Assembly: GCA_946624985.1 (NCBI GenBank)
Contig: CAMOSQ010000004.1
Coordinates: 7,034-71,033 of the forward strand
Source: an uncultured Bacillales bacterium
GTDB taxonomy: Bacteria; Bacillota_I; Bacilli_A; RF39; UBA660
Reading direction: 5' to 3'
DNA length: 64,000 bases
Position numbers and translations under genes: made by a program
Notes under the pieces: model-generated
Seen by the model: only the letters and a program-made list of their open reading frames with translations
The model's database searches: none
What the model was told of the DNA's origin: nothing
In this document: positions 1 through 64,000 of the stretch, one piece after another
How positions within the stretch are numbered: the first letter of the stretch is position 1
How the letters are laid out: every line of letters begins with the position of its first letter

Positions 1-755
1 TAAATAAATTTATAAATAATAAATCCAACTACTCCAATTACAATAATAAATATTAAGAAAAATAAAACCTTAATCATTTTATTATTACTATCAATTGAAT
101 CCTGTATATCTTTTAATTGTTCAAAATCATCATCCTTGAAACCTAAACTAGAAGTATAAAAAGACTTATCTAAACCATCATCATCCTTAACCTGATATTT
201 ATCTTTAGCCTCCTGAACTTCTTTCAAAAGAACACGAGTATTTGTCTTATTAACAATAGTGTTACCAGTTGATTTTAAATCACTTAACATATCTAAAGAT
301 AACTCACCATCATCATAACCCTTCAAAACTGCAGTATTTGCCAAAGTTTTTTCTAACTTATCAATACGAGAATTATCTTCATCTACACTTATATTTTTTA
401 AAAAATTAAAATCTGTATTTTTCAAACTTCTATTTCTATTATCCTCAACATGATCGCCTTTTGCTTTAACCAAAATATCACGAATATCATAACTTCTTTG
501 AGAAGAAGGATTTGAATGTACTTTTGGAACCTCTGTCTTTACAGGATTTTTTCTTTCTTTAATAGTTTCACGTTCCTTTAATAATTCTCTAATTTGATCA
601 ATACTTATTTCATTTGTCTTGTCCATAGTAGCTATACCTTCAATATTAGAATATTCAACATTCTCATATATATTTTTATACAAATCTTCATTTCTAACGC
701 TTCTAGTTCTAGATTGAGAATTACTAGAATGATACTTTTCCATCCTACTAGACAT
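1..755 (-). CDS. hypothetical protein with C-terminal transmembrane anchor; the 3' end runs off the window
   Basis: Not in the ORF track because there is no stop in the window. My own translation from the ATG at 755 (SD AGGTGA 5 nt upstream) gives MSSRMEKYHSSNSQSRTRS...KVLFFLIFIIVIGVVGFIIYKFI and stays open to position 1. Confidence 0.5.
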   Translation of the reverse strand, partial: MSSRMEKYHSSNSQSRTRSVRNEDLYKNIYENVEYSNIEGIATMDKTNEISIDQIRELLKERETIKERKNPVKTEVPKVHSNPSSQRSYDIRDILVKAKGDHVEDNRNRSLKNTDFNFLKNISVDEDNSRIDKLEKTLANTAVLKGYDDGELSLDMLSDLKSTGNTIVNKTNTRVLLKEVQEAKDKYQVKDDDGLDKSFYTSSLGFKDDDFEQLKDIQDSIDSNNKMIKVLFFLIFIIVIGVVGFIIYKFI

Positions 756-856
756 AACAATCACCTACAATAATAATACCATAAAAACAATAATTTTAAA
801 AGTTTTAATTGCAAAATCAGCCAATTTTATTTATAATAAATTTAGGAGGGATGTAA

Positions 857-1039
857 ATGGAAAAAATAAAAGTTAATGAAAACTGTATAGGATGCGGAGC
901 ATGTACAGCAATCGCACCAGACTATTTTGAATTCAATGAAGACGGATACGCAAAACCTGTAAAAGAAGAAGTAGAACAAATAACAGAAGATATAAAAGAA
1001 GCAGCAGAAGGATGCCCTGTTAGCGCAATTGAAATATAA
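857..1039 (+). CDS. fdx: small 4Fe-4S ferredoxin
   Basis: 60 aa with the CIGCGAC...CP cysteine pattern of small ferredoxins. SD GGAGGG lies upstream. Confidence 0.8.
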   Translation: MEKIKVNENCIGCGACTAIAPDYFEFNEDGYAKPVKEEVEQITEDIKEAAEGCPVSAIEI

Positions 1040-1068
1040 AAAGAATTATACAAAAACGTATAATTCTT

Positions 1069-1782
1069 TTATTTTACTAAACCATATAATTGTTTAACTT
1101 CCTTAATACTTAAATATCGATACTCACCACTTTTTAGACCATTTACATCTAAAAAAGCAAACATTTCTCTTTTTAATTTTAAAACATCAAAACCAACAGC
1201 ATTAAACATTTTCTTAACCTGATGATTTCTACCTTCATGAATAACAACTTCAACCAAAGAACTATTACTTTTTTTATCAAATTTTTTTAACTTAACAAAA
1301 CACTTAGCAGTCTTTACACCATCTATAATAACACCACGACTCATTTTTAAAGAACTCTCTTTATCAAAAAAACCTCTAACTTTAGCAATATAAACCTTAT
1401 CAACCTTATTACGAGGATGAATTAGTAAATTAGTTAATTCTCCATCATTAGTAAGAAGTAAAGCACCAGTAGTATCATAATCAAGTCTGCCTACTGGATA
1501 TAATCGCTTATTAGTTTTAATCAAATCAAGAACTGTTTTTCTATTTTTATCATCCCTAGTAGTAGTTACAACTCCTCTAGGTTTATTAAGTATAATATAT
1601 TCTTTTTCCTCACGAGATAAGATCTCATTATTAACCATAATTTGATCATTACCATCAACCTTAAATCCTAACTCAGAAATAACTGTACCATTAACTTTAA
1701 CCTTTCCAGCAGAAATTAAATCCTCAGCCTTTCTCCTAGAACAATAACCACTATTAGCAATAACCTTCTGCAATCTTTCCAT
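1069..1782 (-). CDS. rluB: pseudouridine synthase, RluB/RsuA type with N-terminal S4 domain
   Basis: Motifs seen: MERLQKVIANSGYCSRRKAEDLI (S4 domain) and GRLDYDTTGALLLTNDG (catalytic Asp motif). Start moved to the ATG at 1782, which follows GGTGA. Confidence 0.8.
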   Translation of the reverse strand: MERLQKVIANSGYCSRRKAEDLISAGKVKVNGTVISELGFKVDGNDQIMVNNEILSREEKEYIILNKPRGVVTTTRDDKNRKTVLDLIKTNKRLYPVGRLDYDTTGALLLTNDGELTNLLIHPRNKVDKVYIAKVRGFFDKESSLKMSRGVIIDGVKTAKCFVKLKKFDKKSNSSLVEVVIHEGRNHQVKKMFNAVGFDVLKLKREMFAFLDVNGLKSGEYRYLSIKEVKQLYGLVK

Positions 1783-1845
1783 CAAAATCACCTACAAACA
1801 TTCTACACGAAAATAAATATAAAAGCAAATAAAATAGGATTTAAC

Positions 1846-2895
1846 CTATTTTATTTCACCAGTATCAGGATCAACATCTATATCTTTAGATTTCTTAGAA
1901 TCATCTTTTTCAAAATAATAATCTCTAACCTTTTTACTAATTTCTTCTCTTAACTTAGCATCTTTCTTAAATAAATCCTTAACATTCTCTCTACCTTGAC
2001 CAATCTTCTCGCCCTTATAAGAATACCAAGCACCACTTTTATCAACAATACCAGCTTCACTTGCTAAATCAACTAATTCACCAGTTTGAGAAATACCTTC
2101 ACCATACATAATATCTACAGAGCAGGTTTTAAAAGGTGGAGCCATTTTATTCTTAACAACCTTAATACTTGTCTTATTACCTATAATATCTGTTCCTAAC
2201 TTAATTTGTTCAGAACGTCTAATCTCTAATCTGATAGAAGAATAAAACTTAAGAGCTCTACCACCCGGAGTAACCTCTGGATTTCCAAACATAACACCAA
2301 CTTTTTCTCTTAATTGATTAATAAATATAGCAACAGTATTAGTCTTATTAATAATACCAGATAACTTTCTTAAAGCCTGACTCATAAGTCTAGCCTGTAA
2401 ACCAACATGAGAATCTCCCATCTCGCCTTCAATCTCAGCTTGAGGTACTAATGCAGCAACAGAATCTATTACAACAATACCAATCGCACCGCTACGAACT
2501 AAAGCCTCACAAATCTCTAAAGCTTGTTCACCATTATCAGGTTGAGATAATAATAATTCATCTATATTAACACCAAGTCTCGCAGCATACTGTGGATCTA
2601 AAGAATGTTCAGCATCAATAAATGCAGCACGTCCACCCTTCTTTTGAATTTCTGCAATAGCATGAAGAGCAAAAGTAGTTTTACCACTAGACTCTGGTCC
2701 ATATATTTCAACAATTCTACCCTTTGGATATCCACCAATACCTAAAGCAACATCCAAAGAAATAGAACCACTTGGTACAACGTCAATATTTCTATGTTCA
2801 TGGCTACCAAGCTTCATTACAGCTCCTTTACCAAATTGTTTTTCAATATCAGCTAATACTTGATCTAAAGTTTTATCACCTGAAGATTTAACCAT
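1846..2895 (-). CDS. recA: recombinase RecA
   Basis: Walker A motif GPESSGKTT and a RecA-typical sequence along the full length. Confidence 0.97.
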
Positions 2896-2958
2896 TTACT
2901 TTCCTCCTAACTAAGTACAAACTCATTTTACAATAAAAAAAATACAATGTCAATACTT

Positions 2959-2980
2959 TTAACAAACATTTGTTTGTTAA
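2959..2980. promoter_or_regulatory. perfect 10-2-10 palindrome ttaacaaaca-tt-tgtttgttaa; candidate SOS (LexA-like) operator of recA
   Basis: Lies 5 bp upstream of the -35 of a TTGACA-17-TAAAAT promoter (minus strand, 2953..2925). Its core AAACATTTGTTT recurs at the ruvA promoter. Confidence 0.45.
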
Positions 2981-3070
2981 ATTTTGCAAATTAAAAATAA
3001 CAGATATTAAAAAACATTAAATAAAATATTAAAAAACGGTATAAACCAAAAAACATAAAATTAAAAACAA

Positions 3071-3102
3071 AAAAAATAAAAAACGAAAAAAATTTCGTTT
3101 TT
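3071..3102 (-). terminator. rho-independent terminator after the yihY-like gene
   Basis: Hairpin acgaaa-aaaa-tttcgt flanked by A and T runs. Confidence 0.6.
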
Positions 3103-3160
3103 AGAGGAATTTACCATACATAGTTTGCCTCAAGATATATACTGGTAAAATATATATCCA

Positions 3161-3994
3161 CTACTTATCATTAACATTTTCTGAAATATTATTCATATAA
3201 TTACTATAATTTTGAACATTAATAGCAATACCAATAACAAGAGAATATGACAAAATATATATCCACATCATCATAATTATTATATTAGATAAACTACCAT
3301 AAAAAATATCATAATGAGAAAAATTTTGAACATAAAAAGAATAAATAAAAGTTGAAATCATCCAAGCAATAGTTGTAAAAAAAGCACCCTTATTTGTATA
3401 CTTACTCTTAATTATTGAATCTGGAGCTAAAGTAAAAATCAACTTAATCATTATAAATATAACTACAATTGCTGTCGGCCACTTAAATAACAAATATAAA
3501 TAATAAATTTTATTACCAATATTACTATAAGACAAAATATATTTTAAAATATTATTACCAAAAGCTAACACAATCAAAGAAAAAATAACCAAAATCATCA
3601 ATAAAATAGTAATAAATAAAGATTTAATTCTTCTCCTCAAATAATTATGATGCTCTAATCCATATAAAGTATTACAACTAACAATTATAGAATGCGCACC
3701 ATTAGATGCAACAACATAACCTAAAAGGACAGAAAAACCAATATGAATATCTAAACCATTCAAAGTAATATAATTAATAAGTATACTATTAACTTCATTA
3801 GGTAAAATATCACCCATTAAATTAATAACACTATCAACAGATACATTAAAAAAAGAAGCAAAAAATCCAAACAAAGTTATAATAGGAAAAATAGAAAGAA
3901 CAAGAAAAAAAGCAATATTTCCTGGTAAAATCTTCATTTCAGGTCGTCTAATAATTTTAATTAATTTTTTTAAATACTTCTTAGTTAAATTCAT
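3161..3994 (-). CDS. YihY/BrkB (ribonuclease BN-like) family membrane protein
   Basis: Polytopic membrane protein with the N-terminal motif LPGNIAFFLVLSIFP typical of the family. Start moved to the ATG at 3994 after AAAGGA. Confidence 0.7.
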   Translation of the reverse strand: MNLTKKYLKKLIKIIRRPEMKILPGNIAFFLVLSIFPIITLFGFFASFFNVSVDSVINLMGDILPNEVNSILINYITLNGLDIHIGFSVLLGYVVASNGAHSIIVSCNTLYGLEHHNYLRRRIKSLFITILLMILVIFSLIVLAFGNNILKYILSYSNIGNKIYYLYLLFKWPTAIVVIFIMIKLIFTLAPDSIIKSKYTNKGAFFTTIAWMISTFIYSFYVQNFSHYDIFYGSLSNIIIMMMWIYILSYSLVIGIAINVQNYSNYMNNISENVNDK

Positions 3995-4027
3995 AAATAT
4001 CCTTTCAAAAAGGTAAAGCAAAATGCT

Positions 4028-6082
4028 TTACCTACTTTCTTGCTTATTATTCTTCATATCCATAGTTGCTTCATTAATAGCGTCATCAATAGTCTTAATC
4101 TCATCAGTAATAATACTATAACCAATAGCAGCACCAAAATTATGAGATAAATCCCTAAAATCCTTACTTAACTTTCTAATATAAGAAACAATTTGCTTTT
4201 CATCATAACCAACCATATAAATTAAAAACTCATTACCATTAGTACGCATAATTTCTGTATTAGAAATCTGAGTCTTAATTAATATATTTGCTGCCTCTTT
4301 AATAACTTTATCCCCTTCAGAATGACCATAATTATCATTAATATAAGCAATATTATTTAAATCAACAACAACCAATCCTTGAGGATAAACTAAACTTTCA
4401 TCCCAAGAATCAATATTATCATTCAAATAATTTCTATTTTTAAGAGAAGTTAAAACATCAATATACTTAACCTTATTATCCTTTGGAACAACTACCTTAT
4501 GTTCCTTACCATTTTTCTTATTTTGATATATAAGTACACCAATAAGACCAATAACAACTAAACAAATAAATGTAATAACAAAACCTAAATAACCTTTAGT
4601 TGCTGTTACCTTAACCAATTCAGAATAACCTATATTAGATAATTCTTGACTAGAAACAAAAGATAAATAAAAATTTAAAAACTTTATAAAAATTGCATTA
4701 GACTCATCATTAAAAACTTTAAACGAATAATCAATAGACATATCAAAAGAATAAATAGATTTATAATTATCAAAATACTTAGCACTATAATAATTGTATA
4801 CTTCAGAATCTAAAACAATTAAAGCATCATCCTTAACCTTACCTAAAAGTTCAGAAATACTGGAATATGCTTTAAATTCAACACCCTTACTTTCCAAAAA
4901 ATTTGCAATTTTAGTATTAGAAATAGTAGCAACTTCATTTCCAACCAAAGATTTAACAGAACTTACAGTCACCTTATTACTTGGAAGTGCTAAAACTAAA
5001 ACCTGCTCATCATAATTTGAAATAATATCAACATAAGATGTATATTCATTATTACTTATATTATCAAAAAATATATCAATTTTATTATTGTTAAAATCCT
5101 CAACTAAAGAATTGATATTAGAATAATTCTTATAATCAATATCTATATCAGAAACATCAGAAAATTCACGTAAAAAAGCCTTATTTATACCATAAAATTT
5201 ATCATTAATTAAAGCATCATATGGTCTATTTTCAACATATCCATATACATATCTTTTGCTTTTAAATTGCGCCTTATCCTTATCCTCGATACCAGAAAAA
5301 GTAAAATAACTATTAGAAAAATTCTTATCATAACTATCCTTATACTTTGTTTCTTTCCATTTAGAAAAATACTTAATAATAATTTCATTTAATTTTTCAT
5401 CACTACCTAATCTGATAACATAATCCTGCTTAATTTCATTAATATTATAAGAAATACTTAATCCTTTAGAAACAATTAAATTGTAATTACTAATCTTAGG
5501 TAGCATAATAGCTTCTACTGAAGAAGGAGTAACACTTCCATCATCATTAGTCTTAGATTCCAAACTATTCACCAATTCATCGATAGTAGCAAAAGTATTA
5601 AAATTCAAATTAATACTATCAGTAGCATTTTTGACTTTTTCTAAATCACTTTCTAAAACACCTATTGTCATACCATCTATTTCAGATAACTTGTTATACT
5701 TAATACTATTTTTTGTTAACAAAGCATAGCTATCACTATAAACAAGTACGTCGTTTTCATCTTTTTGAGAAACTACACGAAAAGAATACTCACTCTTTAT
5801 TTCGTCATCCTTTTGAAAAGCTATAGGATTAAAATCAAGCCCTGTAACATCCTCAAAATCAGACAAAAAATCAAACAATATACCAGTTCCATTATAACTA
5901 ATAACAGGTATATCCTTTAAAATCGATATATCAATAACTTTACTCTTATTAGACTCTAGCCATTGCTTTTCTAAAATTGTAAAAGAAGTATTCTTATCTT
6001 GTCTAGTAAACAAATAGATACTGCATAGGATTAAAAAAACAATAACACAAGGTATAATTATAAACTTTTTTTTATTTTTCAT
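4028..6082 (-). CDS. membrane sensor with two extracytoplasmic solute-binding-like regions and a C-terminal degenerate GGDEF domain
   Basis: N-terminal TM segment, a second TM near aa 500, then a GGDEF-type domain (DLNNIAYINDNYGHSEGDKVIKEAA...RTNGNEFLIY) in which the signature reads NGNEF. Confidence 0.7.
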   Translation of the reverse strand: MKNKKKFIIIPCVIVFLILCSIYLFTRQDKNTSFTILEKQWLESNKSKVIDISILKDIPVISYNGTGILFDFLSDFEDVTGLDFNPIAFQKDDEIKSEYSFRVVSQKDENDVLVYSDSYALLTKNSIKYNKLSEIDGMTIGVLESDLEKVKNATDSINLNFNTFATIDELVNSLESKTNDDGSVTPSSVEAIMLPKISNYNLIVSKGLSISYNINEIKQDYVIRLGSDEKLNEIIIKYFSKWKETKYKDSYDKNFSNSYFTFSGIEDKDKAQFKSKRYVYGYVENRPYDALINDKFYGINKAFLREFSDVSDIDIDYKNYSNINSLVEDFNNNKIDIFFDNISNNEYTSYVDIISNYDEQVLVLALPSNKVTVSSVKSLVGNEVATISNTKIANFLESKGVEFKAYSSISELLGKVKDDALIVLDSEVYNYYSAKYFDNYKSIYSFDMSIDYSFKVFNDESNAIFIKFLNFYLSFVSSQELSNIGYSELVKVTATKGYLGFVITFICLVVIGLIGVLIYQNKKNGKEHKVVVPKDNKVKYIDVLTSLKNRNYLNDNIDSWDESLVYPQGLVVVDLNNIAYINDNYGHSEGDKVIKEAANILIKTQISNTEIMRTNGNEFLIYMVGYDEKQIVSYIRKLSKDFRDLSHNFGAAIGYSIITDEIKTIDDAINEATMDMKNNKQESR

Positions 6083-6097
6083 TAGTTTTCACCCTCA

Positions 6098-6562
6098 TTA
6101 CTTCAGATCTAAATCATCTGAATTTACATTCTTATAACCCATCATAGGATACTTTTCACCCTCGCCATCAACATAAAACTGAAAATCATAAAACTTAATT
6201 TCATCCTCATTAAAACTCTTAATAATTTCCCTACACTTATCCCTAATAGTATCAGTAGACAAATCACCAGTAATAGAAATATAAATATTTATTATTTTTC
6301 CAGACAACCTATAGCCATCAAAATTAAAACCTTCAATTGAAGAGAAATTATTCTTAATCTCATCTAACCTAGAATCATCAATCTTAACATTTTCAATTCC
6401 ATCTAACCTATTGCCATACTTAGAAGTATGATAATTTGGAAAAACAAAAATTTTTATAACAACTAATGCAAATATAAAAATCAATATTATAAGTAATATC
6501 AATACAGATAATACTTTATTTTTAATAATAAATTTCTTTAATTTTTTTAAAAACTTTTTCAT
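6098..6562 (-). CDS. hypothetical membrane-anchored protein
   Basis: Single N-terminal TM segment. Start moved to the ATG at 6562 after GGTGGA. Confidence 0.5.
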   Translation of the reverse strand: MKKFLKKLKKFIIKNKVLSVLILLIILIFIFALVVIKIFVFPNYHTSKYGNRLDGIENVKIDDSRLDEIKNNFSSIEGFNFDGYRLSGKIINIYISITGDLSTDTIRDKCREIIKSFNEDEIKFYDFQFYVDGEGEKYPMMGYKNVNSDDLDLK

Positions 6563-6633
6563 ATAAAATCCACCCATAATAATTATACTATACAAATTAA
6601 ATTTTATCAACAACATATTTTTCATAAAATATA

Positions 6634-6815
6634 TTGACTATTTATAAAAAAAATAATATAATTATTCCCAGTGAATTAGCAGCGCTAATAAGAAATTATA
6701 ATGTGTTTATTACCTATAGGGGTTATTTGTAACCTAGCTGCAAGGCGAATATATTTTAAATAATACACCCTATAATTTAGTTATTAGCCACTATTCATAA
6801 AGAAAGGTGGAGAAT
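6634..6815 (+). promoter_or_regulatory. rpsD promoter (TTGACT-17-TATAAT, 6634..6662) plus a structured ~147-nt leader
   Basis: Nested helices: 6684-6700 pairs with 6771-6788 (8+8 bp), 6703-6711 pairs with 6760-6769, and there is a local hairpin ggtta-tttg-taacc. Confidence 0.45.
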
Positions 6816-7415
6816 ATGGCAAGATATACAGGCCCAAGTAATAGAAAATCACGTCGTTTAGGATTTTCTACACTTGAAAATGGAAAAGATTTAAAAAGAC
6901 CTTTTGCCCCAGGATTACATGGACAAAAGCGTGCTAAAAAATTATCTAACTATGGAACTCAATTACAAGAAAAACAAAAAGTTAGATTTATGTATGGACT
7001 AAACGAAAAACAATTCAGATCAATATTTGAAGATGCTGGAAAATTAAAAGGAGTACATGGTGAAGACTTCTTAAAATTACTAGAAAGTCGTCTAGACAAC
7101 CTAGTATACAGAATTGGATTTGCTACAACTAGACGTGGAGCAAGACAATTAGTTAACCATGGACACATAACTGTAAATGGAAAGAAAGTTGATATTCCAT
7201 CATACAGATGTAAACCAGGAGATGTTATATCTCTAAAAGATAACGATAAAGAATTAGCAATCGTTAAAGCTTCTCTAGAAGCAATCCACAATCGTGTTGA
7301 ATTTGTTTCATACGATGAAGCTAAAATGGCTGGTACATTTGTAAGACTTCCAGAAAGAAGCGAATTAAATGCTGATATCAACGAATCATTAATAGTTGAA
7401 TTCTACAACAGATAA
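6816..7415 (+). CDS. rpsD: 30S ribosomal protein S4
   Basis: Begins [16 protein letters not shown] and is S4-typical throughout. Confidence 0.96.
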
Positions 7416-7450
7416 TATCTGTTGTTTTTTTTATAAAAAAAGAAAACCCA

Positions 7451-8677
7451 TTAAATGAATTTTCCTAAAAAATACTTTTTCTTACCTCTTCTAATAACTA
7501 AAACTTTACCTTCAATAGCGAGACTCTTAGTAATAATCATATTCTCATCACTCATTTTATCACCATTTATAGTAATTGCGCCACTTCCAATAAACTCACG
7601 AGCCTCTCTCTTACTAGAACAAACTCCATTATTAACAAGCATATCAATTAAAGATACTTCAGAACTAATTTCAAAACTTGGAATATCTTTAAATCCAATT
7701 AAAATCTCATCTAACTTTAAAGACTTAACATCTCCACTAAATAAAGCCTCACTTATTTTAATAGCTTTATTATACTCCTCTTTTCCATGAATAAATGTAA
7801 TAATCTCACGAGCTAAAGTTTTATGAGCAAGTCTTTCTTCTGGTCTTTCTTTATGTTGTCTTTCAATTTCTTCAATTTCTTCCTTACTTAAGAAAGTAAA
7901 AATCTTTAAATAATCAATAACCATTTCATCTTCAACATTTACCAAATATTGGTATAACTCATAAGAAGATGTTTTATTTTTATCAAGCCATAAAGCATTA
8001 CCCTCTGACTTACCAAACTTCTTGCCATCCTTAGTAGTAACTAAAGGCATAGTAAACGCATAAACTTCATCTCCAGTTTTCTTTCTAATCAAGTCAACAC
8101 CTGCAGTAATATTACCCCATTGATCAGAACCAGCTACTTGTAAATCAACACCACGAGTCTCATGCAAATGTAAGAAATCTAAAGACTGCAATAACATATA
8201 AGAAAACTCAGTAAAAGTAATACCACTATCAAGTCTTCTTCTTATAATATCCTTATCAAGCATATAATTAATATTAAAGAATTTACCATAATCTCTTAAA
8301 AAATCAATAACATTAATATCCTTTATCCAATCTAAATTATTAACAACCTCAAAACCAAATATATCTTCAGCTTGTTTTTTCAAGCATTCAAAATTATAAG
8401 CAACCTCTTCCTTAGTAATCATAGCTCGCTCAGTAGTAGGTCTAGGATCTCCTATTTGACCAGTCGCACCACCTACTAAAAGAATAGGATTATGACCAGC
8501 ATCCTTAAGTCTTTTAGAAATTAAAAACGAAGACAAATGTCCAATATGCATAGAATCTGCAGTTGGATCAGTACCTATATAAAAAGTCATACCTCCATTA
8601 TTTAATTTTTCTTCTAACTCTGGACTAGTTACATCTTTAATTAAACCTCTCCATTTTAATTCATCAAACAATTTCAT
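7451..8677 (-). CDS. tyrS: tyrosine--tRNA ligase
   Basis: HIGH motif (SMHIGHL), KMSKS-like motif KFGKS and a C-terminal S4-like domain. Confidence 0.96.
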   Translation of the reverse strand: MKLFDELKWRGLIKDVTSPELEEKLNNGGMTFYIGTDPTADSMHIGHLSSFLISKRLKDAGHNPILLVGGATGQIGDPRPTTERAMITKEEVAYNFECLKKQAEDIFGFEVVNNLDWIKDINVIDFLRDYGKFFNINYMLDKDIIRRRLDSGITFTEFSYMLLQSLDFLHLHETRGVDLQVAGSDQWGNITAGVDLIRKKTGDEVYAFTMPLVTTKDGKKFGKSEGNALWLDKNKTSSYELYQYLVNVEDEMVIDYLKIFTFLSKEEIEEIERQHKERPEERLAHKTLAREIITFIHGKEEYNKAIKISEALFSGDVKSLKLDEILIGFKDIPSFEISSEVSLIDMLVNNGVCSSKREAREFIGSGAITINGDKMSDENMIITKSLAIEGKVLVIRRGKKKYFLGKFI

Positions 8678-8679
8678 AA

Positions 8680-9378
8680 TTAATCCTCCTCACAATGACA
8701 ATGTCCTGAGTGACATTCATCACAATCACATTTTTTATCATTTTTCATTATTTCAACACCATTACTAGTACCAATTCTACTAGCACCAGCATTAATAAAA
8801 GAAACAGCTTCATCAAATGTTTTAATTCCACCACTTGCTTTAATCTCTAAAACTTCACCCTTATGTTCATTAATTAACTCAACATCCTCTAATTTCGCAC
8901 CACTAGTACCAAACCCAGTAGAAGTCTTAATAAAATTAATAAAAGTCTCATTACAAATCTCAGTCATTTTAATAATCTCATCACTAGTTAAATAACAAGT
9001 TTCAATAATAACCTTTAATACCTTACCATCAATTGCATCCCTAACAGTTTCAATTTCATTCTTAACATAATCATAATCATGATCTTTTAAAGCGCCAATA
9101 TTAATAACCATGTCAATTTCATCCGCACCATCTTGAACAGCAGCAATAGCCTCATACTCTTTAACCATACTATTATTCATTCCAAGTGGAAAACCAACAA
9201 CAGTACAAACTGAAACATTAGACCCCTTTAACTCATCTTTAGCTAAACTAACATAATAAGGATTAACGCAAACAGTCTCAAAATGATTATCACGTGCTTC
9301 CTTACATAACTTCTTAATATCATCAACAGTCGCATAAGCCTTTAAATTTGTATGATCAATATATTTATTTATTTCCAT
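8680..9378 (-). CDS. deoC: deoxyribose-phosphate aldolase with an extra Cys/His-rich C-terminal tail
   Basis: DeoC-typical motifs IDHTNLK, VCVNP and IKASGGI. The tail reads KKCDCDECHSGHCHCEED. Confidence 0.9.
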   Translation of the reverse strand: MEINKYIDHTNLKAYATVDDIKKLCKEARDNHFETVCVNPYYVSLAKDELKGSNVSVCTVVGFPLGMNNSMVKEYEAIAAVQDGADEIDMVINIGALKDHDYDYVKNEIETVRDAIDGKVLKVIIETCYLTSDEIIKMTEICNETFINFIKTSTGFGTSGAKLEDVELINEHKGEVLEIKASGGIKTFDEAVSFINAGASRIGTSNGVEIMKNDKKCDCDECHSGHCHCEED

Positions 9379-9387
9379 AACTACCTC

Positions 9388-10011
9388 CTATAATATATCC
9401 TTTAAATCACTTAATTTTTCAATTTCATCAAAATTATTTTTATTCTCTTTATGCTTTGGATTCATAAATATTGGTTTTATTCCAGCATTATATGCACCCA
9501 TTACATCCAAATTATAACTATCACCTATCATAATACATTCTTCCAATTTAGTATTACCAGCAGCTTTAACAAATGCTTCTTTATTAGGTTTAATAAAATC
9601 TTCTCCTCCATATATTTCACTAAAATATCTATCTATCTTAGCTGCTTTTAATCTATTAATTTGCGGATTTCTAAACCAATTTGTTAACACAACTAACTCA
9701 TATTTTTTTGATAAATAATCTAACGTATCTATTACATCATCATCAGGCGCACTCATATATCCAATACTTTCTAAAAAATCATTCATAAAATCCATATTTA
9801 ATTTTTCTTTTATATTATTATTGATGTGCTCTAACATCTTTTCTTTATCATATTTATCATAATAATTCTCATAACTATCTATTAAATCATTTATATAATT
9901 AGGATCCTCATTATTATTATATTTTTTTAATGTATCCCTTAATGCATCAACATACTCATCCTTCCACATAATTAAAGTATTATCCAAATCAAATATTAAT
10001 TTCTTAATCAT
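9388..10011 (-). CDS. HAD-superfamily hydrolase
   Basis: N-terminal DLDNTL (DxDxT) motif and C-terminal GDSYNLDV motif. Confidence 0.75.
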   Translation of the reverse strand: MIKKLIFDLDNTLIMWKDEYVDALRDTLKKYNNNEDPNYINDLIDSYENYYDKYDKEKMLEHINNNIKEKLNMDFMNDFLESIGYMSAPDDDVIDTLDYLSKKYELVVLTNWFRNPQINRLKAAKIDRYFSEIYGGEDFIKPNKEAFVKAAGNTKLEECIMIGDSYNLDVMGAYNAGIKPIFMNPKHKENKNNFDEIEKLSDLKDIL

Positions 10012-10027
10012 ATAACCTCCAATATAT

Positions 10028-10225
10028 AAAAAAACACCATAAATGTAAGGACGATATTATCGTGGTACCACCTTACTTCCATAGTGTCTATGCTCAAAGT
10101 CTTAACGCGACTAATCGGTTTAACTCCAAATATGTAATTAATTATATAATCTTGACTAGTTTTCATCAACCACTAATTTTCTAATTACTAATTATATAAC
10201 TATAGTATTCTTCTCAGTTAAATAT
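10028..10225 (-). promoter_or_regulatory. T-box leader with probable Tyr (UAC) specifier, upstream of HAD-deoC-tyrS
   Basis: The minus strand reads AAGUAAGGUGGUACCACG (T-box consensus GGUGGUACCRCG) followed by hairpins and a U7 run. Stem I has a GAGAAG (AGAGA-like) box, and a specifier-loop UAC-A sits just before the closing helix. An extended -10 tgtTATATT is at 10240..10232. Confidence 0.75.
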
Positions 10226-10260
10226 GTATCTAATATAACACAATTTCTAAATAAAAACAA

Positions 10261-10596
10261 TTATTTATTTAAATCCTCTATTATTTTTTCAATATTTTGT
10301 CCATACTCTATAGACTCATCAAAAACAAATTCTAACTCAGGCATATGTCTGATATCAATTCTATCACACAATTTCTTTCTAATAAATCCACTAGCATCCT
10401 TTAATGCATCCAAAGTCTCTTTACGTTTAGTATCATCTAAAACTGTAAAATAAACCTTCGCAAAACTTAAATCATTTGTAACCTTTACATCAGTAATAGT
10501 AACAAATTTAATATTAGGATTCTTAACTTCAGTAGCAAGTAAATAACTTATTTCTTTAACCATACTACTAGCAATTCTTTCAATTTTAATACTCAT
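10261..10596 (-). CDS. rbfA: ribosome-binding factor A
   Basis: RbfA-typical sequence (IKIERIASSMVKEIS...VKVTNDLSFAKVYF). ATG at 10596 follows GAGGTGGA. Confidence 0.9.
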   Translation of the reverse strand: MSIKIERIASSMVKEISYLLATEVKNPNIKFVTITDVKVTNDLSFAKVYFTVLDDTKRKETLDALKDASGFIRKKLCDRIDIRHMPELEFVFDESIEYGQNIEKIIEDLNK

Positions 10597-10645
10597 GTTA
10601 TCCACCTCACAATAAGTATATCAAAAATATGAATTAATGTAAATA

Positions 10646-10680
10646 AAATAAAAAAGGGCTCTATCCTAAAATAGGCCCCT
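10646..10680 (-). terminator. rho-independent terminator after the Bro-N gene
   Basis: GC-containing hairpin ggggcctat...atagagccc followed by U6 on the minus strand. Confidence 0.65.
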
Positions 10681-10720
10681 TACAAAAAAGATTTAACTTT
10701 TTTTCTCGCATAACAAACTA

Positions 10721-11566
10721 TTAATTTAAATGTTCAAAGTCATTTTTATATTCATAACTTAATGAATTATCGCTACTAATTATTGTATCACCCAATGATT
10801 CTTCCATAGAATCTCTTGCAACTTTTGCCACACGTCCACCAGTTCTAGCAATCTTCTTATTTTCTTCTAATCCTAGTGGCCTATGTTTCTTAACTAATTC
10901 CCTCGTAGCAATCTCACCTAAATCAGTTAAAGCAACTTCTATATCTGTCATGTTATCCCTAAGAGATTCTTTTCTTAATCCTTTAAACTCTTTATAGTCA
11001 GATGCATTCATACCAGACCATTCCTTATAAATCTCATTAGTTAAAACCGCATACTCATAATTTTCTTTTATACCAAACTCTTTCCAAACATCAGTTAATT
11101 TATTTCTATTAAGAATGCCATTCAATCTTTTTTTAATCCATTCGTCATCATATCCACGCTTTTTATAATAATTAATAGCTCTATTAATAGCTAACTCAGG
11201 ATCAAACACTTCATCAATTCTCTCACTGCCTAAATTAGCCAACCAAACTTTGAATGGCTCAGCCTTTGGACTAGGAATAGATTCTATAAGTCTCAGTATT
11301 CCTTTTGTATCAAGTACATCAGTCAGATAATTTTTCCCATCTTTGTTAGATTTCATTTTCAGTTGTCCGATATTTTCGGACAACTGACTTCCCTCTTCTT
11401 TTAATTTAAGCTTTAAATCACTCCAATATTTCCTAGATCTACTAGAATTTGTCAACGCCTCTATAACATCAACAACACTGTAATAATAATCACCTTTATC
11501 TTTATCCCATATACTTCTTATTTCATTATCTTCAAATAAATTCGATATAGTTTCTAACTTATTCAT
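10721..11566 (-). CDS. Bro-N domain protein (prophage antirepressor-like)
   Basis: The N-terminus FEDNEIRSIWDKDKGDYYYSVVDVIEALT is Bro-N-like. The gene sits between the core genes rbfA and ruvB. Confidence 0.65.
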   Translation of the reverse strand: MNKLETISNLFEDNEIRSIWDKDKGDYYYSVVDVIEALTNSSRSRKYWSDLKLKLKEEGSQLSENIGQLKMKSNKDGKNYLTDVLDTKGILRLIESIPSPKAEPFKVWLANLGSERIDEVFDPELAINRAINYYKKRGYDDEWIKKRLNGILNRNKLTDVWKEFGIKENYEYAVLTNEIYKEWSGMNASDYKEFKGLRKESLRDNMTDIEVALTDLGEIATRELVKKHRPLGLEENKKIARTGGRVAKVARDSMEESLGDTIISSDNSLSYEYKNDFEHLN

Positions 11567-11790
11567 TAATAAACCTCGCCTTCTATATATAATACTAATA
11601 TATTATTGTTTAATATATAGTTTAGCTTTATTACTAAAGTTCTTCTCCTTCCATATAGATTTGCCCATTACTAAAATCAAAATTATATTCCTAATATTTC
11701 CCCGTATTATGCGAGGTTAAGCCTTAACATCAAATTAATTATACCAAAAATTAAATATAACAATCAACACTTTTAATTAATCTTTTGTAA

Positions 11791-11818
11791 ATAAAAAAAG
11801 TAAATATTTCTATTTACT
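11791..11818 (-). terminator. rho-independent terminator overlapping the ruvB stop
   Basis: Hairpin agtaaata-tttc-tatttact with U6 on the minus strand. Confidence 0.55.
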
Positions 11819-12806
11819 ATATTTCTTTATAAGGCAACCCTAAATGTTCATAAGCCTTCTTAGTAACAATTCTACCTCTACTAGTTCTCTTCATAAGTCC
11901 TTGTTGTAATAAATAAGGTTCATAAACATCCTCAATAGTAGTAACCTCTTCACCAATAGATGCAGCAAGAGCTTCAATTCCAACAGGACCACCATTAAAC
12001 TTATCAATAATAGACCTAAGTAAATTATAGTCAGTTTGATCTAAACCTAAAGAATCAACCTTTAACTTATCAAGAGCCATCTTAGTAATATCTAAATCAA
12101 TTTTACCATCACCTAAAACCAAAGCAAAATCCCTAACTCTTCTAAATAACCTATTCGCAATTCTTGGAGTACCACGACTACGACGAGCAAGTTCGTGAGC
12201 AGCATCATCATCAATAGGACAATCTAAAACACCACTTGTACGCTTAACAATTTGAGTTAACTCATCCTCAGTATAAAAACTAAGTTTAGAAACAATTCCA
12301 AATCTATCACGAAGAGGACCAGTTAAATCACCAGCACGAGTAGTTGCTCCAACTAAAGTAAAAGGAGGTAAATCAATCTTAATATTACGACTAGAAGAAT
12401 CAGTACCAACAATAATATCTAAAGTAAAATCCTCCATAGCAGAATATAAAATTTCCTCAACAAATCTAGGAATTCTATGAATCTCATCTATAAATAAAAC
12501 ATCACCTGGTTCCAAACTAGATAAAACAGCAGCTAAATCCCCACTCTTCTCAATAGCAGGACCACTAGTAGTCTTAATATTACTACCAAGCTCATTCGCA
12601 ATAATAAAAGACAATGTAGTCTTACCAAGTCCTGGAGGACCATATAACAAAACATGATCTAAAGCCTCATCCCTCATTTTAGCAGCTTTAATAAAAATAT
12701 TTAAATTTTCTTTAATCTCAGTCTGACCAACATATTCATCAATACTAGTAGGCCTAATAGCAGACTCAAAAGACTCCTCTTTAACATCAAATAACTTTTC
12801 TTGCAC
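11817..12806 (-). CDS. ruvB: Holliday junction helicase RuvB
   Basis: Walker [10 protein letters not shown] and a RuvB-typical sequence. GTG start follows GGTGA. Confidence 0.97.
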
Positions 12807-12810
12807 AAAA

Positions 12811-13365
12811 TCACCTCAATAATAATTTTAAAGCTTCCTTAACCTGTAACTCTAAAGCATTACCCTTATTAATATGAGGTAATACCTTATTAATATCTCC
12901 AGCCTTATAACCAAGAGCCTTCAAAGTTTCAACTAACTCAGTATTATCAATATTAGCAGTTAAATCAATATCCTTACTAAGTTTACCCTTTAAGTCCAAA
13001 ATAATTTGCTTAGCAACCTTCTCACCAATCTTAGGAAACTTCTTTAAATACAAAATATTTTCCCTTTCGATCGCATCAATAATTCCATCAATAGAGCCAG
13101 TTGCTAAAATAGGAAGTGCCATCTTACACCCTAATCCTTTAACATCTATTAATTTCAAAAATAAATCTTTTTCCTTTTTCTCTTTAAAACCATATAAAGA
13201 AATCTCATCCTCACGGACATATTGATAAACATAAACACGATAATCCTCATTAACATTAAAAGTATATGGATTAGCAGTAAATATCTGATACCCAATACCA
13301 TTATTATCTAAAGTAATATAATTACTTTCTATCTCTGTTATTCTACCTTCAATATATGAATACAT
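12811..13365 (-). CDS. ruvA: Holliday junction DNA-binding protein RuvA
   Basis: Begins MYSYIEGRI, which is RuvA-typical. Start moved to the ATG at 13365 after GGTGA. The ORF-track extension would run across the gene's own promoter. Confidence 0.9.
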
Positions 13366-13380
13366 ACAATCACCATTATA

Positions 13381-13410
13381 ATTATATAAAAACATTTGTT
13401 TGTTTGTCAA
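13381..13410 (-). promoter_or_regulatory. ruvAB promoter TTGACA-18-TATAAT with the AAACATTTGTTT palindrome in the spacer
   Basis: -35 at 13410..13405, -10 at 13386..13381, and the 12-mer at 13390..13401, identical to the core of the recA palindrome. Confidence 0.5.
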
Positions 13411-13496
13411 GAAATTTATACAAACTACTCTCAATATAATTATTCGATAAAATTATTAAAAATCCTTAAAAAAACAAAAAAAATATCCGAAGATAT

Positions 13497-13802
13497 TTAT
13501 TTTTTATGCATAAACGTTCTAATTGCGTAAAACTCAAACACAATCATAATAATTACATATGCCCATATTAGAACAATACTAAACTCATAATTAGTATACT
13601 TCTCTATTACAGTAGGAATATTACTAGGAATATTCTTATCAATAAAAGCATAAAGTGATCCACTAGTAAGCTTAATCTTTAAATAAGTAACTATTCTAAA
13701 GAATATATCAGTAACAGCTACCGCATAAACAAAAGAAGAAAAAGTTCTCTTAAATAAAAATACAAATAAAACTATAACAGCAATTAAAATTATTACATCC
13801 AT
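13497..13802 (-). CDS. small integral membrane protein
   Basis: 101 aa with three predicted hydrophobic spans. Overlaps the upstream gene's stop. Confidence 0.5.
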   Translation of the reverse strand: MDVIILIAVIVLFVFLFKRTFSSFVYAVAVTDIFFRIVTYLKIKLTSGSLYAFIDKNIPSNIPTVIEKYTNYEFSIVLIWAYVIIMIVFEFYAIRTFMHKK

Positions 13803-14521
13803 TACAAATCCTCCACACTTAAAATATTATTTACATTACTATATTCAATAATTACTTTATCATAAAAATCAGTAAGTTGTAAATTACTAAAATCAAATTC
13901 AACATTATTTACACCATTATTACCAGTAAACTTTACACCCATATAATTACTAGAATCATTTTCTATAAAAAAACCACTACCTAAAACACTATATAACGTA
14001 GAATAACTACCATCCTTAAAAACAGTAAAATAATCCTCTTCAACATTACTAATTAAATTAGAAATATTATTAATACTAAACTTAGATAAATTAATTAAAT
14101 CAATATCATTAGATAAGACATTAACACCATCTACAATAGAATAAACACTACCATCATAATAATATTTATTACCATCAAAATTAATAATACACTTATCCTT
14201 ACAAGTAACTAAATAAGACTTAACCATATCCCCTTTATAAAAACTAACATTAGCTTGATAACTATCTATACTAGAAAAATACTCTTTAACACCACTACTA
14301 GTATTTGAAAACTTAATCTCCTTTTTTGTTTCAACAATAGGTTCAACATAATCCCTATTACCACCTAGATTAACCATTAAAGAAATTATAAGAATTACAA
14401 TAAACCATAAACCTAACTTAATACCAGCACTAGCACGAGGACTCAAATTATCAAAAGATTTCTTATACTCCTTTAACTTTTGAATTCTCTTATTATCCCT
14501 TAACTTATCCTTCAATTTCAT
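13802..14521 (-). CDS. hypothetical membrane-anchored protein
   Basis: One TM segment after a basic N-terminus. The 4-nt overlap with the fmt stop suggests an operon. Confidence 0.5.
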   Translation of the reverse strand: MKLKDKLRDNKRIQKLKEYKKSFDNLSPRASAGIKLGLWFIVILIISLMVNLGGNRDYVEPIVETKKEIKFSNTSSGVKEYFSSIDSYQANVSFYKGDMVKSYLVTCKDKCIINFDGNKYYYDGSVYSIVDGVNVLSNDIDLINLSKFSINNISNLISNVEEDYFTVFKDGSYSTLYSVLGSGFFIENDSSNYMGVKFTGNNGVNNVEFDFSNLQLTDFYDKVIIEYSNVNNILSVEDL

Positions 14522-15483
14522 TCAAAAATCTTCCCTACAAAATTACCTTTATTTACCATTCCTCTAGCATAATCAGAAGCACTCATTCGAGTCTTTCCTT
14601 CAGGTTGAACAGTCAAAAATACAATCTCACCATCACTAACCTTAATACCAAAACCATCTGGATAAACAGCTGTAACCTCACCATCTAACTTATCAGAAAA
14701 AACATTATCCGAGATACGACTCTCCCAAACCTTTAAAATAGTACCATCAACTAATGTATAAGCACCAGGCCATGAATTAAGACCACGAATCTTATTATAA
14801 ACTTCTCTCTTAGACTTAGAAAAATCTAATTTTTCATCTTCTCTTTTAATAACATAACCATAAGTTGCCAAACTATCATCTTGAGGAGTACGACTGTTAG
14901 TACCATTTATAATAGAAGGTAATGTATCAAGAAGTAAATCTCTACCTAATACACTTAACTTATCATGTAATGTCTCAGCAGTATCTAAAATATCAATAGG
15001 AATTTCCCTTTGACTTATAATATCTCCCTCATCCATACCCTTGCTCATATACATAATAGTAATACCAGTCTTACTATAACCATTAATAATAGCCCTATGA
15101 ATTGGAGCTCCACCTCTTAACTTAGGAAGTAAAGATGCATGAACATTAATACAACCAAGTCTAGGTAACTCTAAAACCTCAGGAGGAAGAATCTTACCAA
15201 AAGCACATGTAATAATTAAATCAAGTTCCATGTCCTTTAAATCATCATAAATATCCATTAAATGATCAGGTTGTAAAACCAAAATAGTATTATCAATACC
15301 TACCTGCTTAACAGGAGAATATAAAATCTTACCCTCTCTACCAACCTTCTTATCAGGTTGAGTAACAATCGCACGAATCTTATAATTACTAACTAACCCC
15401 TTTAATACAGTCGCACTAAACTCAGGTGTTCCCATATAAAGTATCTTTAATTCTTTTTCTACATTAACATCTTCTAGATTCAT
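14518..15483 (-). CDS. fmt: methionyl-tRNA formyltransferase
   Basis: Motifs ILYMGTPEFS and NVHASLLPKLRGGAPI. ATG at 15483 follows GGTGA. Confidence 0.93.
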   Translation of the reverse strand: MNLEDVNVEKELKILYMGTPEFSATVLKGLVSNYKIRAIVTQPDKKVGREGKILYSPVKQVGIDNTILVLQPDHLMDIYDDLKDMELDLIITCAFGKILPPEVLELPRLGCINVHASLLPKLRGGAPIHRAIINGYSKTGITIMYMSKGMDEGDIISQREIPIDILDTAETLHDKLSVLGRDLLLDTLPSIINGTNSRTPQDDSLATYGYVIKREDEKLDFSKSKREVYNKIRGLNSWPGAYTLVDGTILKVWESRISDNVFSDKLDGEVTAVYPDGFGIKVSDGEIVFLTVQPEGKTRMSASDYARGMVNKGNFVGKIFE

Positions 15484-15534
15484 TATAATCACCACTATCA
15501 TTATACCTTATTTTAAAAAATAATACCATAAAAA

Positions 15535-16038
15535 CTATTTAAAAATAAAATAAGAAATAACTATAGCTGATACTATCCCAAATAAATCAGCTAACAACCC
15601 TACCTTTAAAGCATATCTAGTCTTCTTAATACCAACACTACCAAAATATAAAGTTAAAATATATAAAGTCGTATCAGTAGATCCCTGTATAACAGAAGCC
15701 ATCCTACCAATTAAACTATCAACACCATATGAAGAAAAAATATTATTTAATAAAACAATACCACTAGAACCAGAAATAGGCCTCATCAAACATAATGGAA
15801 CTAAATCTATAAATACTCCAAAAATAGGCTTCAAAAAACCTAAAACAAAACTTAAAAATCCACTCTTAATAAAAATATTAATACCAAGTATCATTCCAAG
15901 TAAATTAGGAAACAACTTAAATACCATATCAAAACTCTCTTTAGCGCCATCAACAAAAGTATCATAAATATCAACTTTCCTAAAAAAACCATAAAAAACT
16001 ATAAATAAAACAATAATAGGTAAAATTAAATTAGACAT
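15535..16038 (-). CDS. spmB: spore maturation protein B
   Basis: Polytopic membrane protein paired with spmA, with an 8-nt overlap at the spmA stop. Confidence 0.75.
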   Translation of the reverse strand: MSNLILPIIVLFIVFYGFFRKVDIYDTFVDGAKESFDMVFKLFPNLLGMILGINIFIKSGFLSFVLGFLKPIFGVFIDLVPLCLMRPISGSSGIVLLNNIFSSYGVDSLIGRMASVIQGSTDTTLYILTLYFGSVGIKKTRYALKVGLLADLFGIVSAIVISYFIFK

Positions 16039-16606
16039 ATTTCTTCCTATAAAGTCTATCAATAATTAAACCAAATACAGTAGAAGATAAAGACGCTAAT
16101 AAACACGGAATTATAACACCACTAGGATTAATACTACCATGCATCATTCTTAAAGAAATAATGGTCGTTGGAATAATAGTAAAACCAGTTGTATTTAAAA
16201 CTAAAAATGTAATCATCGAACTACTAGCTACATCACTACCACTTAAATTCTTTAAACTCTTCATAGTCTTTAAACCAATTGGAGTTGATGCATTACCTAA
16301 ACCAAACATATTAAAAACAAAACTAGAAGTAATTAAACTAATAACATCACTATCCTTTGGAATATCAGGAAAAATAAATCTTGTAATAGGATATAAAAAA
16401 ATAGACATTTTTTTTAACAATCCAGAAACAGAAGCTATCTTCATAATACCAAGCCATAAAGCCATAATAGGAAATAACTTTAAAACCATGGAGAGAACTG
16501 TCTCTCCACAAGACAATATCTCACTATTAACAACATTAATATTACCAGTAAAAAAGCCATAAACAACACCTATAATAATAAATACTCCCCATATTTTATT
16601 CATCAT
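16031..16606 (-). CDS. spmA: spore maturation protein A
   Basis: Nucleoside-recognition-type membrane protein directly downstream of dacB, as in Bacillus dacB-spmA-spmB. Confidence 0.75.
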   Translation of the reverse strand: MMNKIWGVFIIIGVVYGFFTGNINVVNSEILSCGETVLSMVLKLFPIMALWLGIMKIASVSGLLKKMSIFLYPITRFIFPDIPKDSDVISLITSSFVFNMFGLGNASTPIGLKTMKSLKNLSGSDVASSSMITFLVLNTTGFTIIPTTIISLRMMHGSINPSGVIIPCLLASLSSTVFGLIIDRLYRKKYV

Positions 16607-17657
16607 GAATTAGCCATCCCTTTAACTTATCAATAAAACTTTTTTTAATAACCTTCTCCTTATCTCTAACTAAAATAGGTTCGGTATGAATTATCTTATC
16701 ACCTAAATAAACCTCTATAACACCACCACCACTTTTATCAATCTTATACTTAAGAAAAACACTATCAATTTCATCTGAAAGTAAAGGATATGTATAATTA
16801 TTATCAATATACATCTCTTTATCACTTGAACTATCATCAGGAATACTAACTACCCCACTAGATAAAATTTGATAACTAGTATAATTACTAAAACCATACT
16901 CAAACAAATTCATATGATCAAAAAAATCATTTCCATCATTTAAAGTAACAACAGCTAAATTTAAACCATCACGACTAGCAGTAGTAACTAAAGTTCGACG
17001 AGCTTTCATAGTAAAACCAGTCTTACCACCAGTAGTATACTTATAAGAAAACAATAACTTATTCTTATTAGTCCAAGAATAATCATTCATATCAGTATGA
17101 ACAACATGCTTTTTAGTTGAAACAATATCCTTAAAATCAGAATTATTAATCGCATACCTAATTAATAAAGACATATCATAAGCAGTAGAAATATTACCAT
17201 CATCCTCTTCATCCAATCCACTTGGATTATTAAAAATACTATTCTTCATACCGAGTTCCTTAGCCTTATCATTCATCATATTAACAAAAGAAGAAATGTC
17301 TCCTCCAACATAAGAAGCAATAGCAAGAGCTGCATCATTACCACTTCTAAGCATTAAACCATAAACTAAATCACGCAATTTCATATGTTCATTTTGTTTA
17401 ACATAAATTCCAGATCCATATGCATCCTCTATCTCAGGACCAATAGTAACCTCTTCATCTAACTTACCAGACTCAATAGCAACTATAGCAGTCATAATCT
17501 TAGAAATAGAAGCAACACTTCTCTTATTATGAATATCCTTAGAATATAAAATCCTACCACTATCAGTATCAATTAAAATCGCACTAGTCGCACTTGTATC
17601 AATACATAATACCCTTATAGGAATAAACAATAATAAAAACAGCAATAATTTCTTCAT
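16596..17657 (-). CDS. dacB: D-alanyl-D-alanine carboxypeptidase (PBP5* type)
   Basis: Signal peptide, SxxK motif (SISK), SGN motif and KTG motif. Confidence 0.87.
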   Translation of the reverse strand: MKKLLLFLLLFIPIRVLCIDTSATSAILIDTDSGRILYSKDIHNKRSVASISKIMTAIVAIESGKLDEEVTIGPEIEDAYGSGIYVKQNEHMKLRDLVYGLMLRSGNDAALAIASYVGGDISSFVNMMNDKAKELGMKNSIFNNPSGLDEEDDGNISTAYDMSLLIRYAINNSDFKDIVSTKKHVVHTDMNDYSWTNKNKLLFSYKYTTGGKTGFTMKARRTLVTTASRDGLNLAVVTLNDGNDFFDHMNLFEYGFSNYTSYQILSSGVVSIPDDSSSDKEMYIDNNYTYPLLSDEIDSVFLKYKIDKSGGGVIEVYLGDKIIHTEPILVRDKEKVIKKSFIDKLKGWLIHDE

Positions 17658-17678
17658 AAACTCACCTAAATGAATATA

Positions 17679-17704
17679 TGAAAAAAAGGACTAAATTAGT
17701 CCTT
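17679..17704 (-). terminator. rho-independent terminator of the 52-aa ORF
   Basis: Hairpin aaggacta-aat-tagtcctt with a U-run on the minus strand. Confidence 0.6.
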
Positions 17705-17854
17705 CATTGTCAAACATACTTGATTTATAACTCCATTCTCTTTATTATTTCCGTTTGCAACAAAAAATGCAACAACTACAAAAAATGCAACCACAGCAAA
17801 CGCAACCAAAGATAAAAATAAATGCTGTTTTAAAAAATTTATATATTCGTGCAT
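17696..17854 (-). CDS. 52-aa single-pass membrane peptide
   Basis: Below the ORF-track size cut-off. SD GGAAGGA lies 5 nt before the ATG at 17854. Peptide: MHEYINFLKQHLFLSLVAFAVVAFFVVVAFFVANGNNKENGVINQVCLTMKD. An extended -10 tgtTATAGT lies upstream and a terminator downstream. Confidence 0.45.
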   Translation of the reverse strand: MHEYINFLKQHLFLSLVAFAVVAFFVVVAFFVANGNNKENGVINQVCLTMKD

Positions 17855-17924
17855 AAATGTCCTTCCACAACTATAAGTACTATAACATATTAAAATTTAC
17901 GAAAAAAGATAAATTTTCTTACGA

Positions 17925-18045
17925 ATAATCATTAAGAAATCTCACGATTTCTTCTTTTCTGCTTCGAAAGCCTAGTCACCTACATTCTCCACAGACTTAA
18001 AATCCATGGTCGCCACCGTACTCGTTTTCTTTTATTTTATTTATG
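17925..18045. ncRNA. GC-rich structured island; candidate small RNA or cis-regulatory RNA of unknown class
   Basis: Locally GC-rich (gcttcgaaagcctagtcacctacattctccacagac...ccatggtcgccaccgtactcg) within AT-rich intergenic DNA. Hairpins aagaaatc-nnnn-gatttctt and gctt-nnn-aagc are present. I did not recognise any coding frame. Confidence 0.3.
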
Positions 18046-18219
18046 ATAATAATTCTTTCATATATAGCTTTAAACCATAAAACATAATATTTTTCAATAC
18101 ATCATCTATAAATGATATCATACAAACAATTGTATGCAAACTGAAAATTGATTTTTTTAAATTTTTAGTATGACTTCCTATTATATAAAAAAATAGTAAA
18201 TAAGAATAATACCTATTTG

Positions 18220-19104
18220 TTAATCTAAAATATTATTAATTACCTTTAAAGAATCAATATGAATATCTTCTCCAATTAAACCAATTACTGGTCTTAATCC
18301 ATCATAATTATGAAAATCAGAACCAACAGTAGTAAATAAATTATTTCTAACAGCAAAATCATTCCATTGCTTAGTACAATCATGTTTTACATCAAATCTA
18401 TCAACATAAATATAATTAGACTCTAAACCATCAGCCTTCATATCATTTACAATATTTAAAATATCATCTTCACTCAAATTATCCTCAAAAGTATATGCAA
18501 CAGGATGAGCTAAAACAACCTTACCATTTGCCATTCTAATTAACTCTGCAGCCTGTTTAGGAGTCAAACTTTTCTTTTCAACATACGCAGAGCATCCTTC
18601 ATTCATAACGTTCTCAATAAACTCACCCTTAGATGGTATCTTATTAAAATTCTTTATCAATAAATCTTTATTATCAATATTATTAATTACATCTAAAGCG
18701 ATATGTGCCTTAGTAACTGCATCAATTTTTTCAAGTTCAGAAATATTAACAAAATAACCCAATCTATTTAAAGCAACAGAAACATTCTTTAAATAATCAT
18801 GTCTTGAATTTCGTATTTTTAATAATTGATTTCTAAACTCTATATTATTAATATCAATATTATACCCAAGAACATGAATACCACATTTATTTACTTTCGT
18901 TGATATTTCAACTCCAGGTATTAACTTAATATTATTATCTTTAGCATAATTAATTAATTCATTACTATAAGCATCAATTGTATCATGATCAGTAATAGAA
19001 ATACAATTTAGATTATTTTTTTTAGCTATATCAATAATCTCAAAAGGAGAAAAGCCACCATCCGACTTATTAGTATGAATATGTAAATCAATTATTTTCC
19101 CCAT
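18220..19104 (-). CDS. PHP-domain phosphoesterase (TrpH/YciV-like)
   Basis: N-terminus DLHIHTNKSDGG...ISITDHDT is a PHP-domain signature. Confidence 0.8.
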   Translation of the reverse strand: MGKIIDLHIHTNKSDGGFSPFEIIDIAKKNNLNCISITDHDTIDAYSNELINYAKDNNIKLIPGVEISTKVNKCGIHVLGYNIDINNIEFRNQLLKIRNSRHDYLKNVSVALNRLGYFVNISELEKIDAVTKAHIALDVINNIDNKDLLIKNFNKIPSKGEFIENVMNEGCSAYVEKKSLTPKQAAELIRMANGKVVLAHPVAYTFEDNLSEDDILNIVNDMKADGLESNYIYVDRFDVKHDCTKQWNDFAVRNNLFTTVGSDFHNYDGLRPVIGLIGEDIHIDSLKVINNILD

Positions 19105-20063
19105 TTTTTCAACCTTCCTTCATAAACTTTTTGTAACTGTGAATTTTCAAATCTTCTCTTCGTAGCATCAGATGAAATTGCAAATAATAAATTTGATGCA
19201 ACATTCTCATCTGAATTAAATTTTTTTAACATCAATGCAATACTATTTCTTACCTGATCAATCTTATTACGAATAGAAGAATCCATATCTAATGGAGTTA
19301 ATGAAAATAAAAAATCAAATATAAAATTATATGGCGTATCATCTTTTTGCCAAGTTTTTCTTAAAGAATCAGGCCATATAGCAACATAAGGCTTTGTTCC
19401 TTCATTAATAGAATTAAATATTTCACTTGAGACCTTTGATAAAACATCAAAAAATTCACTTTCTTTTAAAATATGAATATCAAGTGGTAACCATTTATCA
19501 GGGAAAACACCATTAGCCAAAGATAAAGAAATACTAGCAACATCTCTTACTGTACCAAGAACATCATTATCTGAAGTTTTCATATTTTTTTTATACAAAT
19601 TTTTTTCCAAAGCACTTTTTGCATTATCAAATTGATCATCTTGACAAATCATCCAAATATCTAAATCAGGTAATCTATTAATAACCTTCCTTGGTTTTAA
19701 TTGATCCTCAATTCTATCACACGATTTACAAAAGCACTTTAAATCTGGCATCTTACTACCATTAATACTTAAACATCTATCGCACGACCACTCAAAAAAA
19801 ATAGATTTCATAGCATGTTGTAATAATTCATCATTATATCTAAGTTGTTCAGTAATAACAGGCAAACTAAAATTATGTTCTTCATCAGTAACATAAAAAG
19901 GATAGCCAGTACCAAAAGCTCCACAAAAACATGAAACATTTTTCATACAATCGACAATCTCTTTGATATTCATTTCAATATAATACCTCTTTAAATCTGT
20001 ATTAGTTATTTCAAACAAAGTTGAAGCTTCAGCAGCCATTTGGCATACCTCAATAGTATTCAT
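19092..20063 (-). CDS. hypothetical protein with a zinc-ribbon insert and nucleotidyltransferase-like acidic strands
   Basis: Motifs CDRC-x13-CFCKSC, LPDLDIWMI and LPLDIHIL. ATG at 20063 follows AAGGGGGG. Overlaps the PHP gene by 13 nt. Confidence 0.45.
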   Translation of the reverse strand: MNTIEVCQMAAEASTLFEITNTDLKRYYIEMNIKEIVDCMKNVSCFCGAFGTGYPFYVTDEEHNFSLPVITEQLRYNDELLQHAMKSIFFEWSCDRCLSINGSKMPDLKCFCKSCDRIEDQLKPRKVINRLPDLDIWMICQDDQFDNAKSALEKNLYKKNMKTSDNDVLGTVRDVASISLSLANGVFPDKWLPLDIHILKESEFFDVLSKVSSEIFNSINEGTKPYVAIWPDSLRKTWQKDDTPYNFIFDFLFSLTPLDMDSSIRNKIDQVRNSIALMLKKFNSDENVASNLLFAISSDATKRRFENSQLQKVYEGRLKKWGK

Positions 20064-20164
20064 ATATAAAATTTCCCCCCTTAAAAATTGCAAGTATTAT
20101 ATAATATATTTATATAAAAATCAAATTAAACTTTAAATATGAAAATTTTATTATACTTTGTATC

Positions 20165-20236
20165 AAAAAAAACATAGTCCATTACCTGAAATATAAGCTT
20201 CACACCTTATATTATATCACAGGTAATTCTATGTGT
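20165..20236 (-). terminator. long imperfect hairpin plus U8; terminator of the lipoprotein gene
   Basis: Nested arms acatag/ctatgt, attacctg/caggtaat and atataag/cttatat, followed by U8 on the minus strand. Confidence 0.6.
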
Positions 20237-20250
20237 CTAAAATTATATAA

Positions 20251-20796
20251 TTAGTCATTATAATTATAAATACCTAATATCTTATCTTCTATAGTATCAT
20301 TAATAGAATCCAACTTCCACTTATTATTATCCTTATGAACAGTAAAATCAATAGTATAAGTAACCTTATCTTTAGCTTCTTTCAATCTATCCAATAAATA
20401 CTTTTTATACAAATTATCATTATAAATCTCTTCATTATAAAACTCTTCTATATGACCTCTTTTATAAACCTCAGCTTCATTTATAATTTTAGTAAAATCA
20501 GTAACAATAACTTCCGCACTTACTACTGCCTCATCACCATCAATACGTTCTTCCTTAATACTATACTGTAAATCTTTATACTGCTTTTTAATTAACTCTC
20601 TATACTCTTTCTTATTTTCATCATTTAACTTAGTCTTCTTGTCAATTACACTATCCAACTGATCTAATACCTCTTTATCCAATATTTGATACTTATTAAG
20701 ATATTCCTCTACTTTCTTAGTAGGAGTATTACTAATATCTAACATACTACACCCTGTAAAAAATAAAACCGATAAAATAACAAATAATCTTTTCAT
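20251..20796 (-). CDS. lipoprotein, function unknown
   Basis: Signal peptide with lipobox LFFTGC. Confidence 0.7.
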   Translation of the reverse strand: MKRLFVILSVLFFTGCSMLDISNTPTKKVEEYLNKYQILDKEVLDQLDSVIDKKTKLNDENKKEYRELIKKQYKDLQYSIKEERIDGDEAVVSAEVIVTDFTKIINEAEVYKRGHIEEFYNEEIYNDNLYKKYLLDRLKEAKDKVTYTIDFTVHKDNNKWKLDSINDTIEDKILGIYNYND

Positions 20797-20895
20797 ACTT
20801 GCCTCCTATTTATATAATTAACAAAAACAAAATATATATACATTAATTTGATGTAAATTGTTGATTTTTAAAAATATATATGTTAAAATGTATTT

Positions 20896-21017
20896 AGGAA
20901 GCATTGCTTCATAAAATAAAAAAGGGAATACTTAACTTTGCTGTGTTGAGTACTCACCTAGAAAAAGATTTTTTAAGGCAAAGTACTAATCTTACAAAGA
21001 TTGAGTACTTTTATTTT
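20896..21017 (+). ncRNA. candidate antitoxin sRNA of TA-like module 1
   Basis: Promoter TTGATT (20861-66), 17-nt spacer, TAAAAT (20884-89). 5' hairpin gaagc-att-gcttc. Terminator gtact-aatctt-aca-aagatt-g-agtac followed by TTTTATTTT (20983-21017). Convergent with the peptide gene and antisense to its 3' UTR. Confidence 0.45.
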
Positions 21018-21039
21018 GCCTTAAAACCAATAAAAACAA

Positions 21040-21108
21040 CTACCGATATATTATAAGCAAAACAATGATAACTAATAAAGATAAAATTAATAAATCTTTC
21101 TTATACAT
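21040..21108 (-). CDS. 22-aa hydrophobic peptide, candidate type I toxin: MYKKDLLILSLLVIIVLLIIYR
   Basis: Promoter TTGATT-17-TATAAT (21190..21162). SD GGAGGG lies 7 nt before the ATG and is paired in the hairpin CCUCC-GUAA-GGAGG (21130..21117). Below the ORF-track cut-off. Confidence 0.55.
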   Translation of the reverse strand: MYKKDLLILSLLVIIVLLIIYR

Positions 21109-21211
21109 ATTATCGCCCTCCTTACGGAGGTAAGTACCCAACAATTAAGTATTCCTATAATATTATAACTTGTAATTAACTTTAAATCAACATAAAATTA
21201 ACAAAATAATT

Positions 21212-21237
21212 AAAAAAAAAGAGACTTACTTAGCCTC
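21212..21237 (-). terminator. rny terminator
   Basis: Minus-strand hairpin GAGGC-uaaguaa-GUCUC followed by U9. Confidence 0.55.
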
Positions 21238-22779
21238 TTCTACAACTCTAGTCTCTCTAATTACAGTAACCTTTATAGTACCAGGATATTGTAACTTTTC
21301 CTCAATCTGATTCTTAATATCACGAGCAACTTTATAAGTTTTTAAATCATCAATTTCCTCAGACTTAACTAAAACTCTAAGCTCACGACCAGCTTGTACA
21401 GCATATGACTTATCAACACCATCAATACCATCAGCAATCTCTTCAAGATCCTTAAGTCTTTGAACATAATTCTCTAAAGAATCATTTCTAGCTCCAGGAC
21501 GTGAAGCAGAAAGTGCATCAGCAATCGCTACTATAGAAGAAATTATACTAGTAGCTTCCTTATCACCATGATGTGACTCAATAGCATTAATAACAACATC
21601 ATTTTCTTTATACTTCTTAGCAAGCTCAGCCCCTAGAGTAACATGACTACCTTCAACCTCATGATCAATAGACTTACCAATATCATGTAAAAGTCCAGCA
21701 CGTCTAGCAAGCGCTACATTTTCACCCAACTCAGCAGCAAGTAATCCAGATAAATAAGCAACTTCAATAGAATGAGTTAAAGCATTTTGACCAAAGCTTG
21801 TCCTAAAATGTAACTTACCTAAAATCTCAACTAATTCAGGATCCATCTTAGTAATACCTAACTCAAATAAAGCAGAATTACCATACTCTAAAACCTTAGC
21901 CTTCATATCATTAACAGTTTTATCATATAACTCTTCAATACGAGTTGGATGAATTCTTCCATCCTTAATCAAAGTCTCTAAAGTAACACGAGCGATCTCC
22001 CTACGATATGGATCAAAACTTGATATTACTATAGCCTCAGGTGTATCATCAATAATTAAATCAACACCAGTAACAGCCTCTATAGTTCTAATATTACGAC
22101 CCTCACGGCCTATAATTCTACCCTTCATCTCATCATTAGGTAAACTTACAACAGTAACAGTTTGTTCACTAGCAACCTCACCTGAATACTTTTGCATACT
22201 AGAAACAAGCATAGACTTAGCCTTCTTATCAACTAGAAGCTTAGCCTCAGCCTCTCTATCCTTAATCATTGCAGCAATCTCTAAGCTCATCATTTCTTCA
22301 ACCTTTTTAAGAACTAAATCACGAGCTTGATTCTTAGAATAACCTGCAATTTTCTCTAATAATTCAACCTGTTCTTTTTTAATATTTTCCACTTCTACTT
22401 GTTCTTTTTGGATATCTTTTTGTTTATTTATTAGATTATTTTCCTTTTCCTCTAACATTTGTTCACGATTTTGAAGAGTTTGATCTCTTCTATCAATGCT
22501 AGCCTCACGATTTAAAAGACGCTCTTCAGACTCCTTAATTTCAACCTTTTTCTCTTTAATCTCTTTATCAGTTTCAATCTTTAACTTATGAGCCTCTTCC
22601 TTAGCCTCTAATAAATAATCTCTCTTAATCTTATCTGCATCTTTCTTAGCCTTTTCAAGCATGTTATCTATTTTTTTAGAAGAACTAATTCCTCTAAGAT
22701 AATTAATAATCAAAATAAAAATTACACCAACAAAAATCCCAATAAGGACTAGTAAAATGGAGAAAGCTATATTATTCAT
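21226..22779 (-). CDS. rny: ribonuclease Y
   Basis: N-terminal TM segment, coiled-coil region, KH domain ([12 protein letters not shown]) and HD domain (LLHDIGK). ATG at 22779 follows GGAGG. Confidence 0.95.
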
Positions 22780-22865
22780 AAATACCTCCATTTAACATTT
22801 TATTCTAATACAAGTATAATATAGATTAAAAAATTAATCAAGGCTTTTACACATAATTTAAAAAC

Positions 22866-23198
22866 TTAAGAAGTCTCAATAGCATTTCCAATCTTAGTAA
22901 ATATAATATCAACACCATGTCTAGTATACTTAGAAATAATCTCAGAAATATTAAGAGTTATTTTTGAAATTTTATTTTGATAATTCTTTTCTGTTCCCTT
23001 CAAATATTCATGTATATCAACACTATTACCGTTCCTTACATCTTCCTCAAATTTTTCTATTTGATCCTTTGTAAAACTCATTTTTCTTCTAGAATTATAC
23101 TCATAATAACCCGACTGTAAAGAAATATAAAAAGTCAAAAAACTAACAAAACTAATAATAAAAAAAACCTTAAAAAACACTTTAACCTTTTTATTCAT
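22866..23198 (-). CDS. YqxA-like small membrane protein
   Basis: Start at MNKKVKVFF overlaps the spoIIP stop by 8 nt. Its position after gpr-spoIIP matches Bacillus yqxA. Confidence 0.55.
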   Translation of the reverse strand: MNKKVKVFFKVFFIISFVSFLTFYISLQSGYYEYNSRRKMSFTKDQIEKFEEDVRNGNSVDIHEYLKGTEKNYQNKISKITLNISEIISKYTRHGVDIIFTKIGNAIETS

Positions 23199-24111
23199 AA
23201 ACCTTCTCCTTAATAATATTAGAAATAACATCCAAAGTATTATTAACCTCCCGAGATGTATTTTGATTACCACCAACCTCAAGCAAAATAACATTATAAC
23301 CAATATCTTGATTATAAATACCATTAACGCCTGGTCCTTCTTTTTCCAAAATTCCTTTACTAAGGCCAGAATAACTAGAACTAATTAAATAATCAATAGA
23401 CTGAGTAAAATGAAGATTTTCTAAATAATTAGCATGCTCCCTACCAATAACAAATAATACTTTAGCATAACTTTTATCACCAATAGTAACAGTAGTCAAA
23501 CTACGACCAACAGAATCTCTATGCAAATCAATAAACAACCTAATACTAGGATTTTCATCCTTAACCCTTTCCAAATTAATTCTACTTGCTTTATAACTCA
23601 AATTATAATTCCATCCATTAGAAGATCTAATATTAGAAGTTCTATTCTCCTCAACAATAGAATTAATACCTAAATTTCTTAATCTCTCTTGAAGATAAAA
23701 AGCAGCATCAAAAACACCATAATTATCAGAATACTCCTCGGTATCGTGAGTATTATAAATATATACAAGAGGTAAAGAATTATCAGTAGAAACAGTAATT
23801 GGAGTATCATTCATAACATAATACATAGAACTATTAGGGCTCTCATAAAACATAACACTTTGTAAAATTGTACTAGGACTATTAATATCAAATCTACACA
23901 ATGAAAAAAATGATCTTGAAATAAGAGAAACAACATTAATATCATTATTAATACTAAAATCATCCAATAAAGAAACAACATTCATACTTATAAAATTAAA
24001 ACTTAGAAAAAACCTCAAAAACAAACAAAAAATAAAAAACAAAAACATAAAAAAGAAACATGCTAAAAAATGAAACTTAATATGTCTTCTAGATTTAAAT
24101 TTTTTTCTCAT
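23191..24111 (-). CDS. spoIIP: stage II sporulation protein P
   Basis: The SpoIIP-type motif IYNTHDTEEY...DLHRD and its position beside gpr. Confidence 0.82.
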   Translation of the reverse strand: MRKKFKSRRHIKFHFLACFFFMFLFFIFCLFLRFFLSFNFISMNVVSLLDDFSINNDINVVSLISRSFFSLCRFDINSPSTILQSVMFYESPNSSMYYVMNDTPITVSTDNSLPLVYIYNTHDTEEYSDNYGVFDAAFYLQERLRNLGINSIVEENRTSNIRSSNGWNYNLSYKASRINLERVKDENPSIRLFIDLHRDSVGRSLTTVTIGDKSYAKVLFVIGREHANYLENLHFTQSIDYLISSSYSGLSKGILEKEGPGVNGIYNQDIGYNVILLEVGGNQNTSREVNNTLDVISNIIKEKVYE

Positions 24112-24187
24112 AAATTCACCTAGTAAAACATATTCACATTATATATGATTATGATTAAATAAAATGTCAAAAAAAGCATAGAATAAT

Positions 24188-25207
24188 CTATACTTTATAA
24201 TTACTATGCAAAGCCATATTCAAACCATTACCTATTACATCACACAACTTAGAAATAACAAAATCAATTTCCTTTGGCGTAACCATAAAATTATAACCAA
24301 CAGGAGTAAGAACCTCAGATATTAACTTTCTAACCTCAACATCACTTAAATTACCAACAAGTCCTAATAATTCCTTTTTATCAGATTTACTAACAAAAAC
24401 ATCCTTTTTTAAATAATTAATCCCACCATTAACAATTAATTTATTAATAGGATTATCAATATTATTCTTAGCATAAGAAAAATGTTTTTCCATAAAATTA
24501 ATCGTATCACTAACAATAGTTACCGCATCAACAGTAGTAGGAACACCAATCGCAATAACAGGTTTTCCAATAGTCTCAACACTAATTTCCTTACGGGTAT
24601 TGCCAATCCCACTACCAGGATGAATTCCTGTATCAGTAATCTGAATCGTTTTATTAACACGTTCCAAAGAACTACTAGCAAGAGCATCAATAACAATTAA
24701 AAAATCGGGATTAATCTTATCAACAATTCCCTTTATAATATCACAAGTTTCAATACCAGTAGTACCTGTAACACCAGGATTAATTGAACATACTCTTCTA
24801 AATCCATCATCCAAATCACCCAAATTATAAAGATGATTAGTAACAACAAGCTTATCAACACTCCCAGGTCCCAATGAATCAGGAGTAGAATTAAAATTAC
24901 CCAATCCAACAACTAAACAAAAATCACTTTGTCCAATCCCGATATCAGATAATAATTTACGAACATGATCACAAAAAACAGACATAACTTTTTTCTGATT
25001 AAAACTATCAGTAACATCATCAAAACCAATAGTAATATAATTTCCCTTTTTTTTAGAAAACAAACTTGATTTTTCATCATCAAGATAAATAGAACTTACT
25101 AATATACCATCATAATCAATAACATTTTTTTCAAAACTATTATCCAAAAGATCAATTGCTAAATCAGTTCTTATAGAATATTTACTTAAATCAATCTCAT
25201 GATTCAT
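24188..25207 (-). CDS. gpr: germination protease
   Basis: IRTDLAIDL...GLGN...TPDSLGP is GPR-typical. ATG at 25207 follows GGTGA. Confidence 0.9.
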   Translation of the reverse strand: MNHEIDLSKYSIRTDLAIDLLDNSFEKNVIDYDGILVSSIYLDDEKSSLFSKKKGNYITIGFDDVTDSFNQKKVMSVFCDHVRKLLSDIGIGQSDFCLVVGLGNFNSTPDSLGPGSVDKLVVTNHLYNLGDLDDGFRRVCSINPGVTGTTGIETCDIIKGIVDKINPDFLIVIDALASSSLERVNKTIQITDTGIHPGSGIGNTRKEISVETIGKPVIAIGVPTTVDAVTIVSDTINFMEKHFSYAKNNIDNPINKLIVNGGINYLKKDVFVSKSDKKELLGLVGNLSDVEVRKLISEVLTPVGYNFMVTPKEIDFVISKLCDVIGNGLNMALHSNYKV

Positions 25208-25320
25208 AACATCACCAATTATATTTTTAACTATTTTTCTATTTTTATTAAAAATAAATTGATTTTTTAATAAATATTTGATAAAATACATTAAGTATTA
25301 ACGACTTGGAGGTGAATATT

Positions 25321-25584
25321 ATGGCAAATATGAAAAACGCTAAGAAAAAAATCAAAGTAATAGCTAAAAAGAAAAAAAATAATAACGAATTTAAAACTAG
25401 TATGCGTACTGCAATGAAAAATGTAGAAAAAGCAGTTTTAGCAAACGATAAAGATAAAGCAAATGACAACCTAAAAATAGCTATCAAAAGAATTGATAAA
25501 GCAAGTTCAAAAGGTGTTGTTACTAAAAACTTCTGTGCTCGTAATAAATCAAGATTAACAAAAAAAGTAAATGAAATGAAGTAA
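25321..25584 (+). CDS. rpsT: 30S ribosomal protein S20
   Basis: Begins MANMKNAKKKIKV. ATG follows GGAGGTGA. Confidence 0.93.
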   Translation: MANMKNAKKKIKVIAKKKKNNNEFKTSMRTAMKNVEKAVLANDKDKANDNLKIAIKRIDKASSKGVVTKNFCARNKSRLTKKVNEMK

Positions 25585-25633
25585 CTACTTCTTTTTTTTT
25601 TACTATTTTGATATAATTAATTAAGGTGATAAT

Positions 25634-26548
25634 ATGGAAAAATTCCTATACATTCTTCTATTTATACTTTTAATTGTTTTAGTATATACAAAAAGAAACG
25701 AAATAACAAAAGACATAATGATTAATTATGTCGATAATGATCTAAAATTTGAAGAACCAAATGAATATTATAAAAACTATGACTATGAATACGTACAAAA
25801 TACAGAAAATTTATATCCAGAAAAAAAACAAGATATATTAAATATACTATATACTACACTAAATAGAGGACAAACAGAAGTATCATTCTATTGCAAATAC
25901 GAAGAATGTATAAATGATGTAAATGAAATTGCAGAAGGCAAAGATTATTTAGCAAGCATAAATAACTTAGTACACCCATTTAATAGCTACAAGAATATAT
26001 ACTTTACAATAAATAAATATGGAAAAATAGAATTATCTATAAAAAAACAATACTCAGATACAGAAATACTAATTATAAATCAAAAAATAGATAATATTAT
26101 GTCCGAACTATCATTAGAATCATTAAATGATTATGAAAAAATTCAAGCATTTCATGATTATATAATAAACAATACTACATATGACAGTAGTATAAATATA
26201 GAAAATCAATTAACAGTTGATACAAACTCAAATAAAGCAACTGGCTTATTATTAGAAAATAAGGCAATATGCTCAGGATATAGTGACACAATGGCTATTT
26301 TTCTAAATAAACTAAATTACAACAATTATAAAATTAGCAGTGAAAAACATGTATGGAATCTAATAAAATTAGACAATAATTGGAAACATATCGATGCAAC
26401 ATGGGATGATCCAATATCATCTGATGGAAAAGATATACTATTGCACGACTTTTTCCTAATCGATACAAACGAATTAATAGAAAATGAAAAAAAATTCGAA
26501 CAGATAGAACACAATTTTAATAAAAATATATACAAAGAAGCAAACTAA
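25634..26548 (+). CDS. transglutaminase-like domain protein, membrane-anchored
   Basis: Cys-His-Asp pattern ICSGYSDTMA...KHVWNLI...IDATWDD. Confidence 0.7.
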   Translation: MEKFLYILLFILLIVLVYTKRNEITKDIMINYVDNDLKFEEPNEYYKNYDYEYVQNTENLYPEKKQDILNILYTTLNRGQTEVSFYCKYEECINDVNEIAEGKDYLASINNLVHPFNSYKNIYFTINKYGKIELSIKKQYSDTEILIINQKIDNIMSELSLESLNDYEKIQAFHDYIINNTTYDSSINIENQLTVDTNSNKATGLLLENKAICSGYSDTMAIFLNKLNYNNYKISSEKHVWNLIKLDNNWKHIDATWDDPISSDGKDILLHDFFLIDTNELIENEKKFEQIEHNFNKNIYKEAN

Positions 26549-27750
26549 CAATAAAGAGGAAGAGTAATAATTGCGCAGGTTCCAATTCCCTCCTCTGATA
26601 AATAATCAATACTTCCATTATGCGCACTAATAATCTCATTAGAAAGTAAAACACCTAAACCTGTACCATCAGCCTTGGTAGTATAAAAAGGTTCACTCAT
26701 TTTACTCATAACCTCACTATTCATACCTACTCCATTATCTTCAACATAAATTTTAACTTTATTATCAAAAACTTCAGTATGAATCCTAATATAACTTTGT
26801 TTTTTATAATCAATAGCTTCAATGCTATTTTTTATTATGTTCAATAAAACTTGATTAAGCCTATTATAATCACCATAAATAAATATTTCATCATCACTTA
26901 TTTCAGCACTGAACTTTATATTTTTACTATCAAATAATAACCTATAATTCTCAATAATTTCATCAAGTAAAAGTGAAATATCAATTATATCACACTCCAA
27001 TTTTACCTTCTTACACGCAGAAAAATCTTGAAGCAAATTTAAAGTTTTTTCAATTTCAGACTTAATAATAGGAATATATTTTTTAAAATGATCAATATTA
27101 TTACTATCAAACATATCCAAATACCCTTTACATACAGCAATAGGATTCTTTATTTCATGACTTATTTTAAACAATGAATCTCTAAGTTGATTTTCCTTCA
27201 TTAATTCCTTATACGATATATTTATCTCAATAATTTTCTCAGCCTTAACTAAAATAATAATAATAAAATAATACAAAAAATAATAAAATAAATAATAAAA
27301 AGAGCTATATATTAACGTATCCAAATTAACAGTTGAAACAAAAAAACACAACAAATTTGAAATAATAGATAATGCGAAAAAAACCTTACCATTACCACAA
27401 AAATAAAATATGATAAAACAAATAATATATTTAAAAATAAAAATATAAGAATTAAAATTTAATAAATAACATAAAAAAATAACAAAAATTGACATAGCAA
27501 TAGCGTTAACTTTATTCTTTTTAATATAAAACAATATAATAATAAAATCAAAAACAATACTAAAAATATAAATATTATTAAATAAACTAAATCTAAACAT
27601 AAAATATAAAGAAGAAAACAAACAAAAACTCAAAACCAAATCATTTTTATTTTTATCAATATTTTCAGTATAAACCTCATAAATTAGATAAACTATTATA
27701 GAAAGCAAAATCCAAGTAAAACTAACAAAATATTGTTCAAAATTTGACAT
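26545..27750 (-). CDS. orphan sensor histidine kinase with a polytopic N-terminal domain
   Basis: H-box ISHEIKNPI, N-box LNIIKNSIEA and G-boxes DNGVGM and GTGLGV. No response regulator is adjacent. ATG at 27750 follows GAGGTGA. Confidence 0.8.
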   Translation of the reverse strand: MSNFEQYFVSFTWILLSIIVYLIYEVYTENIDKNKNDLVLSFCLFSSLYFMFRFSLFNNIYIFSIVFDFIIILFYIKKNKVNAIAMSIFVIFLCYLLNFNSYIFIFKYIICFIIFYFCGNGKVFFALSIISNLLCFFVSTVNLDTLIYSSFYYLFYYFLYYFIIIILVKAEKIIEINISYKELMKENQLRDSLFKISHEIKNPIAVCKGYLDMFDSNNIDHFKKYIPIIKSEIEKTLNLLQDFSACKKVKLECDIIDISLLLDEIIENYRLLFDSKNIKFSAEISDDEIFIYGDYNRLNQVLLNIIKNSIEAIDYKKQSYIRIHTEVFDNKVKIYVEDNGVGMNSEVMSKMSEPFYTTKADGTGLGVLLSNEIISAHNGSIDYLSEEGIGTCAIITLPLYC

Positions 27751-27827
27751 AATTTTCACCTCATAAAAAATATACAATATTTTTATATCAAAATTTGTCG
27801 AAAAAAGAAAAAAAGTGAAGAAAAATA

Positions 27828-28142
27828 TCACTTTAATTCATCTATATATTTAATTAATTGTCTTGCATCATCACCCAAGATAATTTTAAGTTGATCATCC
27901 ACTTCAACAATACCAGATGCACCCAATCTTTGAATACTTTCTTTATTTGCTAAAGAAATATCCTTAAGTCGAACCGTTAATCTAGATTTATTATAATTAT
28001 ATTCAATTATATTTTCTCTTCCACCTAAAAAAACAATTAACTTATTTGCTTCAATTTTAAAATTTTTATTTTTAGACTTAACAATAGCAAGACCTATAAT
28101 TACCATTATTACTATAATTATTAAATATTGTATATATTCCAT
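27828..28142 (-). CDS. membrane-anchored PTS EIIB-like domain protein lacking the phospho-Cys
   Basis: LGGRENIIEYNYNKSRLTVRLKD aligns with the EIIB signature LGGxxNI...C-x-TRLR, with Asn in the Cys position. Confidence 0.55.
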   Translation of the reverse strand: MEYIQYLIIIVIMVIIGLAIVKSKNKNFKIEANKLIVFLGGRENIIEYNYNKSRLTVRLKDISLANKESIQRLGASGIVEVDDQLKIILGDDARQLIKYIDELK

Positions 28143-28239
28143 ATCATCACCAATAACATTATACTAAAAATAGTTTAATTTTTCAATCATAATTGTATAA
28201 TAAAAAATATTAGTGTATTATAATTAATGAGGTGTTACA

Positions 28240-29367
28240 ATGAAACTTAAAAACTTTAAAGTAGATAAATGGTTATTAATAATACTATTACTTTTCAGTA
28301 CGATAAGTATATTAACCATTGGAAGTGCACAAAAATTAATATATGAAAATGATTTAATGACAAGACAAATAATTTGGTACATAATAGGATTCATATTAAT
28401 AATTATTGTAATGAAAATCAAAAATAACTTTTTTATAAAAAATATTTGGATTTTATACATTATAGGAATAATCCTATTAACACTTTTATTAATATTTGGA
28501 ACACCTGTTAACAATGCAAAATGCTGGTTTACAATACCAGGAATTGGAACATTTCAACCAAGCGAATTTGTAAAAATAATATTAATTATTACATTAGCAA
28601 GCATGATAAACAAATTCAATACGGAATACCAAAAACCATCCAGCTTACAAGAATTTACCTTCATTTTAAAAATTTTAATTGTAGTGTTAATACCTAGCAT
28701 TTTAACATTTCTACAACCAGATACAGGTGTAGTATTAATATACTTATTAATTACATTTATAATGTTATTTATATCAGGAATAAGATATAGATGGTTTGTA
28801 CTAGCAATAACAATATTAGTGCTAGCTATAGGAAGTGTTGTAACAATTTATTTCATAGATAAAGATCTATTTATAAAAATATTTGGAACTTCATTCTTCT
28901 TAAGAATAGATAGATTACTAGACTGGTCAAATAGCAGTGGATATCAACTTGAAAATGGTCTTTCAGCAATCGGTTCAGGAGGATTACTAGGATATGGATT
29001 AAACAATACACCAATATACTTTCCAGAGCCACAAACAGACTTTATATTCGCAGTATATGCATCAAATTTTGGCTTTATTGGATCATTATTATTGCTATTA
29101 CTAATAGGTTTTTTCGATATAAAACTAATACTACTTGCACTAAAAACAAAAAACAATATAAACAAATATATAATATCAGGAATAATAGGAATGCTTATAT
29201 ATCAACAAGTTCAAAACATAGGAATGACTATAGGACTACTACCAATAACAGGGATAACACTTCCATTTATATCATATGGAGGATCAAGTCTACTAAGTTA
29301 TATGTTAATGTTAGGATTCATATTTAACATTTCAAATGAAGTAATAAAAGAAGAAAGAAACAAATAA
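28240..29367 (+). CDS. SEDS-family protein (FtsW/RodA/SpoVE)
   Basis: Ten-TM SEDS-typical sequence (QPSEFVKI, DTGV, GGSS). Confidence 0.9.
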   Translation: MKLKNFKVDKWLLIILLLFSTISILTIGSAQKLIYENDLMTRQIIWYIIGFILIIIVMKIKNNFFIKNIWILYIIGIILLTLLLIFGTPVNNAKCWFTIPGIGTFQPSEFVKIILIITLASMINKFNTEYQKPSSLQEFTFILKILIVVLIPSILTFLQPDTGVVLIYLLITFIMLFISGIRYRWFVLAITILVLAIGSVVTIYFIDKDLFIKIFGTSFFLRIDRLLDWSNSSGYQLENGLSAIGSGGLLGYGLNNTPIYFPEPQTDFIFAVYASNFGFIGSLLLLLLIGFFDIKLILLALKTKNNINKYIISGIIGMLIYQQVQNIGMTIGLLPITGITLPFISYGGSSLLSYMLMLGFIFNISNEVIKEERNK

Positions 29368-29427
29368 AAGCATATGAAAAGAATTGAAAAGCCATAAATT
29401 GAATATCTCAAATTATGGCCTTATTAT

Positions 29428-30912
29428 TTAATCATCTAATCTATGTTGTAAAACTTCTATTTCTTGCTTTAGTTCATTATTTTCATTCTTTAATTCATTT
29501 ATTCTTTCTTCATATGAACTTACTATTCTACTATCTTCTAATTTATTTATATAATTACTAAAATTATTTTTCAATTTTTCAATATTTGATTTATTTGTAT
29601 AAACTGTCATTTTTTCTATAGAACTATTTATTGGAATTATCTTTTTATCATTAAGATTCTTAATAAACTCTTTCGCAATATCTATTGGATTATCACAATA
29701 AGACCATGCAACTATATTATTATTATAATTATTATCCTCAATATCACAATATCTATTTATTTGATATTCTATTTTAATATTTTTGTCTTCAGTTTCTATA
29801 TACTCTACTTCACCATAATTATTTGTTATTATTAAATCATCTTTCATTTCATATTCTCTAGAAACTGTTTTAAGTATATTCTCTTTATCAGATAATAAAT
29901 CAAATGAAAGTGTTCCAATAAATATTAATCCACACCCTACTCCAAATGTAATTAATGAAACTATAAAACTCCAAATCATTCTTTTCTTATCATTTTTTCT
30001 ATTAAATACAAAGTTTATTATTAATAATAATATTACTATTTCTATTACACTAGAAGATAAAATTGTAACTAATAATCCTACAAAGAACAATCCTGTTTTA
30101 CATAAAAGAAATGAAACAATAAATGAGCCAAATAAACATACTAATACAAAAGCAATACATAATCCAAACCATAATGCAAATAACTTAATTATTAAAATTA
30201 TAAACTTAAACATCATATTAATAAAACTATATTCACTATGACGTAAATCTCTAATTATTATTTTATCATTATTATTAAATGATATTTTTTCTTCTGTTTT
30301 ATCACTTTCTAATACTTCTTTTTTATTTTCTTCTTTTTCAACTTTATTTTCCTTTATTTTCTCATAATAATCTAAATATCTTACCTTAAAAATATGAGTA
30401 ATTATTATAACTGAAACAACTGCTAAAGCAATTACTACTATAGATTTCAATAAACTAATTAAAAATGTATAAATAATATTTGGTAGAATAATTAATATAC
30501 TACTAAATAAAGACGATAAAATATTATAAATAATAAATGAAGCCATAAATAATATAAATGAAATAATAAACTCTTCAAATAAGCATTTTACCTTACTTTT
30601 AAAACTCATATTACTAAACATATTAATTGAATTAGTAATAAACTTTAAAAAATCATTAATAAAGTTATTTAGGTTTTTCTTGCTTTCTTCTTCCCCCTTT
30701 ACCTCTTTAATATCCTTATGTAATAAATCATCAATATTTAAATTAAATTTATCACATAAAGCAATTATTTTATCCATCTCTGGATATGCAGCACCTGATT
30801 CCCACTTAGATATAGCCTGACGAGATACTCCAAGTTCATCAGCTAGCTGCTCTTGTGAAAGATTATTCTCTTTTCTAATCTTTCTTAAATTTTCTTTAAA
30901 ATTATTGTTCAT
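29428..30912 (-). CDS. XRE-family HTH regulator fused to a polytopic membrane domain and a C-terminal coiled coil
   Basis: HTH LSQEQLADELGVSRQAISKWESG. ATG at 30912 follows AAGGAGG. Confidence 0.75.
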   Translation of the reverse strand: MNNNFKENLRKIRKENNLSQEQLADELGVSRQAISKWESGAAYPEMDKIIALCDKFNLNIDDLLHKDIKEVKGEEESKKNLNNFINDFLKFITNSINMFSNMSFKSKVKCLFEEFIISFILFMASFIIYNILSSLFSSILIILPNIIYTFLISLLKSIVVIALAVVSVIIITHIFKVRYLDYYEKIKENKVEKEENKKEVLESDKTEEKISFNNNDKIIIRDLRHSEYSFINMMFKFIILIIKLFALWFGLCIAFVLVCLFGSFIVSFLLCKTGLFFVGLLVTILSSSVIEIVILLLIINFVFNRKNDKKRMIWSFIVSLITFGVGCGLIFIGTLSFDLLSDKENILKTVSREYEMKDDLIITNNYGEVEYIETEDKNIKIEYQINRYCDIEDNNYNNNIVAWSYCDNPIDIAKEFIKNLNDKKIIPINSSIEKMTVYTNKSNIEKLKNNFSNYINKLEDSRIVSSYEERINELKNENNELKQEIEVLQHRLDD

Positions 30913-31013
30913 AATTTTCCTCCTTTTCACCATAATTTTATAATTTCTACTGGTTGCATTCTACCATCTTTAGGTTGTTTTTTGTAAAATGTTGGTTGCA
31001 TTTACTATTATAT

Positions 31014-31043
31014 CAAAAAGATTATAGAAATTAATCTATAATT
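31014..31043. repeat. 30-nt direct repeat copy 1 (terminator-like hairpin attataga-aattaa-tctataat)
   Basis: Matches 32417-32446 at 29 of 30 positions. Confidence 0.85.
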
Positions 31044-31065
31044 CATAATACGATAGTTATTTACA

Positions 31066-32085
31066 TCATACTAATTCCATATTTTTCTTTTCATTCTCTA
31101 TAATATCAATAAATTCTTTTTCACTTGGAATTGTTAATCTAAATTCTGATGAAAAAATCGTTTTATTATCTTCTGGTAATGTATATTTTACTACTGTTTC
31201 ATTTTTACTTGTAGAAAGTAGTATTCCTATTGTTTTATTTTCATTTTCTTGCTTTACATCCCTGTCGTAATAGTTTACATACATCTGCATTTGTCCAATA
31301 TCTTGATGAGTTACTTTACCTACCTTTAAATCTATTATTACAAAACATTTTAGTATTCTATTATAGAATACTAGATCAGGATAGAAATGTTCTGTATCTA
31401 TAGTTATTCTTACTTGACTTCCTATAAAAGCAAATCCCTTACCCAGTTCCAATAAAAATTCTTTTAGATGTTCTAGTATATTTTTTTCTAAATCTGATTC
31501 TAAATAATCTATATTTTCTTTTAAATCTAAAAATTCAAGTACAAAAGGATCTTTTATGATATCTTTAGGTTGGTATAGTTTATGTCCTTTAGTAGATAGT
31601 TCTGATAGTTTTTCTTTATCTTTAGATAAAGCTAATCTTTCATATAATAAAGTTGTCCTTTGTCTTTGAAGTTCTTCAACAGTCCATCCCGATTCTATAC
31701 ATTCTTTCATATAAAAATTTCTTTTATCATCCTCTTTTATTTTTATTAATTCTAAATAATGGGTCCAACTCAATTGCGACATTATTGATGTCGCAATTGG
31801 ATAACACATATAAAACTTTCGCATTCTTTCCAAATTTCTCTTTGAAAAACCTTTACCAAAATACTCTGTTAACTTTTTTGATATTCCTTCTATTAATAAA
31901 TCACCATATTTTGCTCGCGAATTTCCTTTCTGTTTTTCAACAATCATTTTTCCTATATTCCAGTGTAAACTAATCATCTCAGTATTAACTGTTTTATATA
32001 CTCTATTTCTACTTTGTTCAACTAATTCTTTAATATTATCAAATAAAATATTAATTTCATTTTCATTAATTAATTCATTTTCCAT
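31066..32085 (-). CDS. DUF1016/YhcG-like PD-(D/E)XK nuclease family protein
   Basis: The C-terminal DLVFYNRILKCFVIIDLKVGK restriction-endonuclease-like core and the N-terminal YhcG-type helical domain. Confidence 0.78.
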   Translation of the reverse strand: MENELINENEINILFDNIKELVEQSRNRVYKTVNTEMISLHWNIGKMIVEKQKGNSRAKYGDLLIEGISKKLTEYFGKGFSKRNLERMRKFYMCYPIATSIMSQLSWTHYLELIKIKEDDKRNFYMKECIESGWTVEELQRQRTTLLYERLALSKDKEKLSELSTKGHKLYQPKDIIKDPFVLEFLDLKENIDYLESDLEKNILEHLKEFLLELGKGFAFIGSQVRITIDTEHFYPDLVFYNRILKCFVIIDLKVGKVTHQDIGQMQMYVNYYDRDVKQENENKTIGILLSTSKNETVVKYTLPEDNKTIFSSEFRLTIPSEKEFIDIIENEKKNMELV

Positions 32086-32146
32086 AGTATCATCCTTTCT
32101 AAACTTAATTTATATCTTTTATAATAAAACTATACAACCTCATAAT

Positions 32147-32357
32147 ATGACCAACTCAATTCGCTCATAATTGATGAGCGAATTGGATAACATATCTAGA
32201 ATTGTCTCATTCTTCTTAAATCTTTTATAGAAAAATCCTTAGCAAAATATTTTGTTAATCATCTCAGTATTACTGTTTTATATACTCTATTTCTACATTG
32301 TTCAACTAATTCTTTACTATTCTTAAACAAAATGTTTATTTCATTGTAATAGTTCAT
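32147..32357 (-). pseudogene. 5' fragment of a second DUF1016/YhcG gene (internal ~100-nt deletion, frameshifted, truncated)
   Basis: Nucleotide similarity to 31761-32085. It reads MNYYNEINILFKNSKELVEQCRNRVYKTV then a stop, and later ...YPIRSSIMSELSWS, compared with YPIATSIMSQLSWT in the intact copy. Confidence 0.65.
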
Positions 32358-32416
32358 AAAATTTTCCTTCCTATAATAATCATACGACATAAAAATAAAA
32401 AATCCTTAATTTAGCA

Positions 32417-32446
32417 CAAAAAAATTATAGAAATTAATCTATAATT
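32417..32446. repeat. 30-nt direct repeat copy 2; abuts the stop codon of the pilin-like gene and acts as its terminator
   Basis: Matches 31014-31043 at 29 of 30 positions. On the minus strand the hairpin is followed by U7. Confidence 0.85.
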
Positions 32447-34399
32447 TTAAGAATTAGCTTCCCATATAGCCTTTAATGTATGGTCCTTATCCTGTACAAC
32501 AGGTGTAGCACTCGTTATATAATATGGTTCATACTCAGTAACAGTATTCCCTTCTTCTATTTGTAAATTATATATTCTTATTCTTGAGTATACACCTGCA
32601 CCATCTTTCAAATATCTATTAGAATATGTATAAAACACATACTTTGATTCAGGCAAATTTACATTTGATTGCGTAGTGAATACTTTTTCAAAATGATATT
32701 TTTCCCCAGCTAATATATAATAACCATCTCCACTCATTAAATAAATACCTGGTTGCGACGCCTGACTATATAAATAAAATCCTAAATTTCCGCTATATTT
32801 TGAGTCATATTCTGGTACACTTATACCTTCAATATCATATGAAATTGAGTATTGAGTATTTGGTTTCAAATTATTTGTAACCCAATCATTATTAAAAGAT
32901 GTTCTTGCCCATGCCTGAAAAGGTATATCATCTCCTATACCTGGAATTTCTGACATAGATTTATCAATTATATTCTTCCCATTCCATCCTTTAAAAGTAT
33001 AACCTTCTCTAGTAGGAACAGGTAACTCTCCATATGCATCATGATAAGATACCTCTTTTGTAGTTTGAGATACTGTTCCACCATTAGGATCAAATGTAAC
33101 AACATACTTTCTCTTATAATCTTGACTAGAAGAATCACTATTTACTATAGCTACTCTAAAAGTAGTATTAGGATCAATTACTTTTGAATTTTGATAATTA
33201 AATATTGAATTACCACCTCTAGTTAAATATAAATTTTCACTAGTTGGAAATGAATTATCATTTGACCAATTATTAGTTTCAGATAATGAATATCCTAAAG
33301 AATATTGATTTTCATTATCCATTATTATAAATTCTTTATTACCAGATAAATTATAAATACCAGTATTATTACCAGTTGAAGAATTATCACTTAAATTTCC
33401 ATATATAGAATTTGTAAGATATGCTAACGCTCCCCACTCACTATTTCTAACCATATGAGTATTAACACCTTTTAATCCATATATATTATTTTGATTTGTC
33501 ATTGAAAGAATCTTATCATTAGCGCTTACATAATCAATATTAGTCCAAGCGGTACCACTTTTAACAATAATACTATCATTACTATTACTAGCCTCATACT
33601 TACCGACCCATATACCAGATAACTCATGATTATTATATGTAAATGCAGGATGAGTTAACCATTGTCCAGGAGATGTTCCTAAAGACTTAGAAGTAGTAAC
33701 ACTTTCAAAAGCAATATTAATAGGAGTAACACTATTAGAACTAAATAACTGATATCTAAATCTAGGAATCCATACAAAATAACCTAAAATATCATCATCA
33801 TTTATAACAGTACCAAATGGTGCCTCTAAATACTCATATCTACTATGAGAATTATCACCATCTTTAGTTTCTTTAACAACAACAGCATTTGCCCAATTCT
33901 TATTCAAATAATTATACCACTTAGAATTAACATCAGCCTTTTTCCAAGAACCATCCTCATAAATAACAGGAATCATATTATCAGCAAGCTCGGGCTTACT
34001 AACAAACTGAATAATTTGAGTACAATCATTCTTATCAACAAGCTCATACTGAAATCCATTATAAGTAGCATTATAAGTCGATTTAACAACATTAGAATAA
34101 TCAATTTCATTACCATTAACATCCTTAAAAGGAGTCTCTAATACACCATCATTAATAAGAGTTTGAACAGGAATACAATAAGTACTACCATTTGCCTCAA
34201 AACTATTAGTATAAAATGCTGAATGATTTTCAATATATACATCAGTTGCATTCGCTAATAACTGCATATTAGCTTCGCTAATTTCACCCTTCTTTTTATT
34301 TATACTAGACGCAATATTAGGTATAACAATCAAAGATATTAAAACAATTAACGTAACAACACTTAAAAGTTCAATTAAAGTAAAACCCTTCTTATTCAT
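32447..34399 (-). CDS. prepilin-type N-terminal domain protein with an FGE-sulfatase/C-lectin-like module, a Listeria-Bacteroides (Flg_new) repeat and a C-terminal beta-rich domain
   Basis: MNKKG/FTLIELLSVV class III signal. GIWVGKYEAS, NSEWGALAYL, GIYNLSGN and TRGG resemble the FGE/SUMF1 fold. YVVTFDPNGGTV...PTREGYTFKGWNG is the Flg_new repeat. Confidence 0.72.
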   Translation of the reverse strand: MNKKGFTLIELLSVVTLIVLISLIVIPNIASSINKKKGEISEANMQLLANATDVYIENHSAFYTNSFEANGSTYCIPVQTLINDGVLETPFKDVNGNEIDYSNVVKSTYNATYNGFQYELVDKNDCTQIIQFVSKPELADNMIPVIYEDGSWKKADVNSKWYNYLNKNWANAVVVKETKDGDNSHSRYEYLEAPFGTVINDDDILGYFVWIPRFRYQLFSSNSVTPINIAFESVTTSKSLGTSPGQWLTHPAFTYNNHELSGIWVGKYEASNSNDSIIVKSGTAWTNIDYVSANDKILSMTNQNNIYGLKGVNTHMVRNSEWGALAYLTNSIYGNLSDNSSTGNNTGIYNLSGNKEFIIMDNENQYSLGYSLSETNNWSNDNSFPTSENLYLTRGGNSIFNYQNSKVIDPNTTFRVAIVNSDSSSQDYKRKYVVTFDPNGGTVSQTTKEVSYHDAYGELPVPTREGYTFKGWNGKNIIDKSMSEIPGIGDDIPFQAWARTSFNNDWVTNNLKPNTQYSISYDIEGISVPEYDSKYSGNLGFYLYSQASQPGIYLMSGDGYYILAGEKYHFEKVFTTQSNVNLPESKYVFYTYSNRYLKDGAGVYSRIRIYNLQIEEGNTVTEYEPYYITSATPVVQDKDHTLKAIWEANS

Positions 34400-34517
34400 A
34401 CCATTACCTCTCTATCTTTAATTATTTTATCAATAAATTAAAATTTTTACAAGATTATTATTATTTTGTTGCATTTACAGAACTAATTATGCTATAGTTA
34501 ATTTAAGGGTGAATAAA

Positions 34518-34772
34518 ATGAAAGAAAACATAGAAAACTATAACTTAGAAAACAAACTAGAACAAGACTTCATCTATGAATTTGCATGTCTAAGACATGA
34601 TTTAAATTTAACACAACAACAAATGGCAGATATATCAAAAGTACTAAGAGATAAAATTGCAAAAATAGAAGCAGGAATATACTCTCCTAATATTAAAAGT
34701 TTATTCAAAATATTAGGGCCACATGGATATACAATCAAAATAGAAAAAATTAAGGAGGAAGACTATGAATAA
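34518..34772 (+). CDS. XRE-family HTH protein
   Basis: HTH LTQQQMADISKVLRDKIAKIEAG. Overlaps the dinD-like start by 8 nt. Confidence 0.78.
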   Translation: MKENIENYNLENKLEQDFIYEFACLRHDLNLTQQQMADISKVLRDKIAKIEAGIYSPNIKSLFKILGPHGYTIKIEKIKEEDYE

Positions 34773-35589
34773 TTTAGAAATTAATAATAAATTTGAGAAT
34801 ATCAAACATATAGATGAATTTGGTAATGATTTTTGGTATGCAAGAGAACTTATGGTTACTCTGGAATATAAAAAATGGGATAAGTTTTGTAATGTAATTA
34901 ATCAAGCAATTACAGCCTGTGAAACTAGTAAAAACAATGTCTCAGACCATTTTCTCCAAGTGGGGAAAATGGTCGATATAGGTTCAAAAACCACAAGAGA
35001 AATATCAGATTATAAACTATCTCGTTATGCTTGTTACTTGATAGTCCAAAATTCAGATTCAAGAAAAAAAGTCGTTGCACTAGGACAAACATATTTTGCA
35101 ATAAAAACAAGAATACAAGAATTAACAGAACAAGAATATGAAACTCTAAGCGAAGAAAAAAAGAGACTATACAGAAGAAATCAAACAAAAAAAGGAAATC
35201 TAGCATTAAACAGAACAGCAGTAAAAAGTGGAGTTAAAAATTTAGCAGAATTCCATAATGCAGGTTATAAAGGTCTATATAATGGTGAAACCGCTAATGA
35301 CATAGCCAAAAGAAAAGAATTACGATACAGAGAAGATATTTTGGATAATATGGGTAGCGAAGAATTAATTGCCAATTTATTTAGAATATCACAAACAGAA
35401 GCAAAACTAAAAAGAGACAACATAGATAATGAGTATACTGCTAACAGTGTACACTATGAAGTTGGAAACAAAATTAGAAATACAATAAAAGAATTAGGTG
35501 GAACAATGCCAGAAGACTTACCCACTCCAGAAAAAAGCTTAAAAGAATTAGAAAAACAAGTAAACAAAGAAAATTTTTCACTAACTTAA
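34765..35589 (+). CDS. dinD: DNA damage-inducible protein D (DinD) family protein, copy 1
   Basis: FWYARELM...KLSRYACYLIVQNSDSRK...GYKGLYNGETA...MGSEELIANLFRISQTE matches the DinD family pattern. Paralog of 59726-60547. Confidence 0.78.
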   Translation: MNNLEINNKFENIKHIDEFGNDFWYARELMVTLEYKKWDKFCNVINQAITACETSKNNVSDHFLQVGKMVDIGSKTTREISDYKLSRYACYLIVQNSDSRKKVVALGQTYFAIKTRIQELTEQEYETLSEEKKRLYRRNQTKKGNLALNRTAVKSGVKNLAEFHNAGYKGLYNGETANDIAKRKELRYREDILDNMGSEELIANLFRISQTEAKLKRDNIDNEYTANSVHYEVGNKIRNTIKELGGTMPEDLPTPEKSLKELEKQVNKENFSLT

Positions 35590-35616
35590 AATAGAAAAAA
35601 ACTAAGAAGGAAGATC

Positions 35617-35850
35617 GTGAATAATAACAATGAATTATTAATCTATGAATCAAATGATGGAAAAATCAAATTAGATATTAACTTAGAAAATGAAACAGTA
35701 TGGTTATCATTAGACCAAATGGTAAGACTATTTGGAAGAGACAAATCGGTTATTTCAAGACATATAAAAAATATTTTTGTCGAAAGTGAATTAAATGAAA
35801 ACAGCACATGTTCCATTTTGGAACATGTGGATAATAAATATATTCAAAAA
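35617..35850 (+). pseudogene. N-terminal fragment of a RhuM-family gene
   Basis: NELLIYESNDGKIKLDINLENETVWLSLDQMVRLFGRDKSVISRHIKNIF matches RhuM N-termini. The family is several-fold longer, and the ORF tail here is just read-through antisense to rpmF. Confidence 0.6.
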
Positions 35851-35857
35851 AAAACAA

Positions 35858-36046
35858 CTACTCTTCAGTTGTTTCTTTTTTTACTACTTCTTTACCTTTG
35901 TAAGTTCCACATTCTGAACAAACTCTATGTGGTCTAACTGGAGCTCCACACTTTGGACAACTTACAGTAGCGTTTTCACTAATTTTGTAATGAGTTCTTC
36001 TTTTTCTACCTCTAGTTTTACTAACTTTTCTAAATGGTACAGCCAT
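35858..36046 (-). CDS. rpmF: 50S ribosomal protein L32
   Basis: Begins [17 protein letters not shown] and carries a CxxC...CxxC zinc ribbon. Confidence 0.95.
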
Positions 36047-36061
36047 TCTAACACCTCTTTC

Positions 36062-36538
36062 TTATAATAAATCTTTTAATTTTTCTAATTCTGGATTTAC
36101 ACTTTTGACTTCATCAGTCACAAAACGCCATCCATCTCCTTTAAGATTGTCTAATTTAGCATTTGGACTAACAACTCTCATGGGAATTTCCATTAATATA
36201 TTTTCCCATATTATTGGTAAAATATCAATAGTATTTTCTATTTTTTTATCATTTTTTAACTCTTCTAATATGTTTTCAAGCTTGTCATCAACAACAAAAC
36301 TAAAATTATGAAGAACTTCTTCTAAAGTAATCGCGCATGGAAGAACCATTACTCCACTAACAGATAAATATAAACAAATATCATCCATACTATCTTTAGT
36401 AAGATTTCCACTAACATGAACATCCCTTAAATCAATTAAATCAGTTCCTGAAAAATCAAAACCATCAAAAGAAATATCCTCGTTAATTTCAATAACCTTA
36501 TCAACATTATTTTTAAGTCTTAATAAATCAATATTCAT
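36062..36538 (-). CDS. yceD: YceD/DUF177 family protein
   Basis: Conserved position upstream of rpmF and an acidic DUF177-like sequence. Confidence 0.82.
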   Translation of the reverse strand: MNIDLLRLKNNVDKVIEINEDISFDGFDFSGTDLIDLRDVHVSGNLTKDSMDDICLYLSVSGVMVLPCAITLEEVLHNFSFVVDDKLENILEELKNDKKIENTIDILPIIWENILMEIPMRVVSPNAKLDNLKGDGWRFVTDEVKSVNPELEKLKDLL

Positions 36539-36625
36539 ATTTCACCACCAAGCAAGAACAATTATACAAAATTTTTTTAATAAAATCAAGCAAAATATGA
36601 TATTATATTACATGAGGTGAAACAC

Positions 36626-37762
36626 ATGACCACTATAGGAATAATATGTGAATATAACCCATTCCATAATGGACATATATACCATATAAAAAAAATAAAA
36701 GAACTATATCCCAACTCAACAATAATACTAGTAATGAGTGGAAACTTCACACAAAGAGGAGACACAAGTCTAATAAACAAATGGGATAAAACAAAAATTG
36801 CGCTAGAAAACAAAATAGATTTAGTAATAGAAATGCCATTCGTATTTTCAACACAAGGAGCAGACATATTTGCTAAAGGTGGAATACAAATACTAAACAA
36901 TTTAAAAGTTGACAAATTAATATTTGGAAGTGAATCAAACAATATAGAACAACTTACAAAATGTGCAAAAATACAATTAACTGAAGAATATGATAAAAAA
37001 ACACTTGAATACGTAAATAATGGTCTTAACTACCCTACAGCTACATCACTTGCGCTAAAAGAACTAGGAGGAACACAAATAGAAGATCCAAATGATATAC
37101 TAGGAATTTGTTATATAAAAGAAATAATAAAACAAAAAAGTAATATAGAACCTATTACAATAAAAAGAACAAATAATTATCATGATAAACACTTAAATAA
37201 AATATCAAGTGCAACCGCAATACGAAAAGCTTTAAAAGAAAATAAAGATATAAAAAAATATATTCCAAAAGAAACAATAAAAAATATAAATAAAGATTGC
37301 TTTATAGAAAATTACTATAAATACCTAAAATATAAAATAATAACAGAAGATAATCTAGAAAAATATGAAACAGTAGATGACAAAATAAAATATAGAATAA
37401 AAAAATACATATATGAATCTAACACACTAGATGAATTCATAGAAAAAGTAAAAACAAAAAGATACACATACAATAGAATTAAAAGAATGCTACTACATAT
37501 ACTATGTAACTTCACAAAAGAAGAAAACAAAAAATGTAAAGATATACACTATATTAGAATACTAGGATTTAATGAATCAGGTAAAAAATACTTACACAAA
37601 ATAAAAAAGCAAACAAATATACCAATAATAAGTACATTTGGAAATATTAAAGATTTAATGCTAGACATAGAACTAAGATCAACCTGCATATATTCATTAA
37701 TATTTAAAAATCAAAATGAAATAATTAAAAGCGAATACAAAAACAAGCCAATTATAAAATAG
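36626..37762 (+). CDS. tmcAL: tRNA(Met) cytidine acetate ligase (YlbM/TmcAL family nucleotidyltransferase)
   Basis: GIICEYNPFHNGHIYHI motif, and divergent from yceD-rpmF as in Bacillus ylbM. Confidence 0.8.
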   Translation: MTTIGIICEYNPFHNGHIYHIKKIKELYPNSTIILVMSGNFTQRGDTSLINKWDKTKIALENKIDLVIEMPFVFSTQGADIFAKGGIQILNNLKVDKLIFGSESNNIEQLTKCAKIQLTEEYDKKTLEYVNNGLNYPTATSLALKELGGTQIEDPNDILGICYIKEIIKQKSNIEPITIKRTNNYHDKHLNKISSATAIRKALKENKDIKKYIPKETIKNINKDCFIENYYKYLKYKIITEDNLEKYETVDDKIKYRIKKYIYESNTLDEFIEKVKTKRYTYNRIKRMLLHILCNFTKEENKKCKDIHYIRILGFNESGKKYLHKIKKQTNIPIISTFGNIKDLMLDIELRSTCIYSLIFKNQNEIIKSEYKNKPIIK

Positions 37763-37812
37763 TTGGCTTTTAATTTTAAATTATGATATTATTATAATGG
37801 AGAGTGTACAAT

Positions 37813-38658
37813 ATGGATATAAAAATTGAAGAAAATGAAACAATAGAAGAAGAAATATTAGAGCAAACAAAAGAAAAAAAAATAATAAAAATAATAAAAA
37901 TAATAGCAACAATAATAATAACAATTTTTCTTGTAATTATATATGCAAGATTCAAAGCAACAACAGGACTTCAAATAAAAGAATACAAAATTACAAACGA
38001 TAAGATTCCAGAAAACTTTCATGGAACAAAACTTATACAGATATCAGATATACACTATGGAAATACTGTAGACATAAATACGCTTAAAGATATTGTAAAA
38101 CAAATAAATATACTAAAACCAGATATATTAGTTTTAACAGGTGACCTACTTGATAAAGAAATAAATGAAGAAGAAAAAAATGAAATAATAAATACACTAA
38201 AAGATATAAAAGTATCAATAGATTCATATGCTATAAAAGGAGATAAAGACTATAATGAAGAACTATGGAATGAAATAATTACACAAAGTGGCTTCATAAA
38301 CCTAAATAACCAAGAAAAATATATATATCAAAAAACAAACTCACCTATAATAATAAGCAACACCGACACAAAACATGAAAACACATATACAATATATGTA
38401 TTACATGAACCAGATAAAGTTGATGAATTAAAAAATAAATTTGATCTAATACTTGCAGGTCACTCACTAAATGGACAAATAAATATACCTATAATAAAAA
38501 ACTTATTATTACAAGAAGGTTCAAAAAAATACTACAAAAATCACTATACAATAAATGATACAGACCTATATATATCAAGTGGAATTGGAACAACAAATTT
38601 CAAATATAGATTATTTAATAAACCATCAATAAATTTATATAGACTAACAAAATACTAA
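37813..38658 (+). CDS. membrane-anchored metallophosphoesterase
   Basis: Motifs ISDIHYG, TGDLLD and GHSLNGQ. Confidence 0.75.
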   Translation: MDIKIEENETIEEEILEQTKEKKIIKIIKIIATIIITIFLVIIYARFKATTGLQIKEYKITNDKIPENFHGTKLIQISDIHYGNTVDINTLKDIVKQINILKPDILVLTGDLLDKEINEEEKNEIINTLKDIKVSIDSYAIKGDKDYNEELWNEIITQSGFINLNNQEKYIYQKTNSPIIISNTDTKHENTYTIYVLHEPDKVDELKNKFDLILAGHSLNGQINIPIIKNLLLQEGSKKYYKNHYTINDTDLYISSGIGTTNFKYRLFNKPSINLYRLTKY

Positions 38659-38699
38659 AGGAGATCTTATATTGTAACGGAAAAAAACTAAAAAATAAT

Positions 38700-38813
38700 T
38701 TAGTTTTTTATATTTTTACTATTCCTAAATCTATTAATTAAAGTTTCCATCTTAATATAAGCAAGATCATTTAACATATCACTAAAAATACTTTCAATAT
38801 GATGTTTATCCAC
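38700..38813 (-). CDS. 37-aa orphan ORF (MDKHHIESIFSDMLNDLAYIKMETLINRFRNSKNIKN)
   Basis: GTG start after GAGGTGA, followed by the hairpin aaaaactaaa-ttatt-tttagttttt plus a U-run. I recognised no family. Confidence 0.3.
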   Translation of the reverse strand: MDKHHIESIFSDMLNDLAYIKMETLINRFRNSKNIKN

Positions 38814-38949
38814 CCTATCACCTCGTAAATAAGAATATCACTATATAAACTATGTTTCTACAAATTCGACAAAACTAGAAAATATTAGAACTAAATATTT
38901 ACTTCTTGAAAAATATGCATTCTTCTAGTATAATTATTGTGGTGAGATT

Positions 38950-39522
38950 ATGCATTATCCAAAAGGCGTAAAAATAGCACAAACAAAAGATGTTAATTAT
39001 GGTAATAGAGGAATGAACCTAGAAAACGATTTAAACGAAACAAACACATACTATCTATTACACGATATTGCAGTCATACATAAAAAACCTACTCCAATCA
39101 CAATAAAAAAAGTAGATTATAAAAGTAGAAACGACGCAATAATAAAAGAAGCTAGATTTAAAATTCCATCAACAACAGACTATAATGGAATCTATAAAGG
39201 AAAATACATAGACTTTGAAGCAAAAGAAACAAAAAATAAAACAAGCTTTCCCCTTTCCAACATACACAAACATCAAATAGAACATTTAAAAAGCATAATT
39301 CGACATGGTGGCATTGCATTTTTAATAGTAAGATTCATATTCTATAATAAGACATATTATTTAGATGCAAAAGACTTTTTATTATTTATAGAAAATAACG
39401 AAAGAAAATCAATACCATACGATTTTTTTGAAGAAAAAGGATACATAATCACTGAAAAATATAATCCAAGAATTGATTATATTAAAATTATTGATAGAAT
39501 ATATTTCAAGGAGGTACTATGA
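38950..39522 (+). CDS. recU: Holliday junction resolvase RecU
   Basis: RecU-typical sequence (YGNRGMNLENDLNETN...DYNGIYKGKYIDFEAKET). 4-nt overlap with ponA. Confidence 0.9.
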   Translation: MHYPKGVKIAQTKDVNYGNRGMNLENDLNETNTYYLLHDIAVIHKKPTPITIKKVDYKSRNDAIIKEARFKIPSTTDYNGIYKGKYIDFEAKETKNKTSFPLSNIHKHQIEHLKSIIRHGGIAFLIVRFIFYNKTYYLDAKDFLLFIENNERKSIPYDFFEEKGYIITEKYNPRIDYIKIIDRIYFKEVL

Positions 39523-42383
39523 AAAACAAAAAGAAAAACGAAACAAAAAACAAAAATAATAATAAAAATGAAGTAAAAAATAATAAACCAAAACAAATTA
39601 AAAATCAAACAAAAAATACGCAGCACATACAAAGCACACAAAAAAAGGAAAACAAAAAAAATGAAAACAACAAAAAAGAAAAAAACAAAAAAATAAAACT
39701 ATTAATTATTAAAATATTATTAATTGCGATAATTTTAGGAATAATTATAAGTATTATAGCAGCAGTAATATTCTTTTCAATAATAGTTAAAGAAGCACCA
39801 GAATTCAATCCTAAAAATCTATATAAACAAGAATCATCAATAGTATATGACAAAAAAGGAAATGAAATAGCAAAAATAGGATCTGAAAAAAGAGAAAAAA
39901 TAGAATATAAAGATATGCCTCAAATACTAATAGATGCAATAGTAGCAACAGAAGACTCTACATTCTTTCAACATAATGGATTTAACGCAGCAAGATTCTT
40001 AAAAGCAACTCTTAGTCAGGTTATTGGTGGTGGCGGAGGTGGTGCCTCTACCCTAACAATGCAAGTATCAAAAAATGCATATACATCTAATGTATCAAGT
40101 GGTTTCGAAGGAATAAAAAGAAAATTTACAGATATATATCTATCAATATTTAAAATCGAAAAAGCATACACAAAAGAAGAAATCCTAGAATTCTATGTCA
40201 ACTCATACTATATGGGTGGTGGTGCATATGGTGTTGAACAGGCATGCCAAAACTACTTTGGAAAATCAGTAAATAATATAAATCTATCAGAAGCAGCTAT
40301 GCTAGCAGGTATATATCAAGCGCCAGGATACTATGATCCAACAATATACCCTGAAAACACAGAAGCAAGAAGAAAAACTGTATTAAACTTAATGCTAAGA
40401 CATGGATACATTACAGAAGAAGAAAAAGCAATAGCAGAAAAAATGACAGTAGAAAAAATACTAAACACAAAACACACAGATGGAAACGATCAAATTAATC
40501 CAGTATATAAAGACTTCATAGATACACTAATTGAAGACGTAAAAGAAAAAACAGGCTATAACCCATATACAACACCAATGCTAATATACTCAACAATGGA
40601 TAACGAAAAACAAGAATATGTAACAAATGTTATGAATGGAAATAATTTTAATTGGGAAAATGATAAAGTTCAAGCAGGAGTTGCAGTAGTTGATACAAAC
40701 ACAGGTGAAATAGTCGCAATTGGAGCAGGAAGACATAGAGAAAATGAAATAGGATGGAACTATGCAACAATGAATAGAAGACACATTGGTTCAACAGCTA
40801 AACCACTATATGACTATGGACCTCTAATCGAATATAAAGACGCATCAACATATAAATTATTCTACGATGAACCATACACATACTCAAATGGTGTATCTAT
40901 GAATAACTGGGATGGTGGATACTCTGGAATTTTAAATATGAGAGATGCATTAAAAGTATCAAGAAACGTTCCAGCACTTAAAGCATTCCAAGAAAACGAC
41001 AATGCAAATATTTATGACTTTGTAACAAAACTTGGACTAAGTCCTGAAGAAAGCGAAGGTCACCTTCATGAAGCTCACGCAATTGGAGCATACGGAGATG
41101 GACAAACAACAGGAGAAAATCCACTATCTATGGCAGCAGCATATTCTGCATTCGCAAATGGTGGATACTATAACAAACCACACGCATTTACTAAAATAGT
41201 ATTTAGAAATAGCGATGAAGAATATGTATTTGACCCAGAAAAAAAACAAGTAATGAGTGATGCTACTGCATATATGGTTACAGATATGTTAGTATCAACT
41301 TCAGGATATACAACAAAAGCAACAAGTGTTAATGGAATTACCTATGCAAGTAAAACAGGAACATCAAACTTCCCAGATGAAATTCTAGAACAATATCACC
41401 TAGGATATAATGCAGTAAACGACTTATGGGTAGCAGGATACTCAAGAGACTTTGCTGTTGCAGTATGGTATGGATATGATCAAATTAGTAGTGAATACTA
41501 TAACAAAATGAGCAGTGGCGGAAATATAAATCTCTATAAAGAAATAATAAAAGGCGTATATACAGGTACAGAAAACTTTACAAAACCAAGTAGTGTTGTA
41601 AGCGTTACTGTTGAAAAACATTCACCAGGAAATGGACAATTACCTAGCCAATATACACCATCCGGATATACAACAACAGAACTTTATAAAGCAGGAACAG
41701 AGCCAACTACTGTATCAGAAAGATTTCAACAACTTCCAAATGTAACAAACCTAAAATCATCATTAAATGGAAACAAGATCACACTAAGTTGGAATGGTAT
41801 TGAAACACCAAACGCATTAAACAGAGACTACTTAAGAAATCAATACTCACAAATGTGTAAAAACGTTGAAGCATGTGTAAATATAATTATCGGTGAAGAT
41901 AGTTCAATGTTAGGAAATCTTGTATATAACATATATCAAAAAAACAGCGATGGATCATTAAAATATGTAGATTCTACAACAAACACATCAATCGAAAAGA
42001 ATGCACCACAAAATGCTGGAAATAAAGTAACATATGTAGTTAAAGCTGCATACTCAAACAACGATGGATTATCATCAGGAGGAGTAGAAACAAGCTTAGA
42101 TATTTCAAGTGCAATAAAAGAAATTATAACATCAAGCTTAGTTGGTGAAAAATCAATTGAAATAGGAGAAATGGAAACATATACTGATCCTGGAAAAAAT
42201 GGTGTAAAAGTTATGGAAGGAAATAAAAATGTAACAAACGACGCAAATATAACAATTACATACACATTAGATGGAAAATCCGTAACAGGAATTTCATCAG
42301 ATAGAGGAAAATATAAAATAACATATACAGTTAGCTACAAAGATCATAAAAATATATTAACAAGAGAAGTATTCTTAAAATAA
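39519..42383 (+). CDS. ponA: class A penicillin-binding protein (PBP1A) with a K/N-rich N-terminus and a long C-terminal extension
   Basis: Glycosyltransferase motifs EDSTFFQHNG and RKxxE, and transpeptidase motifs STAKP, SRN and KTGTS. Confidence 0.93.
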   Translation: MKNKKKNETKNKNNNKNEVKNNKPKQIKNQTKNTQHIQSTQKKENKKNENNKKEKNKKIKLLIIKILLIAIILGIIISIIAAVIFFSIIVKEAPEFNPKNLYKQESSIVYDKKGNEIAKIGSEKREKIEYKDMPQILIDAIVATEDSTFFQHNGFNAARFLKATLSQVIGGGGGGASTLTMQVSKNAYTSNVSSGFEGIKRKFTDIYLSIFKIEKAYTKEEILEFYVNSYYMGGGAYGVEQACQNYFGKSVNNINLSEAAMLAGIYQAPGYYDPTIYPENTEARRKTVLNLMLRHGYITEEEKAIAEKMTVEKILNTKHTDGNDQINPVYKDFIDTLIEDVKEKTGYNPYTTPMLIYSTMDNEKQEYVTNVMNGNNFNWENDKVQAGVAVVDTNTGEIVAIGAGRHRENEIGWNYATMNRRHIGSTAKPLYDYGPLIEYKDASTYKLFYDEPYTYSNGVSMNNWDGGYSGILNMRDALKVSRNVPALKAFQENDNANIYDFVTKLGLSPEESEGHLHEAHAIGAYGDGQTTGENPLSMAAAYSAFANGGYYNKPHAFTKIVFRNSDEEYVFDPEKKQVMSDATAYMVTDMLVSTSGYTTKATSVNGITYASKTGTSNFPDEILEQYHLGYNAVNDLWVAGYSRDFAVAVWYGYDQISSEYYNKMSSGGNINLYKEIIKGVYTGTENFTKPSSVVSVTVEKHSPGNGQLPSQYTPSGYTTTELYKAGTEPTTVSERFQQLPNVTNLKSSLNGNKITLSWNGIETPNALNRDYLRNQYSQMCKNVEACVNIIIGEDSSMLGNLVYNIYQKNSDGSLKYVDSTTNTSIEKNAPQNAGNKVTYVVKAAYSNNDGLSSGGVETSLDISSAIKEIITSSLVGEKSIEIGEMETYTDPGKNGVKVMEGNKNVTNDANITITYTLDGKSVTGISSDRGKYKITYTVSYKDHKNILTREVFLK

Positions 42384-42409
42384 AAAATGTGGAAAAAATC
42401 CACATTTTT

Positions 42410-44290
42410 TTATTTAGAAATAATTTCACATACCAAATTACTAATCTCAGTTGGATTATCTATAGAAAGACCTTCAATTAATCTTGCCTGAGAATAAAGT
42501 ATCTTAGCATACTTAGACAATAATTCCTTATCATTATCATATAATTCCTTCAATTTTAAAGCAATGTCATGATTCTCATTTATCTCAAGAACTAAATCCG
42601 CCTTAACTTTTTCATCATTTGGCATTGCATTAATAACCTTCTCCATTTCAGCAGATATTCCGCCCTTAGAAGTCAAACAAATAGGATGAGACTTTAATCT
42701 TGAAGTAAACTTAATATCACTTACCTGATCATCTAAAGAAGACTTCATATACTCAAAAATATCCTTATAAAGAACATTCTTCTCTTCAACTTTCTTCTTT
42801 TCATCATCACTACCTAAATCAAGTTCATTAGAACAAACATTCATAAAATGCTTACCTTCATATTCCATTAAAACCTGTATCACAAACTCATCGACATAAT
42901 CAGTTAAATATAAAATATCATATCCTTTGCTCTTAACCAATTCTACCTGAGGTAAAGAAGAAACCTTAGAAACATTTTCACCAGAAGCATAATAAATATC
43001 TTTCTGATCTTTATCCATCGATAAAACATAATCATTCAATGTAATATAATCCTCTTTATTAGAAGAATAAAATAAAACCAAATCCTGTAATTTATCCTTA
43101 TCCATTCCATAATTATTATAAATACCAAACTTAATTTGAACACCAAATATCTTAAAAAATTTTTTATACTCCTCAAAATCATTTTTAAGCATATTAGATA
43201 GTTCATTCTTAATCTTATTTTCTATACTCTTCGCAATAACCTTAATATTTCTATCCTGCTGTAAAGTCTCGCGAGATATATTCAAAGATAAATCCTGTGT
43301 ATCAACTATACCTCTAACAAAACTAAAATAATCAGGTAATAATTCACTACACTTATCCATTATTAATACTCCATTAGAATATAATTGTAAACCTTTCTCA
43401 TACTCCTTAGTATAAAAATCATATGGTGCATGACTAGGAATAAATAATAAAGAATTATAACTACATTGTCCTTCAACAGAAGAATGAATAACCTTCAAAG
43501 GTTTTTCATAATCAAAAAACTTATCAGAATAAAAATTATTATATTCCTCTTCTGTTATTTCACTCTTCTTCTTTTTCCAAATAGGAATCATACTGTTAAG
43601 AGTTTCATCCTGAGTTGAATCTATATACTCATCATCAGTACCCTCTTTCAAAACACGATTATTAACCTTCATAATAATAGGATAATTAATATAATCAGAA
43701 TATTTTTTAATAATACTCCTTATCTTATATTCTTCCAAAAATTCACTATACTTAAAATCATCATCATCTTCCTTTAAATACAAAGTTATAATAGTTCCAT
43801 AACCATCCTTAGAAGACTCCTCTATCGTATATCCATCACAACCATTAGACTTCCATAAATAAGCTTTATCAGAACCATATGGCCTAGATAAAACAGAAAT
43901 ACTATTACTAACCATAAAAGCAGAATAAAAACCAACACCAAATTGACCTATCAAATTAACATCAGTTTGTTCACTATTTTCTTGCTTAAAAGAATAAGAA
44001 TCACTTTGAGCAATAACACCCAAATAATCATTCAATTCCTTTTCATTCATACCACACCCATTATCACTAATTGATAATGTCCTCAAATCCTTATCAACAG
44101 AAATTCTAATATTCAAATTCTTTTTATCAAGTTTAATACTTGAATCTGTAAGAGACCTATAATAAATTTTATCAATTGCATCACTTGCATTAGAAATCAA
44201 TTCCCTTAAAAAAATCTCCTTATTTGTATAAATAGAATTAATCATCATATCCAATAATTTCTTTGATTCAGCTTTAAACTTTTTTTTCAT
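42410..44290 (-). CDS. htpG: chaperone HtpG (Hsp90)
   Basis: FLRELISNASDA and GQFGVGFYSAF motifs. Confidence 0.95.
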   Translation of the reverse strand: MKKKFKAESKKLLDMMINSIYTNKEIFLRELISNASDAIDKIYYRSLTDSSIKLDKKNLNIRISVDKDLRTLSISDNGCGMNEKELNDYLGVIAQSDSYSFKQENSEQTDVNLIGQFGVGFYSAFMVSNSISVLSRPYGSDKAYLWKSNGCDGYTIEESSKDGYGTIITLYLKEDDDDFKYSEFLEEYKIRSIIKKYSDYINYPIIMKVNNRVLKEGTDDEYIDSTQDETLNSMIPIWKKKKSEITEEEYNNFYSDKFFDYEKPLKVIHSSVEGQCSYNSLLFIPSHAPYDFYTKEYEKGLQLYSNGVLIMDKCSELLPDYFSFVRGIVDTQDLSLNISRETLQQDRNIKVIAKSIENKIKNELSNMLKNDFEEYKKFFKIFGVQIKFGIYNNYGMDKDKLQDLVLFYSSNKEDYITLNDYVLSMDKDQKDIYYASGENVSKVSSLPQVELVKSKGYDILYLTDYVDEFVIQVLMEYEGKHFMNVCSNELDLGSDDEKKKVEEKNVLYKDIFEYMKSSLDDQVSDIKFTSRLKSHPICLTSKGGISAEMEKVINAMPNDEKVKADLVLEINENHDIALKLKELYDNDKELLSKYAKILYSQARLIEGLSIDNPTEISNLVCEIISK

Positions 44291-44333
44291 AAATACCCTC
44301 CTTGACCATCACAAATATAATTATACTACTTTT

Positions 44334-44360
44334 TTGGCACTTGTCAACAAAGAGTGCTAA
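44334..44360. promoter_or_regulatory. CIRCE (HrcA operator) overlapping the htpG promoter
   Basis: ttggcactt-gtcaacaaa-gagtgctaa compared with the consensus TTAGCACTC-N9-GAGTGCTAA. It overlaps the -35 TTGACA (44347..44342); the -10 TATAAT is at 44325..44320. Confidence 0.75.
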
Positions 44361-44367
44361 AAAGATG

Positions 44368-44979
44368 TCATTTTTTTAAACAACACCTTTTTTTTAATCT
44401 ACATTCAAAGCAACTTGGATTTTTTGACTTACAATAATATCTTCCAAATAACACCAATTGATGATGAAGTCTACCTAAACTTTCTTTAGGGAAAAAATCA
44501 TTAAGTTTCTTTTCAATCACTAAAACATCATCAGCAACATCAGCAATTCCTAATCTTACACTAACACGAGCAACATGCGTATCAACAGCAATCAATTTTT
44601 CATTATAAATATTACTTAAAACAACATTCGTTGTCTTTCTTCCAACACCAGGCAAAGACTCTAAAAAAATTCTATCATTAGGAACAAAACCACCAACATC
44701 TAATAATTTTTGAGCAATTAAAATAACATTTTTTGCTTTCTTATTAAACGTTCCAATTGGCCTAATAATATTAATTATATCATCAAAATCAGCACAAGCT
44801 AAATCATTAAGAGTTGGATACCTATTAAATAAAACACTAGTAACACTATTAACTTTCTTATCAGTAGTCTGAGCACTAAGCATAGTAGCAATCAATAATT
44901 CATAATCCTTACTATAATTAAGTTCACACCTTGGATTAGGAATTAAATAATCTAAATACTCAATTATTTCATTCATCAT
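44368..44979 (-). CDS. nth: endonuclease III
   Basis: HhH-GPD motif (LPGVGRKTTNVV) and a C-terminal 4Fe-4S Cys cluster. Confidence 0.92.
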   Translation of the reverse strand: MMNEIIEYLDYLIPNPRCELNYSKDYELLIATMLSAQTTDKKVNSVTSVLFNRYPTLNDLACADFDDIINIIRPIGTFNKKAKNVILIAQKLLDVGGFVPNDRIFLESLPGVGRKTTNVVLSNIYNEKLIAVDTHVARVSVRLGIADVADDVLVIEKKLNDFFPKESLGRLHHQLVLFGRYYCKSKNPSCFECRLKKRCCLKK

Positions 44980-45604
44980 TTAACCAATCATAATTAAGAA
45001 TATCAGCCTCTGGAACTTCTTTTTTCTTTCTAAAATTTGCCCTATTTTTTTCAACATCAGCAGCAGTCTTAATTCCTTTCTTAGACCATTCACTTAAAAT
45101 CTTATCAATATACCTCAGATGTTTAGCGCCATTCCATATAGCGTCCTTTAAAGCTAATAAAATAGTTTCCTCACTATAACCACTATCAAGCCAAGCACCT
45201 ATTATTTCACACTCCATCGGAGACAATGACCTTCCAAACTCAGAAATAAAAGAATCATAAATAGTTGTTTTTGTTTCCTCTTTCTCATCAATCAACAAAC
45301 ACGAAAGTTTATCATATAAACCATCAAGACTAACAACTTCCTTTCGAATATTACCATTTTTCTTAATTTCAAGTTTAATTATTCCCTTCGAACTAAGACT
45401 ATCCATGCACTCCATAACTTTATTAAATGGCATTCCAACATCATCACTGATTTTTTTTGGATTAAATGTCAAATCAACATTAATTAAATACACGAGAAAA
45501 ACCAACTCATCAGATGTAATACCTATTTTATTATAATAAAAAAACAAAACTCTAGGTATTAAAATATCACGATATGATAATATATCCTTCAATTTTTCAG
45601 TCAT
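44969..45604 (-). CDS. dnaD: replication initiation/membrane attachment protein DnaD
   Basis: DnaD/DnaB-2 C-terminal domain (LSPMECEIIGAWLD...ILSEWSKKGIKT). dnaD-nth synteny as in Bacillus. Confidence 0.8.
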   Translation of the reverse strand: MTEKLKDILSYRDILIPRVLFFYYNKIGITSDELVFLVYLINVDLTFNPKKISDDVGMPFNKVMECMDSLSSKGIIKLEIKKNGNIRKEVVSLDGLYDKLSCLLIDEKEETKTTIYDSFISEFGRSLSPMECEIIGAWLDSGYSEETILLALKDAIWNGAKHLRYIDKILSEWSKKGIKTAADVEKNRANFRKKKEVPEADILNYDWLNDE

Positions 45605-45663
45605 TATAATCACCATAAAATATTATACATTACGAAAAAAATAAAAACAATAAAAAAAAATAA

Positions 45664-46746
45664 TTATTGATAATTATAAGTATCAATAATATATTTTATA
45701 ATTTCATTCTTTTTATTAGGTAATTCGCCATATACAATTTTCTTCTCAATATCTAAATAAATATTACCAACCATATAACTATTAACATCAACCTTATCAC
45801 ATATATCAAAAAAATCAATATCAATATCATCTCTATCCTTAATAGGAAGAGAAGAATATAACCCAACAATATCAATATCATCATTTTTAATCTTAGAAAC
45901 AACCTTAAAAATATCAATGCCATACAAATATAAATCATAAAGTTCAAAAGGAATATTAATTAAATCTTTAATCTTAAAAATCTTATACTTTTCAGCCTTA
46001 GAAAAATTATATGAATTATCAGTAATTACCTGCGCCCACATACCACACAAATCATCAACAATTACTACATCACTAATATCTATATTAAGAAATTTTTCAA
46101 GACCATACCTTCTAATTAAATCAATCCCATACTTAGAATTAACACTAGAAAAAATTTTATCAAGCTCACTCTTTTTCCTATCATAAGATAAATTTAACAA
46201 AGAAGACTTATACTTTTCGATGGCACTAGATAAATAAGGATCAATATCAAAATTTAAAATAGTCGCAAATCTTACAGCCCTAAGAATTCTAAGAGAATCC
46301 TGACATATTCTTTTCTTAGAACCTATTAACTTAATAAGTCTATGATTAATATCAATACGAGCATTCATATTATCAACAAATAATCCATTATAGTCAATAC
46401 ATAAGGTATTAACCGTAAAATCCCTTCTCTTCAAATCAGACATAAGACTATTCACAAATTTAACACTACTTGGAAATCTATTTTTTATATACTTAGAATC
46501 CCTACGAAAAGTAGTAACATCAAAATTATAATCCTTATATTCTAATATATAAGAGCCATGCTTTTTATTCTTAACGCAAGAAAAAATACTACTCAAATCA
46601 TTAAAAGAAGCACTAGTACAAATATCCACATCATCAGAAATCATGCCTAAATAATAATCTCTAGGAAAACCACCAACAATATAAGAAACAAACCCAGATT
46701 TATATAAAATTCTTAAAACTTCTAAAGCTACATCATACTTATCCAT
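45664..46746 (-). CDS. cca: CCA-adding enzyme / poly(A) polymerase family nucleotidyltransferase
   Basis: GGFPRDYYLG...DDVDI and RRDFTVN motifs. Confidence 0.8.
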   Translation of the reverse strand: MDKYDVALEVLRILYKSGFVSYIVGGFPRDYYLGMISDDVDICTSASFNDLSSIFSCVKNKKHGSYILEYKDYNFDVTTFRRDSKYIKNRFPSSVKFVNSLMSDLKRRDFTVNTLCIDYNGLFVDNMNARIDINHRLIKLIGSKKRICQDSLRILRAVRFATILNFDIDPYLSSAIEKYKSSLLNLSYDRKKSELDKIFSSVNSKYGIDLIRRYGLEKFLNIDISDVVIVDDLCGMWAQVITDNSYNFSKAEKYKIFKIKDLINIPFELYDLYLYGIDIFKVVSKIKNDDIDIVGLYSSLPIKDRDDIDIDFFDICDKVDVNSYMVGNIYLDIEKKIVYGELPNKKNEIIKYIIDTYNYQ

Positions 46747-46793
46747 ATTACACCTAAAAAAATAAAAAGGCTATAATAGCCTTCATTACTAAA

Positions 46794-47066
46794 TTAGTTT
46801 AAAGCTTCTTTTAATTTAGATCCAGCTTTAATTTTAGCAACATTCTTTGCAGCAACTGGTACTTCTTTTCCAGTTCTTGGATTTCTAGCAGTAGTAGCAG
46901 CTTTGTGAACTTTTTCGAAAGTAGCAAAACCTGTTAAAGTTACTTTACCCTCTTTCTTTAATCCATTTATAACACCATTCATCATAGCCTCTAAAGCACG
47001 AGATGAATCTGCCTTTGTTAATCCTGTTTCTTCTGCAATAAAACTAACTAAATCTGTTTTTGTCAT
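46794..47066 (-). CDS. hup: DNA-binding protein HU
   Basis: 90 aa, with GFATFEKVHKAATTARNPRTG typical of HU. Confidence 0.95.
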   Translation of the reverse strand: MTKTDLVSFIAEETGLTKADSSRALEAMMNGVINGLKKEGKVTLTGFATFEKVHKAATTARNPRTGKEVPVAAKNVAKIKAGSKLKEALN

Positions 47067-47147
47067 TAAAAATACCTCCTATTGTTAAGCTCTATTTTGC
47101 TTACATTCTAAGAATACCATTTTTTTTATATAAAATCAACAATATTA

Positions 47148-47978
47148 TTAAATTTTTTTAATATTTATAACATTTATATTATAACTATATATATCATTTA
47201 ATTTAGTTAGATTAGACTTTCTAGACAATTTAACAATACCACTACTTATTAACAAATCAGCTTTACCATACCTTTTTTTACCACGAACACACTTAGGAAA
47301 TAAAGACTTATAAGGAGAAACAATACCAAAACTACCCGGAAAAAATGAAGGTATCATCCCACCATGTGTATGACCACAAAGAACCAAATCAATTAAATTA
47401 AATCCTTTAATTATTTTATAATTATCATTAACAGTAATCATTGAAGGTGTATGAAGAAGCAGAATATTATAACCATTCAAATTATTAATTAAATTAGATA
47501 ATTCATTATTATACTTTATGCTATTTTTCTCCTTAAAATCATAATAATACTTAAAATCAGGATTATAACCTATAAAATTAATACCATTTTCACTATATAC
47601 TTCATTATTTAGAATTATCATATTATCATTCTTAATATTAAGTAACCAATCAATATCCAATATTTCACAATATTTTTTTCCTTTTTTAACTATAAAATCA
47701 TGATTTCCCAAAGAAACAATAACCTTATATTTAGAAGATAACCTTTTTAACCAGTCAATAAAAAAACTAAATTCATCACTAGAAACAATATCATACTCAT
47801 CTATTAAATCTCCAACAATACAAACATAATCAGGATTAATAACATCTATTTTATCCAATACATTACGTAACCTACTAATCTTATAATTATAAGAAAAATG
47901 AATATCAGATATCTGAACAATTTTAACATTACAATTTTTATAAGTATTAATATCATACACTTTTTTATCCATTCGCAT
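47148..47978 (-). CDS. metallophosphoesterase
   Basis: Motifs ISDIHFS, VGDLID, GNHD and CGHTHGG. Confidence 0.75.
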   Translation of the reverse strand: MRMDKKVYDINTYKNCNVKIVQISDIHFSYNYKISRLRNVLDKIDVINPDYVCIVGDLIDEYDIVSSDEFSFFIDWLKRLSSKYKVIVSLGNHDFIVKKGKKYCEILDIDWLLNIKNDNMIILNNEVYSENGINFIGYNPDFKYYYDFKEKNSIKYNNELSNLINNLNGYNILLLHTPSMITVNDNYKIIKGFNLIDLVLCGHTHGGMIPSFFPGSFGIVSPYKSLFPKCVRGKKRYGKADLLISSGIVKLSRKSNLTKLNDIYSYNINVINIKKI

Positions 47979-48025
47979 AAAAAATCACCTAAAAAATTAT
48001 AACACAAAAAGATGATAAAATCATC

Positions 48026-49501
48026 TTATAAAACAATCGCAAATAAATTACCACTACCTTTATTTACAAGTTTAGTCAAAGTTTGTTGTAACTTTATACG
48101 AGCATTGTCAGGCATCAAAGATAACTTAGCTTGAATACCTTCCTTAACAATAACATCTAAACTTCTACCAAAAATTTCACTCTTCCAAATATTTCCTGGT
48201 TCCTTATCATAATCACGCATTAAATAATCAATTAACTCTTTACTTTGAATTTCAGAACCAATAATAGGCTCAAATGTAGACTCAACATCAACTCTAATCA
48301 TATGAATAGAAGGCGCAACTGCTTTAAGTTTAACACCATATCTACTCCCTTGTTTAATTATTTCAGGAGTATCTAATTTCATATCTGAAAGACTTGGAGA
48401 AGCAACGCCATATCCAGTAGTTTTAACCATTTTTAAAGCTGATTTAATTTGATCATACTCATGCTTAGCCTCATTATACTCTTGAAATAAAGATAATAAC
48501 TGAGACTTACTTGTAATATCAACACCAATTATATCCTTAAGAACAGTATTATATAAATCATTAGGTGCCTCTAAATTAATAGTTACAACACCAGTCGAAG
48601 TATCAACATTAGAAATATATGATTTACTAATATGCTCACAATCAGAAAAGTGCGAAATAATTGTATCAATATCACGTACTTTATCAACATCAACAACACT
48701 TTCCCTAATCTTATCAATATAAATTTTCTTTAACCAGTTATCACTAGATAAACAAGCAATCCACTCAGGCATATTAACCTTTACCTCCAAAACAGGAAAT
48801 TCATATAAAGCTTCCTTTAAAATATTATAAATTTCCCTATCAGTCATTCCCTCAACACTAATAGGAAGAACTGGAACATCATAATCATCACTCAGCCTAG
48901 AAGCAAGTCTCTCAGTTTCAGGTAACATTGGATGAGTAGAATTTAAAACAACAATAAAAGGCTTACCAATTTCCTTTAACTCACTTACAATACGTTGTTC
49001 GGCATCAACATAATTTTCCCTATCAATCTCACCAATAGAACCATCAGTAGTAACTAAAATACCAATACTTGAATGATCCTTAATTACCTTACTAGTACCA
49101 ATTTCAGCAGCCTCAACAAAAGGAATTTCTTCATCATACCATGGCGTCCTAACCATACGAGGACCATTTTCATCCTCATACCCCTTCGCACCAGGAATAA
49201 TATAGCCAACGCAATCAACCAATCTTACACTAGCACTAAATTCATCTATAGTAATAGAAGCAGCATTACTAGGAACAAACTTAGGTTCAGTAGTCATAAT
49301 AGTCTTTCCCTGAGCACTCTGCGGAATCTCATCCAGAGCCCTTTTTCTTTCATACTCATCAGCAATATTAGGAACAACTAAATTCTCAATAACCTTTTTT
49401 ATAAAAGTACTTTTACCAGTTCTAACAGCGCCAACAACACCTAAATAAAGATCACCACCCGTACGCTCAGTTATACTCTTAATAATATCTATTTTTTCCA
49501 T
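48026..49501 (-). CDS. spoIVA: stage IV sporulation protein A
   Basis: Walker A GAVRTGKST and a SpoIVA-typical full-length sequence. Confidence 0.95.
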   Translation of the reverse strand: MEKIDIIKSITERTGGDLYLGVVGAVRTGKSTFIKKVIENLVVPNIADEYERKRALDEIPQSAQGKTIMTTEPKFVPSNAASITIDEFSASVRLVDCVGYIIPGAKGYEDENGPRMVRTPWYDEEIPFVEAAEIGTSKVIKDHSSIGILVTTDGSIGEIDRENYVDAEQRIVSELKEIGKPFIVVLNSTHPMLPETERLASRLSDDYDVPVLPISVEGMTDREIYNILKEALYEFPVLEVKVNMPEWIACLSSDNWLKKIYIDKIRESVVDVDKVRDIDTIISHFSDCEHISKSYISNVDTSTGVVTINLEAPNDLYNTVLKDIIGVDITSKSQLLSLFQEYNEAKHEYDQIKSALKMVKTTGYGVASPSLSDMKLDTPEIIKQGSRYGVKLKAVAPSIHMIRVDVESTFEPIIGSEIQSKELIDYLMRDYDKEPGNIWKSEIFGRSLDVIVKEGIQAKLSLMPDNARIKLQQTLTKLVNKGSGNLFAIVL

Positions 49502-49586
49502 ATCAACCCTCTACTTTCAACTATTCATTAAAATCTATGATAAATGTCAAATTAATAGTACAAAAAAAACTACTTTCTAGTAGTTT

Positions 49587-50240
49587 TCAAGCAGAAATCA
49601 CATTATGATTATATTCATCAATTATATCCTTATTACTGACAGGCGTGTAATTTTTTATATTATTAAGAAAAACCTCTAAAGGATCATATCCCTTTTTTAA
49701 TAAATCCTCACCATAATCTTTCATAAAATTTCTATAAGACTTTAAAACCAACTGTTCAATATACTCTTGAGTTTCCTTTGTCTTTTTAGCAAACATTAAA
49801 TTATTATTTGAATTTCTCTGAATAGTTCCAAAAAGTTCACTAGAAATATTAAGAATAGTATCCCTATATGAAACATTAGTACCATAAGTAACACTCTTGA
49901 ATAAAAGAGAAAAATCCTTATTACCACTTTCCATATATTCACATATCTTAGGTATACTAAAACATCCATTCAAATCATATTTAATACTTGCTTTTCTAAA
50001 CTCAATATCCTTCTTAAATCCCTCAGTTTTTTGAATATATATACTCCTTACTCTATCAACGAGACTATCATGAGACATCAAAATAGAAGGAAAATTTTCA
50101 TGAACATACAATAATACCTTATCAACTAAATCAGAAATATTAACATCCATATTATCATATAAAGCAACATCAATAACATTAGAAATATTTTCAATAAAGT
50201 CAACATATTCAGTAACATATCTTCTATATCCTATGTCCAT
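49587..50240 (-). CDS. hypothetical protein
   Basis: ATG at 50240 follows GGTGG. I recognised no family. Confidence 0.45.
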   Translation of the reverse strand: MDIGYRRYVTEYVDFIENISNVIDVALYDNMDVNISDLVDKVLLYVHENFPSILMSHDSLVDRVRSIYIQKTEGFKKDIEFRKASIKYDLNGCFSIPKICEYMESGNKDFSLLFKSVTYGTNVSYRDTILNISSELFGTIQRNSNNNLMFAKKTKETQEYIEQLVLKSYRNFMKDYGEDLLKKGYDPLEVFLNNIKNYTPVSNKDIIDEYNHNVISA

Positions 50241-50313
50241 GCTTACCACCTATTATTCATTTTAGCACACCTAAAAAATGAAAACAAGAAAAAATCATTA
50301 AAAAATAATGATT

Positions 50314-50559
50314 CTAAAACATTTTATCTATATCTTTAGGAACATTATCATTAACAACTGCATTAATTATTTTATCTTCCTTATCCTTAGAGACCTCTCT
50401 ACCAGTCATTTGACTAAGTTCTTGGATTACCTCTCTTAAAGTATTTTCATTCTTCAAATCATTTTCCTGTAACTTCTTAGCAAGATCTAAAATAGTTTGT
50501 TTATTTACATTTGTCTTCTTTTCAATACGTTTAAAAAAACCATCAGAAAGATTAGTCAT
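50314..50559 (-). CDS. SpoVIF-like small protein
   Basis: Start at MTNLSDGFFKRIEKK after AGGAGG. The pattern LREVIQELSQMTGREVSKDKEDKIINAVV..VPKD resembles stage VI sporulation protein F. The ORF-track N-terminal extension overlaps der and was rejected. Confidence 0.55.
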   Translation of the reverse strand: MTNLSDGFFKRIEKKTNVNKQTILDLAKKLQENDLKNENTLREVIQELSQMTGREVSKDKEDKIINAVVNDNVPKDIDKMF

Positions 50560-50602
50560 AAAAAAACCTCCTACACTAATATATGTAGAAGATTTAAAAA
50601 TG

Positions 50603-51919
50603 CTATAAACTTTCTTCACCTTTATTTTTAAAATTAATAACAATTGGAGTACCTTCAAAATCAAAAGACTCACGAATCTTATTCTCCAAATATCTTTCAT
50701 AAGAAAAATGAACAAGTCCTTTACTATTAACCTGAATATCAAAAGTTGGAGGACAATTAGAAACCTGGGTAGAAAAATAAATCTTAAGCCTCTTTCCTTT
50801 ATAAGAAGGAGGTAAATTTAAACTATAAGCATCCATAATAACATCATTAATTAAACTAGTTTTAATTTCTTTCTTACTATTTTCATATACCTTTTTAATC
50901 TCAGGAATCAAAGTATGAATACGCTTATGAGTCTTAGCAGATAAAAATACAATTGGAGCATAAGACATAAACTGGAAATTATTTCTAATATTACGAGTAA
51001 ACTCTTTCATCTTTTCATCTTTATCCTCAATAACATCCCACTTATTAACAACAATTACAACTGCCTTACCAGCCTCAATTGCATAACCAGCAATATGTTT
51101 ATCATGTTCAATAATACCCTCTTCAGCATTAATAACAATAACACATACATCAGATCTATCAATTGCCTTTAAAGATCTAAGTAAACTATACTTCTCAACA
51201 CTCTCATATACCTTACCCTTTTTTCTCATACCAGCAGTATCAATTACAACAAACTCTTCACCATAATAAGTAAAAGGTGTGTCAATAGCGTCCCTTGTAG
51301 TACCAGCTACATCTGAAACAATAATTCTATCCTCATTTAATAATGCATTAGCCAAACTGCTCTTACCAACATTTGGTCTGCCAATCAAACAAAACTTAAT
51401 GCTAGACTTATACTCTTCCTCATAAACAGGAAAATCACTAACAACCATATCCATTAAATCACTAATACCAATATTTTGTTCACCACTAACAAAAGCGTAA
51501 TTATCAAAACCAAGTTCATAAAAAGAATATTGATTATCACTAGCTAACTTACTATCAACCTTATTAACAACAACAATAACCTTCTTATTACACTTACATA
51601 ACATATCCTTTACAGTATAATCATTGCTAGTTAAACCTTCCTTACCATCAACAACAAATAAAACAACATCAGCCTCATCTATAGCTAACTCTGCTTGAAC
51701 CTTAATCTCTTCATTAAAATCCATATTACTTAAATCAATACCACCAGTATCAATTAAATGAAAATTATAACCATCATAACTAACATTACCATAAATTCTA
51801 TCACGAGTAATACCTGGAGTATCCTCTATAATAGAAACCTTTTTACCAACTAATTTATTAAATAAAGTAGATTTACCTACATTAGGTCTACCAACTAAAG
51901 CAACAACTGGCTTCTTCAT
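50603..51919 (-). CDS. der: ribosome biogenesis GTPase Der (EngA)
   Basis: Two G domains (GRPNVGKST twice) and a KH-like C-terminus. Confidence 0.95.
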   Translation of the reverse strand: MKKPVVALVGRPNVGKSTLFNKLVGKKVSIIEDTPGITRDRIYGNVSYDGYNFHLIDTGGIDLSNMDFNEEIKVQAELAIDEADVVLFVVDGKEGLTSNDYTVKDMLCKCNKKVIVVVNKVDSKLASDNQYSFYELGFDNYAFVSGEQNIGISDLMDMVVSDFPVYEEEYKSSIKFCLIGRPNVGKSSLANALLNEDRIIVSDVAGTTRDAIDTPFTYYGEEFVVIDTAGMRKKGKVYESVEKYSLLRSLKAIDRSDVCVIVINAEEGIIEHDKHIAGYAIEAGKAVVIVVNKWDVIEDKDEKMKEFTRNIRNNFQFMSYAPIVFLSAKTHKRIHTLIPEIKKVYENSKKEIKTSLINDVIMDAYSLNLPPSYKGKRLKIYFSTQVSNCPPTFDIQVNSKGLVHFSYERYLENKIRESFDFEGTPIVINFKNKGEESL

Positions 51920-52124
51920 AATACCAACCGCCTTTCTTAACTCAAAATACCTGGACATATTATAACAAATTAATAAACATTAATCAAATAGTTTTTTTAC
52001 CTAAAAAGCACTTTTGTAACAAATGAAAAAGTAGATTTCTCTACTTCAAAGAAATTTATAGTCAAATTCCATTTTTTGATAATTAACATATTGATTATTT
52101 ATATAAAATATGTTATTATGTATG

Positions 52125-52243
52125 TAGTGAAGCAATACTTCATATAATAAAAAAGAGATATGCTTGATACTGGAATGTTAAGTGCTTATCTCCAAATGGT
52201 TATTTGTTGAAAAACACCAAACTCATCTGAGTCAGGTGTTTTT
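52125..52243 (+). ncRNA. candidate antitoxin sRNA of TA-like module 2
   Basis: Promoter TTGATT (52090-95), 17-nt spacer, TATTAT (52113-18). 5' hairpin ugaag-caaua-cuuca. Bidirectional terminator acacc...actca-tc-tgagt...ggtgt plus T6 (52213-52244). Confidence 0.45.
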
Positions 52244-52321
52244 TCTATCTTCTCTTGCGTCTTTTTGGAATTCCACGCACTACTAAAAGAATAAGTAGTA
52301 CTAGGACTAAATTGTAATCCA
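52244..52321 (-). CDS. 25-aa hydrophobic/polybasic peptide, candidate type I toxin: MDYNLVLVLLILLVVRGIPKRRKRR
   Basis: Promoter TTGACT-17-TATAAT, sharing ttaattacaagttataat with module 1. Upstream hairpin CCUCC-N10-GGAGG. SD GAAAGGA lies 7 nt before the ATG at 52321. An alternative overlapping 54-aa frame starts at 52349. Confidence 0.45.
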
Positions 52322-52463
52322 TAATAGATCCTTTCCAGTAATTTTTCCATATAGACCACCTCCTTACAATAACGGAGGTAAACACCTAACTATCTTGCAT
52401 ATCTCAACTACAATTATAACTTGTAATTAACCATTAAGTCAATATAAAAATAAATTTTTTGTA

Positions 52464-52493
52464 AACAAAAAGTAGAGTTTAAAAACTCTACTT
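52464..52493 (-). terminator. clpB terminator
   Basis: Hairpin gtagagt-ttaaaa-actctac plus a U-run on the minus strand. Confidence 0.6.
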
Positions 52494-54587
52494 TAATATT
52501 ATATTATTATCTAATACATCAATAGTAATAATGCTTCCAAATTTAACCTCACCTTCAATAATCTTTCTAGCAAGCAAATTCTCAACATTCTTACTAATAA
52601 ATCTCTTAATAGGTCTAGCTCCATACTGTTCATTATAAGCAGACTCAACAATAAACTCCTTAGCTTTATCAGTAATTAATAAAGAAATCTTTTTATCTCT
52701 TAATCTATACTCAATCTCTTTAACAATCTTACCAATAATATCATAAACAACAGTCTTAGAAAGTGAATTAAATATAACAATCTCATCAATACGATTTATA
52801 AACTCAGGTCTAAATGTAGACTTAAGCTCATCCATAACAAGATCCTTATTACCTTCCATAATATGTTCACTACCTAAATTAGAAGTCATAATAATAATTG
52901 TATTCTTAAAATCAACAGTTCTACCTTGAGAATCAGTAATACGACCATCATCTAATATTTGTAACAAAATATTAAATACATCTCTATGAGCTTTCTCAAT
53001 CTCATCAAATAAAACAATACTATAAGGATTACGTCTTACAGCCTCAGTTAATTGTCCACCCTCATCATATCCAACATATCCTGGAGGAGCACCAACTAAT
53101 CTAGAAACAGAAAACGCTTCCATATACTCACTCATATCAATTCTAACCATATGACGTTCATCATCAAATAATTCAGATGCCAAACTCTTAGCAACCTCAG
53201 TCTTACCAACACCAGTAGGACCTAAAAATATAAATGAACCAATTGGACGATTAGGATCCTTAATACCAGCACGAGCACGAATAATAGCTTCACTAACAAG
53301 TGATAAAGCCTCATCCTGACCCTTAACACGCTTCATCATATTACTCTTTAAATTAAGTAGCTTTTCCTTTTCTCCACCAACTAACTTAGAAACAGGAATA
53401 TTAGTCCATTTAGAAATAATTTCAGCAATTCTCTCATCATCAACAGTGTCACTTAAAATTTGAGACTCATCCACTTTACGTAAATTCTCTAAATCCTTCT
53501 CTAACTTAGGAATAGTACCATGGCGAAGTCTAGCAGCAGCCTCTAAATCATACTTATTCTCAGCCACATCTAAATCAAATTTAGCGCGACCTAATTCCTC
53601 TTTCTTACGATTAATTAAATCATTAATATTCTTCTCTTTTTCCCACTTCTGACGCAATTCATCTTCTTGTTTCTTAAGAATAGTAATTTGATCCTTAATC
53701 TCAAGAGTTCTTTTAACTGAAATATCATCTTGTTCCTTCTTAATAGCTTCTAACTCAATTTGTAATCTCATAATCTTACGAGTCAAAGTATCAAGTTCAA
53801 CAGGAACAGAATTCATTTGAACTTTAATAGTAGCGCATGCCTCATCAATCAAATCAATTGCCTTATCAGGTAAAAATCTATCAGTAATATATCTATCAGA
53901 TAAAGTAGCCGCAGCAACTAAAGCATTATCCTTTATATTAACTCCATGATATACTTCAAATCTTTCCTTAAGACCACGAAGAATAGTAATAGTATCAACT
54001 ACATTAGGTTCGCTAACAAGAACCTTTTGAAATCTACGTTCTAAGGCTCCATCCTTTTCAATATACTTACGATACTCATTCAAAGTAGTCGCACCAATAA
54101 CATGAATCTCACCACGAGCAAGCATTGGCTTTAACATATTACCAGCATCCATTGCACCCTCAGCACCTGCTCCAACTATCATATGAATCTCATCAATAAA
54201 CATGATAATCTCACCATCAGAATCTTTAACCTCTTTTAAAACTGCCTTAAGTCTTTCCTCAAATTCACCACGATACTTAGCACCAGCAACAAGCGCCCCC
54301 ATATCAAGTTCCCAAACTTTTTTATTCTTTAAAGTATCAGGAATATCACCTTTAATAATTCTTTGAGCAAGTCCCTCTACAATAGCAGTCTTACCAACAC
54401 CAGGCTCACCTATTAAAACAGGATTATTCTTAGTCTTACGAGATAAAATTCTAGTTAAACTACGAATTTCTTCATCCCTACCTATAACAGGATCAACCTT
54501 ACCATTATTAACAGAAGCCGTAATATCACGACCATACTTCTCTAAAACATTTTCCAAATTTTCTTGATAAGGATTTTGTTCATTCAT
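52488..54587 (-). CDS. clpB: ATP-dependent chaperone ClpB
   Basis: Two AAA+ modules (GEPGVGKTA and GPTGVGKTE) with a long middle coiled coil. ATG at 54587 follows AAGGAGG. Confidence 0.95.
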
Positions 54588-54654
54588 AATATACCTCCTT
54601 TTCATACTAAAAAAGTGGGTGTTTTTTCCACTCACTTATAATTATACTCATATT

Positions 54655-54681
54655 TTAGCACTTGTCAAGATAGAGTGCTAA
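54655..54681. promoter_or_regulatory. CIRCE (HrcA operator) overlapping the clpB promoter
   Basis: ttagcactt-gtcaagata-gagtgctaa. -35 TTGACA at 54668..54663 and -10 TATAAT at 54646..54641. Confidence 0.8.
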
Positions 54682-54697
54682 AAAACATTCTATTTTT

Positions 54698-55669
54698 TTA
54701 CAAATGCTTCTTTTGATTTTCTAATAAACTTGCTAAAGAATTACTCCTAGTACTCCATCCCATACGTAACATAGAAGACACTCCATCACGAGAAGAATAA
54801 ATCAAACCATTATCATTACTATATAAAATAAATTTTTCACCAGCAGATTGTCTTACATAAAATAAAGTAACAATTCTTTCACTATCTTTATAATATAAAT
54901 TAAACTCTTGATAATCTATGCCTATATCAGAAAAAAGAGATGATAAAACTCTACCAACAAACTGTTTTCCCTCCAAATGACCCTTGAATACTTTACCTGC
55001 CATTATCTGAGATACTTTTTCAAATCCAATCTTAACAATATCAGCATCAAAATCATTTTTATAAATTTCTAAAATTTCCCTTTTAGCAGAATAAATTATA
55101 TCATTCATATATTTGCCAGTAACATTAATACCAGTAACTTTATCCAATCTAATACAATCAGACTTGCTTAACGTAGAATATTTTGGATTATCCTCAATAT
55201 CTTTAGAATGAGCATACTCCTCACGACAAAAATGTTCAGTAATCATTCCACTCTGAATTTGAAATAAATCAAGAGACAAATCGACAATATATTTTTTATG
55301 AGTTTCTAATTCATGTAACTCAACCGCAACATGATCACGACCAGCAGCATGCATTCCTCTAGTAGGAATACGTCTCGGAATAACCCTTGCTTCTAAACCT
55401 TCAATATTATTAAACATCAAAGACAAAAGATAAGACATCTGAATACAAGTTTGATAATAATCAGAACTATTATTTTCAAAATCTATTTCCTTATCAGCAA
55501 TTTTAATATTATCAGCAACTCTATAATCATAACTAAAAATATGACCAGCTTTATTATATAACCAATATGCTTTTTCAATAGGTTTTAAACTTTCAGGAAC
55601 ATTTAATAAAATTAAATTAAGTTCACCTATCAAATTACTTTTCATAGGCAAAATTTCTTTCTTTTCCAT
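54698..55669 (-). CDS. hypothetical protein with a transglutaminase-like Cys-His-Asp pattern
   Basis: YYQTCIQMSYLL ... GRDHVAVEL ... YIVDLSLD. ATG at 55669 follows GGTGA. Confidence 0.4.
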   Translation of the reverse strand: MEKKEILPMKSNLIGELNLILLNVPESLKPIEKAYWLYNKAGHIFSYDYRVADNIKIADKEIDFENNSSDYYQTCIQMSYLLSLMFNNIEGLEARVIPRRIPTRGMHAAGRDHVAVELHELETHKKYIVDLSLDLFQIQSGMITEHFCREEYAHSKDIEDNPKYSTLSKSDCIRLDKVTGINVTGKYMNDIIYSAKREILEIYKNDFDADIVKIGFEKVSQIMAGKVFKGHLEGKQFVGRVLSSLFSDIGIDYQEFNLYYKDSERIVTLFYVRQSAGEKFILYSNDNGLIYSSRDGVSSMLRMGWSTRSNSLASLLENQKKHL

Positions 55670-55719
55670 ATAATCACCATTCAACAAAATATTATCATTT
55701 TTTTAACACAATGTCAAAA

Positions 55720-56646
55720 CTATCTAACTAATCTTTTAGATTTTGTATTTTCTAAAATTGCCCTCATAGTCTTCAAACGAGCAGATATTGCTTTATTCAA
55801 CCAAAATCCAACAGATAAAGGAAATTCAAAACTATTATTTACATTAATTCTAGAATTAATATTATCTATAGCAGACAATACGTCAATTCTTTCTAAACAA
55901 TACATTATTTCCTCAACCTCATTAGGAAAAGATTTACAAATAGACTCAAAATCCTCATAAAAATTATCAGAGCTATTATTACTAACCTTCAAAGAATACT
56001 TAATAGAATCAATCAAATTATATAACTTATTGTCACACATAAAATAAGATAAACCAGACAATATAGACTCAATATTATTATTCATCATACACATAGTTGA
56101 ACAATCATAAATAGGCGCTAAAGAAATATTGCCATTAATATTTCTAATCAAACTCCAATTAGTATTATTTCTATCAGACTCCATAATAGCCAAATCAAAA
56201 CACCATAACTCCAACAATCTAAATAAAATAACCTCTGAAATATCATCCAAATGACCCTCCTGAATAGCAACAGCATTCAAAATATTTTCAATACTATTCT
56301 CCCTAAAACTCATATTTAAATTATTTTGAAGCGAAATAACACGAGCATTATTTAAATACTGATCACCACTAATTATAATATCCCCTTTTTTTAAAAAAGA
56401 AGGAGTTAAAACACCAGTATCACCATCTAAAATAGCTAAATCATAAAAAGCAGATGGAAAACCACACTGTCTAGCAAGCTCACAAGAAATAAGTTCAGCA
56501 TATATTTCATAATTAGATCCACCAGTCTTAAACAAATATTTTTTCTTATCATTTGATAACCAAATCTTTTTTTTACGTCCTATTATATAATCATCAAGTT
56601 TTTGATATTCATCAAGTAATAATCTCCCTTTATCATCTCTCAACAT
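55720..56646 (-). CDS. HipA-like kinase-fold protein (catalytic loop variant)
   Basis: LFKTGG..., ESDRNNTNWSLI and LAPIYDCS resemble the HipA C-terminal motifs (D-x-H-x-x-N loop and xPxYD), with Asn in place of His. Confidence 0.4.
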   Translation of the reverse strand: MLRDDKGRLLLDEYQKLDDYIIGRKKKIWLSNDKKKYLFKTGGSNYEIYAELISCELARQCGFPSAFYDLAILDGDTGVLTPSFLKKGDIIISGDQYLNNARVISLQNNLNMSFRENSIENILNAVAIQEGHLDDISEVILFRLLELWCFDLAIMESDRNNTNWSLIRNINGNISLAPIYDCSTMCMMNNNIESILSGLSYFMCDNKLYNLIDSIKYSLKVSNNSSDNFYEDFESICKSFPNEVEEIMYCLERIDVLSAIDNINSRINVNNSFEFPLSVGFWLNKAISARLKTMRAILENTKSKRLVR

Positions 56647-56699
56647 AATACTCACCACACAAAATATAAAGATATACTAACACAAACTGAAAAAAAATA

Positions 56700-57164
56700 C
56701 TAGCTTATTTCTAGTATTTTTACTTCATATTCACCATTAGGACTTGTTACTTTAACAATTTCTCCAGCTTTCTTACCGATTATAGCTTGAGCAATTGGTG
56801 ACTCATTAGATATTTTATTATTAAAAGGATCAGCTTCTTTACTACCAACAATTGAATACTCTTCAGTATCTCCATCACCTACATATTCAATTTTAACACT
56901 GCTACCAATAGAAACTTTACCATTATTTACTTCTTTAATAATTACAGCATGCTCAATCATTGCTTCTAATTCAACAATTTTAGCCTCAACTGTAGCTTGT
57001 TCAGCCCTTGCAGCATCATACTCTGCATTCTCACTTAAATCACCTAAAGCACGAGCCTCTTTTAAAGCATTAATTACCTCAGGTCTCTTAGTCATTTTCA
57101 AATATTCTAGCTCATCTTGAATAGACTTTAACCCCTCTTCAGTCAAATAAGTTTCTCCTGTCAT
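56700..57164 (-). CDS. greA: transcription elongation factor GreA
   Basis: GreA-typical sequence (GDLSENAEYDAA). Confidence 0.95.
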   Translation of the reverse strand: MTGETYLTEEGLKSIQDELEYLKMTKRPEVINALKEARALGDLSENAEYDAARAEQATVEAKIVELEAMIEHAVIIKEVNNGKVSIGSSVKIEYVGDGDTEEYSIVGSKEADPFNNKISNESPIAQAIIGKKAGEIVKVTSPNGEYEVKILEIS

Positions 57165-57224
57165 GTTATCACCTCAATCTTTTTTGACGTACAAAATCAT
57201 ACTACATATTACAACTTTTGTCAA

Positions 57225-58412
57225 CTATTTTTTTCTCATTAAATCATATCTAGAAAAATCACCAACAACAGGTATTTTAATAATCTCTTTAGGATGACGA
57301 GCAACCTCTAAACTATTACCTAAAGCATCATACATAGATGAAATTACAAAACTAAATATTTCCTTACCCGGACCAAATATTTCTACAGAATCTCCTACTT
57401 TAAAATAATTACGTTGCTCTATAGTTAAATACTTTCCATCATAATCAAGAACAACACCTAAAAAATCTTGATTAGATACTTCCATACGACCATTATAATA
57501 ACTGCACGAAGAATCATACTTACCATTAAAAAACTGTGGAACAGAATCCCTATTCGCGCATCTAGTAAGAATATCCTCATACTTCTTATTATATGCATAA
57601 TTTTCTTTATCGTGATAATAAGAATCAATTACTCTTCGATAAATATCAACAACAGTCGCAACATAATATAAAGATCTCATTCTACCCTCTATCTTTAAAG
57701 AAGTAATACCCATATCAATCATATCAGGAACATACTGTAACATAGATAAATCCTTAGTACAAAAAGTAAATGGCTTATCACCTTTAATCTCATTAAAATC
57801 ACTATCTAATAAATCAAAATCCCATCTACAAATCTGACTACATCCGCCACGATTCGCATCCCTATTAGTTAAATAATTAGATAAAACACATCTACCACTA
57901 TAACTAGAACACATCGCTCCATGAACAAAACACTCAATCTCAATATCAACATTATCAAGTATATCCTGTATATCATCCCTACTACACTCACGAGCAAGAA
58001 CAATTCTAGAAACACCTAAATTCTTCCAAAATAAAGCCGCCTCACGATTAATTGTACATGCTTGTGTAGATAAATGAACACATAAATTTGTCTTCTTTAA
58101 AGCTAAATCAATAATAGCAGGATCAGAAGCAATAATCGCATCAATTCCTATCTTATCTAACTCTAGTAAATAATCAAGAATATGATTAACTTCCTTATTA
58201 TGCATAACAATATTAACAGTTACATATAACTTCTTATTTAAACTGTGTGCGAGTTTTACACCTTCTTTTAAATCAGATAAACTAAAATTATCAGCATTGG
58301 CCCTAAGAGAAAATAAATCACCACCAACATATACAGCATCCGCACCATATAAAAAAGCAATCTTTAATCTTTCTAAATCTCCCGCAGGAGCAAGTAATTC
58401 AATCTTATCCAT
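57225..58412 (-). CDS. peptidase U32 family protein (YrrO type)
   Basis: Begins ELLAPAGDLERLKIAFLYGADAVYVGG, with a U32 core carrying a Cys-rich motif. Confidence 0.85.
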   Translation of the reverse strand: MDKIELLAPAGDLERLKIAFLYGADAVYVGGDLFSLRANADNFSLSDLKEGVKLAHSLNKKLYVTVNIVMHNKEVNHILDYLLELDKIGIDAIIASDPAIIDLALKKTNLCVHLSTQACTINREAALFWKNLGVSRIVLARECSRDDIQDILDNVDIEIECFVHGAMCSSYSGRCVLSNYLTNRDANRGGCSQICRWDFDLLDSDFNEIKGDKPFTFCTKDLSMLQYVPDMIDMGITSLKIEGRMRSLYYVATVVDIYRRVIDSYYHDKENYAYNKKYEDILTRCANRDSVPQFFNGKYDSSCSYYNGRMEVSNQDFLGVVLDYDGKYLTIEQRNYFKVGDSVEIFGPGKEIFSFVISSMYDALGNSLEVARHPKEIIKIPVVGDFSRYDLMRKK

Positions 58413-58413
58413 A

Positions 58414-59250
58414 CTACTTCACCTTATAAATTGATTCCTTGTGCAAAAAGAAAGTATCAACATTACCAAGCATCTCACTTATAGAATCAAAATACTCTTC
58501 CTTATTATTATCAGAAACACCGTAAAACATGTTCAAATCTTTATTCATATCATCATTAGAAACTAAAAAACTGTTCAAAAGTACATAATCAATACCACTC
58601 TCATTAAAACTAACAAAATCCTTTATTCCATTTAAATAAGAACTAGTATAAACAGTAGTAACAGAAGAATCAACAATAGGATATGTAAATCCTTCTTTAG
58701 TAATATAATTAATACTAGAATCATCAGATAAATCAAAACGATCCAAATAATTTTTCTTCAAATGTCTACGAGAAACAAACATAGGAAAATAACCAAATAT
58801 AGGTACAATTAAACCACAATCACTATTATTCTTAATATCAATTATATCTTTAGAACTAATCTCCTCAGAAAGTAAAGTATAATCTACACCTTTATCCTTC
58901 CAAAAATTAACGCTCATATAATTATTAGTCATATGTTCCTGAGCCCAAACTAAAGGAATATCTAAATCTAATCTTTTAACAATAGATAAAACCGCTATAT
59001 CATAAAAAAATACACCCTTAACATCCAATTTAGACAATCTAACTAAAATACTTTCCAATAACTCTAAATCAGAACTATGCATATTCTTATTCAAAGAAAC
59101 AAAAATCTCCTTAGAAGAAGATAAACTCTCAACCTCCTCTATAGAATAATAAATAGGCATATTAACAGAAAGTCCATCTATTCCTATTAAATAAGAATCA
59201 CACTTATAATCAAAATTTTTATCACTAGGAATCAACATCAACTTAGTCAT
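58414..59250 (-). CDS. peptidase U32 family protein, short paralog (YrrN type)
   Basis: Directly upstream of, and adjacent to, the U32 gene, with divergent U32-like sequence. Synteny matches Bacillus yrrN-yrrO. Confidence 0.7.
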   Translation of the reverse strand: MTKLMLIPSDKNFDYKCDSYLIGIDGLSVNMPIYYSIEEVESLSSSKEIFVSLNKNMHSSDLELLESILVRLSKLDVKGVFFYDIAVLSIVKRLDLDIPLVWAQEHMTNNYMSVNFWKDKGVDYTLLSEEISSKDIIDIKNNSDCGLIVPIFGYFPMFVSRRHLKKNYLDRFDLSDDSSINYITKEGFTYPIVDSSVTTVYTSSYLNGIKDFVSFNESGIDYVLLNSFLVSNDDMNKDLNMFYGVSDNNKEEYFDSISEMLGNVDTFFLHKESIYKVK

Positions 59251-59293
59251 AAAATCACCTAAAAAATATTATACAAAAAAAGACTTAAAAAGT

Positions 59294-59530
59294 CTATAAT
59301 TTGTTTATTTCATCAATTGTAAGCCCTGTTATTTTGGATATGGTTTCTATATCAATATTCTCATCCAAAGATTTTTTAGCTATTTCAATTTTTCCTTCTT
59401 GTTTTCCCTCTTTTTTCGCATCAACTATTGCCATCGCACTACAATATTCATCTAACTGTTGTTTTTCTAACTCACTCATAAATATAGGATCACTACTTAA
59501 ACTCTTTACTGTTTCAACTACTTTTTTCAT
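59294..59530 (-). pseudogene. C-terminal fragment resembling Rpn-family (PD-(D/E)XK putative transposase) proteins
   Basis: AKKEGKQEGKIEIAKKSLDENIDIETISKITGLTIDEINKL matches the repetitive EG...IA..LL..G..IE.I...TGL..EEI..L tail of that family. No nuclease domain lies upstream. Confidence 0.4.
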
Positions 59531-59725
59531 AATATCATCACCTTAACAATTGTTCGATTGATATTATATCATTTCACTACAAAGTAATCAATGGTTTTAC
59601 ACATAATTTTGTGAACTACCCATCAGCTAAAGTTAATGTGATTGCGACTAAATTTCTTTCAAAAGGTTCAAATTCATCCCTCTACTTGTAAAAGATAGAG
59701 CAATTCTTTGGCTTTTTAGTTAAAA

Positions 59726-60547
59726 TTATCTCTCATTAATTTTAATTTCTTTTTCTAACTCCTTTAAACTTTTATTAGATGTTAGTAACTTCTCTGGCAT
59801 AGTACCACCATTCTTAGCTATAACTTCTCTAATATTTTTTCCAATATTATAATGTGTATCATTTGCACTATTTTCTCCTTTTATATTATCGTTAATAAGT
59901 TTTTCTTCTGTTTGAGTTATTCTAAATAAATTAGCAGCCAATTCTACACTTCCCATATTATCTAAGATATCTTCTCTATACCTCAAATTCTTCCTTTTAG
60001 CTATTTCATTAGCTGTTTCACCATTATATAAACCTTTATAACCTGCATTATGAAATCTGTCAAAATTCTTAACTCCAGCATTTTTAGCAGCAATATTCAA
60101 TGAATAATTTCCTTTTTTAGTTAAATTTCTTTGATAAAATCTCTTCTCATCTTCAGTGAGACAACTATATTCCATTTCACTTAATTCTTGTTTTCTTGTT
60201 TGAATCGCAAAATATGTTTTAGCTAGAGCAATTACTTTCTTCCTGGGATCGCAATTTAAAACTATTAAATAACACGCATATCTTGTCAATTTATAATCCG
60301 TTATTTTTCTAGTAGTTTTTGAACCTACTTGAACCATTTTATTGACGTCAATAAAATGGTGTAAAATATTATAATTACTATTCTTACAATTGTTCATAGC
60401 AATTTTAATAATTCTATGAAAATTTTGCCATAACGAATATTCAAACACTATCATTAACTCTCTAGCATACCAATATTCATTACCATTTTCATCTACACGT
60501 TTAATATCTTCAAACATTTTTTCTGTATACTCTTTTATTTCATTCAT
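59726..60547 (-). CDS. dinD: DNA damage-inducible protein D (DinD) family protein, copy 2
   Basis: Collinear with 34765-35589 at both protein and nucleotide level (YWYARELM, KLTRYACYLIVLNCDPRK, GYKGLYNGETANEIAKRK). Confidence 0.78.
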   Translation of the reverse strand: MNEIKEYTEKMFEDIKRVDENGNEYWYARELMIVFEYSLWQNFHRIIKIAMNNCKNSNYNILHHFIDVNKMVQVGSKTTRKITDYKLTRYACYLIVLNCDPRKKVIALAKTYFAIQTRKQELSEMEYSCLTEDEKRFYQRNLTKKGNYSLNIAAKNAGVKNFDRFHNAGYKGLYNGETANEIAKRKNLRYREDILDNMGSVELAANLFRITQTEEKLINDNIKGENSANDTHYNIGKNIREVIAKNGGTMPEKLLTSNKSLKELEKEIKINER

Positions 60548-60602
60548 TTATTTCACCTCAAAATATATCTTACTTCATAGAAATAAAAGTTCCTTAAAAA
60601 AA

Positions 60603-60623
60603 CAAAAAAAATCGTAAAAAACT
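60603..60623. repeat. direct repeat caaaaaaaatcgtaaaaa(a)ct, copy 1 (part of terminator hairpin atcgtaaaaa-ctt-tttacgat)
   Basis: Matches 62068-62087 apart from one extra A. Confidence 0.7.
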
Positions 60624-60656
60624 TTTTACGATTTTTATTATTAAAATAACAAACAT

Positions 60657-61950
60657 TTATTCAGAAACAATTTGAACAGTTCTATCACCAACTGTAACAG
60701 TACCTGTCTTAAATGATTCTCCACTTGTTCCTGTAATTATTCCATTCCAATCAAATGCTTTATCTGTTTTATTAATTATTTTAGTTAAAGTATCAATTTG
60801 AAACGCAGTAGATCCTATTTCAATTATACTACTAGGTATTACAATATCTTTAATTGTTGTATTTTTAAATGCAGCAGCACCTATTACTTTAACATCATTT
60901 GTTAAAGTAATATTATTTAGATTTCTACTACCAGCAAATGCACCTGCTGGAATTTCATTTAAAGCAATCGTTAAAGATTTTATATTACTTGAGCCTGAAA
61001 AAATACTCACACTAAAATTAGTCAATCCAGTTCCAATCAATACTTTTTCCAGAGATGAAATATTAGCAAACGCTCCTCCTTGTATTGTTTCAACACTATT
61101 TGGTATTGTGAGTTCGTTTATATGAACTCCCATAAAAGCAGAACCATCTATTGTAGTCACACTGTTCGGAATAGATAACTCTGTTAGTCCTGACATGTTA
61201 AATGAAGAAAACCCGATTATACTTACATTACTTCCTATTTTAACACTACTTAAAGATGATGTATTAAGAAACGCTATATCATTAATTTTCTTCACATTAT
61301 CTAACATAATCACACTTGTAATTATATTATTATTAAGAAAAGCTCTTTGCCCTATTTCAGTAACAATATTCCCTTCAGTATCCTCAATAGGAATAATAAT
61401 ATCAGTAATACTTCCATCATATTCATCAGTATTAAAACCAGTTATTGAAACATAACCATTTTCATCCGGTTCAGAATATGTAAACCAATTACTTGGTGAA
61501 GTTTCTATATTACCATTTTTTGTTGTTATAGGTGAATTTATTGATTCATCATAAGTTACTACAAAATCTCCAAACTTTAACGAATAATCAATTACTTTCC
61601 CTTTTTCTAATTTAATCCATCCTTCTGTTGGTTTTGTACCACTTACAGAAAAATCTTCTGGTAACTCTGATACATCAAATAATCCTGTTGGTAATTCTTG
61701 TGATGCATCAGCTACAGACTTAGTCAAATAATATTTATTAACTGCATCTTTAAAACCATACGCTGAATCTTTAGCTGCTCCTTCGCTAGAATTATCAATT
61801 ATATTAAGTATAATTGGTACTGTAATTACTGCAATTATTGCTAGTATTACTATTATCGCTAATAGTTCTATTAGTGTGAAGGCATTACGTTTATTTATAA
61901 TACCCCCCCCCTAAGTTGCTATTAGCAAATATTCTTCTTTCCTGTTTCAC
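60657..61950 (-). CDS. prepilin-type N-terminal domain fused to BspA-type leucine-rich repeats; start uncoupled by a G9 tract (phase-OFF or frameshift)
   Basis: The open frame 61910..60657 encodes IINKRNAFTLIELLAIIVILAIIAVITVP... then LRR_5-like repeats (IPNSVTTIDGSAFMG, IPNSVETIQGGAFAN, ...). The only SD-equipped start (GGAGG, 9 nt, GTG at 61950) is in the +1 frame with 9 G and in frame with 8 G. Confidence 0.7.
61903..61911. repeat. C9 (G9 on the coding strand) homopolymer
   Basis: Read directly from the sequence. It is the longest G/C run I noticed in this AT-rich window. Confidence 0.95.
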
Positions 61951-62067
61951 TAATATCATCCTCCATTCTAATAGAAGCTATATACAACCAGGAAATTATC
62001 ATTTATAGTCTTCTACTATATAAATTTTAACACATTACAAACCTTATATCAATATAAAATTTATAAG

Positions 62068-62087
62068 CAAAAAAAATCGTAAAAACT
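62068..62087. repeat. direct repeat caaaaaaaatcgtaaaaact, copy 2, overlapping the stop of the O-methyltransferase gene
   Basis: Matches 60603-60623. Confidence 0.7.
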
Positions 62088-62667
62088 ATGATTTTCTTCT
62101 ACTTATACCTATACCATCACCTATAGAAATAAACTCAGTATCAAACTCAAGATTATTCTTTAAAAAATCAATGTACTTAACAATCTTACCAACAAGTTGT
62201 CTAGTATTTCTATTAGTAATAGAATCCATATTATCAACCATACCATGAAAACTAAGATTATCAGATATAATAACGCCATCTTTAGCTAAATTACTTTTAT
62301 ATTTTTCAAAAAACTTAATATACTGAGCTTTAGCAGCATCAATAAATATAAGATCAAAATCACCAGAAATATCACACTCTAAAGCATCAGCTAAAATAAT
62401 TTCAATTCTATCATTTAAACCAAAATCATTAATATTTTTAACAGCCTCATTATATCTTAGAGTATCTCTTTCAATAGTAACAACTTGAATATCAAGAGAT
62501 ACCTGAGCCATACATATAGCAGAATAACCTATTGCACTACCAACCTCAAGTATCCTCTTAATATCATTTTTTTTTATAAAATCAGTTAAAAAATCTATAC
62601 CATCACTTAACATGATAGGTATATTATTTTCATGAGCATATTCCTCAATTACTCGTAAACATACCAT
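62086..62667 (-). CDS. SAM-dependent O-methyltransferase (YrrM/TrmR type)
   Basis: EVGSAIGYS (SAM motif I), DLIFIDAAK, and synteny with mltG and the U32 pair. Confidence 0.82.
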   Translation of the reverse strand: MVCLRVIEEYAHENNIPIMLSDGIDFLTDFIKKNDIKRILEVGSAIGYSAICMAQVSLDIQVVTIERDTLRYNEAVKNINDFGLNDRIEIILADALECDISGDFDLIFIDAAKAQYIKFFEKYKSNLAKDGVIISDNLSFHGMVDNMDSITNRNTRQLVGKIVKYIDFLKNNLEFDTEFISIGDGIGISRRKS

Positions 62668-63728
62668 AAGCCCTCACTCTTCAATCTAGAAATAGTAGCC
62701 AAATGTTCAGAATCATTCTTACTAAAATAAGTATTCCCACTCTTATCAGCCACAAAATAATAATAATCACTTTGTGTTGGATTCATAACTCCTTCAATAG
62801 ATTCCAAAGAAGGACTAGAAATAGGTCCAACAGGTAATCCACTAAAGCAGCTGCCCCTTGTATTATATGCATTACACTCATCCAACTCAGCACGCGTTAA
62901 ATCGACATTAAAATCCTTACGCGATGCATAATAAGTTGTAACATCACTACCTAAAGTCATACCAGAATTCAAACGATTAAAAAACACACCCGCAACACCA
63001 TTTCTATCATGACTATTACCAGCCTCAAGCTCAACAATTGAAGCAAGAGTTAATAATTTATGAACAGTATAACCACTATTACTAATTTTATCCTTATAAC
63101 CACTCAACTTAGCATCCATCTGCTTAAGCATTACTTTAAAAATATCACGAACACTAGAATCTGGAGAAAATTGATAAGTATCAGGAAATAAATACCCCTC
63201 TAAAGGATAATAAATTCTATCATCAAGAATCTCATCAGTAATAAACCAATATTCATCAATTAAACTATTTAAATAATCCTTATCAGATAATAAACTATAA
63301 ACATCTTCTTCACTATTACCAGTATTAGAAGCAATTAAAGAAGCAATCTTCCTTATATTAATTCCCTCTTTAAAAGTAATAGAAATATGATCCTCCTTAT
63401 AATCCTTACCAGATAAAACATTTAATATATCACCAACACTCATATTATCCTTTAATTCATAAATTCCCTTTTTTAAAGAACTATAATTATGAGTCTTAAC
63501 ATAAATTTTATATGCCAAAACAGATCTTATAAGATTCATATCCTCTAATTTCTTAGAAATACTATTATAAGTATCCCCATCCTCAATTCTAAACTCAATA
63601 ACATTACCACTCTTACCAACAGGTTTTAACTTACTAAAATATATAACAACAGTATTAATACCTAAAAAAAGAAAAAAAAGAAACAAAGATACAACAATAA
63701 CCCCTTTTTTATTCAATCTTTTTTTCAT
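62649..63728 (-). CDS. mltG: endolytic murein transglycosylase MltG (YceG family)
   Basis: N-terminal TM segment and a YceG-typical core (LASIVELEA...GLPVGPISSP). Confidence 0.92.
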   Translation of the reverse strand: MKKRLNKKGVIVVSLFLFFLFLGINTVVIYFSKLKPVGKSGNVIEFRIEDGDTYNSISKKLEDMNLIRSVLAYKIYVKTHNYSSLKKGIYELKDNMSVGDILNVLSGKDYKEDHISITFKEGINIRKIASLIASNTGNSEEDVYSLLSDKDYLNSLIDEYWFITDEILDDRIYYPLEGYLFPDTYQFSPDSSVRDIFKVMLKQMDAKLSGYKDKISNSGYTVHKLLTLASIVELEAGNSHDRNGVAGVFFNRLNSGMTLGSDVTTYYASRKDFNVDLTRAELDECNAYNTRGSCFSGLPVGPISSPSLESIEGVMNPTQSDYYYFVADKSGNTYFSKNDSEHLATISRLKSEGLWYVYE

Positions 63729-63740
63729 AAAAAGTAAGAA

Positions 63741-64000
63741 CTAATCTTCTAGTTCTCCCTTTGCTTCCTTTTGTAATTCTTCAAGAATTGTATCAATAAT
63801 TTTCCATTCCTTTTCAGTCTCTATCGGTAATAATTGAGTAACATCATTCCCAGGAACATATGAAGACGCAAAAACTCTTACCCTTCCATCTTCATCCTTT
63901 GAATCATCTGTATATGCTATATAACTCTTATTAGTTTCATCAGAATCAAAAGTAAATAATACTTCATATTCTACTTCTTTTCCTTCTTCATTTTTTAACT
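63741..64000 (-). CDS. DUF1292 (YrzB-like) protein; the 5' end lies outside the window
   Basis: My own translation gives ...EVEYEVLFTFDSDETNKSYIAYTDDSKDEDGRVRVFASSYVP...EKEWKIIDTILEELQKEAKGELED, with the stop at 63741-63743. Confidence 0.7.
   Translation of the reverse strand, partial: LKNEEGKEVEYEVLFTFDSDETNKSYIAYTDDSKDEDGRVRVFASSYVPGNDVTQLLPIETEKEWKIIDTILEELQKEAKGELED

Follow-up and report, generated by a model that had tools for sequence, protein, structure and literature searches.

The type I toxin-antitoxin system that most closely resembles the locus reported here is bsrG/SR4 of Bacillus subtilis, of the BsrE/G/H group. In the bsrG mRNA, whose structure has been probed, nucleotides 1-35 pair with nucleotides 232-262 in a helix called P1, which is immediately followed by a 4-bp stem containing the Shine-Dalgarno sequence (SD); when SR4 binds, nucleotides 1-33 become single-stranded, the SD helix is extended to 8 bp, and the mRNA decays by the action of RNase III (PMC3834814). 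In the txpA/RatA family RatA overlaps the coding region (T1TAdb), and the mode of repression to be expected is duplex-dependent decay (PMC3531473; PMC3834814). In hok/Sok and aapA1/IsoA1 the full-length toxin mRNAs are locked by pairing between their extreme 5' and 3' ends (T1TAdb; PMC6733600, PMC9841398). Fst/RNAII, the par locus of pAD1, has convergent promoters, a stem-loop over the SD (5'-SL) and a helix hiding the toxin mRNA's 5' end (5'-UH) (PMC7472228). The known type I families are few, lineage-restricted and hard to find (PMC5367252, PMC12390103, PMC8594479), the last because both partners are short and evolve fast.

The locus described here belongs to an uncultured Bacillales bacterium and occupies the gap downstream of an RNase Y gene in a stretch of 64,000 nucleotides, which was analysed as a whole and will be called the window. 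We think, with a probability of roughly 0.7, that this gap holds a chromosomal type I toxin-antitoxin-like module of an unnamed family, which, judged from its sequence, has the RNA architecture of bsrG/SR4. An earlier note on the same DNA had proposed two convergent transcription units in the gap, and all elements that it named were found where it had placed them: on the minus strand the promoter of a peptide mRNA, a 22-codon hydrophobic open reading frame (ORF) preceded by an SD, and a hairpin followed by a U-run; on the plus strand a second promoter and an RNA of ~120 nt with a 5' hairpin and an intrinsic terminator (Table 1). As is general in type I systems, at the level of sequence a short (<60 aa) hydrophobic ORF on a short mRNA is combined with an antisense gene that has its own promoter and terminator. 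It must be noted that in DNA of 27% GC, as in this window, promoter-like hexamers alone are weak evidence (22 were counted vs. 12.6 expected from shuffled sequences), and the case was therefore built on conservation.

Table 1. Positions of the predicted elements of the two modules in the window (locus 1, downstream of rny; locus 2, its paralogue)
Feature	Position	Strand	Remarks
Gap downstream of the RNase Y gene	20797..21225		between lipoprotein-like ORF and rny
Lipoprotein-like ORF	20251..20796	minus	without Pfam match
RNase Y gene (rny)	21226..22791	minus	RNase_Y_N, KH and HD domains
Peptide mRNA promoter, TTGATT-17-TATAAT	21190..21162	minus	predicted start near 21156
5' half of long 5'-3' helix, AGGAAUACUUAAUUGUUGGGUACUUACCU	21128..21156	minus	begins at predicted +1
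SD-sequestering hairpin, CCUCC-GUAA-GGAGG	21130..21117	minus	first 3 nt common with 5'-3' helix
22-codon ORF MYKKDLLILSLLVIIVLLIIYR, putative toxin	ATG 21108 to stop 21040	minus	GGAGG 8 nt upstream of ATG
3' half of 5'-3' helix	20925..20959	minus	alone, weaker local hairpin possible
U-run UUUUUUAUUUU, predicted end of ~240-nt peptide mRNA	20923..20913	minus	directly adjoins 5'-3' helix
Antisense promoter, TTGATT-17-TAAAAT	20861..20889	plus	extended -10, TG before the -10 box
Predicted antisense sRNA, ~120 nt	20896..21017	plus	5' hairpin, middle hairpin and terminator
sRNA 5' hairpin, GAAGCAUUGCUUC	20898..20910	plus	
sRNA middle hairpin	20923..20959	plus	
sRNA intrinsic terminator, hairpin	20975..21009	plus	
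sRNA intrinsic terminator, U-run UUUAUUUU	21010..21017	plus	
Locus 2, second, paralogous module	52080..52447	minus	between clpB-like gene and der
Locus 2, mRNA promoter	52442..52413	minus	
Locus 2, SD hairpin	52378..52359	minus	
Locus 2, upstream ORF	52350..52186	minus	overlaps hydrophobic ORF
Locus 2, hydrophobic ORF MDYNLVLVLLILLVVRGIPKRRKRR	52322..52245	minus	
Locus 2, antisense promoter	52091..52119	plus	
Locus 2, antisense sRNA	~52126..52244	plus	

The ~240-nt unit on the minus strand appears to code for a 22-aa membrane peptide with a single helix. The -35 and -10 boxes of its promoter together with the spacer (GTTAATTACAAGTTATAAT) are also found in locus 2 and in many of the related modules described below. 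The hairpin in front of the U-run has a local folding energy of -12.1 kcal/mol (z -3.5). The earlier note had further described an anti-SD hairpin capped by a GNRA loop. The hairpin itself is there, and exact or near matches to CCTCC-GTAA-GGAGG are seldom to be expected in the window (0.05 by chance), but the loop varies, being AUAA or much larger in relatives, and the tetraloop was ruled out as a conserved feature. The antisense RNA, whose ~120 nt are predicted to fold with -37.3 kcal/mol (z -5.0), had been said to be fully antisense to the 3' UTR of the peptide mRNA. This agrees with our finding of perfect complementarity over ~100 nt of the 3' UTR, including the 3' half of the long helix; the antisense RNA ends ~25 nt short of the ORF at locus 1 and does not overlap it, and the DNA of its terminator, read on the mRNA strand, is the stem-loop that follows the ORF.

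A paralogue of the gap (~52035..52479, 62% identity) was found elsewhere in the window by relaxed blastn, and a profile HMM scan of the window detected these two modules and no further copy. Homologues of the lipoprotein are numerous in metagenome-assembled genomes (MAGs) of uncultured 'Bacilli bacterium', and a scan of a genome collection with an alignment of this protein returned 25 loci, labelled as MAGs of uncultured Bacilli, Tenericutes or Bacillota. In three of them (L002, L003 and L004) rny adjoins the lipoprotein gene. L003 and L004 have a homologous module in the gap between the two genes; L002 has none, and since its gap is only ~57 nt long, we regard it as an empty site. The earlier note had suggested looking whether relatives keep the ORF and the anti-SD hairpin; a module with the ORF is thus kept in two of the three, with CCUCC...GGAGG in L004 and weaker pairing in L003. 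In another locus (L019) the module is present at a different genomic place.

The wider family was collected with the most conserved block of five copies, TATTWTATGAAGnnnnnCTTC(n)CTAnATAC in the mRNA sense, which on the other strand is the start of the antisense RNA. A scan of metagenome contigs with this 3' signature gave 88 stretches from rumen and gut samples, and each of two contigs of ~0.5 Mb carried at least 4 copies of the module. A module HMM matched 106 times, 86 times at full length, in 116 fetched loci from MAGs of uncultured Bacilli and from rumen and gut metagenomes; as the family was gathered by the pattern at the antisense 5' end, the invariance of that block is partly circular and the sample favours close relatives. 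Two matches of the 3' signature to viral contigs were rejected, since they fell by chance within coding sequence. Locus 2, the syntenic gaps of L003 and L004 and ~60 more modules have the same pair of promoters, ORF, pair of terminators and spacing, and on this comparison with other sequences the shared features of locus 1 are not due to chance.

The suggestion that neither the peptide nor the RNAs belong to a named family was borne out by the database searches. Rfam in gathering mode gave no match in the whole window, and in E-value mode both loci and 16 other loci gave sub-threshold chance matches only. One of the candidates considered was SSRC34_2 (25 bits, E 0.068), which lay exactly over the locus-2 sRNA; it was absent from every other module and was discarded. 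Ten representative peptides searched against Pfam and NCBIfam at E<=10 matched no toxin family, a search that has little power either way at lengths of 20-39 aa. An exact look-up in the protein collection did not find the 22-aa and 25-aa peptides, and returned only the 54-aa upstream ORF of locus 2 and the lipoprotein. Our literature searches turned up no account of this module family, and none of a type I system in the present uncultured Bacilli. On sequence grounds we consider the module to represent a new family with an architecture of a known kind, that of bsrG/SR4.

In most of the 65 modules analysed in detail there is a sigma-70-type promoter on the mRNA strand, and in 60 of them an SD is followed by a hydrophobic ORF of 20-39 aa. 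The peptide consensus is M-x-K-[KR]-[DE] followed by 17-22 hydrophobic residues and often K or R at the end; an alignment of 22 peptides (A5) contains no conserved P or G, and the tails have 0-2 basic residues. Substitutions between related copies are distributed over the three codon positions as 385:274:605, which is a coding-type pattern, and the sparing of second positions indicates that hydrophobicity is preserved. The antisense promoter (TTGAyw-17-TGnTAnnAT), which lies outside the search pattern used to gather the family, is separated from the 5' hairpin by a constant distance in every one of the 64 modules whose flanking sequence was long enough. An antisense terminator (hairpin and U-run) was found in 60 of the 64, giving RNAs of ~100-118 nt that end at a median distance of 6 nt from the stop codon. 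The 38 nt of the middle hairpin fold better in the sense of the sRNA (-12.1 kcal/mol) than in that of the mRNA (-6.7 kcal/mol), and do so in 54 of 57 modules (p 1e-10), which argues that the antisense RNA itself is under structural selection; the mRNA-sense version of the segment is, according to these folds, tuned to pair with the leader. The SD was at least 80% paired in 40-43 of 60 modules, with weak pairing in the L003 subfamily, thus SD sequestration is predicted to be common in the family and not universal.

The long 5'-3' helix of the mRNA was absent from the list of elements in the earlier note. In the minimum free energy (MFE) folds of both full-length mRNAs of the window the first ~28 nt pair with the ~35 nt just before the U-run. 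At locus 1, where 21128..21156 pairs with 20925..20959, the MFE is -75.9 kcal/mol (z -6.7), and at locus 2 it is -80.7 kcal/mol (z -6.2). The helix was predicted in 58 of 60 full-length MFE structures in the family. We also computed the best duplex that the upstream region can form with the 45 nt preceding the U-run. In 65 of 78 modules its start lay no more than 14 nt downstream of a -10 box, the place of the predicted +1, and its mean energy was -32.2 kcal/mol for cognate, -17.4 for non-cognate and -10.4 for shuffled partners. The local alternatives are weaker (median -4.0 kcal/mol for the leader hairpin and -6.7 for the 3' hairpin, vs. -31.1 for the long duplex), and the long duplex was the more stable in all 61 modules compared.

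Covariation was assessed in 56 modules on an alignment of spliced sequences (32 nt from the 5' end, AAAA, 45 nt from the 3' end, TTTT); this alignment is a construct and shows some register slippage at its 5' end. RNAalifold predicted 18 pairs, with compensatory double changes in 16 of them. Paired cells made up 90.5% of the total vs. 26-42% when the partners were slid by 1-3 columns, and 244 cells showed double changes vs. 20-52 in the slid controls. None of 500 shuffles reached the observed covariation score, a statistic that is inflated by the relatedness of the sequences, so that the control with slid partners is the fairer one. G-U and U-G pairs far outnumber A-C and C-A pairs, which points to selection on the RNA in the mRNA sense, not on an inverted repeat in the DNA. 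The helix is thus predicted to close the mRNA and to bury its 5' end, and the SD to lie in a short stem-loop right after it.

It is instructive to compare these features with those of the described systems. The earlier note had likened the locus to txpA/RatA and bsrG/SR4 for the small peptide with a single transmembrane segment, the occluded SD and the 3'-overlapping cis-antisense RNA; the predictions that can be read from sequence hold, and are conserved across the family. The resemblance to bsrG/SR4 is closer than was realised there, through the predicted P1-like 5'-3' helix. In both cases the genes are convergent and the antisense RNA covers the 3' region of the toxin mRNA; the first ~30 nt are engaged in a long helix with a segment just upstream of the terminator, the SD stem-loop is next to this helix, and the antisense RNA covers the stem-loop after the ORF and the 3' half of the helix. 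Binding of the antisense RNA would be expected here, as in bsrG/SR4, to free the 5' end and to tighten the SD helix. All structural features that we tested match bsrG/SR4 with one exception: here no separate terminator stem-loop follows the long helix, and the U-run directly adjoins it. A conserved hairpin does occur further downstream, and no U-run follows it.

There are other differences from bsrG/SR4. Neither the peptide nor the RNA has a detectable sequence relation to it: ten peptides gave no BsrG, BsrE or BsrH match in Pfam and NCBIfam (a search of low power), and Rfam gave no SR4 or SR5 match. BsrG has 38 aa as compared with 22 aa here. The antisense RNA is ~120 nt long here and does not overlap the ORF, whereas SR4 has 183 nt. 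The present loci lie between core genes of uncultured Bacilli, are multi-copy and fall into many subfamilies, and they had no match in the phage collection. With txpA/RatA the locus shares a hydrophobic (here putative) toxin and the convergence of toxin mRNA and antisense RNA, which pair through their 3' ends; there is no sequence similarity, and TxpA, with 59 aa, is much longer. As in hok/Sok and aapA1/IsoA1, the 5' end of the mRNA is predicted to pair with its 3' end, and the upstream ORF of locus 2 recalls mok/hok. In those systems, however, the mRNA is activated by 3' trimming and, once processed, is bound by the antisense RNA at its 5' or initiation region, whereas here the predicted target is the 3' half of the locking helix. 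Antisense pairing with the 5' region of the hok or aapA1 type was not found: the antisense gene is at the 3' end and has no specific complementarity to the 5' region, and there is no homology to these systems.

By analogy with bsrG/SR4 and from the predicted folds, we propose the following mechanism. The free full-length mRNA would be stable and poorly translated. The antisense RNA would first meet the stem-loop after the ORF and then zip toward the 3' end of the mRNA; here we assume, by the same analogy, that it can gain access to a target locked in a ~28-bp helix. The leader would be displaced from the long helix, leaving the 5' end single-stranded and exposed to 5'-dependent RNases, and the ~100-bp duplex of mRNA and antisense RNA would be a substrate of RNase III. 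The released anti-SD would complete the SD hairpin and keep the SD occluded. At locus 1 the CCU of the anti-SD is engaged in the three final pairs of the long helix, so that opening of the helix would let the full CCUCC/GGAGG hairpin form. By decay of the duplex and occlusion of the SD, toxin synthesis would be blocked both ways. If the level of the antisense RNA fell, the peptide would be made and would presumably damage the membrane.

To imitate binding of the antisense RNA, partition functions were computed for 59 modules with the 3' UTR masked. The predicted pairing at the first 6 nt dropped from 0.90 in the free mRNA to 0.29 in the masked one. SD pairing changed from 0.72 to 0.77 in the family, going up in 28 modules and down in 10 (p 0.006), and from 0.94 to 1.00 at locus 1; the predicted gain in SD pairing on antisense binding is thus small.

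The lack of a separate terminator allows a further, more speculative proposal. Since the mRNA-sense 3' segment folds poorly alone in most members and the U-run adjoins the long helix, the upstream arm of the mRNA terminator could come from the leader, and the terminator 'hairpin' would be the transcript as a whole. Leader and antisense RNA would in that case be rivals for a single segment, and the antisense RNA might control termination, protection of the 5' end and SD occlusion together. A second part of this proposal concerns the upstream ORFs, which, as mok-like elements, might provide translational coupling in two subfamilies. In the subfamily of locus 2 (the window, L038, L041, L079 and L096) an upstream ORF of ~37-55 aa begins with the ATG that follows the sequestered SD, and a second subfamily has the same layout (L047, L058 and L102). 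The upstream ORF is conserved in its N-terminal part only. An internal ATG in a different frame, preceded by a GAAAGGA motif, is the start of the hydrophobic peptide (MDYNLVLVLLI..RGIPKRRKRR or MELVIVFTLILFCIILEIKD). This layout could be a coupling device like that of mok/hok or a stabilised frameshift. We put forward the combined proposal tentatively and consider it doubtful.

Many small membrane proteins of bacteria are harmless, and it can be argued that the peptide does no damage and serves, for instance, a membrane complex as its regulator or accessory subunit, with the cis-antisense RNA as a tuner of its gene and no toxin-antitoxin pair involved. This would agree with the location of the modules between housekeeping or core genes and not on obvious mobile elements, and with the lack of a match of the peptide to toxin families in Pfam and NCBIfam. 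Housekeeping small proteins, however, are normally encoded by a single copy at a fixed site. Of this module a genome has several copies, and related genomes differ in whether a given site contains it. It also occurs in tandem (L051, L060, L095 and L105), and the subfamily found downstream of rny is not the same in all genomes. L106 and L109 are copies without the ORF, in which the segment from the SD to the ORF is deleted while the leader and the antisense half are kept. L061 and L070 contain orphan antisense halves. The neighbours are varied, with 155 neighbouring ORFs falling into 81 clusters. The empty site, the tandem and ORF-deleted copies and the varied neighbours form a pattern typical of chromosomal type I loci, and the multiplicity, the empty site and the loss of the ORF argue against a housekeeping small protein. 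The layers of repression, i.e. a buried 5' end, an occluded SD and an antisense gene with a strong extended -10 promoter, are likewise a pattern known for toxic products (PMC3834814). We therefore consider a benign membrane protein rather unlikely.

It is much less probable that the module is a member of the Fst/RNAII (par) family, in which the antisense RNA would pair with the initiation region through direct repeats and the two genes would share a bidirectional terminator. The N-terminus of the peptide, MxKKDL, which we take to recall Fst weakly, can be counted in favour of such a relationship. So can the convergent promoters, the SD stem-loop and a helix within the mRNA by which its extreme 5' end is hidden (PMC7472228); the partner of the 5' end is here the 3' UTR. 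A bidirectional terminator was not found: the terminators are separate (20913..20959 on the minus strand, 20975..21017 on the plus strand) and ~100 nt apart, and the overlap of ~100 nt is the whole 3' UTR. Pairing between sRNA and leader of the DRa/DRb type, Fst- or SprA1-like, was not above background (-29.3 kcal/mol for cognate, -25.3 for non-cognate and -24.8 for shuffled pairs). The PXXXG(C) motif and the long charged tail of Fst are absent from the alignment of 22 peptides, and Pfam and NCBIfam gave no Fst match.

That the module is a non-coding MITE-like repeat or a terminator cluster, with the ORF and the promoters as chance features of AT-rich DNA, is the least credible reading: the two halves of the helix do form an inverted repeat around a core of ~200 bp, the module is multi-copy with presence and absence, and promoter-like hexamers are common in the window, yet the arms vary between copies and stay complementary with G-U pairs that work only in mRNA-sense RNA, codon-position bias is seen in the ORF, whose frame, start and SD are preserved, both promoters stand at exact spacing from structured elements, no transposase association or target-site duplication was seen, and the plasmid and phage collections contained nothing that blastn could match to the locus, the two viral-contig matches of the signature being chance ones.

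With the type I toxin-antitoxin-like module as the preferred reading, the practical gain of this work would be modest, and consist of better annotation of 'empty' intergenic regions and of candidate membrane-active peptides. The conceptual gain would be incremental unless the ideas about the terminator or the upstream ORFs hold; if the coupling were true, the upstream ORF would represent translational coupling in a Gram-positive type I system. The signature and the alignment obtained from the module family can serve to build a covariance model with which loci in MAGs could be annotated. It amounts to ~100 natural variants of one architecture in uncultured Bacilli of the gut and rumen. These variants can be regarded as a natural mutagenesis series, in which covariation supports a design of 5'-3' helix, SD stem-loop and 3' antisense RNA that is known biochemically from a single locus, bsrG/SR4.

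Within the window, locus 2, a paralogue of the module downstream of rny (locus 1), lies between clpB-like and der genes. The ATG that follows its sequestered Shine-Dalgarno sequence (SD) opens a non-hydrophobic ORF of 54 aa, and the hydrophobic peptide, MDYNLVLVLLILLVVRGIPKRRKRR, has an internal start in a different frame. This two-ORF layout was also kept in L038, L041, L079 and L096 (L-numbers denote relative loci from uncultured Bacilli MAGs and rumen/gut metagenomes), and was likewise present in a second subfamily (L047, L058 and L102). It may represent a mok/hok-like coupling.

An Rfam match to SSRC34_2 (Streptococcus sRNA 34; window 52133-52246, plus strand) covered exactly the predicted locus-2 sRNA, at a score below the gathering score (25.2 bits vs. 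48; E 0.068). We do not adopt this identity: the match is probably due to chance, because it did not recur when 16 other loci were compared with Rfam. A ribosomal protein L21 leader, which is not related to the module, scored slightly under the Rfam threshold in L107 (937-1009, minus strand; 33.1 vs. 36 bits).

Two short regions were conserved in primary sequence. The spacer and -10 of the toxin promoter, GTTAATTACAAGTTATAAT, were nearly identical between subfamilies; the leaders and ORFs of the same subfamilies differed. The near-identity could reflect an operator for some regulator, or it could result from gene conversion among the copies. The stretch that starts with the antisense -10, takes in the 5' hairpin and reaches an A-rich run (consensus ATGTATnTAG(T)GAAGnnnnnCTTCATAWAATAAAAA) was conserved far more strongly than the remainder of the mRNA and the antisense RNA, and it was the primary sequence that was kept, beyond structure alone.

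Tandem arrays in the relatives consisted of two or three modules each, with subfamilies sometimes mixed within one array. Partial copies were of two kinds. The first lacked the SD and ORF segment and retained promoter, leader and the 3' UTR/antisense half; they look like toxin-deleted derivatives. The second were orphan 3' halves, located about 600 bp away from a full module.

Positions of module features in the window and in relative loci
Feature	Locus	Position	Strand	Remark
Locus-2 module	window	52080-52447	minus (mRNA)	
Predicted locus-2 sRNA	window	~52126-52244	plus	
54-aa ORF	window	52350..52186	minus	
Hydrophobic peptide	window	52322..52245	minus	
Toxin promoter spacer plus -10	window	21162-21180; 52413-52431		also in many loci
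Antisense -10 to A-rich run	window	20890-20923	plus	equivalents in other modules
Tandem modules	L095	3639-4331; 5456-5720		
Tandem modules	L051	887-1597		
Tandem modules	L060	842-1605		
Tandem modules	L105	1342-1886		
Copy without SD and ORF segment	L106	665-917		profile HMM positions ~78-182 absent
Copy without SD and ORF segment	L109	3349-3601		profile HMM positions ~78-182 absent
Orphan 3' half	L061	947-1117		antisense RNA gene and 3' UTR only
Orphan 3' half	L070	708-878		antisense RNA gene and 3' UTR only
Empty site	L002	3944-4000		rny stop to lipoprotein start ~57 nt

Downstream of rny the window carries a locus-1-type module and L038 a locus-2-type module (peptide beginning MDYNLV); L051 has two modules at this site, and in L002, a relative whose RNase Y is 86% identical, there is none between rny and the lipoprotein gene. 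The site downstream of rny is a hot spot with module replacement.

Follow-up and report, generated by a model that had tools for sequence, protein, structure and literature searches.

In the par locus of Enterococcus faecalis (Fst/RNA II), a helix that buries the 5′ end stabilizes the toxin RNA. Pairing of the mRNA ends with coupled covariation is a hallmark of hok mRNAs, which adopt alternative local structures during synthesis (PMC9841398), and mRNA folding with a 5′-3′ long-distance interaction is central to the control of aapA1 (PMC5416894, PMC6733600). In the bsrG mRNA of Bacillus subtilis, the first ~35 nt pair near the 3′ end in helix P1, and the 5′ arm of this helix is displaced by the antitoxin (PMC3834814, PMC6562991). 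Structure probing placed P1 at nt 1-35 paired with nt 232-262 and showed that the antitoxin SR4 invades the 3′ arm, upon which nt 1-33 become single-stranded and the SD helix is extended from 4 to 8 bp (PMC3834814).

Here we describe two modules in a 64,000-nt stretch of DNA from an uncultured Bacillales bacterium (contig CAMOSQ010000004.1), this whole stretch being referred to as the window. Each module consists of a minus-strand toxin-like gene and a predicted convergent antisense sRNA gene on the plus strand. As modeled here, each belongs rather probably to an undescribed family of type I toxin-antitoxin loci with a closed-mRNA mechanism.

Pairing of mRNA ends in the window modules

The toxin mRNA of module 1 is predicted to start from a promoter at 21162..21190 (minus strand; TTGATT, 17 nt, TATAAT), with 6 nt from the -10 box to the start of the closure helix, and to run for 238 nt from there to the end of the U-tract (20918..21155, minus strand). 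In both modules the mRNA 5′ end was placed from promoter geometry alone and the 3′ end from the U-tract alone. An initial annotation had claimed that the 5′ UTR is complementary to the segment just before the U-tract, with 11 and 9 bp in modules 1 and 2, respectively. We found the same helix, here called H1, with 12 and 9 bp, respectively; the annotated pairing was right in content, and its coordinates were 1-4 nt off. The arms of H1 in module 1, seen in the sequence and in the MFE fold, are GGAATACTTAAT at the 5′ end (H1a, 21144..21155, minus strand) and GTTAAGTATTCC at the 3′ end (H1b, 20925..20936, minus strand), the latter directly 5′ of a C and a T6 tract (20923..20918). Within these arms GGAATACTTAA (21155..21145) is the exact reverse complement of TTAAGTATTCC (20935..20925), and counting one U·G pair gives the full 12 bp (21155..21144 with 20936..20925).

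A second helix, H2, which the initial annotation had overlooked, adjoins H1 (21143..21128 with 20959..20944 in module 1). Its 5′ arm, TGTTGGGTACTTACCT (H2a, 21128..21143, minus strand), overlaps with its last bases the anti-SD motif CCTCC (21130..21126), and its 3′ arm, AGGTGAGTACTCAACA (H2b, 20944..20959, minus strand), is set apart from H1b by a 7-nt internal loop (20943..20937). Both 3′ arms are shared with a local terminator-like hairpin, of which H2b forms the 5′ half and H1b the 3′ half, and H1b is also covered by the antisense RNA. Next to the closure, a local anti-SD/SD hairpin (21117..21130, minus strand) is made of CCTCC, a GTAA loop and GGAGG, and the peptide ORF follows at 21040..21108 (minus strand; MYKKDLLILSLLVIIVLLIIYR, 22 aa plus stop). 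The antisense sRNA, ~120 nt at 20896..21017 (plus strand), is predicted from a promoter at 20861..20889 (plus strand; TTGATT, 17 nt, TAAAAT, with a TG extension) and a terminator hairpin at 20982..21009 that precedes TTTATTTT. From its 5′ end it would comprise a hairpin, an A-rich linker, the complement of H1b and H2b, and the terminator hairpin.

Module 2 has the same layout. Downstream of a promoter at 52413..52442 (minus strand; TTGACT, 18 nt, TATAAT), a full-length mRNA of 257 nt is predicted at 52149..52405 (minus strand). Here H1 pairs GAGATATGC (52397..52405, minus strand) with GCATATCTC (52155..52163, minus strand), as seen in the sequence and the MFE fold; read from 52405 to 52397 and from 52163 to 52155, the two are exact reverse complements over 9 bp, and the 3′ arm lies directly 5′ of the T6 tract (52154..52149). 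In the MFE fold the 5′ arm of H2 is GATA plus GTTAGGTGTTT (52380..52394, minus strand) and the 3′ arm spans 52166..52187 (minus strand), with AAGCACTTAAC at 52187..52177 and TATC at 52169..52166, such that 52390..52380 is paired with 52187..52177 in addition to GATA with TATC. The anti-SD/SD hairpin (52359..52378, minus strand) joins CCTCC (52378..52374) to GGAGG (52363..52359). A toxin-like ORF is found at 52245..52322 (minus strand; MDYNLVLVLLILLVVRGIPKRRKRR, 25 aa plus stop), and its stop codon adjoins the sRNA terminator, as in the other copies of the family described below. The predicted sRNA of module 2 (~120 nt, 52126..52245, plus strand) has a promoter at 52091..52119 (plus strand; TTGATT, 17 nt, TATTAT, with a TG extension) and, before a T-run, a terminator hairpin at 52214..52239. 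A sub-threshold match to the Rfam family SSRC34_2 was observed on this sRNA.

Both full-length mRNAs folded into a closed panhandle in the MFE as well as the centroid prediction, because H2 directly adjoins H1 (MFE -75.9 kcal/mol, z = -8.8 for module 1; -80.7 kcal/mol, z = -5.9 for module 2), and the closure totaled 28 bp in module 1 and 23 bp in module 2 in the MFE folds. When 50,000 segments with this geometry were drawn at random from the window, 19 had a perfect run of 11 bp or more and 159 had one of 9 bp or more. The duplex energy of the real ends was -37.5 kcal/mol in module 1 and -27.8 kcal/mol in module 2, compared with -6.6±3.2 kcal/mol for random segments, whose minimum in 6000 draws was -22 kcal/mol. 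The 5′-3′ pairing in both window modules is far beyond chance.

Covariation across a family of copies

Further copies of the module were obtained from one MAG locus, from a pattern scan of metagenomes and from peptide-profile matches traced to contigs, with nhmmer used for finding copies. This gave 18 additional copies from metagenomes of uncultured gut Bacilli, or 20 with the window modules. The modules are multi-copy, in tandem and at non-syntenic sites. Their mRNAs are predicted to be 210-257 nt long and to encode a hydrophobic, putatively toxic peptide of 22-44 aa (mostly 22-27 aa) with the typical start M-x-K-K-D, and H1 begins 6-9 nt past the -10 hexamer in 18/20 copies. Four loci were excluded from the alignments, L211 and L213 because they are truncated at contig ends, L212 because its 5′ UTR has been replaced, beside an IS110 transposase gene, and L226 because of an internal deletion. 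Public gene calls covering the family loci were over-extended artefacts.

No copy was found in a genome-collection scan using the promoter and anti-SD pattern, and an exact-protein look-up of the window RNase Y and Der returned no match. In the loci of RNase Y relatives (L001-L080) no module lay downstream of rny; L011 alone has a copy, elsewhere in the locus. Scans of viral contigs gave one chance match and then 120 AT-rich chance matches with no homologue among them, and blastn against plasmid and phage collections recovered no homologue. Ten peptides gave no Pfam match of meaningful score and reached the threshold of no NCBIfam family, the best NCBIfam score being 11.5 bits for HokA against a cut-off of 89, and no Rfam family was matched at gathering or permissive thresholds.

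The closure was present in 20/20 full-length MFE folds (13-28 bp), with an ensemble probability for H1 of 0.67-1.00 across the copies, and it was also the RNAalifold consensus on plain MAFFT alignments. In alignment A5 (20 sequences, 23 pairs), which was made without structure guidance and in which some ‘unpaired’ cells are bulges, 90.7% of cells were paired, compared with 39-46% when the partner was slid. Both sides had changed in 16/23 pairs, against 8.2±1.8 in shuffled alignments (0/500), and 34 further pair types were seen, against 28.2±1.8 (0/500). Cells with a both-sided change numbered 46, against 15.8±3.9 in the shuffles, cell counts that overstate the independent events, given the relatedness of the copies and the tandem duplicates among them. 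When 5′ and 3′ ends were exchanged among copies, cognate ends paired at -31.4 kcal/mol and non-cognate ends at -21.5 kcal/mol, a difference of ~10 kcal/mol (permutation p≤1e-5). L218c and L218d, which lie next to each other in tandem, provide an example: CA/TG in one is TG/CA in the other, and both retain a perfect 13-bp H1. The initial annotation had noted that pairing is kept despite sequence differences between the two modules, and had proposed that further copies be aligned for covariation; A5 and the cognate-end comparison extend the compensatory change to 20 copies.

Complementary ends might also be a DNA-level inverted repeat without RNA function, arising from the inverted duplication that created the antisense gene or from the ends of a small mobile element. 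Two features recall such an origin, namely that the sequence of the 5′ UTR recurs almost unchanged, and in the same order, in the sRNA and that the modules are scattered and repeated as described above. We nevertheless consider this origin most improbable. Both repeats lie inside the transcription unit and not outside the promoters, and the compensatory double changes exceed those in the shuffles and slid controls. Furthermore, G·U pairs outnumber A·C mismatches in the closure by 28:5 (14:0 in H2), and therefore the pairing works, and is selected, on the mRNA strand only. In L087b, a copy from which the -10 box has disappeared, much of the pairing is gone as well, and the closure is the weakest of the family copies (-15.4 kcal/mol).

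Competing partners of the 3′ arm and access to the SD

When the 3′ end was folded alone, the local hairpins that the initial annotation had proposed as an alternative to closure were predicted in both modules, at -12.1 kcal/mol in module 1 and -8.7 kcal/mol in module 2. Across the family this hairpin before the U-tract covaries, in a pattern coupled to that of H1 and H2, with which it has columns in common, and it is weak, with loops that are large or irregular. A simple terminator scan of both modules did not flag the local 3′ hairpins as candidate mRNA terminators. A separate hairpin between the closure arm and the U-tract was found in neither module, the U-tract following the arm directly.

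The third partner of the 3′ arm is the antisense RNA, which is complementary to it because it is transcribed from the same DNA. Its promoter stands at a fixed distance in at least 17/20 copies and is followed by predicted terminator hairpins. The resulting convergent sRNA of ~90-120 nt would be complementary to the entire 3′ UTR of the mRNA, with a predicted 3′ overlap of ~100 nt in both window modules. The 3′ segment thus lies inside the predicted plus-strand transcripts (~20896..21017 and ~52126..52245), as had been annotated, and the earlier proposal of three mutually exclusive partners, the 5′ end, the now covarying local hairpin and the antisense RNA, stands.

The long-range helix could itself be the working terminator, with the upstream half of the stem provided in cis by the free 5′ end or in trans by the antisense RNA; closure would in that case serve chiefly to stop transcription. 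Neither module has a compact canonical hairpin before its U-tract, and the local hairpins average -6.3 kcal/mol over the family, compared with -14.3 kcal/mol for H1 alone, which ends in two G-C pairs right at the U-tract. Yarnell and Roberts reportedly showed in 1999 that annealing an oligonucleotide 5′ of a U-tract can release the transcript in vitro, which would suit such a terminator. However, covariation maintains the local hairpin, suggesting that it is used, and a loop exceeding 200 nt is, on kinetic grounds, unlikely to close within a pause. Moreover, H2 is equally conserved and, not being next to the U-tract, would have no role in termination. We regard termination by the long-range helix as quite unlikely and favor the local hairpin as the structure formed during transcription.

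The end pairing with coupled covariation is a hallmark of hok (PMC9841398), and a fold-back of the hok/AapA1 type has to be weighed, in which closure would render the mRNA untranslatable until slow exonucleolytic trimming took away the 3′ arm and refolding of the 5′ region freed the SD for translation and antitoxin binding. The initial annotation had likened the closure to the fbi pairing that keeps hok-type mRNAs inert; here the 5′-3′ end pairing was upheld, while the SD logic, the 5′ antisense target and the Hok peptide found no counterpart. In the window family the CCUCC/GGAGG pairing comes directly after H2, and the probability that the SD is unpaired was at most 0.22 in 17/20 copies. According to the ensemble predictions, this adjacent local anti-SD hairpin occludes the SD with or without closure, contrary to an mRNA held inert by closure in the hok manner. 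Over the 20 copies the predicted unpaired probability of the SD averaged 0.17 in the free mRNA and 0.14 with the 3′ arm blocked or removed. It fell on blocking in module 1 (0.06 to 0.01) and module 2 (0.11 to 0.00), contrary to a fold-back, and rose, as a fold-back would have it, in a few copies (L083, 0.04 to 0.28; L085, 0.22 to 0.36). Module 1, module 2 and L086, whose anti-SD is a full ACCUCC, showed small predicted drops in SD accessibility, with no family trend. Because SD accessibility shows no consistent change between the closed and opened states, a translational role of the closure or of the sRNA is without in silico support.

The 5′ arm can also form a small local hairpin, between H1a and H2a, with 7 bp that are 83% paired in the 12-copy alignment A2, which recalls the hok metastable hairpin. 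It is weak (0 to -4.4 kcal/mol), and compensatory changes were not seen in it. Nor was there any evident alternative pairing of the 5′ end with the anti-SD. Since the predicted antisense gene extends across the 3′ UTR with its closure arm, 3′ trimming would delete the segment that the antitoxin targets. Taken as a whole, activation by fold-back and trimming appears unlikely in this family. Two candidate elements were also considered and set aside: an SD-accessibility switch in either direction, for which the ensemble predictions gave no consistent effect, and the 5′ local ‘metastable’ hairpin, which lacked covariation support.

Proposed mechanism and comparison with known systems

In the closed-mRNA mechanism that we favor, the first ~25-28 nt from the predicted +1 of the mature mRNA would base-pair with the final ~40 nt up to the U-tract, with H1 and H2 stacked and the short GC-rich anti-SD/SD hairpin on top. 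During transcription the 3′ arm may initially form the weak local hairpin (H2b with H1b) before the U-tract, aiding termination, and may then swap to the free 5′ end, a pairing that is ~20-30 kcal/mol more favorable. Both RNA ends would thereby be buried and protected from the 5′-end-dependent and 3′-exonucleolytic decay of Firmicutes, and the SD hairpin would be kept stacked, leaving a toxin mRNA that is stable and poorly translated. The antisense RNA could nucleate at the loop of the hairpin after the stop codon and at the 7-9-nt internal loop between H2b and H1b, then invade the 3′ arm and free the 5′ arm, so that a long duplex forms that would be subject to decay of the RNase III type. The sRNA may also tighten the SD helix where the anti-SD is a full ACCUCC, as with bsrG/SR4.

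A more tentative extension, possible but not our first expectation, is that the 11-13-nt segment before the U-tract is a three-state switch selected for all three partners. It would serve in turn as the 3′ half of a weak terminator hairpin, as the partner of the 5′ terminus that seals both ends, and as the entry track for the antitoxin. In its strongest version, the terminator stem would be supplied by the 5′ end in cis or by the antisense RNA in trans. A single short sequence would then determine how efficiently transcription terminates, how long the mRNA lives and how sensitive it is to the antitoxin. We know of no type I system in which a terminator arm is shared with the closure helix; if the shared arm is confirmed, ~12 nt would encode termination, mRNA stability and antitoxin access. 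That one 3′ segment covaries with two alternative partners, resembling hok mRNAs, may also offer a natural model for RNA refolding after termination. The family adds a predicted and so far unannotated type I toxin-antitoxin system, without a match in Rfam, Pfam or NCBIfam, from uncultured gut Bacilli. The properties of its peptides and the anatomy of its antisense gene agree with the general type I scheme of a small hydrophobic peptide of the membrane type and a cis-encoded antisense RNA. It also brings comparative evidence for 5′-3′ closure in a Gram-positive, 3′-overlapping system, where the earlier basis was mainly the probing of bsrG and bsrE.

Several described systems share parts of this arrangement. 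Like Fst/RNA II of par, the window family is Gram-positive, with convergent transcripts and an SD sequestered in a 5′ stem-loop, but the 5′-protecting helix of par is local and not 5′-3′, and the peptides of the window family match no Pfam toxin, Fst included. Like aapA1/IsoA1 and aapA3 of Helicobacter pylori, it combines a small hydrophobic peptide with a full-length mRNA closed 5′-3′. In aapA1, however, the 3′ end occludes the SD region by pairing with it, 3′ processing activates the mRNA and IsoA1 overlaps the 5′ region where translation starts, none of which holds in the window family. The two extreme ends of the full-length mRNA pair with each other, as they do in hok/Sok of plasmid R1 and its homologues in enterobacteria. 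In hok, closure indirectly imposes sequestration of the SD, the mRNA is activated by 3′ trimming and the target of Sok lies in the 5′ translation-initiation region, whereas in the window family SD occlusion is local and independent of closure in the predictions, and the predicted antisense RNA covers the 3′ arm. Unlike hok, module 1 has no mok-type leader ORF, and the peptides are not Hok homologues.

The closest known system is helix P1 of the B. subtilis bsrG mRNA with its antitoxin SR4, a better analogue than hok. [quoted passage not shown] As in bsrG/SR4, the SD sits in a short GC helix (4-5 bp) atop a long 5′-3′ helix, and the antitoxin is complementary to the 3′ arm. Unlike in these systems, the peptides are shorter, with no detectable relationship in peptide or RNA sequence, and the extension of the SD helix by SR4 was not consistently reproduced in silico for the window family. 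The bsrG mRNA has a separate terminator stem-loop (SL4) after P1, whereas the closure arm of the window family abuts the U-tract and, unlike in bsrG, also supplies the 3′ side of the one candidate terminator hairpin. Judged from its sequences, the family appears to use a known regulatory principle, with the arm shared between terminator and closure as its unusual feature.

Layout and relatives of the two putative toxin modules

Two small putative toxin-peptide loci occur in the window, module 1 (mRNA about 20918..21155, minus strand) and module 2 (about 52149..52405, minus strand). Each lies directly 3' of a housekeeping gene and that gene's canonical terminator; module 1 follows the RNase Y gene (rny) and module 2 follows clpB. 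On the minus strand, module 1 comprises a sigma-70-type promoter (TTGATT, 17 nt, TATAAT; 21190..21162), a 5' UTR beginning with GGAATACTTAAT, an anti-SD/SD hairpin (CCTCC/GGAGG), a 22-aa ORF (MYKKDLLILSLLVIIVLLIIYR), a hairpin immediately 3' of the stop codon, and a 3' segment, GTTAAGTATTCC, after which come C and T6. The parts of module 2 are arranged in the same way but differ in sequence. Beside its strong SD, an ATG starts a non-hydrophobic ORF of 54 aa (MEKLLERIYY...; 52186..52350, minus strand). The toxin-like ORF of 25 aa (MDYNLVLVLLILLVVRGIPKRRKRR; 52245..52322, minus strand) overlaps it in another frame, begins 28 nt further on and is preceded by a weak GGAAAGGA. The 54-aa ORF could be a mok-type leader or decoy ORF, or an insertion product; none of the recovered copies was closely related to module 2. 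In the promoter spacer and -10 region, 18 nt are identical between the modules (TTAATTACAAGTTATAAT; 21162..21179 and 52413..52430, minus strand) despite strong divergence of the transcribed regions, and this sequence is absent from the metagenome copies. It may represent a strain-specific regulator site or a recent exchange between both loci.

The window derives from an uncultured bacterium of the Bacilli that lives in the gut. Its RNase Y shares no more than 84% identity with that of any species representative, the closest all being MAGs, and relatives do not carry the module in a syntenic position. The toxin modules had no family match in Rfam, Pfam or NCBIfam, and no homologue was found in plasmid and phage collections. 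Copies at loci outside the window (L-numbers) were recovered by a nucleotide profile (L011), by a metagenome pattern scan that left the terminal helix H1 unconstrained (L082-L087, L090 and tandem partners), and by a peptide-profile search with matches traced to contigs (L214, L218a-d, L219, L221, L225). We analyzed 20 complete copies, the two modules among them, and excluded four defective or truncated ones (L211, L212, L213, L226). At least 27 gene calls of the family (39-77 aa; P0001-P0027) are present in public protein collections, most of them over-extended, with the conserved 5' UTR translated ahead of the real 22-27-aa peptide; the motifs 'GTFNSWV' (from GGAACATTTAATAGTTGGGTG), 'GTFNKLGGAKLL' and 'KGGD' are derived from this UTR.

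Head-to-tail tandem arrays were frequent: three copies in L218 (9968..11049) with a fourth 7 kb away (2986..3357), two in L084 (1406..2121) and two in L087 (1..657). The second L087 copy (L087b), the only one lacking a -10 box, has a degenerate anti-SD and H2 helix and the weakest end pairing (-15.4 kcal/mol), and is probably a decaying pseudogene. In L212 (2500..2880) the 5' UTR is swapped for unrelated sequence with a short inverted repeat, adjoining an IS110-family transposase gene. In L226 (9900..10150) an internal deletion joins the peptide ORF straight to the 3' arm of H1, with loss of the stop codon, sRNA terminator and 3' arm of H2 but retention of H1 complementarity. A 1-kb metagenome contig (L089, AUXO016138534.1) is identical to module 1 across the ~440 nt inspected, and L214 (AUXO011358716.1, GCA_001684375.1) carries a family copy between thrS and cca on a 64.5-kb contig; both belong to one WGS project, in which the source organism, or a strain very close to it, is therefore probably represented.

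Pairing between the mRNA ends

The initial annotation had proposed that the 5' and 3' ends of each mRNA pair, and that this pairing is kept by compensatory change. Both complementarities proved exact, 11 bp (12 with one U·G) in module 1 and 9 bp in module 2, with coordinates shifted by 1-4 nt. Among 50,000 draws of equivalently placed random window segments, 19 had a perfect run of 11 bp or more and 159 had one of 9 bp or more. H1, whose module 2 arms are GAGATATGC and GCATATCTC (minus strand), is adjoined by a previously unnoted second helix, H2, formed on the minus strand by TGTTGGGTACTTACCT (21143..21128) with AGGTGAGTACTCAACA (20959..20944) in module 1 and by GTTAGGTGTTT with AAGCACTTAAC, plus GATA with TATC, in module 2. 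The full-length MFE and centroid folds of both mRNAs are closed panhandles, with 28 bp of closure in module 1 (-75.9 kcal/mol; z = -8.8) and 23 bp in module 2 (-80.7 kcal/mol; z = -5.9). Duplex energies between the first 30 and last 45 nt were -37.5 and -27.8 kcal/mol, respectively, against -6.6±3.2 kcal/mol for random window segments (minimum -22 in 6000 draws).

This closure appeared in the MFE fold of all 20 predicted mRNAs (13-28 bp), with an H1 ensemble probability of 0.67-1.00, and was the RNAalifold consensus of plain MAFFT alignments of the full-length RNAs. Across its 23 pairs in the 20-sequence alignment, 90.7% were paired, compared with 39-46% when the partner was slid by 1-3 columns. 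The copies are related and partly in tandem, and structural statements here rest on thermodynamic prediction and covariation counts; 16 pairs had changed on both sides (8.2±1.8 in column shuffles, 0/500) and 34 further pair types were seen (28.2±1.8, 0/500), measures that in the tool's calibration rarely beat shuffles through relatedness alone. Cognate ends also bound more strongly than non-cognate ones (-31.4 vs -21.5 kcal/mol, permutation p≤1e-5). The proposed compensation is thus borne out. It can be seen between the tandem neighbours L218c (GGAACATTCAATA / TATTGAATGTTCC) and L218d (GGAATGTTCAATA / TATTGAACATTCC), which differ at two adjacent pairs and each form a perfect 13-bp helix.

A DNA inverted repeat or a structure on the opposite strand was ruled out by the ratio of G·U to A·C in the closure (28:5; 14:0 in H2), which indicates that complementarity works on the mRNA strand only. 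In 18 of the 20 copies, H1 starts 6-9 nt past the -10 hexamer, so the pairing joins the predicted 5'-terminal nucleotides of the RNA to those directly before the U-tract.

Competing partners of the 3' arm

When the 3' end was folded alone, the 3' arms of H2 and H1 formed a local hairpin (H2b-H1b) immediately before the U-tract. In the 20-copy alignment, 77% of its cells were paired (32-45% in slid controls; 81.9% paired in a 12-copy alignment), and 7 pairs had changed on both sides vs 3.5±1.0 in shuffles (3/500). H1b columns 299 and 301 change jointly with their partners in both H1a and H2b, and H2a absorbs these changes through G·U pairs, a coupling akin to that reported for hok mRNAs. With a mean of -6.3 kcal/mol (-3.7 to -10.2, vs -14.3 for H1 alone), however, the hairpin is weak, and its loops are often of 8-16 nt. 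A simple terminator scan of both modules picked up the terminators of adjacent genes and that of the module 2 sRNA but did not flag this hairpin.

An extended -10 promoter lies on the plus strand at a constant spacing in no fewer than 17 of the 20 copies, and a hairpin with a T-run, whose stem covaries, lies just beyond the toxin stop codon. Together these predict an antisense sRNA of ~90-120 nt, with complementarity to the entire 3' UTR. The region just past the mRNA U-tract is also conserved between copies (20885..20912 and 52115..52142 in the window), consisting of ATTNTATG, a 6-bp hairpin and then ATACATT..TAACATA; read on the plus strand, it corresponds to the extended -10 box and 5' stem-loop of the predicted sRNA, which accounts for the apparently intergenic conservation. 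The predicted module 2 sRNA (52133..52246, plus strand) had a sub-threshold, full-model-length Rfam match to SSRC34_2 (Streptococcus sRNA 34; 25.2 bits vs a gathering score of 48, E = 0.058), which could be chance or very distant kinship to a streptococcal antisense RNA. By sequence analysis, the 3' arm therefore has the three mutually exclusive partners suggested initially: the closure, the covarying local hairpin and the predicted sRNA.

Comparison with hok and bsrG

The initial annotation had further likened the closure to that of hok mRNAs. By that analogy, closure should enforce SD occlusion and loss of the 3' arm should free the SD. However, mean unpaired probability of the SD in the ensembles of 20 copies was 0.17 in free RNA and 0.14 with the last 50 nt blocked, rising by more than 0.2 in one copy only and falling by more than 0.2 in two; in the window modules it went from 0.06 to 0.01 and from 0.11 to 0.00. 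The main predicted SD partner is the adjacent anti-SD, and the predicted antisense RNA covers the very arm that trimming would delete. The observation is thus confirmed and extended and its interpretation partly supported, in that closure and competing partners stand and a hok-type activation logic does not. We consider the locus a probable new, unannotated member of the type I toxin-antitoxin systems, with toxin mRNAs predicted to be closed by 5'-3' pairing. The principle is already known; the comparative evidence is unusually clean.

The modules share their layout with the bsrG mRNA of B. subtilis, whose structure has been probed experimentally. There, nt 1-35 and nt 232-262 form helix P1, the SD lies within a 4-bp GC helix atop P1, and SR4 is complementary to the P1 3' arm; upon SR4 binding, nt 1-33 become single-stranded and the SD helix lengthens to 8 bp (PMC3834814, PMC6562991). 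Given this layout and the SD result above, we read the closure, by analogy, as a P1-type helix that would bury both RNA termini and carry the SD hairpin. It contributes 18-34 kcal/mol of stability. The antitoxin would have to invade this helix, probably nucleating at the loop of the post-stop hairpin and at the internal loop of 7-9 nt that separates H2b from H1b. Nuclease protection, RNase III-dependent decay and any translational effect may be expected from the literature on bsrG, txpA and hok. In bsrG a separate terminator follows the closure, whereas in the modules the U-tract lies directly 3' of the 3' arm. This would also allow a more novel but less probable reading, termination assisted by the closure or by the sRNA. 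One short segment would have to act in the terminator hairpin, in the closure and in the antitoxin duplex, and this shared terminator/closure arm is the most interesting aspect of the system.

Follow-up and report, generated by a model that had tools for sequence, protein, structure and literature searches.

A convergent sense/antisense gene pair between clpB and der, at positions 52090-52445 of the window (the whole 64,000-nt stretch of DNA that was analysed), is probably a chromosomal type I toxin-antitoxin-like locus that expresses a 25-aa membrane peptide under antisense RNA control. This locus, module 2, belongs to a family not yet described, although a prior listing among the candidate toxins of Fozo et al. 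2010 is possible. The general features of a type I system are found in silico: a coding hydrophobic ORF, an antisense gene with promoter and terminator, and predicted sequestration of the Shine-Dalgarno (SD) sequence. The original prediction had proposed the type I reading from the letters of this stretch, and it gains support from the recurrence of the same architecture in ∼25 loci of other genomes. All the sequence elements that it listed were recovered, with coordinates off by one.

The family was traced in ∼25 further loci, in gut and rumen metagenome-assembled genomes (MAGs) labelled Erysipelotrichaceae or Bacilli. Twelve true members came from a GTDB scan and additional ones from protein look-ups; a metagenome scan with the 5′ UTR pattern returned one locus only (L031). 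Common to these loci are a promoter, an anti-SD/SD hairpin, a hydrophobic ORF (20-31 aa in all members) and, converging on it, an antisense gene that has a terminator and a conserved promoter of the extended -10 type. The loci frequently occur in several copies or as tandem arrays, their genomic contexts differ, and their neighbouring genes vary. A hidden Markov model (HMM) trained exclusively on 12 loci from other genomes matches the window at exactly modules 1 and 2 (E-values 3.8e-12 and 2.8e-9; next best 0.028), with the match at module 2 spanning 52395-52148. Module 1 lies at 20880-21200, and the proposal that module 2 is its paralog is supported by this shared HMM, by an 18-nt block (TTAATTACAAGTTATAAT) that is exact in both (21162-21179 in module 1, 52413-52430 in module 2), by a 48-nt stretch in which 52108-52155 and 20878-20924 are 85% identical, and by equal SD-to-ATG spacing. 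The ‘cttttttatt..atgaag’ 3′ block described as shared is also present, and is now read as a U-run plus the 5′ hairpin and promoter of the antisense RNA. Promoter-like sites numbered 10 against 4.9 expected, weak evidence taken alone; for terminator-like sites the count was 3 against 0.0 expected.

Rfam yielded 0 matches in the whole window at the gathering threshold, and permissive Rfam searches (E <= 10), run on both modules and on five related loci, yielded weak, inconsistent matches only, none of them to TxpA/RatA, BsrG/SR4, BsrE/SR5 or YonT/SR6. Nine peptides searched against Pfam-A (E <= 10) and NCBIfam returned nothing meaningful, the 3′ block had 0 matches in viral contigs, and distant blastn against plasmids and phages found no match. 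The candidate SSRC34_2 (Streptococcus sRNA 34, Rfam RF02618) was rejected: it scores 25.2 bits against a 48-bit gathering threshold (E = 0.02-0.07), matches 52133-52246 of the plus strand only, and is missing from module 1 and the five related loci. SSRC34 itself has no known toxin-antitoxin role (PMC3675131). Membership in Hok/Sok was set aside on the absence of a Pfam-A match at E <= 10 and on the position of the antisense RNA, which is on the 3′ side. Fst/RNAII (par) and SprA1/SprA1as were set aside on the absence of Pfam, NCBIfam and Rfam matches and of consistent antisense pairing with the toxin 5′ region. TxpA/RatA, BsrG/SR4, BsrE/SR5 and YonT/SR6 were rejected by sequence and covariance model, with the 3′-overlap layout held in common.

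Two overlapping frames on the minus strand compete for the identity of the peptide. ORF1 (54 codons, MEKLLERIYYGLQF..., 52186..52350) opens at the SD-proximal ATG1 (52350) and closes at TAA (52188-52186). The putative toxin ORF (25 aa, MDYNLVLVLLILLVVRGIPKRRKRR, 52245..52322) runs from ATG2 (52322) to TAG (52247-52245) and has its own SD2, GAAAGGA (52329..52335), 6 nt upstream. Both start codons and SD2 were part of the original prediction, which placed the two ATGs at 52349 and 52321. ORF1 spans the entire toxin ORF in the -1 register and encodes a product that lacks conservation. In contrast, pN/pS is 0.17 for the 25-aa frame but reaches 1.64 in ORF1 and 1.24 in the third frame, and the 27 variable sites fall 19/5/3 on its codon positions, the 19 being third positions; only a small number of haplotypes, related by descent, stand behind these statistics. 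Of the first 13 loci, 10 encode exactly this peptide, and they represent four of the six nucleotide haplotypes in that set. The toxin ORF of L033 carries 15 nucleotide differences, which a codon-path count resolves into 12 synonymous and 3 nonsynonymous steps, and these amount to a single amino acid change, Y3W. Double synonymous changes also occur in this frame (Arg CGT to AGA, Leu CTT to TTA), the stop position is conserved, and SD2 reads GAAAGG(A/C) in each module-2 ortholog and in a diverged paralog, L009 copy 3.

Judged from these substitution patterns, the 25-aa hydrophobic frame is under purifying selection and is the real peptide, while the 54-aa frame evolves freely. The frame question is settled because conservation supports the 25-aa transmembrane (TM) frame and not the 54-aa hydrophilic one; the comparison of synonymous with nonsynonymous changes that had been suggested as a check gives this result, the reverse of the outcome named as fatal to the proposal, conservation of the 54-aa frame only. 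The claim of a genuine family rather than a chance ORF likewise holds, given the independent HMM that finds both modules and the coding constraint on the peptide frame. The hydrophobic core of the peptide is short, about 13-16 residues, which counts against a toxin. Public protein databases contain the 54-aa ORF without the 25-aa peptide, the gene callers having picked the wrong frame.

The same coding signal bears on the reading of module 2 as a non-coding repeat with accidental small ORFs, either a MITE-like element with terminal inverted repeats or a leader/attenuator of der. The module is indeed repeated in varied contexts, has long inverted repeats near its ends, and lies upstream of der on the same strand. 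However, the codon-position-specific substitutions indicate coding constraint, the conserved unit reaches past the inverted repeats to both promoters, and the repeats begin at the predicted +1 and stop at the U-run, which are landmarks of an RNA. Neighbouring genes differ between loci, and module 2 is therefore no der leader. Coding constraint, conserved promoters on either side and changing neighbours led to the rejection of both forms, and a non-coding repeat is extremely improbable.

The peptide would be expressed from a promoter at 52413..52442 of the minus strand, with a -35 box TTGACT (52442-52437) and a -10 box TATAAT (52418-52413). Both boxes had been recognized, although the spacer measures 18 nt instead of 17. 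The predicted start site lies at about 52408-52405, and in 19/19 family members the distance from the end of a -35/-10 pair to the first base of the helix that joins the 5′ and 3′ ends is 5-8 nt. The toxin mRNA, predicted at a full length of ∼260 nt (52145..52406, minus strand, with inferred ends), folds with z = -6.6 and paired ends; the corresponding value for module 1 is z = -8.9. Its order is 5′ UTR, ORF1 plus toxin ORF, antisense-terminator hairpin, 3′ hairpin and U-run. The modelled transcript most likely reads through the first hairpin, the antisense terminator, to the second hairpin (52155..52193), whose two arms supply the 3′ strands of helices A and B, and to the U-run near 52145 (52154-52143), a probable toxin terminator on the minus strand.

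Comparison of the loci shows that the 5′ end of the predicted toxin mRNA pairs with its 3′ end in every family member, with strong covariation, as in hok; this end pairing is absent from the original prediction. The 5′ arm of helix A (GAGAUAUGCAAG, 52394..52405, minus strand) pairs with 52155-52166, the last bases ahead of the U-run. Helix A is an inverted repeat in the window and was recovered by RNAduplex across 19 loci. Covariation was scored on end-anchored arms, a MAFFT alignment of the 5′ and 3′ segments having been out of structural register. Both sides change at 12/12 pairs of helix A, 0/500 shuffles match this, and 92.8% of cells are paired, a percentage that is inflated because the alignment was registered by RNAduplex. 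A compensatory change from G-C to A-U occurs inside the module-2 lineage itself (L009, L031). Cognate 5′/3′ duplexes have a mean dG of -34.4 kcal/mol, against -15.0 +/- 4.2 for non-cognate ones.

Helix B provides the link to translation initiation. Its 5′ arm (AUAGUUAGGUGUUUACCUCC, 52374..52393, minus strand) contains the anti-SD CCUCC (52378-52374) and has two alternative partners, SD1 or a 3′ segment (52177-52193) that belongs to the 5′ arm of the 3′ hairpin and contains a pseudo-SD GGAG. SD1 (GGAGG, 52359..52363, minus strand) lies 8 nt upstream of ATG1, is invariant as AAGGAGGUGGUCUnnAUGG in all module-2 orthologs, and is predicted to be sequestered by the anti-SD hairpin. The predicted CCUCC-N10-GGAGG hairpin is present as described, and an anti-SD/SD hairpin occurs in both window modules and across the family, with a predicted probability of unpaired SD of 0.07-0.14. 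For SD1 of module 2 this probability falls from 0.11 in the full-length RNA to 0.00 with the 3′ UTR blocked. Family-wide it goes from 0.14 to 0.08, a modest shift that runs in the opposite direction in three members.

On the plus strand, the antisense promoter (52091..52119) consists of a -35 box TTGATT (52091-52096), a 17-nt spacer and TATTAT (52114-52119), extended by a TG at 52111-52112 (TGtTATTAT). The elements and spacer agree with those first proposed at 52090..52118, one position away. All 14 of the members with a locatable -10/5′-hairpin motif have a TTGnnn -35, a 17-nt spacer of variable sequence and a TGn plus -10 at the same position, and a U-run terminator on the antisense strand is likewise conserved in these 14. 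The predicted antisense (antitoxin) RNA of ∼123 nt (52126..52248, inferred ends, fold z = -3.9) comprises a 5′ hairpin (GAAGCAAUACUUC, 52129-52141), an A-rich linker, hairpin 2 and a terminator. Its length is 108-121 nt in 11/14 members, the remaining three length calls being regex artefacts. Hairpin 2, the opposite strand of the toxin 3′ hairpin (52155..52193), has 7 covarying pairs. The terminator (52210..52249, plus strand; hairpin 52210-52243 plus U-run) abuts or overlaps the toxin stop codon. It had been regarded as bidirectional; the hairpin is there, but it serves chiefly the antisense RNA, since in most family members the U-run exists on the antisense strand only and the toxin-strand U-run decays in orthologs. 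The antisense RNA is fully complementary to ∼100 nt of the toxin mRNA 3′ UTR. Its complementarity to the toxin 5′ region shows no consistent excess over shuffles (z 0 to -2.6).

These elements can be arranged into a regulatory scheme. The closed 5′-3′ form would silence and protect the mRNA, with the main SD, GGAGG, kept locked by the anti-SD. Pairing of the antisense RNA with the 3′ UTR would strip off the 5′-3′ closure, and the anti-SD would then be free to clamp the SD. SR4 offers a comparison: bound at the 3′ end of bsrG, it extends the sequestration of the distant SD and also promotes decay (PMC3834814). The antisense pairing may also create a long duplex for RNase III and expose the mRNA 5′ end. 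Against this scheme, SD1 is predicted to be paired in all modelled states.

A benign small membrane-protein gene, with a cis-antisense regulator that tunes its level and no toxin-antitoxin pair, would fit the purifying selection on the TM peptide, the conservation of both promoters and the RNA structure equally well. The modules also sit among core genes, and none was found in the phage, viral-contig and plasmid collections searched. Several traits of the family are, however, hallmarks of type I systems and not of housekeeping small proteins (PMC8594479, PMC6563280): multi-copy and tandem arrays with fast peptide divergence between copies, orphan antisense halves and frameshifted toxin copies (L029, L027), scattered and non-syntenic insertion sites, and the extreme multilayer silencing predicted from SD clamp and 5′-3′ closure. 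A benign protein is thus rather improbable.

Module 2 differs from its single-ORF relatives in the role of its first start codon. In this lineage, ATG1 would no longer be the toxin start; it would open an overlapping ORF whose sequence is unconstrained and which is kept open. All 17 loci retain ATG1, a strong SD1 and the +1 offset without change, and L009 copy 3 has the identical two-ORF layout with an unrelated hydrophobic peptide (MELVIVFTLILFCIILEIKD). Toxin codons avoid stops in the ORF1 frame: random synonymous recoding leaves ORF1 open with P = 0.001, a value that depends on the null, as the toxin ORF is generally rich in rare codons and a uniform-codon null gives ∼0.3 by the author's own estimate. 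The rare codons TAC (2% of Tyr codons), CCA and CGC (2%) stand exactly where the common T-ending codons would create a TAA in ORF1. The invariant ATG1/SD1/+1 offset, the layout of L009 copy 3 and the stop-avoiding codons together suggest a translated, mok-like leader ORF, which might control how accessible the internal toxin start is, much as mok acts on hok. A hairpin that would occlude SD2/ATG2, and that would favour such coupling, agrees with a few substitutions but was dropped as evidence because its folding z is near 0 and the structures differ between loci. Tentatively, and with somewhat less than even confidence, the module-2 lineage can be viewed as an independently arisen Gram-positive hok/mok counterpart, in which a frameshift split a single-ORF toxin gene and SD1/ATG1 now drives a leader that has no meaningful sequence but must be translated, and that crosses the out-of-frame toxin ORF and gates SD2/ATG2, all under 5′-3′ closure and a 3′ antisense RNA.

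ORF1 could also be a fossil, left when the ancestral single-ORF toxin was frameshifted and its TM segment rescued by a new internal ATG/SD, with ATG1 functionless or a harmless decoy. The peptide of every other family member begins at the SD-proximal ATG, and the N-terminus of those members, M-x-K-(K/R)-(D/E)-L, resembles MEKLLER. The protein sequence of ORF1 is unconstrained, its tail is frameshifted by 1-nt and 5-nt indels (length range 37 to 56 codons), and folding gives no robust SD2-sequestering hairpin, all of which would suit a relic. A relic would hardly retain ATG1, SD1 and the +1 register in all 17 loci and in L009 copy 3, however, and ORF1 is never broken inside the toxin ORF (chance expectation 0.001-0.14) whereas the third frame is full of stops; the sole indel between the two ATGs is in-frame. 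Such a fossil is judged fairly unlikely.

If ribosomes underwent a programmed +1 shift near GAA AGG and so passed from ORF1 to the hydrophobic frame, the product would be a fusion of ∼34 aa with a charged N-terminus, which would give back the family-typical N-terminus. In the window, a 46-aa GTG ORF keeps the +1 frame open ahead of ATG2, and GAA-AGG-A, in which AGG is a minor Arg codon (15%), is conserved. Nevertheless, a recognisable slippery or shifty site is absent, and in L009 copy 3 two stop codons of the +1 frame, TGA and TAG, closely precede GAAAGG, so that a shift could take place within 1-2 codons only. Frameshifting would also leave unexplained why ORF1 stays open downstream. The conservation of GAAAGGA has a simpler explanation in its spacing to a conserved ATG, which is that of an SD (6-9 nt), and the fusion, lacking a credible site, was rejected as highly improbable.

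Type I toxin-antitoxin loci are largely missed by annotation and, to our knowledge, the known Gram-positive families come from few cultivated genera. The present family would add one from uncultured gut and rumen Bacilli (Erysipelotrichaceae-like MAGs), with an RNA anatomy that is unusually clear and covariation-rich and that can be converted directly into a covariance model for annotating such genomes. Until now, mRNA end closure and overlapping leader ORFs have been associated with Gram-negative hok/ldr-type systems. Single-ORF and two-ORF paralogs coexist here, which makes it possible to test how leader ORFs arose and what they do. If the module-2 lineage is indeed an independent counterpart of hok/mok, overlapping leader ORFs would have evolved convergently as a way of keeping type I toxins in check, with the evolutionary intermediates, single-ORF paralogs, preserved in the same genome.

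Among known systems, bsrG/SR4 and txpA/RatA of Bacillus subtilis have convergent genes whose 3′ ends overlap by about 100-120 nt, and modelling of the present family gives a long-range SD clamp similar to that of bsrG/SR4. The B. subtilis type I toxins are 38-59 aa long, compared with 20-31 aa in the present family. Unlike those systems, with which there is no Rfam or Pfam similarity, the overlap in module 2 excludes the ORF save for its stop codon, and the family-wide 5′-3′ pairing and the leader ORF are not known to be reported for them (T1TAdb overview PMC8594479). Fst/RNAII (par of pAD1) and SprA1/SprA1as are also Gram-positive, with convergent RNAs that meet at a terminator, a peptide of ∼30 aa, an SD hidden in a 5′ stem-loop and an antisense RNA without ORF overlap (PMC8594479, PMC7472228). 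Their interaction takes place outside the overlap, at direct repeats near the 5′ ends or at the SD region, and the family peptides have no Fst-type motif and no Pfam or Rfam match.

Modules of Clostridioides difficile such as CD2517.1-RCd8 share with the module-2 peptide a hydrophobic N-terminus and a strongly basic C-terminal tail, and resemble the family in their convergent overlapping sense/antisense genes and in their many copies per genome (PMC6563280). The C. difficile toxins are longer (30-56 aa), have Lys-rich tails and no detectable homology, and their loci are tied to prophages or CRISPR arrays, whereas the present family was not found in the phage, viral-contig and plasmid collections searched. 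In aapA/IsoA of Helicobacter pylori, as far as the accounts in PMC6733600 and PMC9841398 go, the toxin mRNA is likewise locked by a 5′-3′ long-distance interaction and SD-sequestering structures; its host is epsilonproteobacterial, IsoA overlaps the 5′ part and the ORF, and there is no sequence relationship.

In hok/sok/mok of plasmid R1, the mRNA ends are closed by tac/fbi pairing, and it is the translation of mok that matters and not its product (PMC9841398). Four of its traits, a small membrane toxin, 5′-3′ closure, an anti-SD clamp and a fully overlapping leader ORF, are all present in silico in the module-2 lineage. Sequence similarity to Hok is absent (no Pfam match), and Hok has 52 aa against 25 aa. 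Sok is a 5′ antisense RNA that acts on the mok initiation region, while in module 2 the antisense gene converges on the toxin gene and its RNA spans the 3′ UTR. Activation by 3′ trimming is established for hok; mok needs to be translated only up to the hok start, whereas ORF1 stays open past the toxin stop. The family appears to unite the Gram-positive antisense layout with mRNA end closure, to which one lineage adds an overlapping leader ORF.

Module 2 (52090-52445) lies between clpB (52488-54635, minus strand) and der (50603-51919, minus strand). All elements listed in the original prediction are present, although its coordinates were off by one and the minus-strand promoter spacer is 18 nt rather than 17 nt. 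On the minus strand, the toxin-mRNA promoter (TTGACT 52442-52437, 18 nt, TATAAT 52418-52413) is followed by an anti-SD/SD hairpin (CCUCC 52378-52374, N10, SD1 GGAGG 52363-52359) and by two overlapping frames. ORF1 starts 8 nt past SD1 at ATG1 (52350) and comprises 54 hydrophilic codons, with its TAA stop at 52188-52186; the candidate toxin ORF starts in the +1 register at ATG2 (52322), behind SD2 (GAAAGGA, 52335-52329), and encodes MDYNLVLVLLILLVVRGIPKRRKRR, ending at a TAG (52247-52245). The plus strand carries an antisense promoter (TTGATT 52091-52096, 17 nt, TATTAT 52114-52119, extended -10 TG) and a hairpin (52210-52243) followed by a U-run. Immediately ahead of the module's -35 element, the clpB terminator forms a bidirectional hairpin of 11 perfect base pairs (52469-52494), so clpB read-through into the toxin gene is probably blocked. 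On the der side, a homologous locus apparently from the same species (L001) has a module-der spacer shorter by ~94 nt (L001:336-509 versus window 51960-52090), its sequence departing from the window right after ...AATATGTTAATT. The segment missing there includes a minus-strand terminator-like hairpin (~52041-52016, GTAGAGAAATCTAC plus TTTTTC) just upstream of the der promoter (TTGATT 51987 ... TATAAT 51959).

Substitution patterns indicate which of the two frames is under selection. Across the 75-nt overlap in seven nucleotide haplotypes, 27 columns vary, and 19 of them fall on third positions in the 25-aa frame, equivalent to first positions in the 54-aa frame. Summed Nei-Gojobori counts put pN/pS at 0.17 in the 25-aa frame, compared with 1.64 in the 54-aa frame and 1.24 in the third. 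L033, the most distant ortholog, has 15 differences over the 75 nt, its codon path comprising 12 synonymous steps and 3 nonsynonymous steps that sum to one residue change, Y3W. The 25-aa frame also shows double synonymous changes (CGT to AGA, Arg; CTT to TTA, Leu) and a constant stop position. Past this stop, indels of 1 nt and 5 nt throw the 54-aa frame out of register; ORF1 is anywhere between 38 and 56 codons long, and translated terminator sequence makes up its C-terminal third. The codon-position pattern, pN/pS and these indels therefore identify the 25-aa transmembrane peptide, not the 54-aa product, as the probable peptide made. This bears out the preference of the original prediction for the transmembrane frame; conservation does not back only the hydrophilic frame, but favors the 25-aa frame instead. 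Because strong constraint on one of two overlapping frames forces nonsynonymous change onto the other, the high pN/pS of ORF1 reflects weak protein constraint relative to the toxin, not absence of translation. Public annotation follows the other frame: ORF1 is already gene-called, with a handful of homologs, and its entry P0001 (window 52186-52350, minus) is present on five contigs in public protein databases, whereas neither the 25-aa peptide nor that of module 1, the paralog in the window, occurs in a 15-billion-protein collection. Gene callers thus annotate the unconstrained 54-aa frame, not the selected 25-aa peptide. A public 89-aa call for an ORF1 variant (P0041, from L034/L035) reads through a TGA, apparently under genetic code 4, and is therefore an annotation artefact; table 11 gives 38 codons.

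ORF1 is nevertheless probably of some relevance. All 17 module-2-type loci retain SD1, ATG1 and the +1 register without variation (offset 25, 28 or 31 nt), and the single indel between ATG1 and ATG2 preserves the frame. The two-ORF layout recurs, with unrelated sequences, in the diverged paralog L009:684-925 (+): GGAGG-N8-ATG1 opens MKKIIERNTTNG... (37 aa, hydrophilic) and GAAAGGA-N9-ATG2, in the +1 register, opens MELVIVFTLILFCIILEIKD (20 aa). Codon choice in the toxin ORF is also unusual. In eight long genes sampled from the window (G+C 27%), TAT accounts for 98% of Tyr, CCT for 70% of Pro, CGT for 32% of Arg and ATT for 82% of Ile codons, with C-ending codons at ~1-2%; the TAC, CCA and CGC of the toxin ORF occupy precisely those positions at which a T-ending codon, with AA after it, would put a TAA into ORF1. 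After random synonymous recoding of the toxin with genomic codon usage, ORF1 stays open with P = 0.001 (0.14 for the L009 paralog), a value that depends on the null, as the toxin ORF is rich in rare codons generally and a uniform-codon null gives only about 0.3 by estimate. The third frame, with an expected open probability of 0.009, is closed. Together, this moderate evidence suggests that ribosomes translate ORF1 and that its translation, not its product, matters, as is the case for mok in hok/sok (PMC9841398). The ORF1 start could alternatively be a fossil or a decoy. A third possibility, that the toxin peptide is made as a +1 frameshift fusion from ORF1, is disfavored, as a search found no slippery site and +1-frame stops in the L009 paralog leave almost no room for one. 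If ORF1 is translated as a leader, ribosomes would enter at SD1/ATG1, cross the toxin start and control initiation at SD2/ATG2, by activation or by occlusion; folding revealed no stable SD2-hiding hairpin.

Module 1 (~20880-21200, minus, with rny as upstream neighbor) matches the predicted shared layout, with an identical 18-nt promoter block, an anti-SD/SD hairpin with equal SD-to-ATG spacing, and a 48-nt 3' block at 85% identity. It is a single-ORF paralog: its peptide, MYKKDLLILSLLVIIVLLIIYR (21040-21108, minus), starts at the SD-proximal ATG, and the alternative frame closes at once (TAT-AAG). An nhmmer search of the whole window found only these two copies. In other genomes, the DNA of the ORF1 homologs (L001-L011, L032-L035) carries the same module amid very different neighbors (after an ABC transporter, before rpsB, beside a WYL gene, or between a radical-SAM gene and smc). 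A 3'-block scan of one genome per GTDB species returned 19 loci, 12 of them true members and the others chance matches inside genes. The members come from gut and rumen MAGs labelled Erysipelotrichaceae, Bacilli or Bacillales, and all 12 possess a sigma-70-type promoter, a 5' UTR with an anti-SD, a GGAGG-type SD, N7-9, an ATG, a hydrophobic ORF of 22-31 aa (e.g. MTKRELHLVVIILVLIIIIILITNN or MKKRVYNIKLCRYICIILSLITLLVYVIKK), a hairpin, a second hairpin with a U-run, and the conserved block. An HMM built from these 12 foreign loci only matches module 2 (E = 3.8e-12) and module 1 (E = 2.8e-9) in the window and nothing else below 0.028, in line with the earlier argument that a divergent second copy marks a genuine family and not a chance ORF. 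Several genomes are multi-copy, and the loci also include tandem arrays, one orphan 3' half and one frameshifted copy. The L009 array combines the two-ORF paralog with a module-1-like and a module-2-like copy. L029:2986-3088 is an antisense unit without a toxin ORF; in L010:400-557 and L011:268-358, a module-2-type toxin gene is followed by a 3' unit from a different subfamily in place of its own antisense promoter; and the toxin ORF of L027:199-424 is frameshifted relative to L028 (MKRKIY, then stop) with its RNA elements intact. All of these copies are decayed or chimeric.

The convergent antisense gene is conserved in the family. All 14 members with a locatable -10/5'-hairpin motif share a TTGnnn -35 and a TGn-TAxxAT extended -10, with a 17-nt spacer whose sequence is free. 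The predicted antisense RNA consists of a sequence-conserved 5' hairpin (GAAG...CUUC), an A-rich linker complementary to the toxin U-run, a covarying hairpin 2 and a terminator. Its complementarity spans ~100 nt of the toxin 3' UTR and reaches the toxin ORF, if at all, only at the stop codon. In module 1, it is predicted to run from ~20895 to ~21017, stopping short of the ORF. Its first ~30 nt (the GAAGCAWWRCUUC hairpin plus AUAUAAUAAAAAAG; 52126-52155 and 20895-20924, plus) are conserved in sequence in all family loci, while the remainder covaries freely. Candidate roles for this near-palindrome, which overlaps the antisense +1, are as a hairpin that protects the RNA, as a site for an RNase or a protein, or as a DNA operator.

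The hairpin just past the toxin stop, originally read as a bidirectional terminator, is best assigned to the antisense RNA, because its U-run is found on the antisense strand only in most members and the toxin-strand U-run decays in module-2 orthologs. The toxin mRNA most likely runs on to the second hairpin and U-run (52193-52143, minus). In all members, the two ends of the predicted mRNA pair over 11-13 nt, at the 5' end from the first nucleotide and at the 3' end directly before the U-run. The adjoining 15-20 nt of the 5' UTR, anti-SD included, form a helix with the 3' hairpin's 5' arm, which carries a pseudo-SD such as GGAG. The paired sequences vary by subfamily (GAGAUAUGC/GCAUAUCUC, GGAAUACUUAA/UUAAGUAUUCC, GGAUACGUUUG/CAAACGUAUCC, GGAACAUUCAAU/AUUGAAUGUUCC), with a mean duplex energy of -34.4 kcal/mol for cognate versus -15.0 +/- 4.2 for non-cognate ends. 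In an end-anchored alignment, both partners vary in each of the 12 pairs, and 92.8% of cells are paired, a fraction favored by the RNAduplex-set register; none of 500 shuffles is as good, and the signal collapses once the register is slid. Within the module-2 lineage, a compensatory G-C to A-U change has a one-sided intermediate in L007. Closure is very strong in module 1 (GGAAUACUUAA/UUAAGUAUUCC plus a 15-bp inner helix), and the z-scores of the full-length folds are -6.6 for module 2 and -8.9 for module 1. Both the end pairing and the anti-SD/SD clamp are conserved in the family.

These elements suggest a regulatory scheme. The closed mRNA would be untranslated, and stable because its 5' end is hidden. 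Antisense pairing with the 3' UTR would displace the 5' UTR, leaving the anti-SD with the SD as its sole partner, and would also expose the 5' end and present RNase III with a long duplex. The SD is predicted to be paired in nascent, full-length, 3'-truncated and antisense-bound forms. In a partition-function model of antisense binding, P(SD unpaired) shifts modestly towards a tighter clamp: across the family it falls from 0.14 to 0.08, three members excepted, and in module 2 from 0.11 to 0.00.

By every sequence or covariance test run, module 2 falls in none of the type I families compared. Rfam gave no match at the gathering threshold, only weak and inconsistent ones below it, and at that threshold the whole 64 kb holds no family, including no tRNA, riboswitch or T-box. 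Pfam-A and NCBIfam returned nothing meaningful for nine peptides, plasmid, phage and viral-contig collections showed no similarity to the module, and our literature search found no type I work on this lineage. Judged from sequence, module 2 is nonetheless a real feature, and its type I toxin-antitoxin-like reading is supported and sharpened by a selected 25-aa membrane peptide, a conserved antisense gene, the SD clamp and the end pairing. Its layout is the Gram-positive 3'-overlap type of TxpA/RatA, BsrG/SR4, Fst/RNAII and SprA1 (PMC8594479), and the modelled SD clamp resembles the extension of the bsrG SD helix by SR4 (PMC3834814). The peptide design, a hydrophobic N-terminus with a polybasic tail, resembles that of C. 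difficile toxins (PMC6563280). The RNA logic is closest to hok/sok/mok and aapA/IsoA, through closure of the mRNA ends and the anti-SD clamp, joined in module 2 by a candidate overlapping leader ORF. Leader ORFs are assigned in the T1TAdb overview to the Gram-negative Hok and Ldr families (PMC8594479). The modules thus appear to form a new family of a well-known kind of type I system, with module 2 as a new variant in it.

Follow-up and report, generated by a model that had tools for sequence, protein, structure and literature searches.

Simple-repeat phase variation is textbook in Neisseria, Haemophilus, Campylobacter and mycoplasmas, and up to now phase variation in Gram-positive commensals has mostly been attributed to invertible promoters. 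To our knowledge, simple-repeat phase variation is barely documented for gut and rumen Firmicutes. The locus described here lies in a 64-kb stretch of DNA (the window, by which we mean the whole of that stretch) and is built around a run of nine G residues at the start of a gene for a modular type IV pilin. In its working principle it appears closest to the opa and pilC systems of Neisseria.

In opa, as is proposed here, a repeat in the leader-coding region sets the frame of a surface adhesin, switching is by slipped-strand events, and there are several independent paralogous loci (PMC3960869). The differences are that the opa repeat is a CTCTT pentamer, whereas that of the window is a homopolymer, and that Opa is an outer-membrane beta-barrel with a Sec (class I) signal peptide in a Gram-negative pathogen, whereas the window pilin would have a class III (prepilin) leader in a spore-forming rumen Firmicute. 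As for pilC, Jonsson and colleagues reportedly placed its poly-G tract in the signal-peptide region in 1991. The likeness to our locus is that a poly-G run of 9–20 in the 5' coding region of pilC1 and pilC2 switches a pilus-associated adhesin (PMC5953494). PilC is not a pilin, however, having neither a class III signal peptide nor a pilin fold, and it exists in one or two copies, in contrast to the large paralogous pilin family found here.

Other systems resemble parts of the locus. The modular pilins PilB and PilC of Streptococcus sanguinis likewise consist of an N-terminal pilin module with a grafted ligand-binding module, but the PilB leader has 7 residues, whereas the window leader would have 23 and carry the switch. 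We know of no description of a phase-variable tract for S. sanguinis or for the catalogued modular pilins. The AT-rich genome of Campylobacter jejuni has few poly-G/C runs; these are concentrated in surface-structure genes and vary in length. Rare variable runs that gate surface structures in an AT-rich genome are what the two cases would share; the C. jejuni genes, in contrast, serve glycosylation, capsule and flagellar modification, the runs do not lie in a signal peptide, and the host is not a Firmicute. Finally, the BspA-type leucine-rich repeat (LRR) surface proteins of gut and oral bacteria (4fs7, 4h09, 4gt6, TpLRR, PcpA) have the C-terminal fold and Pfam family of our protein, but are anchored by other means and have no pilin module.

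A literature search returned no description of such a switch in Firmicute pilins or in a prepilin leader. Simple-repeat contingency is a known kind of switch; its place in a prepilin leader and the lineage in which it would operate are unreported.

The G9 tract and its two reading frames

Two reading frames meet at the G9 run. The features of the locus, in the order in which they are read, are these:

62067..59292, minus strand: strain-variable island of ~2.8 kb, holding the pilin-LRR gene, a DinD/Bro-N gene (60547..59726) and a C-terminal fragment of an Rpn gene (59530..59294)
62052..62024, minus strand: promoter-like site, with −35 TTGATA at 62052..62047, a 17-nt spacer, TG at 62032..62031 and −10 TAAAAT at 62029..62024 (consensus match only)
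61964..61960, minus strand: Shine-Dalgarno sequence GGAGG, 9 nt 5' of the GTG start (sequence read)
61950..61891, minus strand: leader frame as it stands with G9, from the GTG start through VKQERRIFANSNLGGGYYK to the TAA stop at 61893..61891
61911..61903, minus strand: G9 homopolymer (C9 on the plus strand), which sets the frame
61910..60657, minus strand: body frame of 417 codons plus stop, GGGIINKRNA/FTLIE... (the slash marks the predicted cleavage site), with a pilin module and a BspA-type LRR module
61883..61866, minus strand: predicted prepilin-peptidase site, with Ala(−1) GCC at 61883..61881, Phe(+1) at 61880..61878 and Glu(+5) at 61868..61866 (motif read)
61874..61518, minus strand: pilin module, with helix alpha-1 at residues 13–67 and a small beta-sheet at residues 76–131 in the 417-aa numbering (AlphaFold secondary structure)
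61484..60771, minus strand: LRR solenoid of BspA type, residues ~143–380 (PF13306, beta-strand ladder in the model, structural matches)
60636..60603, minus strand: terminator-like hairpin, AAAAATCGTAAAAA-GT-TTTTTACGATTTTT and then a T run, 3' of the pilin-LRR gene (inverted repeat I1, direct-repeat family D1)

Translation of the leader frame from the GTG at 61950..61948 gives VKQERRIFANSNL, then three Gly codons from the nine-G run, then YYK and the TAA, a total of 19 codons before the stop. The body frame has a TAG at 61913..61911, after which its 417 codons stay open until the TAA at 60659..60657; its earliest ATG, GTG or TTG is the TTG at 61727. Removing one G (G8) or adding two (G11) joins both frames into a 430-aa protein, and the window allele, with its G9, is OFF as sequenced. 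The tract lies between the start and the body of the ORF, and its length modulo 3 decides the product, which is the layout of a contingency locus. It also reaches the length of 9 or more that PhasomeIt takes as the threshold for hypermutable poly-G/C (PMC5953494).

An earlier note on this DNA had placed GGAGG nine nucleotides before the GTG at 61950, the run at 61911..61903 and the stop of a 19-codon frame at 61893..61891, and had argued that G8 or G11 would fuse the start to a 430-aa protein; all of these coordinates check, and the frame arithmetic agrees. It was also right that the body frame is preceded by the in-frame TAG and next offers a start at the TTG at 61727, but that codon lies within helix alpha-1 of the AlphaFold model and not after the helix, as the note had it. 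The promoter that it proposed, TTGATA-17-TAAAAT, is present and is the top match of our promoter scan (10/12 matches, with TG before the −10 hexamer); such matches, however, are not enriched over shuffles in this AT-rich window (32 found, 23 ± 5 in shuffles). The terminator-like hairpin was missed by a simple terminator scan because its stem is AT-rich.

At 27% G+C, the window would be expected to hold 0.011–0.015 G/C runs of 9 or more, and among its G/C runs only G9 reaches 7 or more, so that the tract is not a chance occurrence. Just one further G/C run of at least 6 exists in the window, at 20080..20075; it is Shine-Dalgarno-like and lies 11 nt 5' of an in-frame ATG.

The encoded pilin and its leader

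Profile searches with the body frame gave matches to N_methyl PF07963 (23.5 bits against a cut-off of 21.2) and to LRR_5 PF13306 (154 bits, E = 2e-45), the family of what we take to be the InterPro entry for BspA-type LRRs, IPR026906. An AlphaFold model built with 29 homologues (pLDDT 93.1, pTM 0.83) has a 55-residue N-terminal helix leading to a small beta-sheet and then to a regular LRR solenoid, and a long N-terminal alpha-helix on a beta-sheet, here predicted at pLDDT 93, is the pilin fold. The solenoid matches structures of gut-bacterial LRR surface proteins (4fs7, the best at E = 2.7e-11, 4h09 and 4gt6), Treponema pallidum TpLRR (6mlx) and pneumococcal PcpA (4cp6). The profile matches and the predicted helix, sheet and solenoid together confirm the identity of the gene as a pilin module joined to a BspA-type LRR module, in line with the pilin-LRR, adhesin-like gene of the earlier note; its adhesin role is putative. 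As in other modular pilins, the C-terminal domain, LRR_5, is not pilus-specific and is grafted onto the pilin module, and the combination of pilin with LRR has been catalogued among modular pilins (Raynaud et al. 2021; PMC8179133).

The sequence ...NKRNA/FTLIELLAIIVILAIIAVITVPIIL, with PF07963 above its cut-off, is that of a predicted class III signal peptide, whose hallmarks are a hydrophilic leader closing on a small residue (Gly, rarely Ala), then F/M-T-L-I/V-E with Glu5, and some 20 hydrophobic residues. FTLIELLAIIVILAIIA is invariant among 26 homologues. Position −1 is Ala in the window pilin, and G or A are interchangeable there among the paralogues; Strom and Lory are said to have reported in 1991 that prepilin peptidase tolerates Ala at −1. 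The fused leader would be 23 aa long, in front of a mature ORF of 407 codons, and falls inside the published range of 6–26 for class III leaders (PMC4471445).

The commonest leader among the homologues is short (MKKKKNA/FTLIE). A pilin subfamily has a long leader, MK..K[LF][AT]NS.., which aligns to the upstream frame of the window; examples are P0011 (MKKQKFANSNPERSIINKRNAFTLIE), P0012 (MKERKFANSNLRREIINKCNAFTLIE; ..NLRREIINK..), P0027 (MKNKKTKLANSNLGGGQLNKAFTLIE), P0024, P0037 and P0108. The long leaders of P0011 and P0012 translate in frame, and their DNA has 12 nt at the tract site (CCAGAGAGGAGT and TTAAGGAGGGAA) compared to 13 in the window (TTAGGGGGGGGGT), so that the window is shifted by one base against these intact relatives. 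Across 19 long-leader loci the K[LF][AT]NS motif is kept and variation peaks at third codon positions, which argues that the upstream frame is a translated leader rather than an accident. The homologous loci have GGAGG or AGGAGG at an equal distance from their ATG or GTG. The pilin relatives are labelled uncultured Bacilli, Erysipelotrichaceae or Tenericutes. A search with RecA returned only rumen and gut sequences and, more distantly, a 'Clostridium sp.' MAG.

Tract length across the family and a candidate switch

Our family scan, with one genome per species, recovered 78 loci, more than 25 of them from the rabbit-gut MAG Lapin-018__bin91, where many lie at contig ends. At least nine copies in this MAG bear a tract: its long-leader copies all have a G run right after AAT AGT AAC CTA, while a G run is absent from every one of its short-leader copies. 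In 534 kb of AT-rich DNA, made up of the window and related loci, there are 18 G runs of 7 or more; 16 of them are on the coding strand, no further than 45 nt upstream of the FTLIE motif.

At the tract position of the window, runs of G6–G11 occur at 16 distinct loci (window included) from at least eight assemblies. Six are in frame, or ON (L005 G10, L006 G10, L013 G6, L089 G8, L092 G9, L093 G8), and ten are out of frame, or OFF (the window G9, L002 G7, L010 G11, L014 G7, L017 G10, L018 G11, L029 G11, L086 G9, L087 G9, L091 G9). The ON fraction of 6/16 is near the 1/3 expected if length drifts freely. An intact mature ORF of 400–540 aa is preserved in eight of these ten loci, the window among them (407 aa), so that these OFF alleles are otherwise undamaged, as in contingency loci; of the other two, L002 has only 159 aa, and L029 stays open for 360 aa or more until its contig ends. 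Among the ten OFF alleles, eight exceed an in-frame length by one G, a bias that is not significant.

Two further comparisons bear on variation in length. The MAG GCA_017941985.1 carries two paralogues, one G8 and ON, the other G9 and OFF, which are identical just downstream of the tract and differ slightly in their upstream leader codons. In addition, one orthologous locus has G8 in GCA_017941985.1 (L089) and G11 in two other samples (L096 and L097). L089 is 98.8% identical to L096/L097 over 2.67 kb, with identical tract flanks, and its protein has GGG where theirs have GGGG. This is a direct length polymorphism at a tract of this pilin family.

The earlier note had looked to relatives for a check on tract length, and had held that an interrupted, non-homopolymeric sequence there would speak against a switch. 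The two closest leaders, L084 and L085, do have an interrupted tract that is fixed and in frame. In many other relatives, however, the tract is pure, so these two loci do not refute the switch. At the same leader position relatives have G6–G11, in both ON and OFF frames, and the phase-variation reading of the note is supported by these tracts along with the in-frame long leaders, the intact OFF ORFs and the G8 versus G11 ortholog. It is likely, in our judgement, that the nine Gs form a contingency tract, subject to slipped-strand events, in the class III leader of a modular type IV pilin whose LRR module is a putative adhesin. Sequence comparison supports this switch at the level of the family, and we infer switching at the window locus itself.

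A switch of this kind would work as follows. Transcription would begin from the upstream promoter-like site and translation from the GTG at 61950. With G8 or G11, the ribosome would read MKQERRIFANSNLGGG(G)IINKRNA/FTLIE... and produce a 430-aa prepilin, from which prepilin peptidase, cutting after Ala23, would remove the leader together with its tract-encoded Gly, such that tract length would never alter the mature protein. With G9, translation would end after 19 codons and no pilin would be made (OFF). Replication slippage by plus or minus one G (G9 to G8 or G10) would, in some cells, flip the gene between OFF and ON. The mature pilin-LRR protein would be built into a type IV filament, probably at its tip, and would bind a ligand; leader cleavage and pilus assembly are steps that we infer. 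With several gated paralogues bearing different C-terminal modules in related genomes, the adhesin set would differ from cell to cell.

If the switch works, uncultured Bacilli would vary their displayed pilus adhesins cell by cell with the mature protein unchanged, and this may bear on how a commensal copes with changing substrates, hosts, phages or immunity. A broader proposal, which we put forward only tentatively, is that the long leader, with its Shine-Dalgarno sequence, start, K[LF][AT]NS motif and poly-G, could be a portable 5' switch cassette placed on many paralogous modular pilins of uncultured rumen and gut Bacilli, giving each cell a stochastic, combinatorial set of pilus adhesins. 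Were this true, the type IV pili of Gram-positive commensals would have a contingency system akin to that of Opa.

Gene callers either cut these genes short (in the window, to 356 aa from the internal TTG) or start them at 'MGGG...', so the adhesin repertoires of MAGs are under-called. The proteins called 'MGGG...' are out-of-frame alleles, their start having been placed on a codon that overlaps the tract. Consensus or assembly noise at long G runs could account for part of the OFF loci in MAGs.

Genomic setting and rival explanations

The window contains the spore genes SpoIVA, SpoIIP and GPR, from which we take the host to be a spore-forming Firmicute. In the island, the DinD gene matches NF008573 at 327 bits and the Rpn fragment matches TIGR01784. 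Look-ups with the truncated protein and its neighbours returned the sheep-rumen dataset of the window and one near-identical strain without the island. Over the first ~4.08 kb this strain (L095) differs from the window by 8 mismatches (~99.8% identical), and it joins the methyltransferase terminator directly to the gene starting at 59250. A Pfam scan of 44 window ORFs, covering most of those of at least 100 aa in the 64 kb, found no type IV pilus machinery, no prepilin peptidase and no PilB/PilC/PilD-type genes, and the ON allele of the window gene is absent among 5.8 billion clustered proteins.

The pilin-LRR gene belongs to a small accessory island that is missing from a near-identical strain, and so it could be a decaying passenger. 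The corresponding alternative to a switch is a fixed frameshift pseudogene, dead, unselected and unswitched. The place of the gene in a 2.8-kb insertion and next to a truncated Rpn gene, the missing ON allele and the absence of pilus genes nearby would all fit such a gene. We nevertheless consider it unlikely, given that the promoter-like site, Shine-Dalgarno sequence, start and 407-codon mature ORF are intact in 27% G+C DNA, where open frames decay fast. The sole lesion is, moreover, a 1-nt change in a hypermutable run, reversible by its nature, and most OFF loci of the family share this otherwise intact state.

Quite unlikely, too, is a sequencing or assembly error, in which the true tract would be G8 and the gene intact and always expressed. 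The records of the window locus (the window itself, JGI 3300002641 and AUXO01) are identical, all G9, and derive from one sheep-rumen Illumina dataset, such that the three show no length difference and the G9 length is without independent confirmation. A metagenome-wide scan with the pattern AATAGYAACYTAGGGGGGG returned only the AUXO01 contig (G9, same locus) and three chance matches, and long G runs are harder on any platform. Against an error, the AUXO01 sheep-rumen metagenome was sequenced on the Illumina HiSeq 2000 from unamplified libraries. Furthermore, the window has 18 A/T runs of 8 or more inside long ORFs and none of them (0/18) breaks the frame, making us sceptical that the assembly is prone to homopolymer errors. 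The independent assemblies of relatives also contain both frames, including the G8 and G9 paralogues within one MAG.

A third explanation is recoding, in which the G9 allele would be expressed after all: either ribosomes would shift by +1 on GGG GGG GGG, or RNA polymerase would slip and produce G8 transcripts, and the tract would tune the level of expression instead of switching the gene. Ribosomes and RNA polymerase alike tend to slip on long homopolymers, and eight of the ten OFF alleles would need the same +1 shift, although that bias falls short of significance. The local fold around the tract is also stable. In single-sequence folds, a hairpin that includes the tract (z = −4.4) pairs GCUAAUAG in the leader (A-N-S codons) with CUAUUAGC (L-L-A codons), and the G run with GCCUUCAC (A-F-T codons), and this hairpin comes out as the best fold for 14 of 19 loci. 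RNAalifold, however, keeps only 4 pairs, and pair counts across the loci reveal little true covariation and several broken pairs; an Rfam scan of 60500..62300 returned nothing relevant. The shift site, moreover, has neither a stop nor a rare codon. A programmed signal should hold one fixed frame relation, whereas 6 of the 16 loci of the family are in frame and the others are offset in both directions, L014 and L017 needing an added G. We regard recoding as improbable and, with homologues that are variously in frame, +1 or −1 and show no constant relation, reject programmed frameshifting as the main mechanism. Some slippage of ribosome or polymerase on G9 may occur. Under the broader proposal of a portable switch cassette, the hairpin around the tract may contribute.

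The last alternative, that the G run serves as the Shine-Dalgarno sequence of a start at ATT 61901 or ATA 61898, with a short leader MINKRNA/FTLIE that would make the 19-codon frame irrelevant, can draw on the resemblance of the run at 20080..20075 to a Shine-Dalgarno sequence before an in-frame ATG and on the prevalence of short leaders in the family, but we find it hardly credible and reject it, because homologues read in frame through the tract position from an upstream ATG or GTG with its own GGAGG, several loci (for example L089, GGT CAA TTA AAT AAG GCC) offer no codon after the tract at which translation could begin, and ATT and ATA starts are very rare.

Tract length at related loci

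The length of the G tract differs between samples at one orthologous locus: it is G8 in GCA_017941985.1 (L089) and G11 in two other samples (L096 and L097), in DNA that is 98.8% identical, and the proteins of the two alleles, P0027 and P0246 respectively, differ by one glycine. GCA_017941985.1 also carries a paralogue (L087), in which the tract is G9 and the gene is out of frame.

Such out-of-frame alleles are mis-annotated by gene callers (P0001/P0245, P0023, P0041 and P0059), and the errors are of two types. The first places the start at an internal TTG, which for the window gene yields a product of 356 aa, and the second places it at a codon sharing bases with the tract, giving proteins that begin 'MGGG...'. 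The misplaced starts hide the pilin signal peptide, and for several of these proteins a PF07963 match is not on record.

Many copies are found in the rabbit-gut MAG Lapin-018__bin91 (CANRPB01), where more than 25 loci (L005-L031, L036, L039, L054, L064 and L068) share the N-terminus of the LRR pilin; at least nine of them have tracts of G6 to G11, and the C-terminal modules are Cys-rich rather than LRR. Many of these loci lie at contig ends, which means that assembly is broken by the conserved 5' end.

G runs outside prepilin leaders

Poly-G gating in this lineage is not confined to prepilin leaders, given the tract seen at locus L079 (4437..4480; MAG CAKOMW010000002.1, uncultured Bacilli). 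Here ATG AAC AAA TAT TCG TCT is followed by G10 at the 5' end of a different gene, just downstream of a 143-aa pilin; its product is membrane-anchored and more than 417 aa long. As assembled the gene is out of frame, and G9 would restore the frame.

Within the window, the only G/C run of at least 6 besides the tract is at 20075..20080. On the minus strand it reads AAGGGGGGAAA and precedes an in-frame ATG (20063) by 11 nt. This run looks like a Shine-Dalgarno site, and TTG 20093, the mechanical ORF start, probably lies too far upstream.

Possible structures around the tract

Two structures, of RNA or DNA, may form on the minus strand. In the first (61859..61928), leader codons GCUAAUAG would pair with the L-L-A codons, CUAUUAGC, and GCCUUCAC with the G run, enclosing both the tract and the premature stop; the fold z-score around the tract is -4.4, and covariation is weak. 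The second (61960..61977) is a small stem, CUUCUAU/AUGGAGG, that would cover the Shine-Dalgarno sequence, upstream of which lies a TTCTATTAGA motif also present in related loci L084-L087, L092 and L093.

The insertion and the pilin-DinD pairs

Features of the insertion and related genes in the window
59292..62067, ~2.8-kb insertion (pilin-LRR gene, DinD/Bro-N gene and Rpn fragment)
60547..59726, DinD/Bro-N gene in the insertion (NF008573, 327 bits)
59530..59294, C-terminal fragment of an Rpn-family nuclease/transposase, in the insertion
32447..34399, minus strand, second pilin-like gene, 650 aa
34765..35589, plus strand, DinD/Bro-N paralogue adjoining the 650-aa gene
10721..11566, minus strand, third Bro-N gene

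The insertion is absent from L095 (ENA ERZ12302822), a strain that shows 8 mismatches across ~4.08 kb and in which the gene starting at window position 59250 directly adjoins the methyltransferase terminator. A terminator-like repeat, AAnCAAAAAAAATCGTAAAAA, occurs at three sites (62065, 60600 and 59271).

The 650-aa pilin-like gene has a short leader, MNKKG|FTLIELL, and a Listeria-Bacteroides repeat, with no G tract in the gene. The DinD/Bro-N paralogue adjoining it shares 64% identity with the copy beside the LRR pilin; the pairing of a pilin with DinD recurs.
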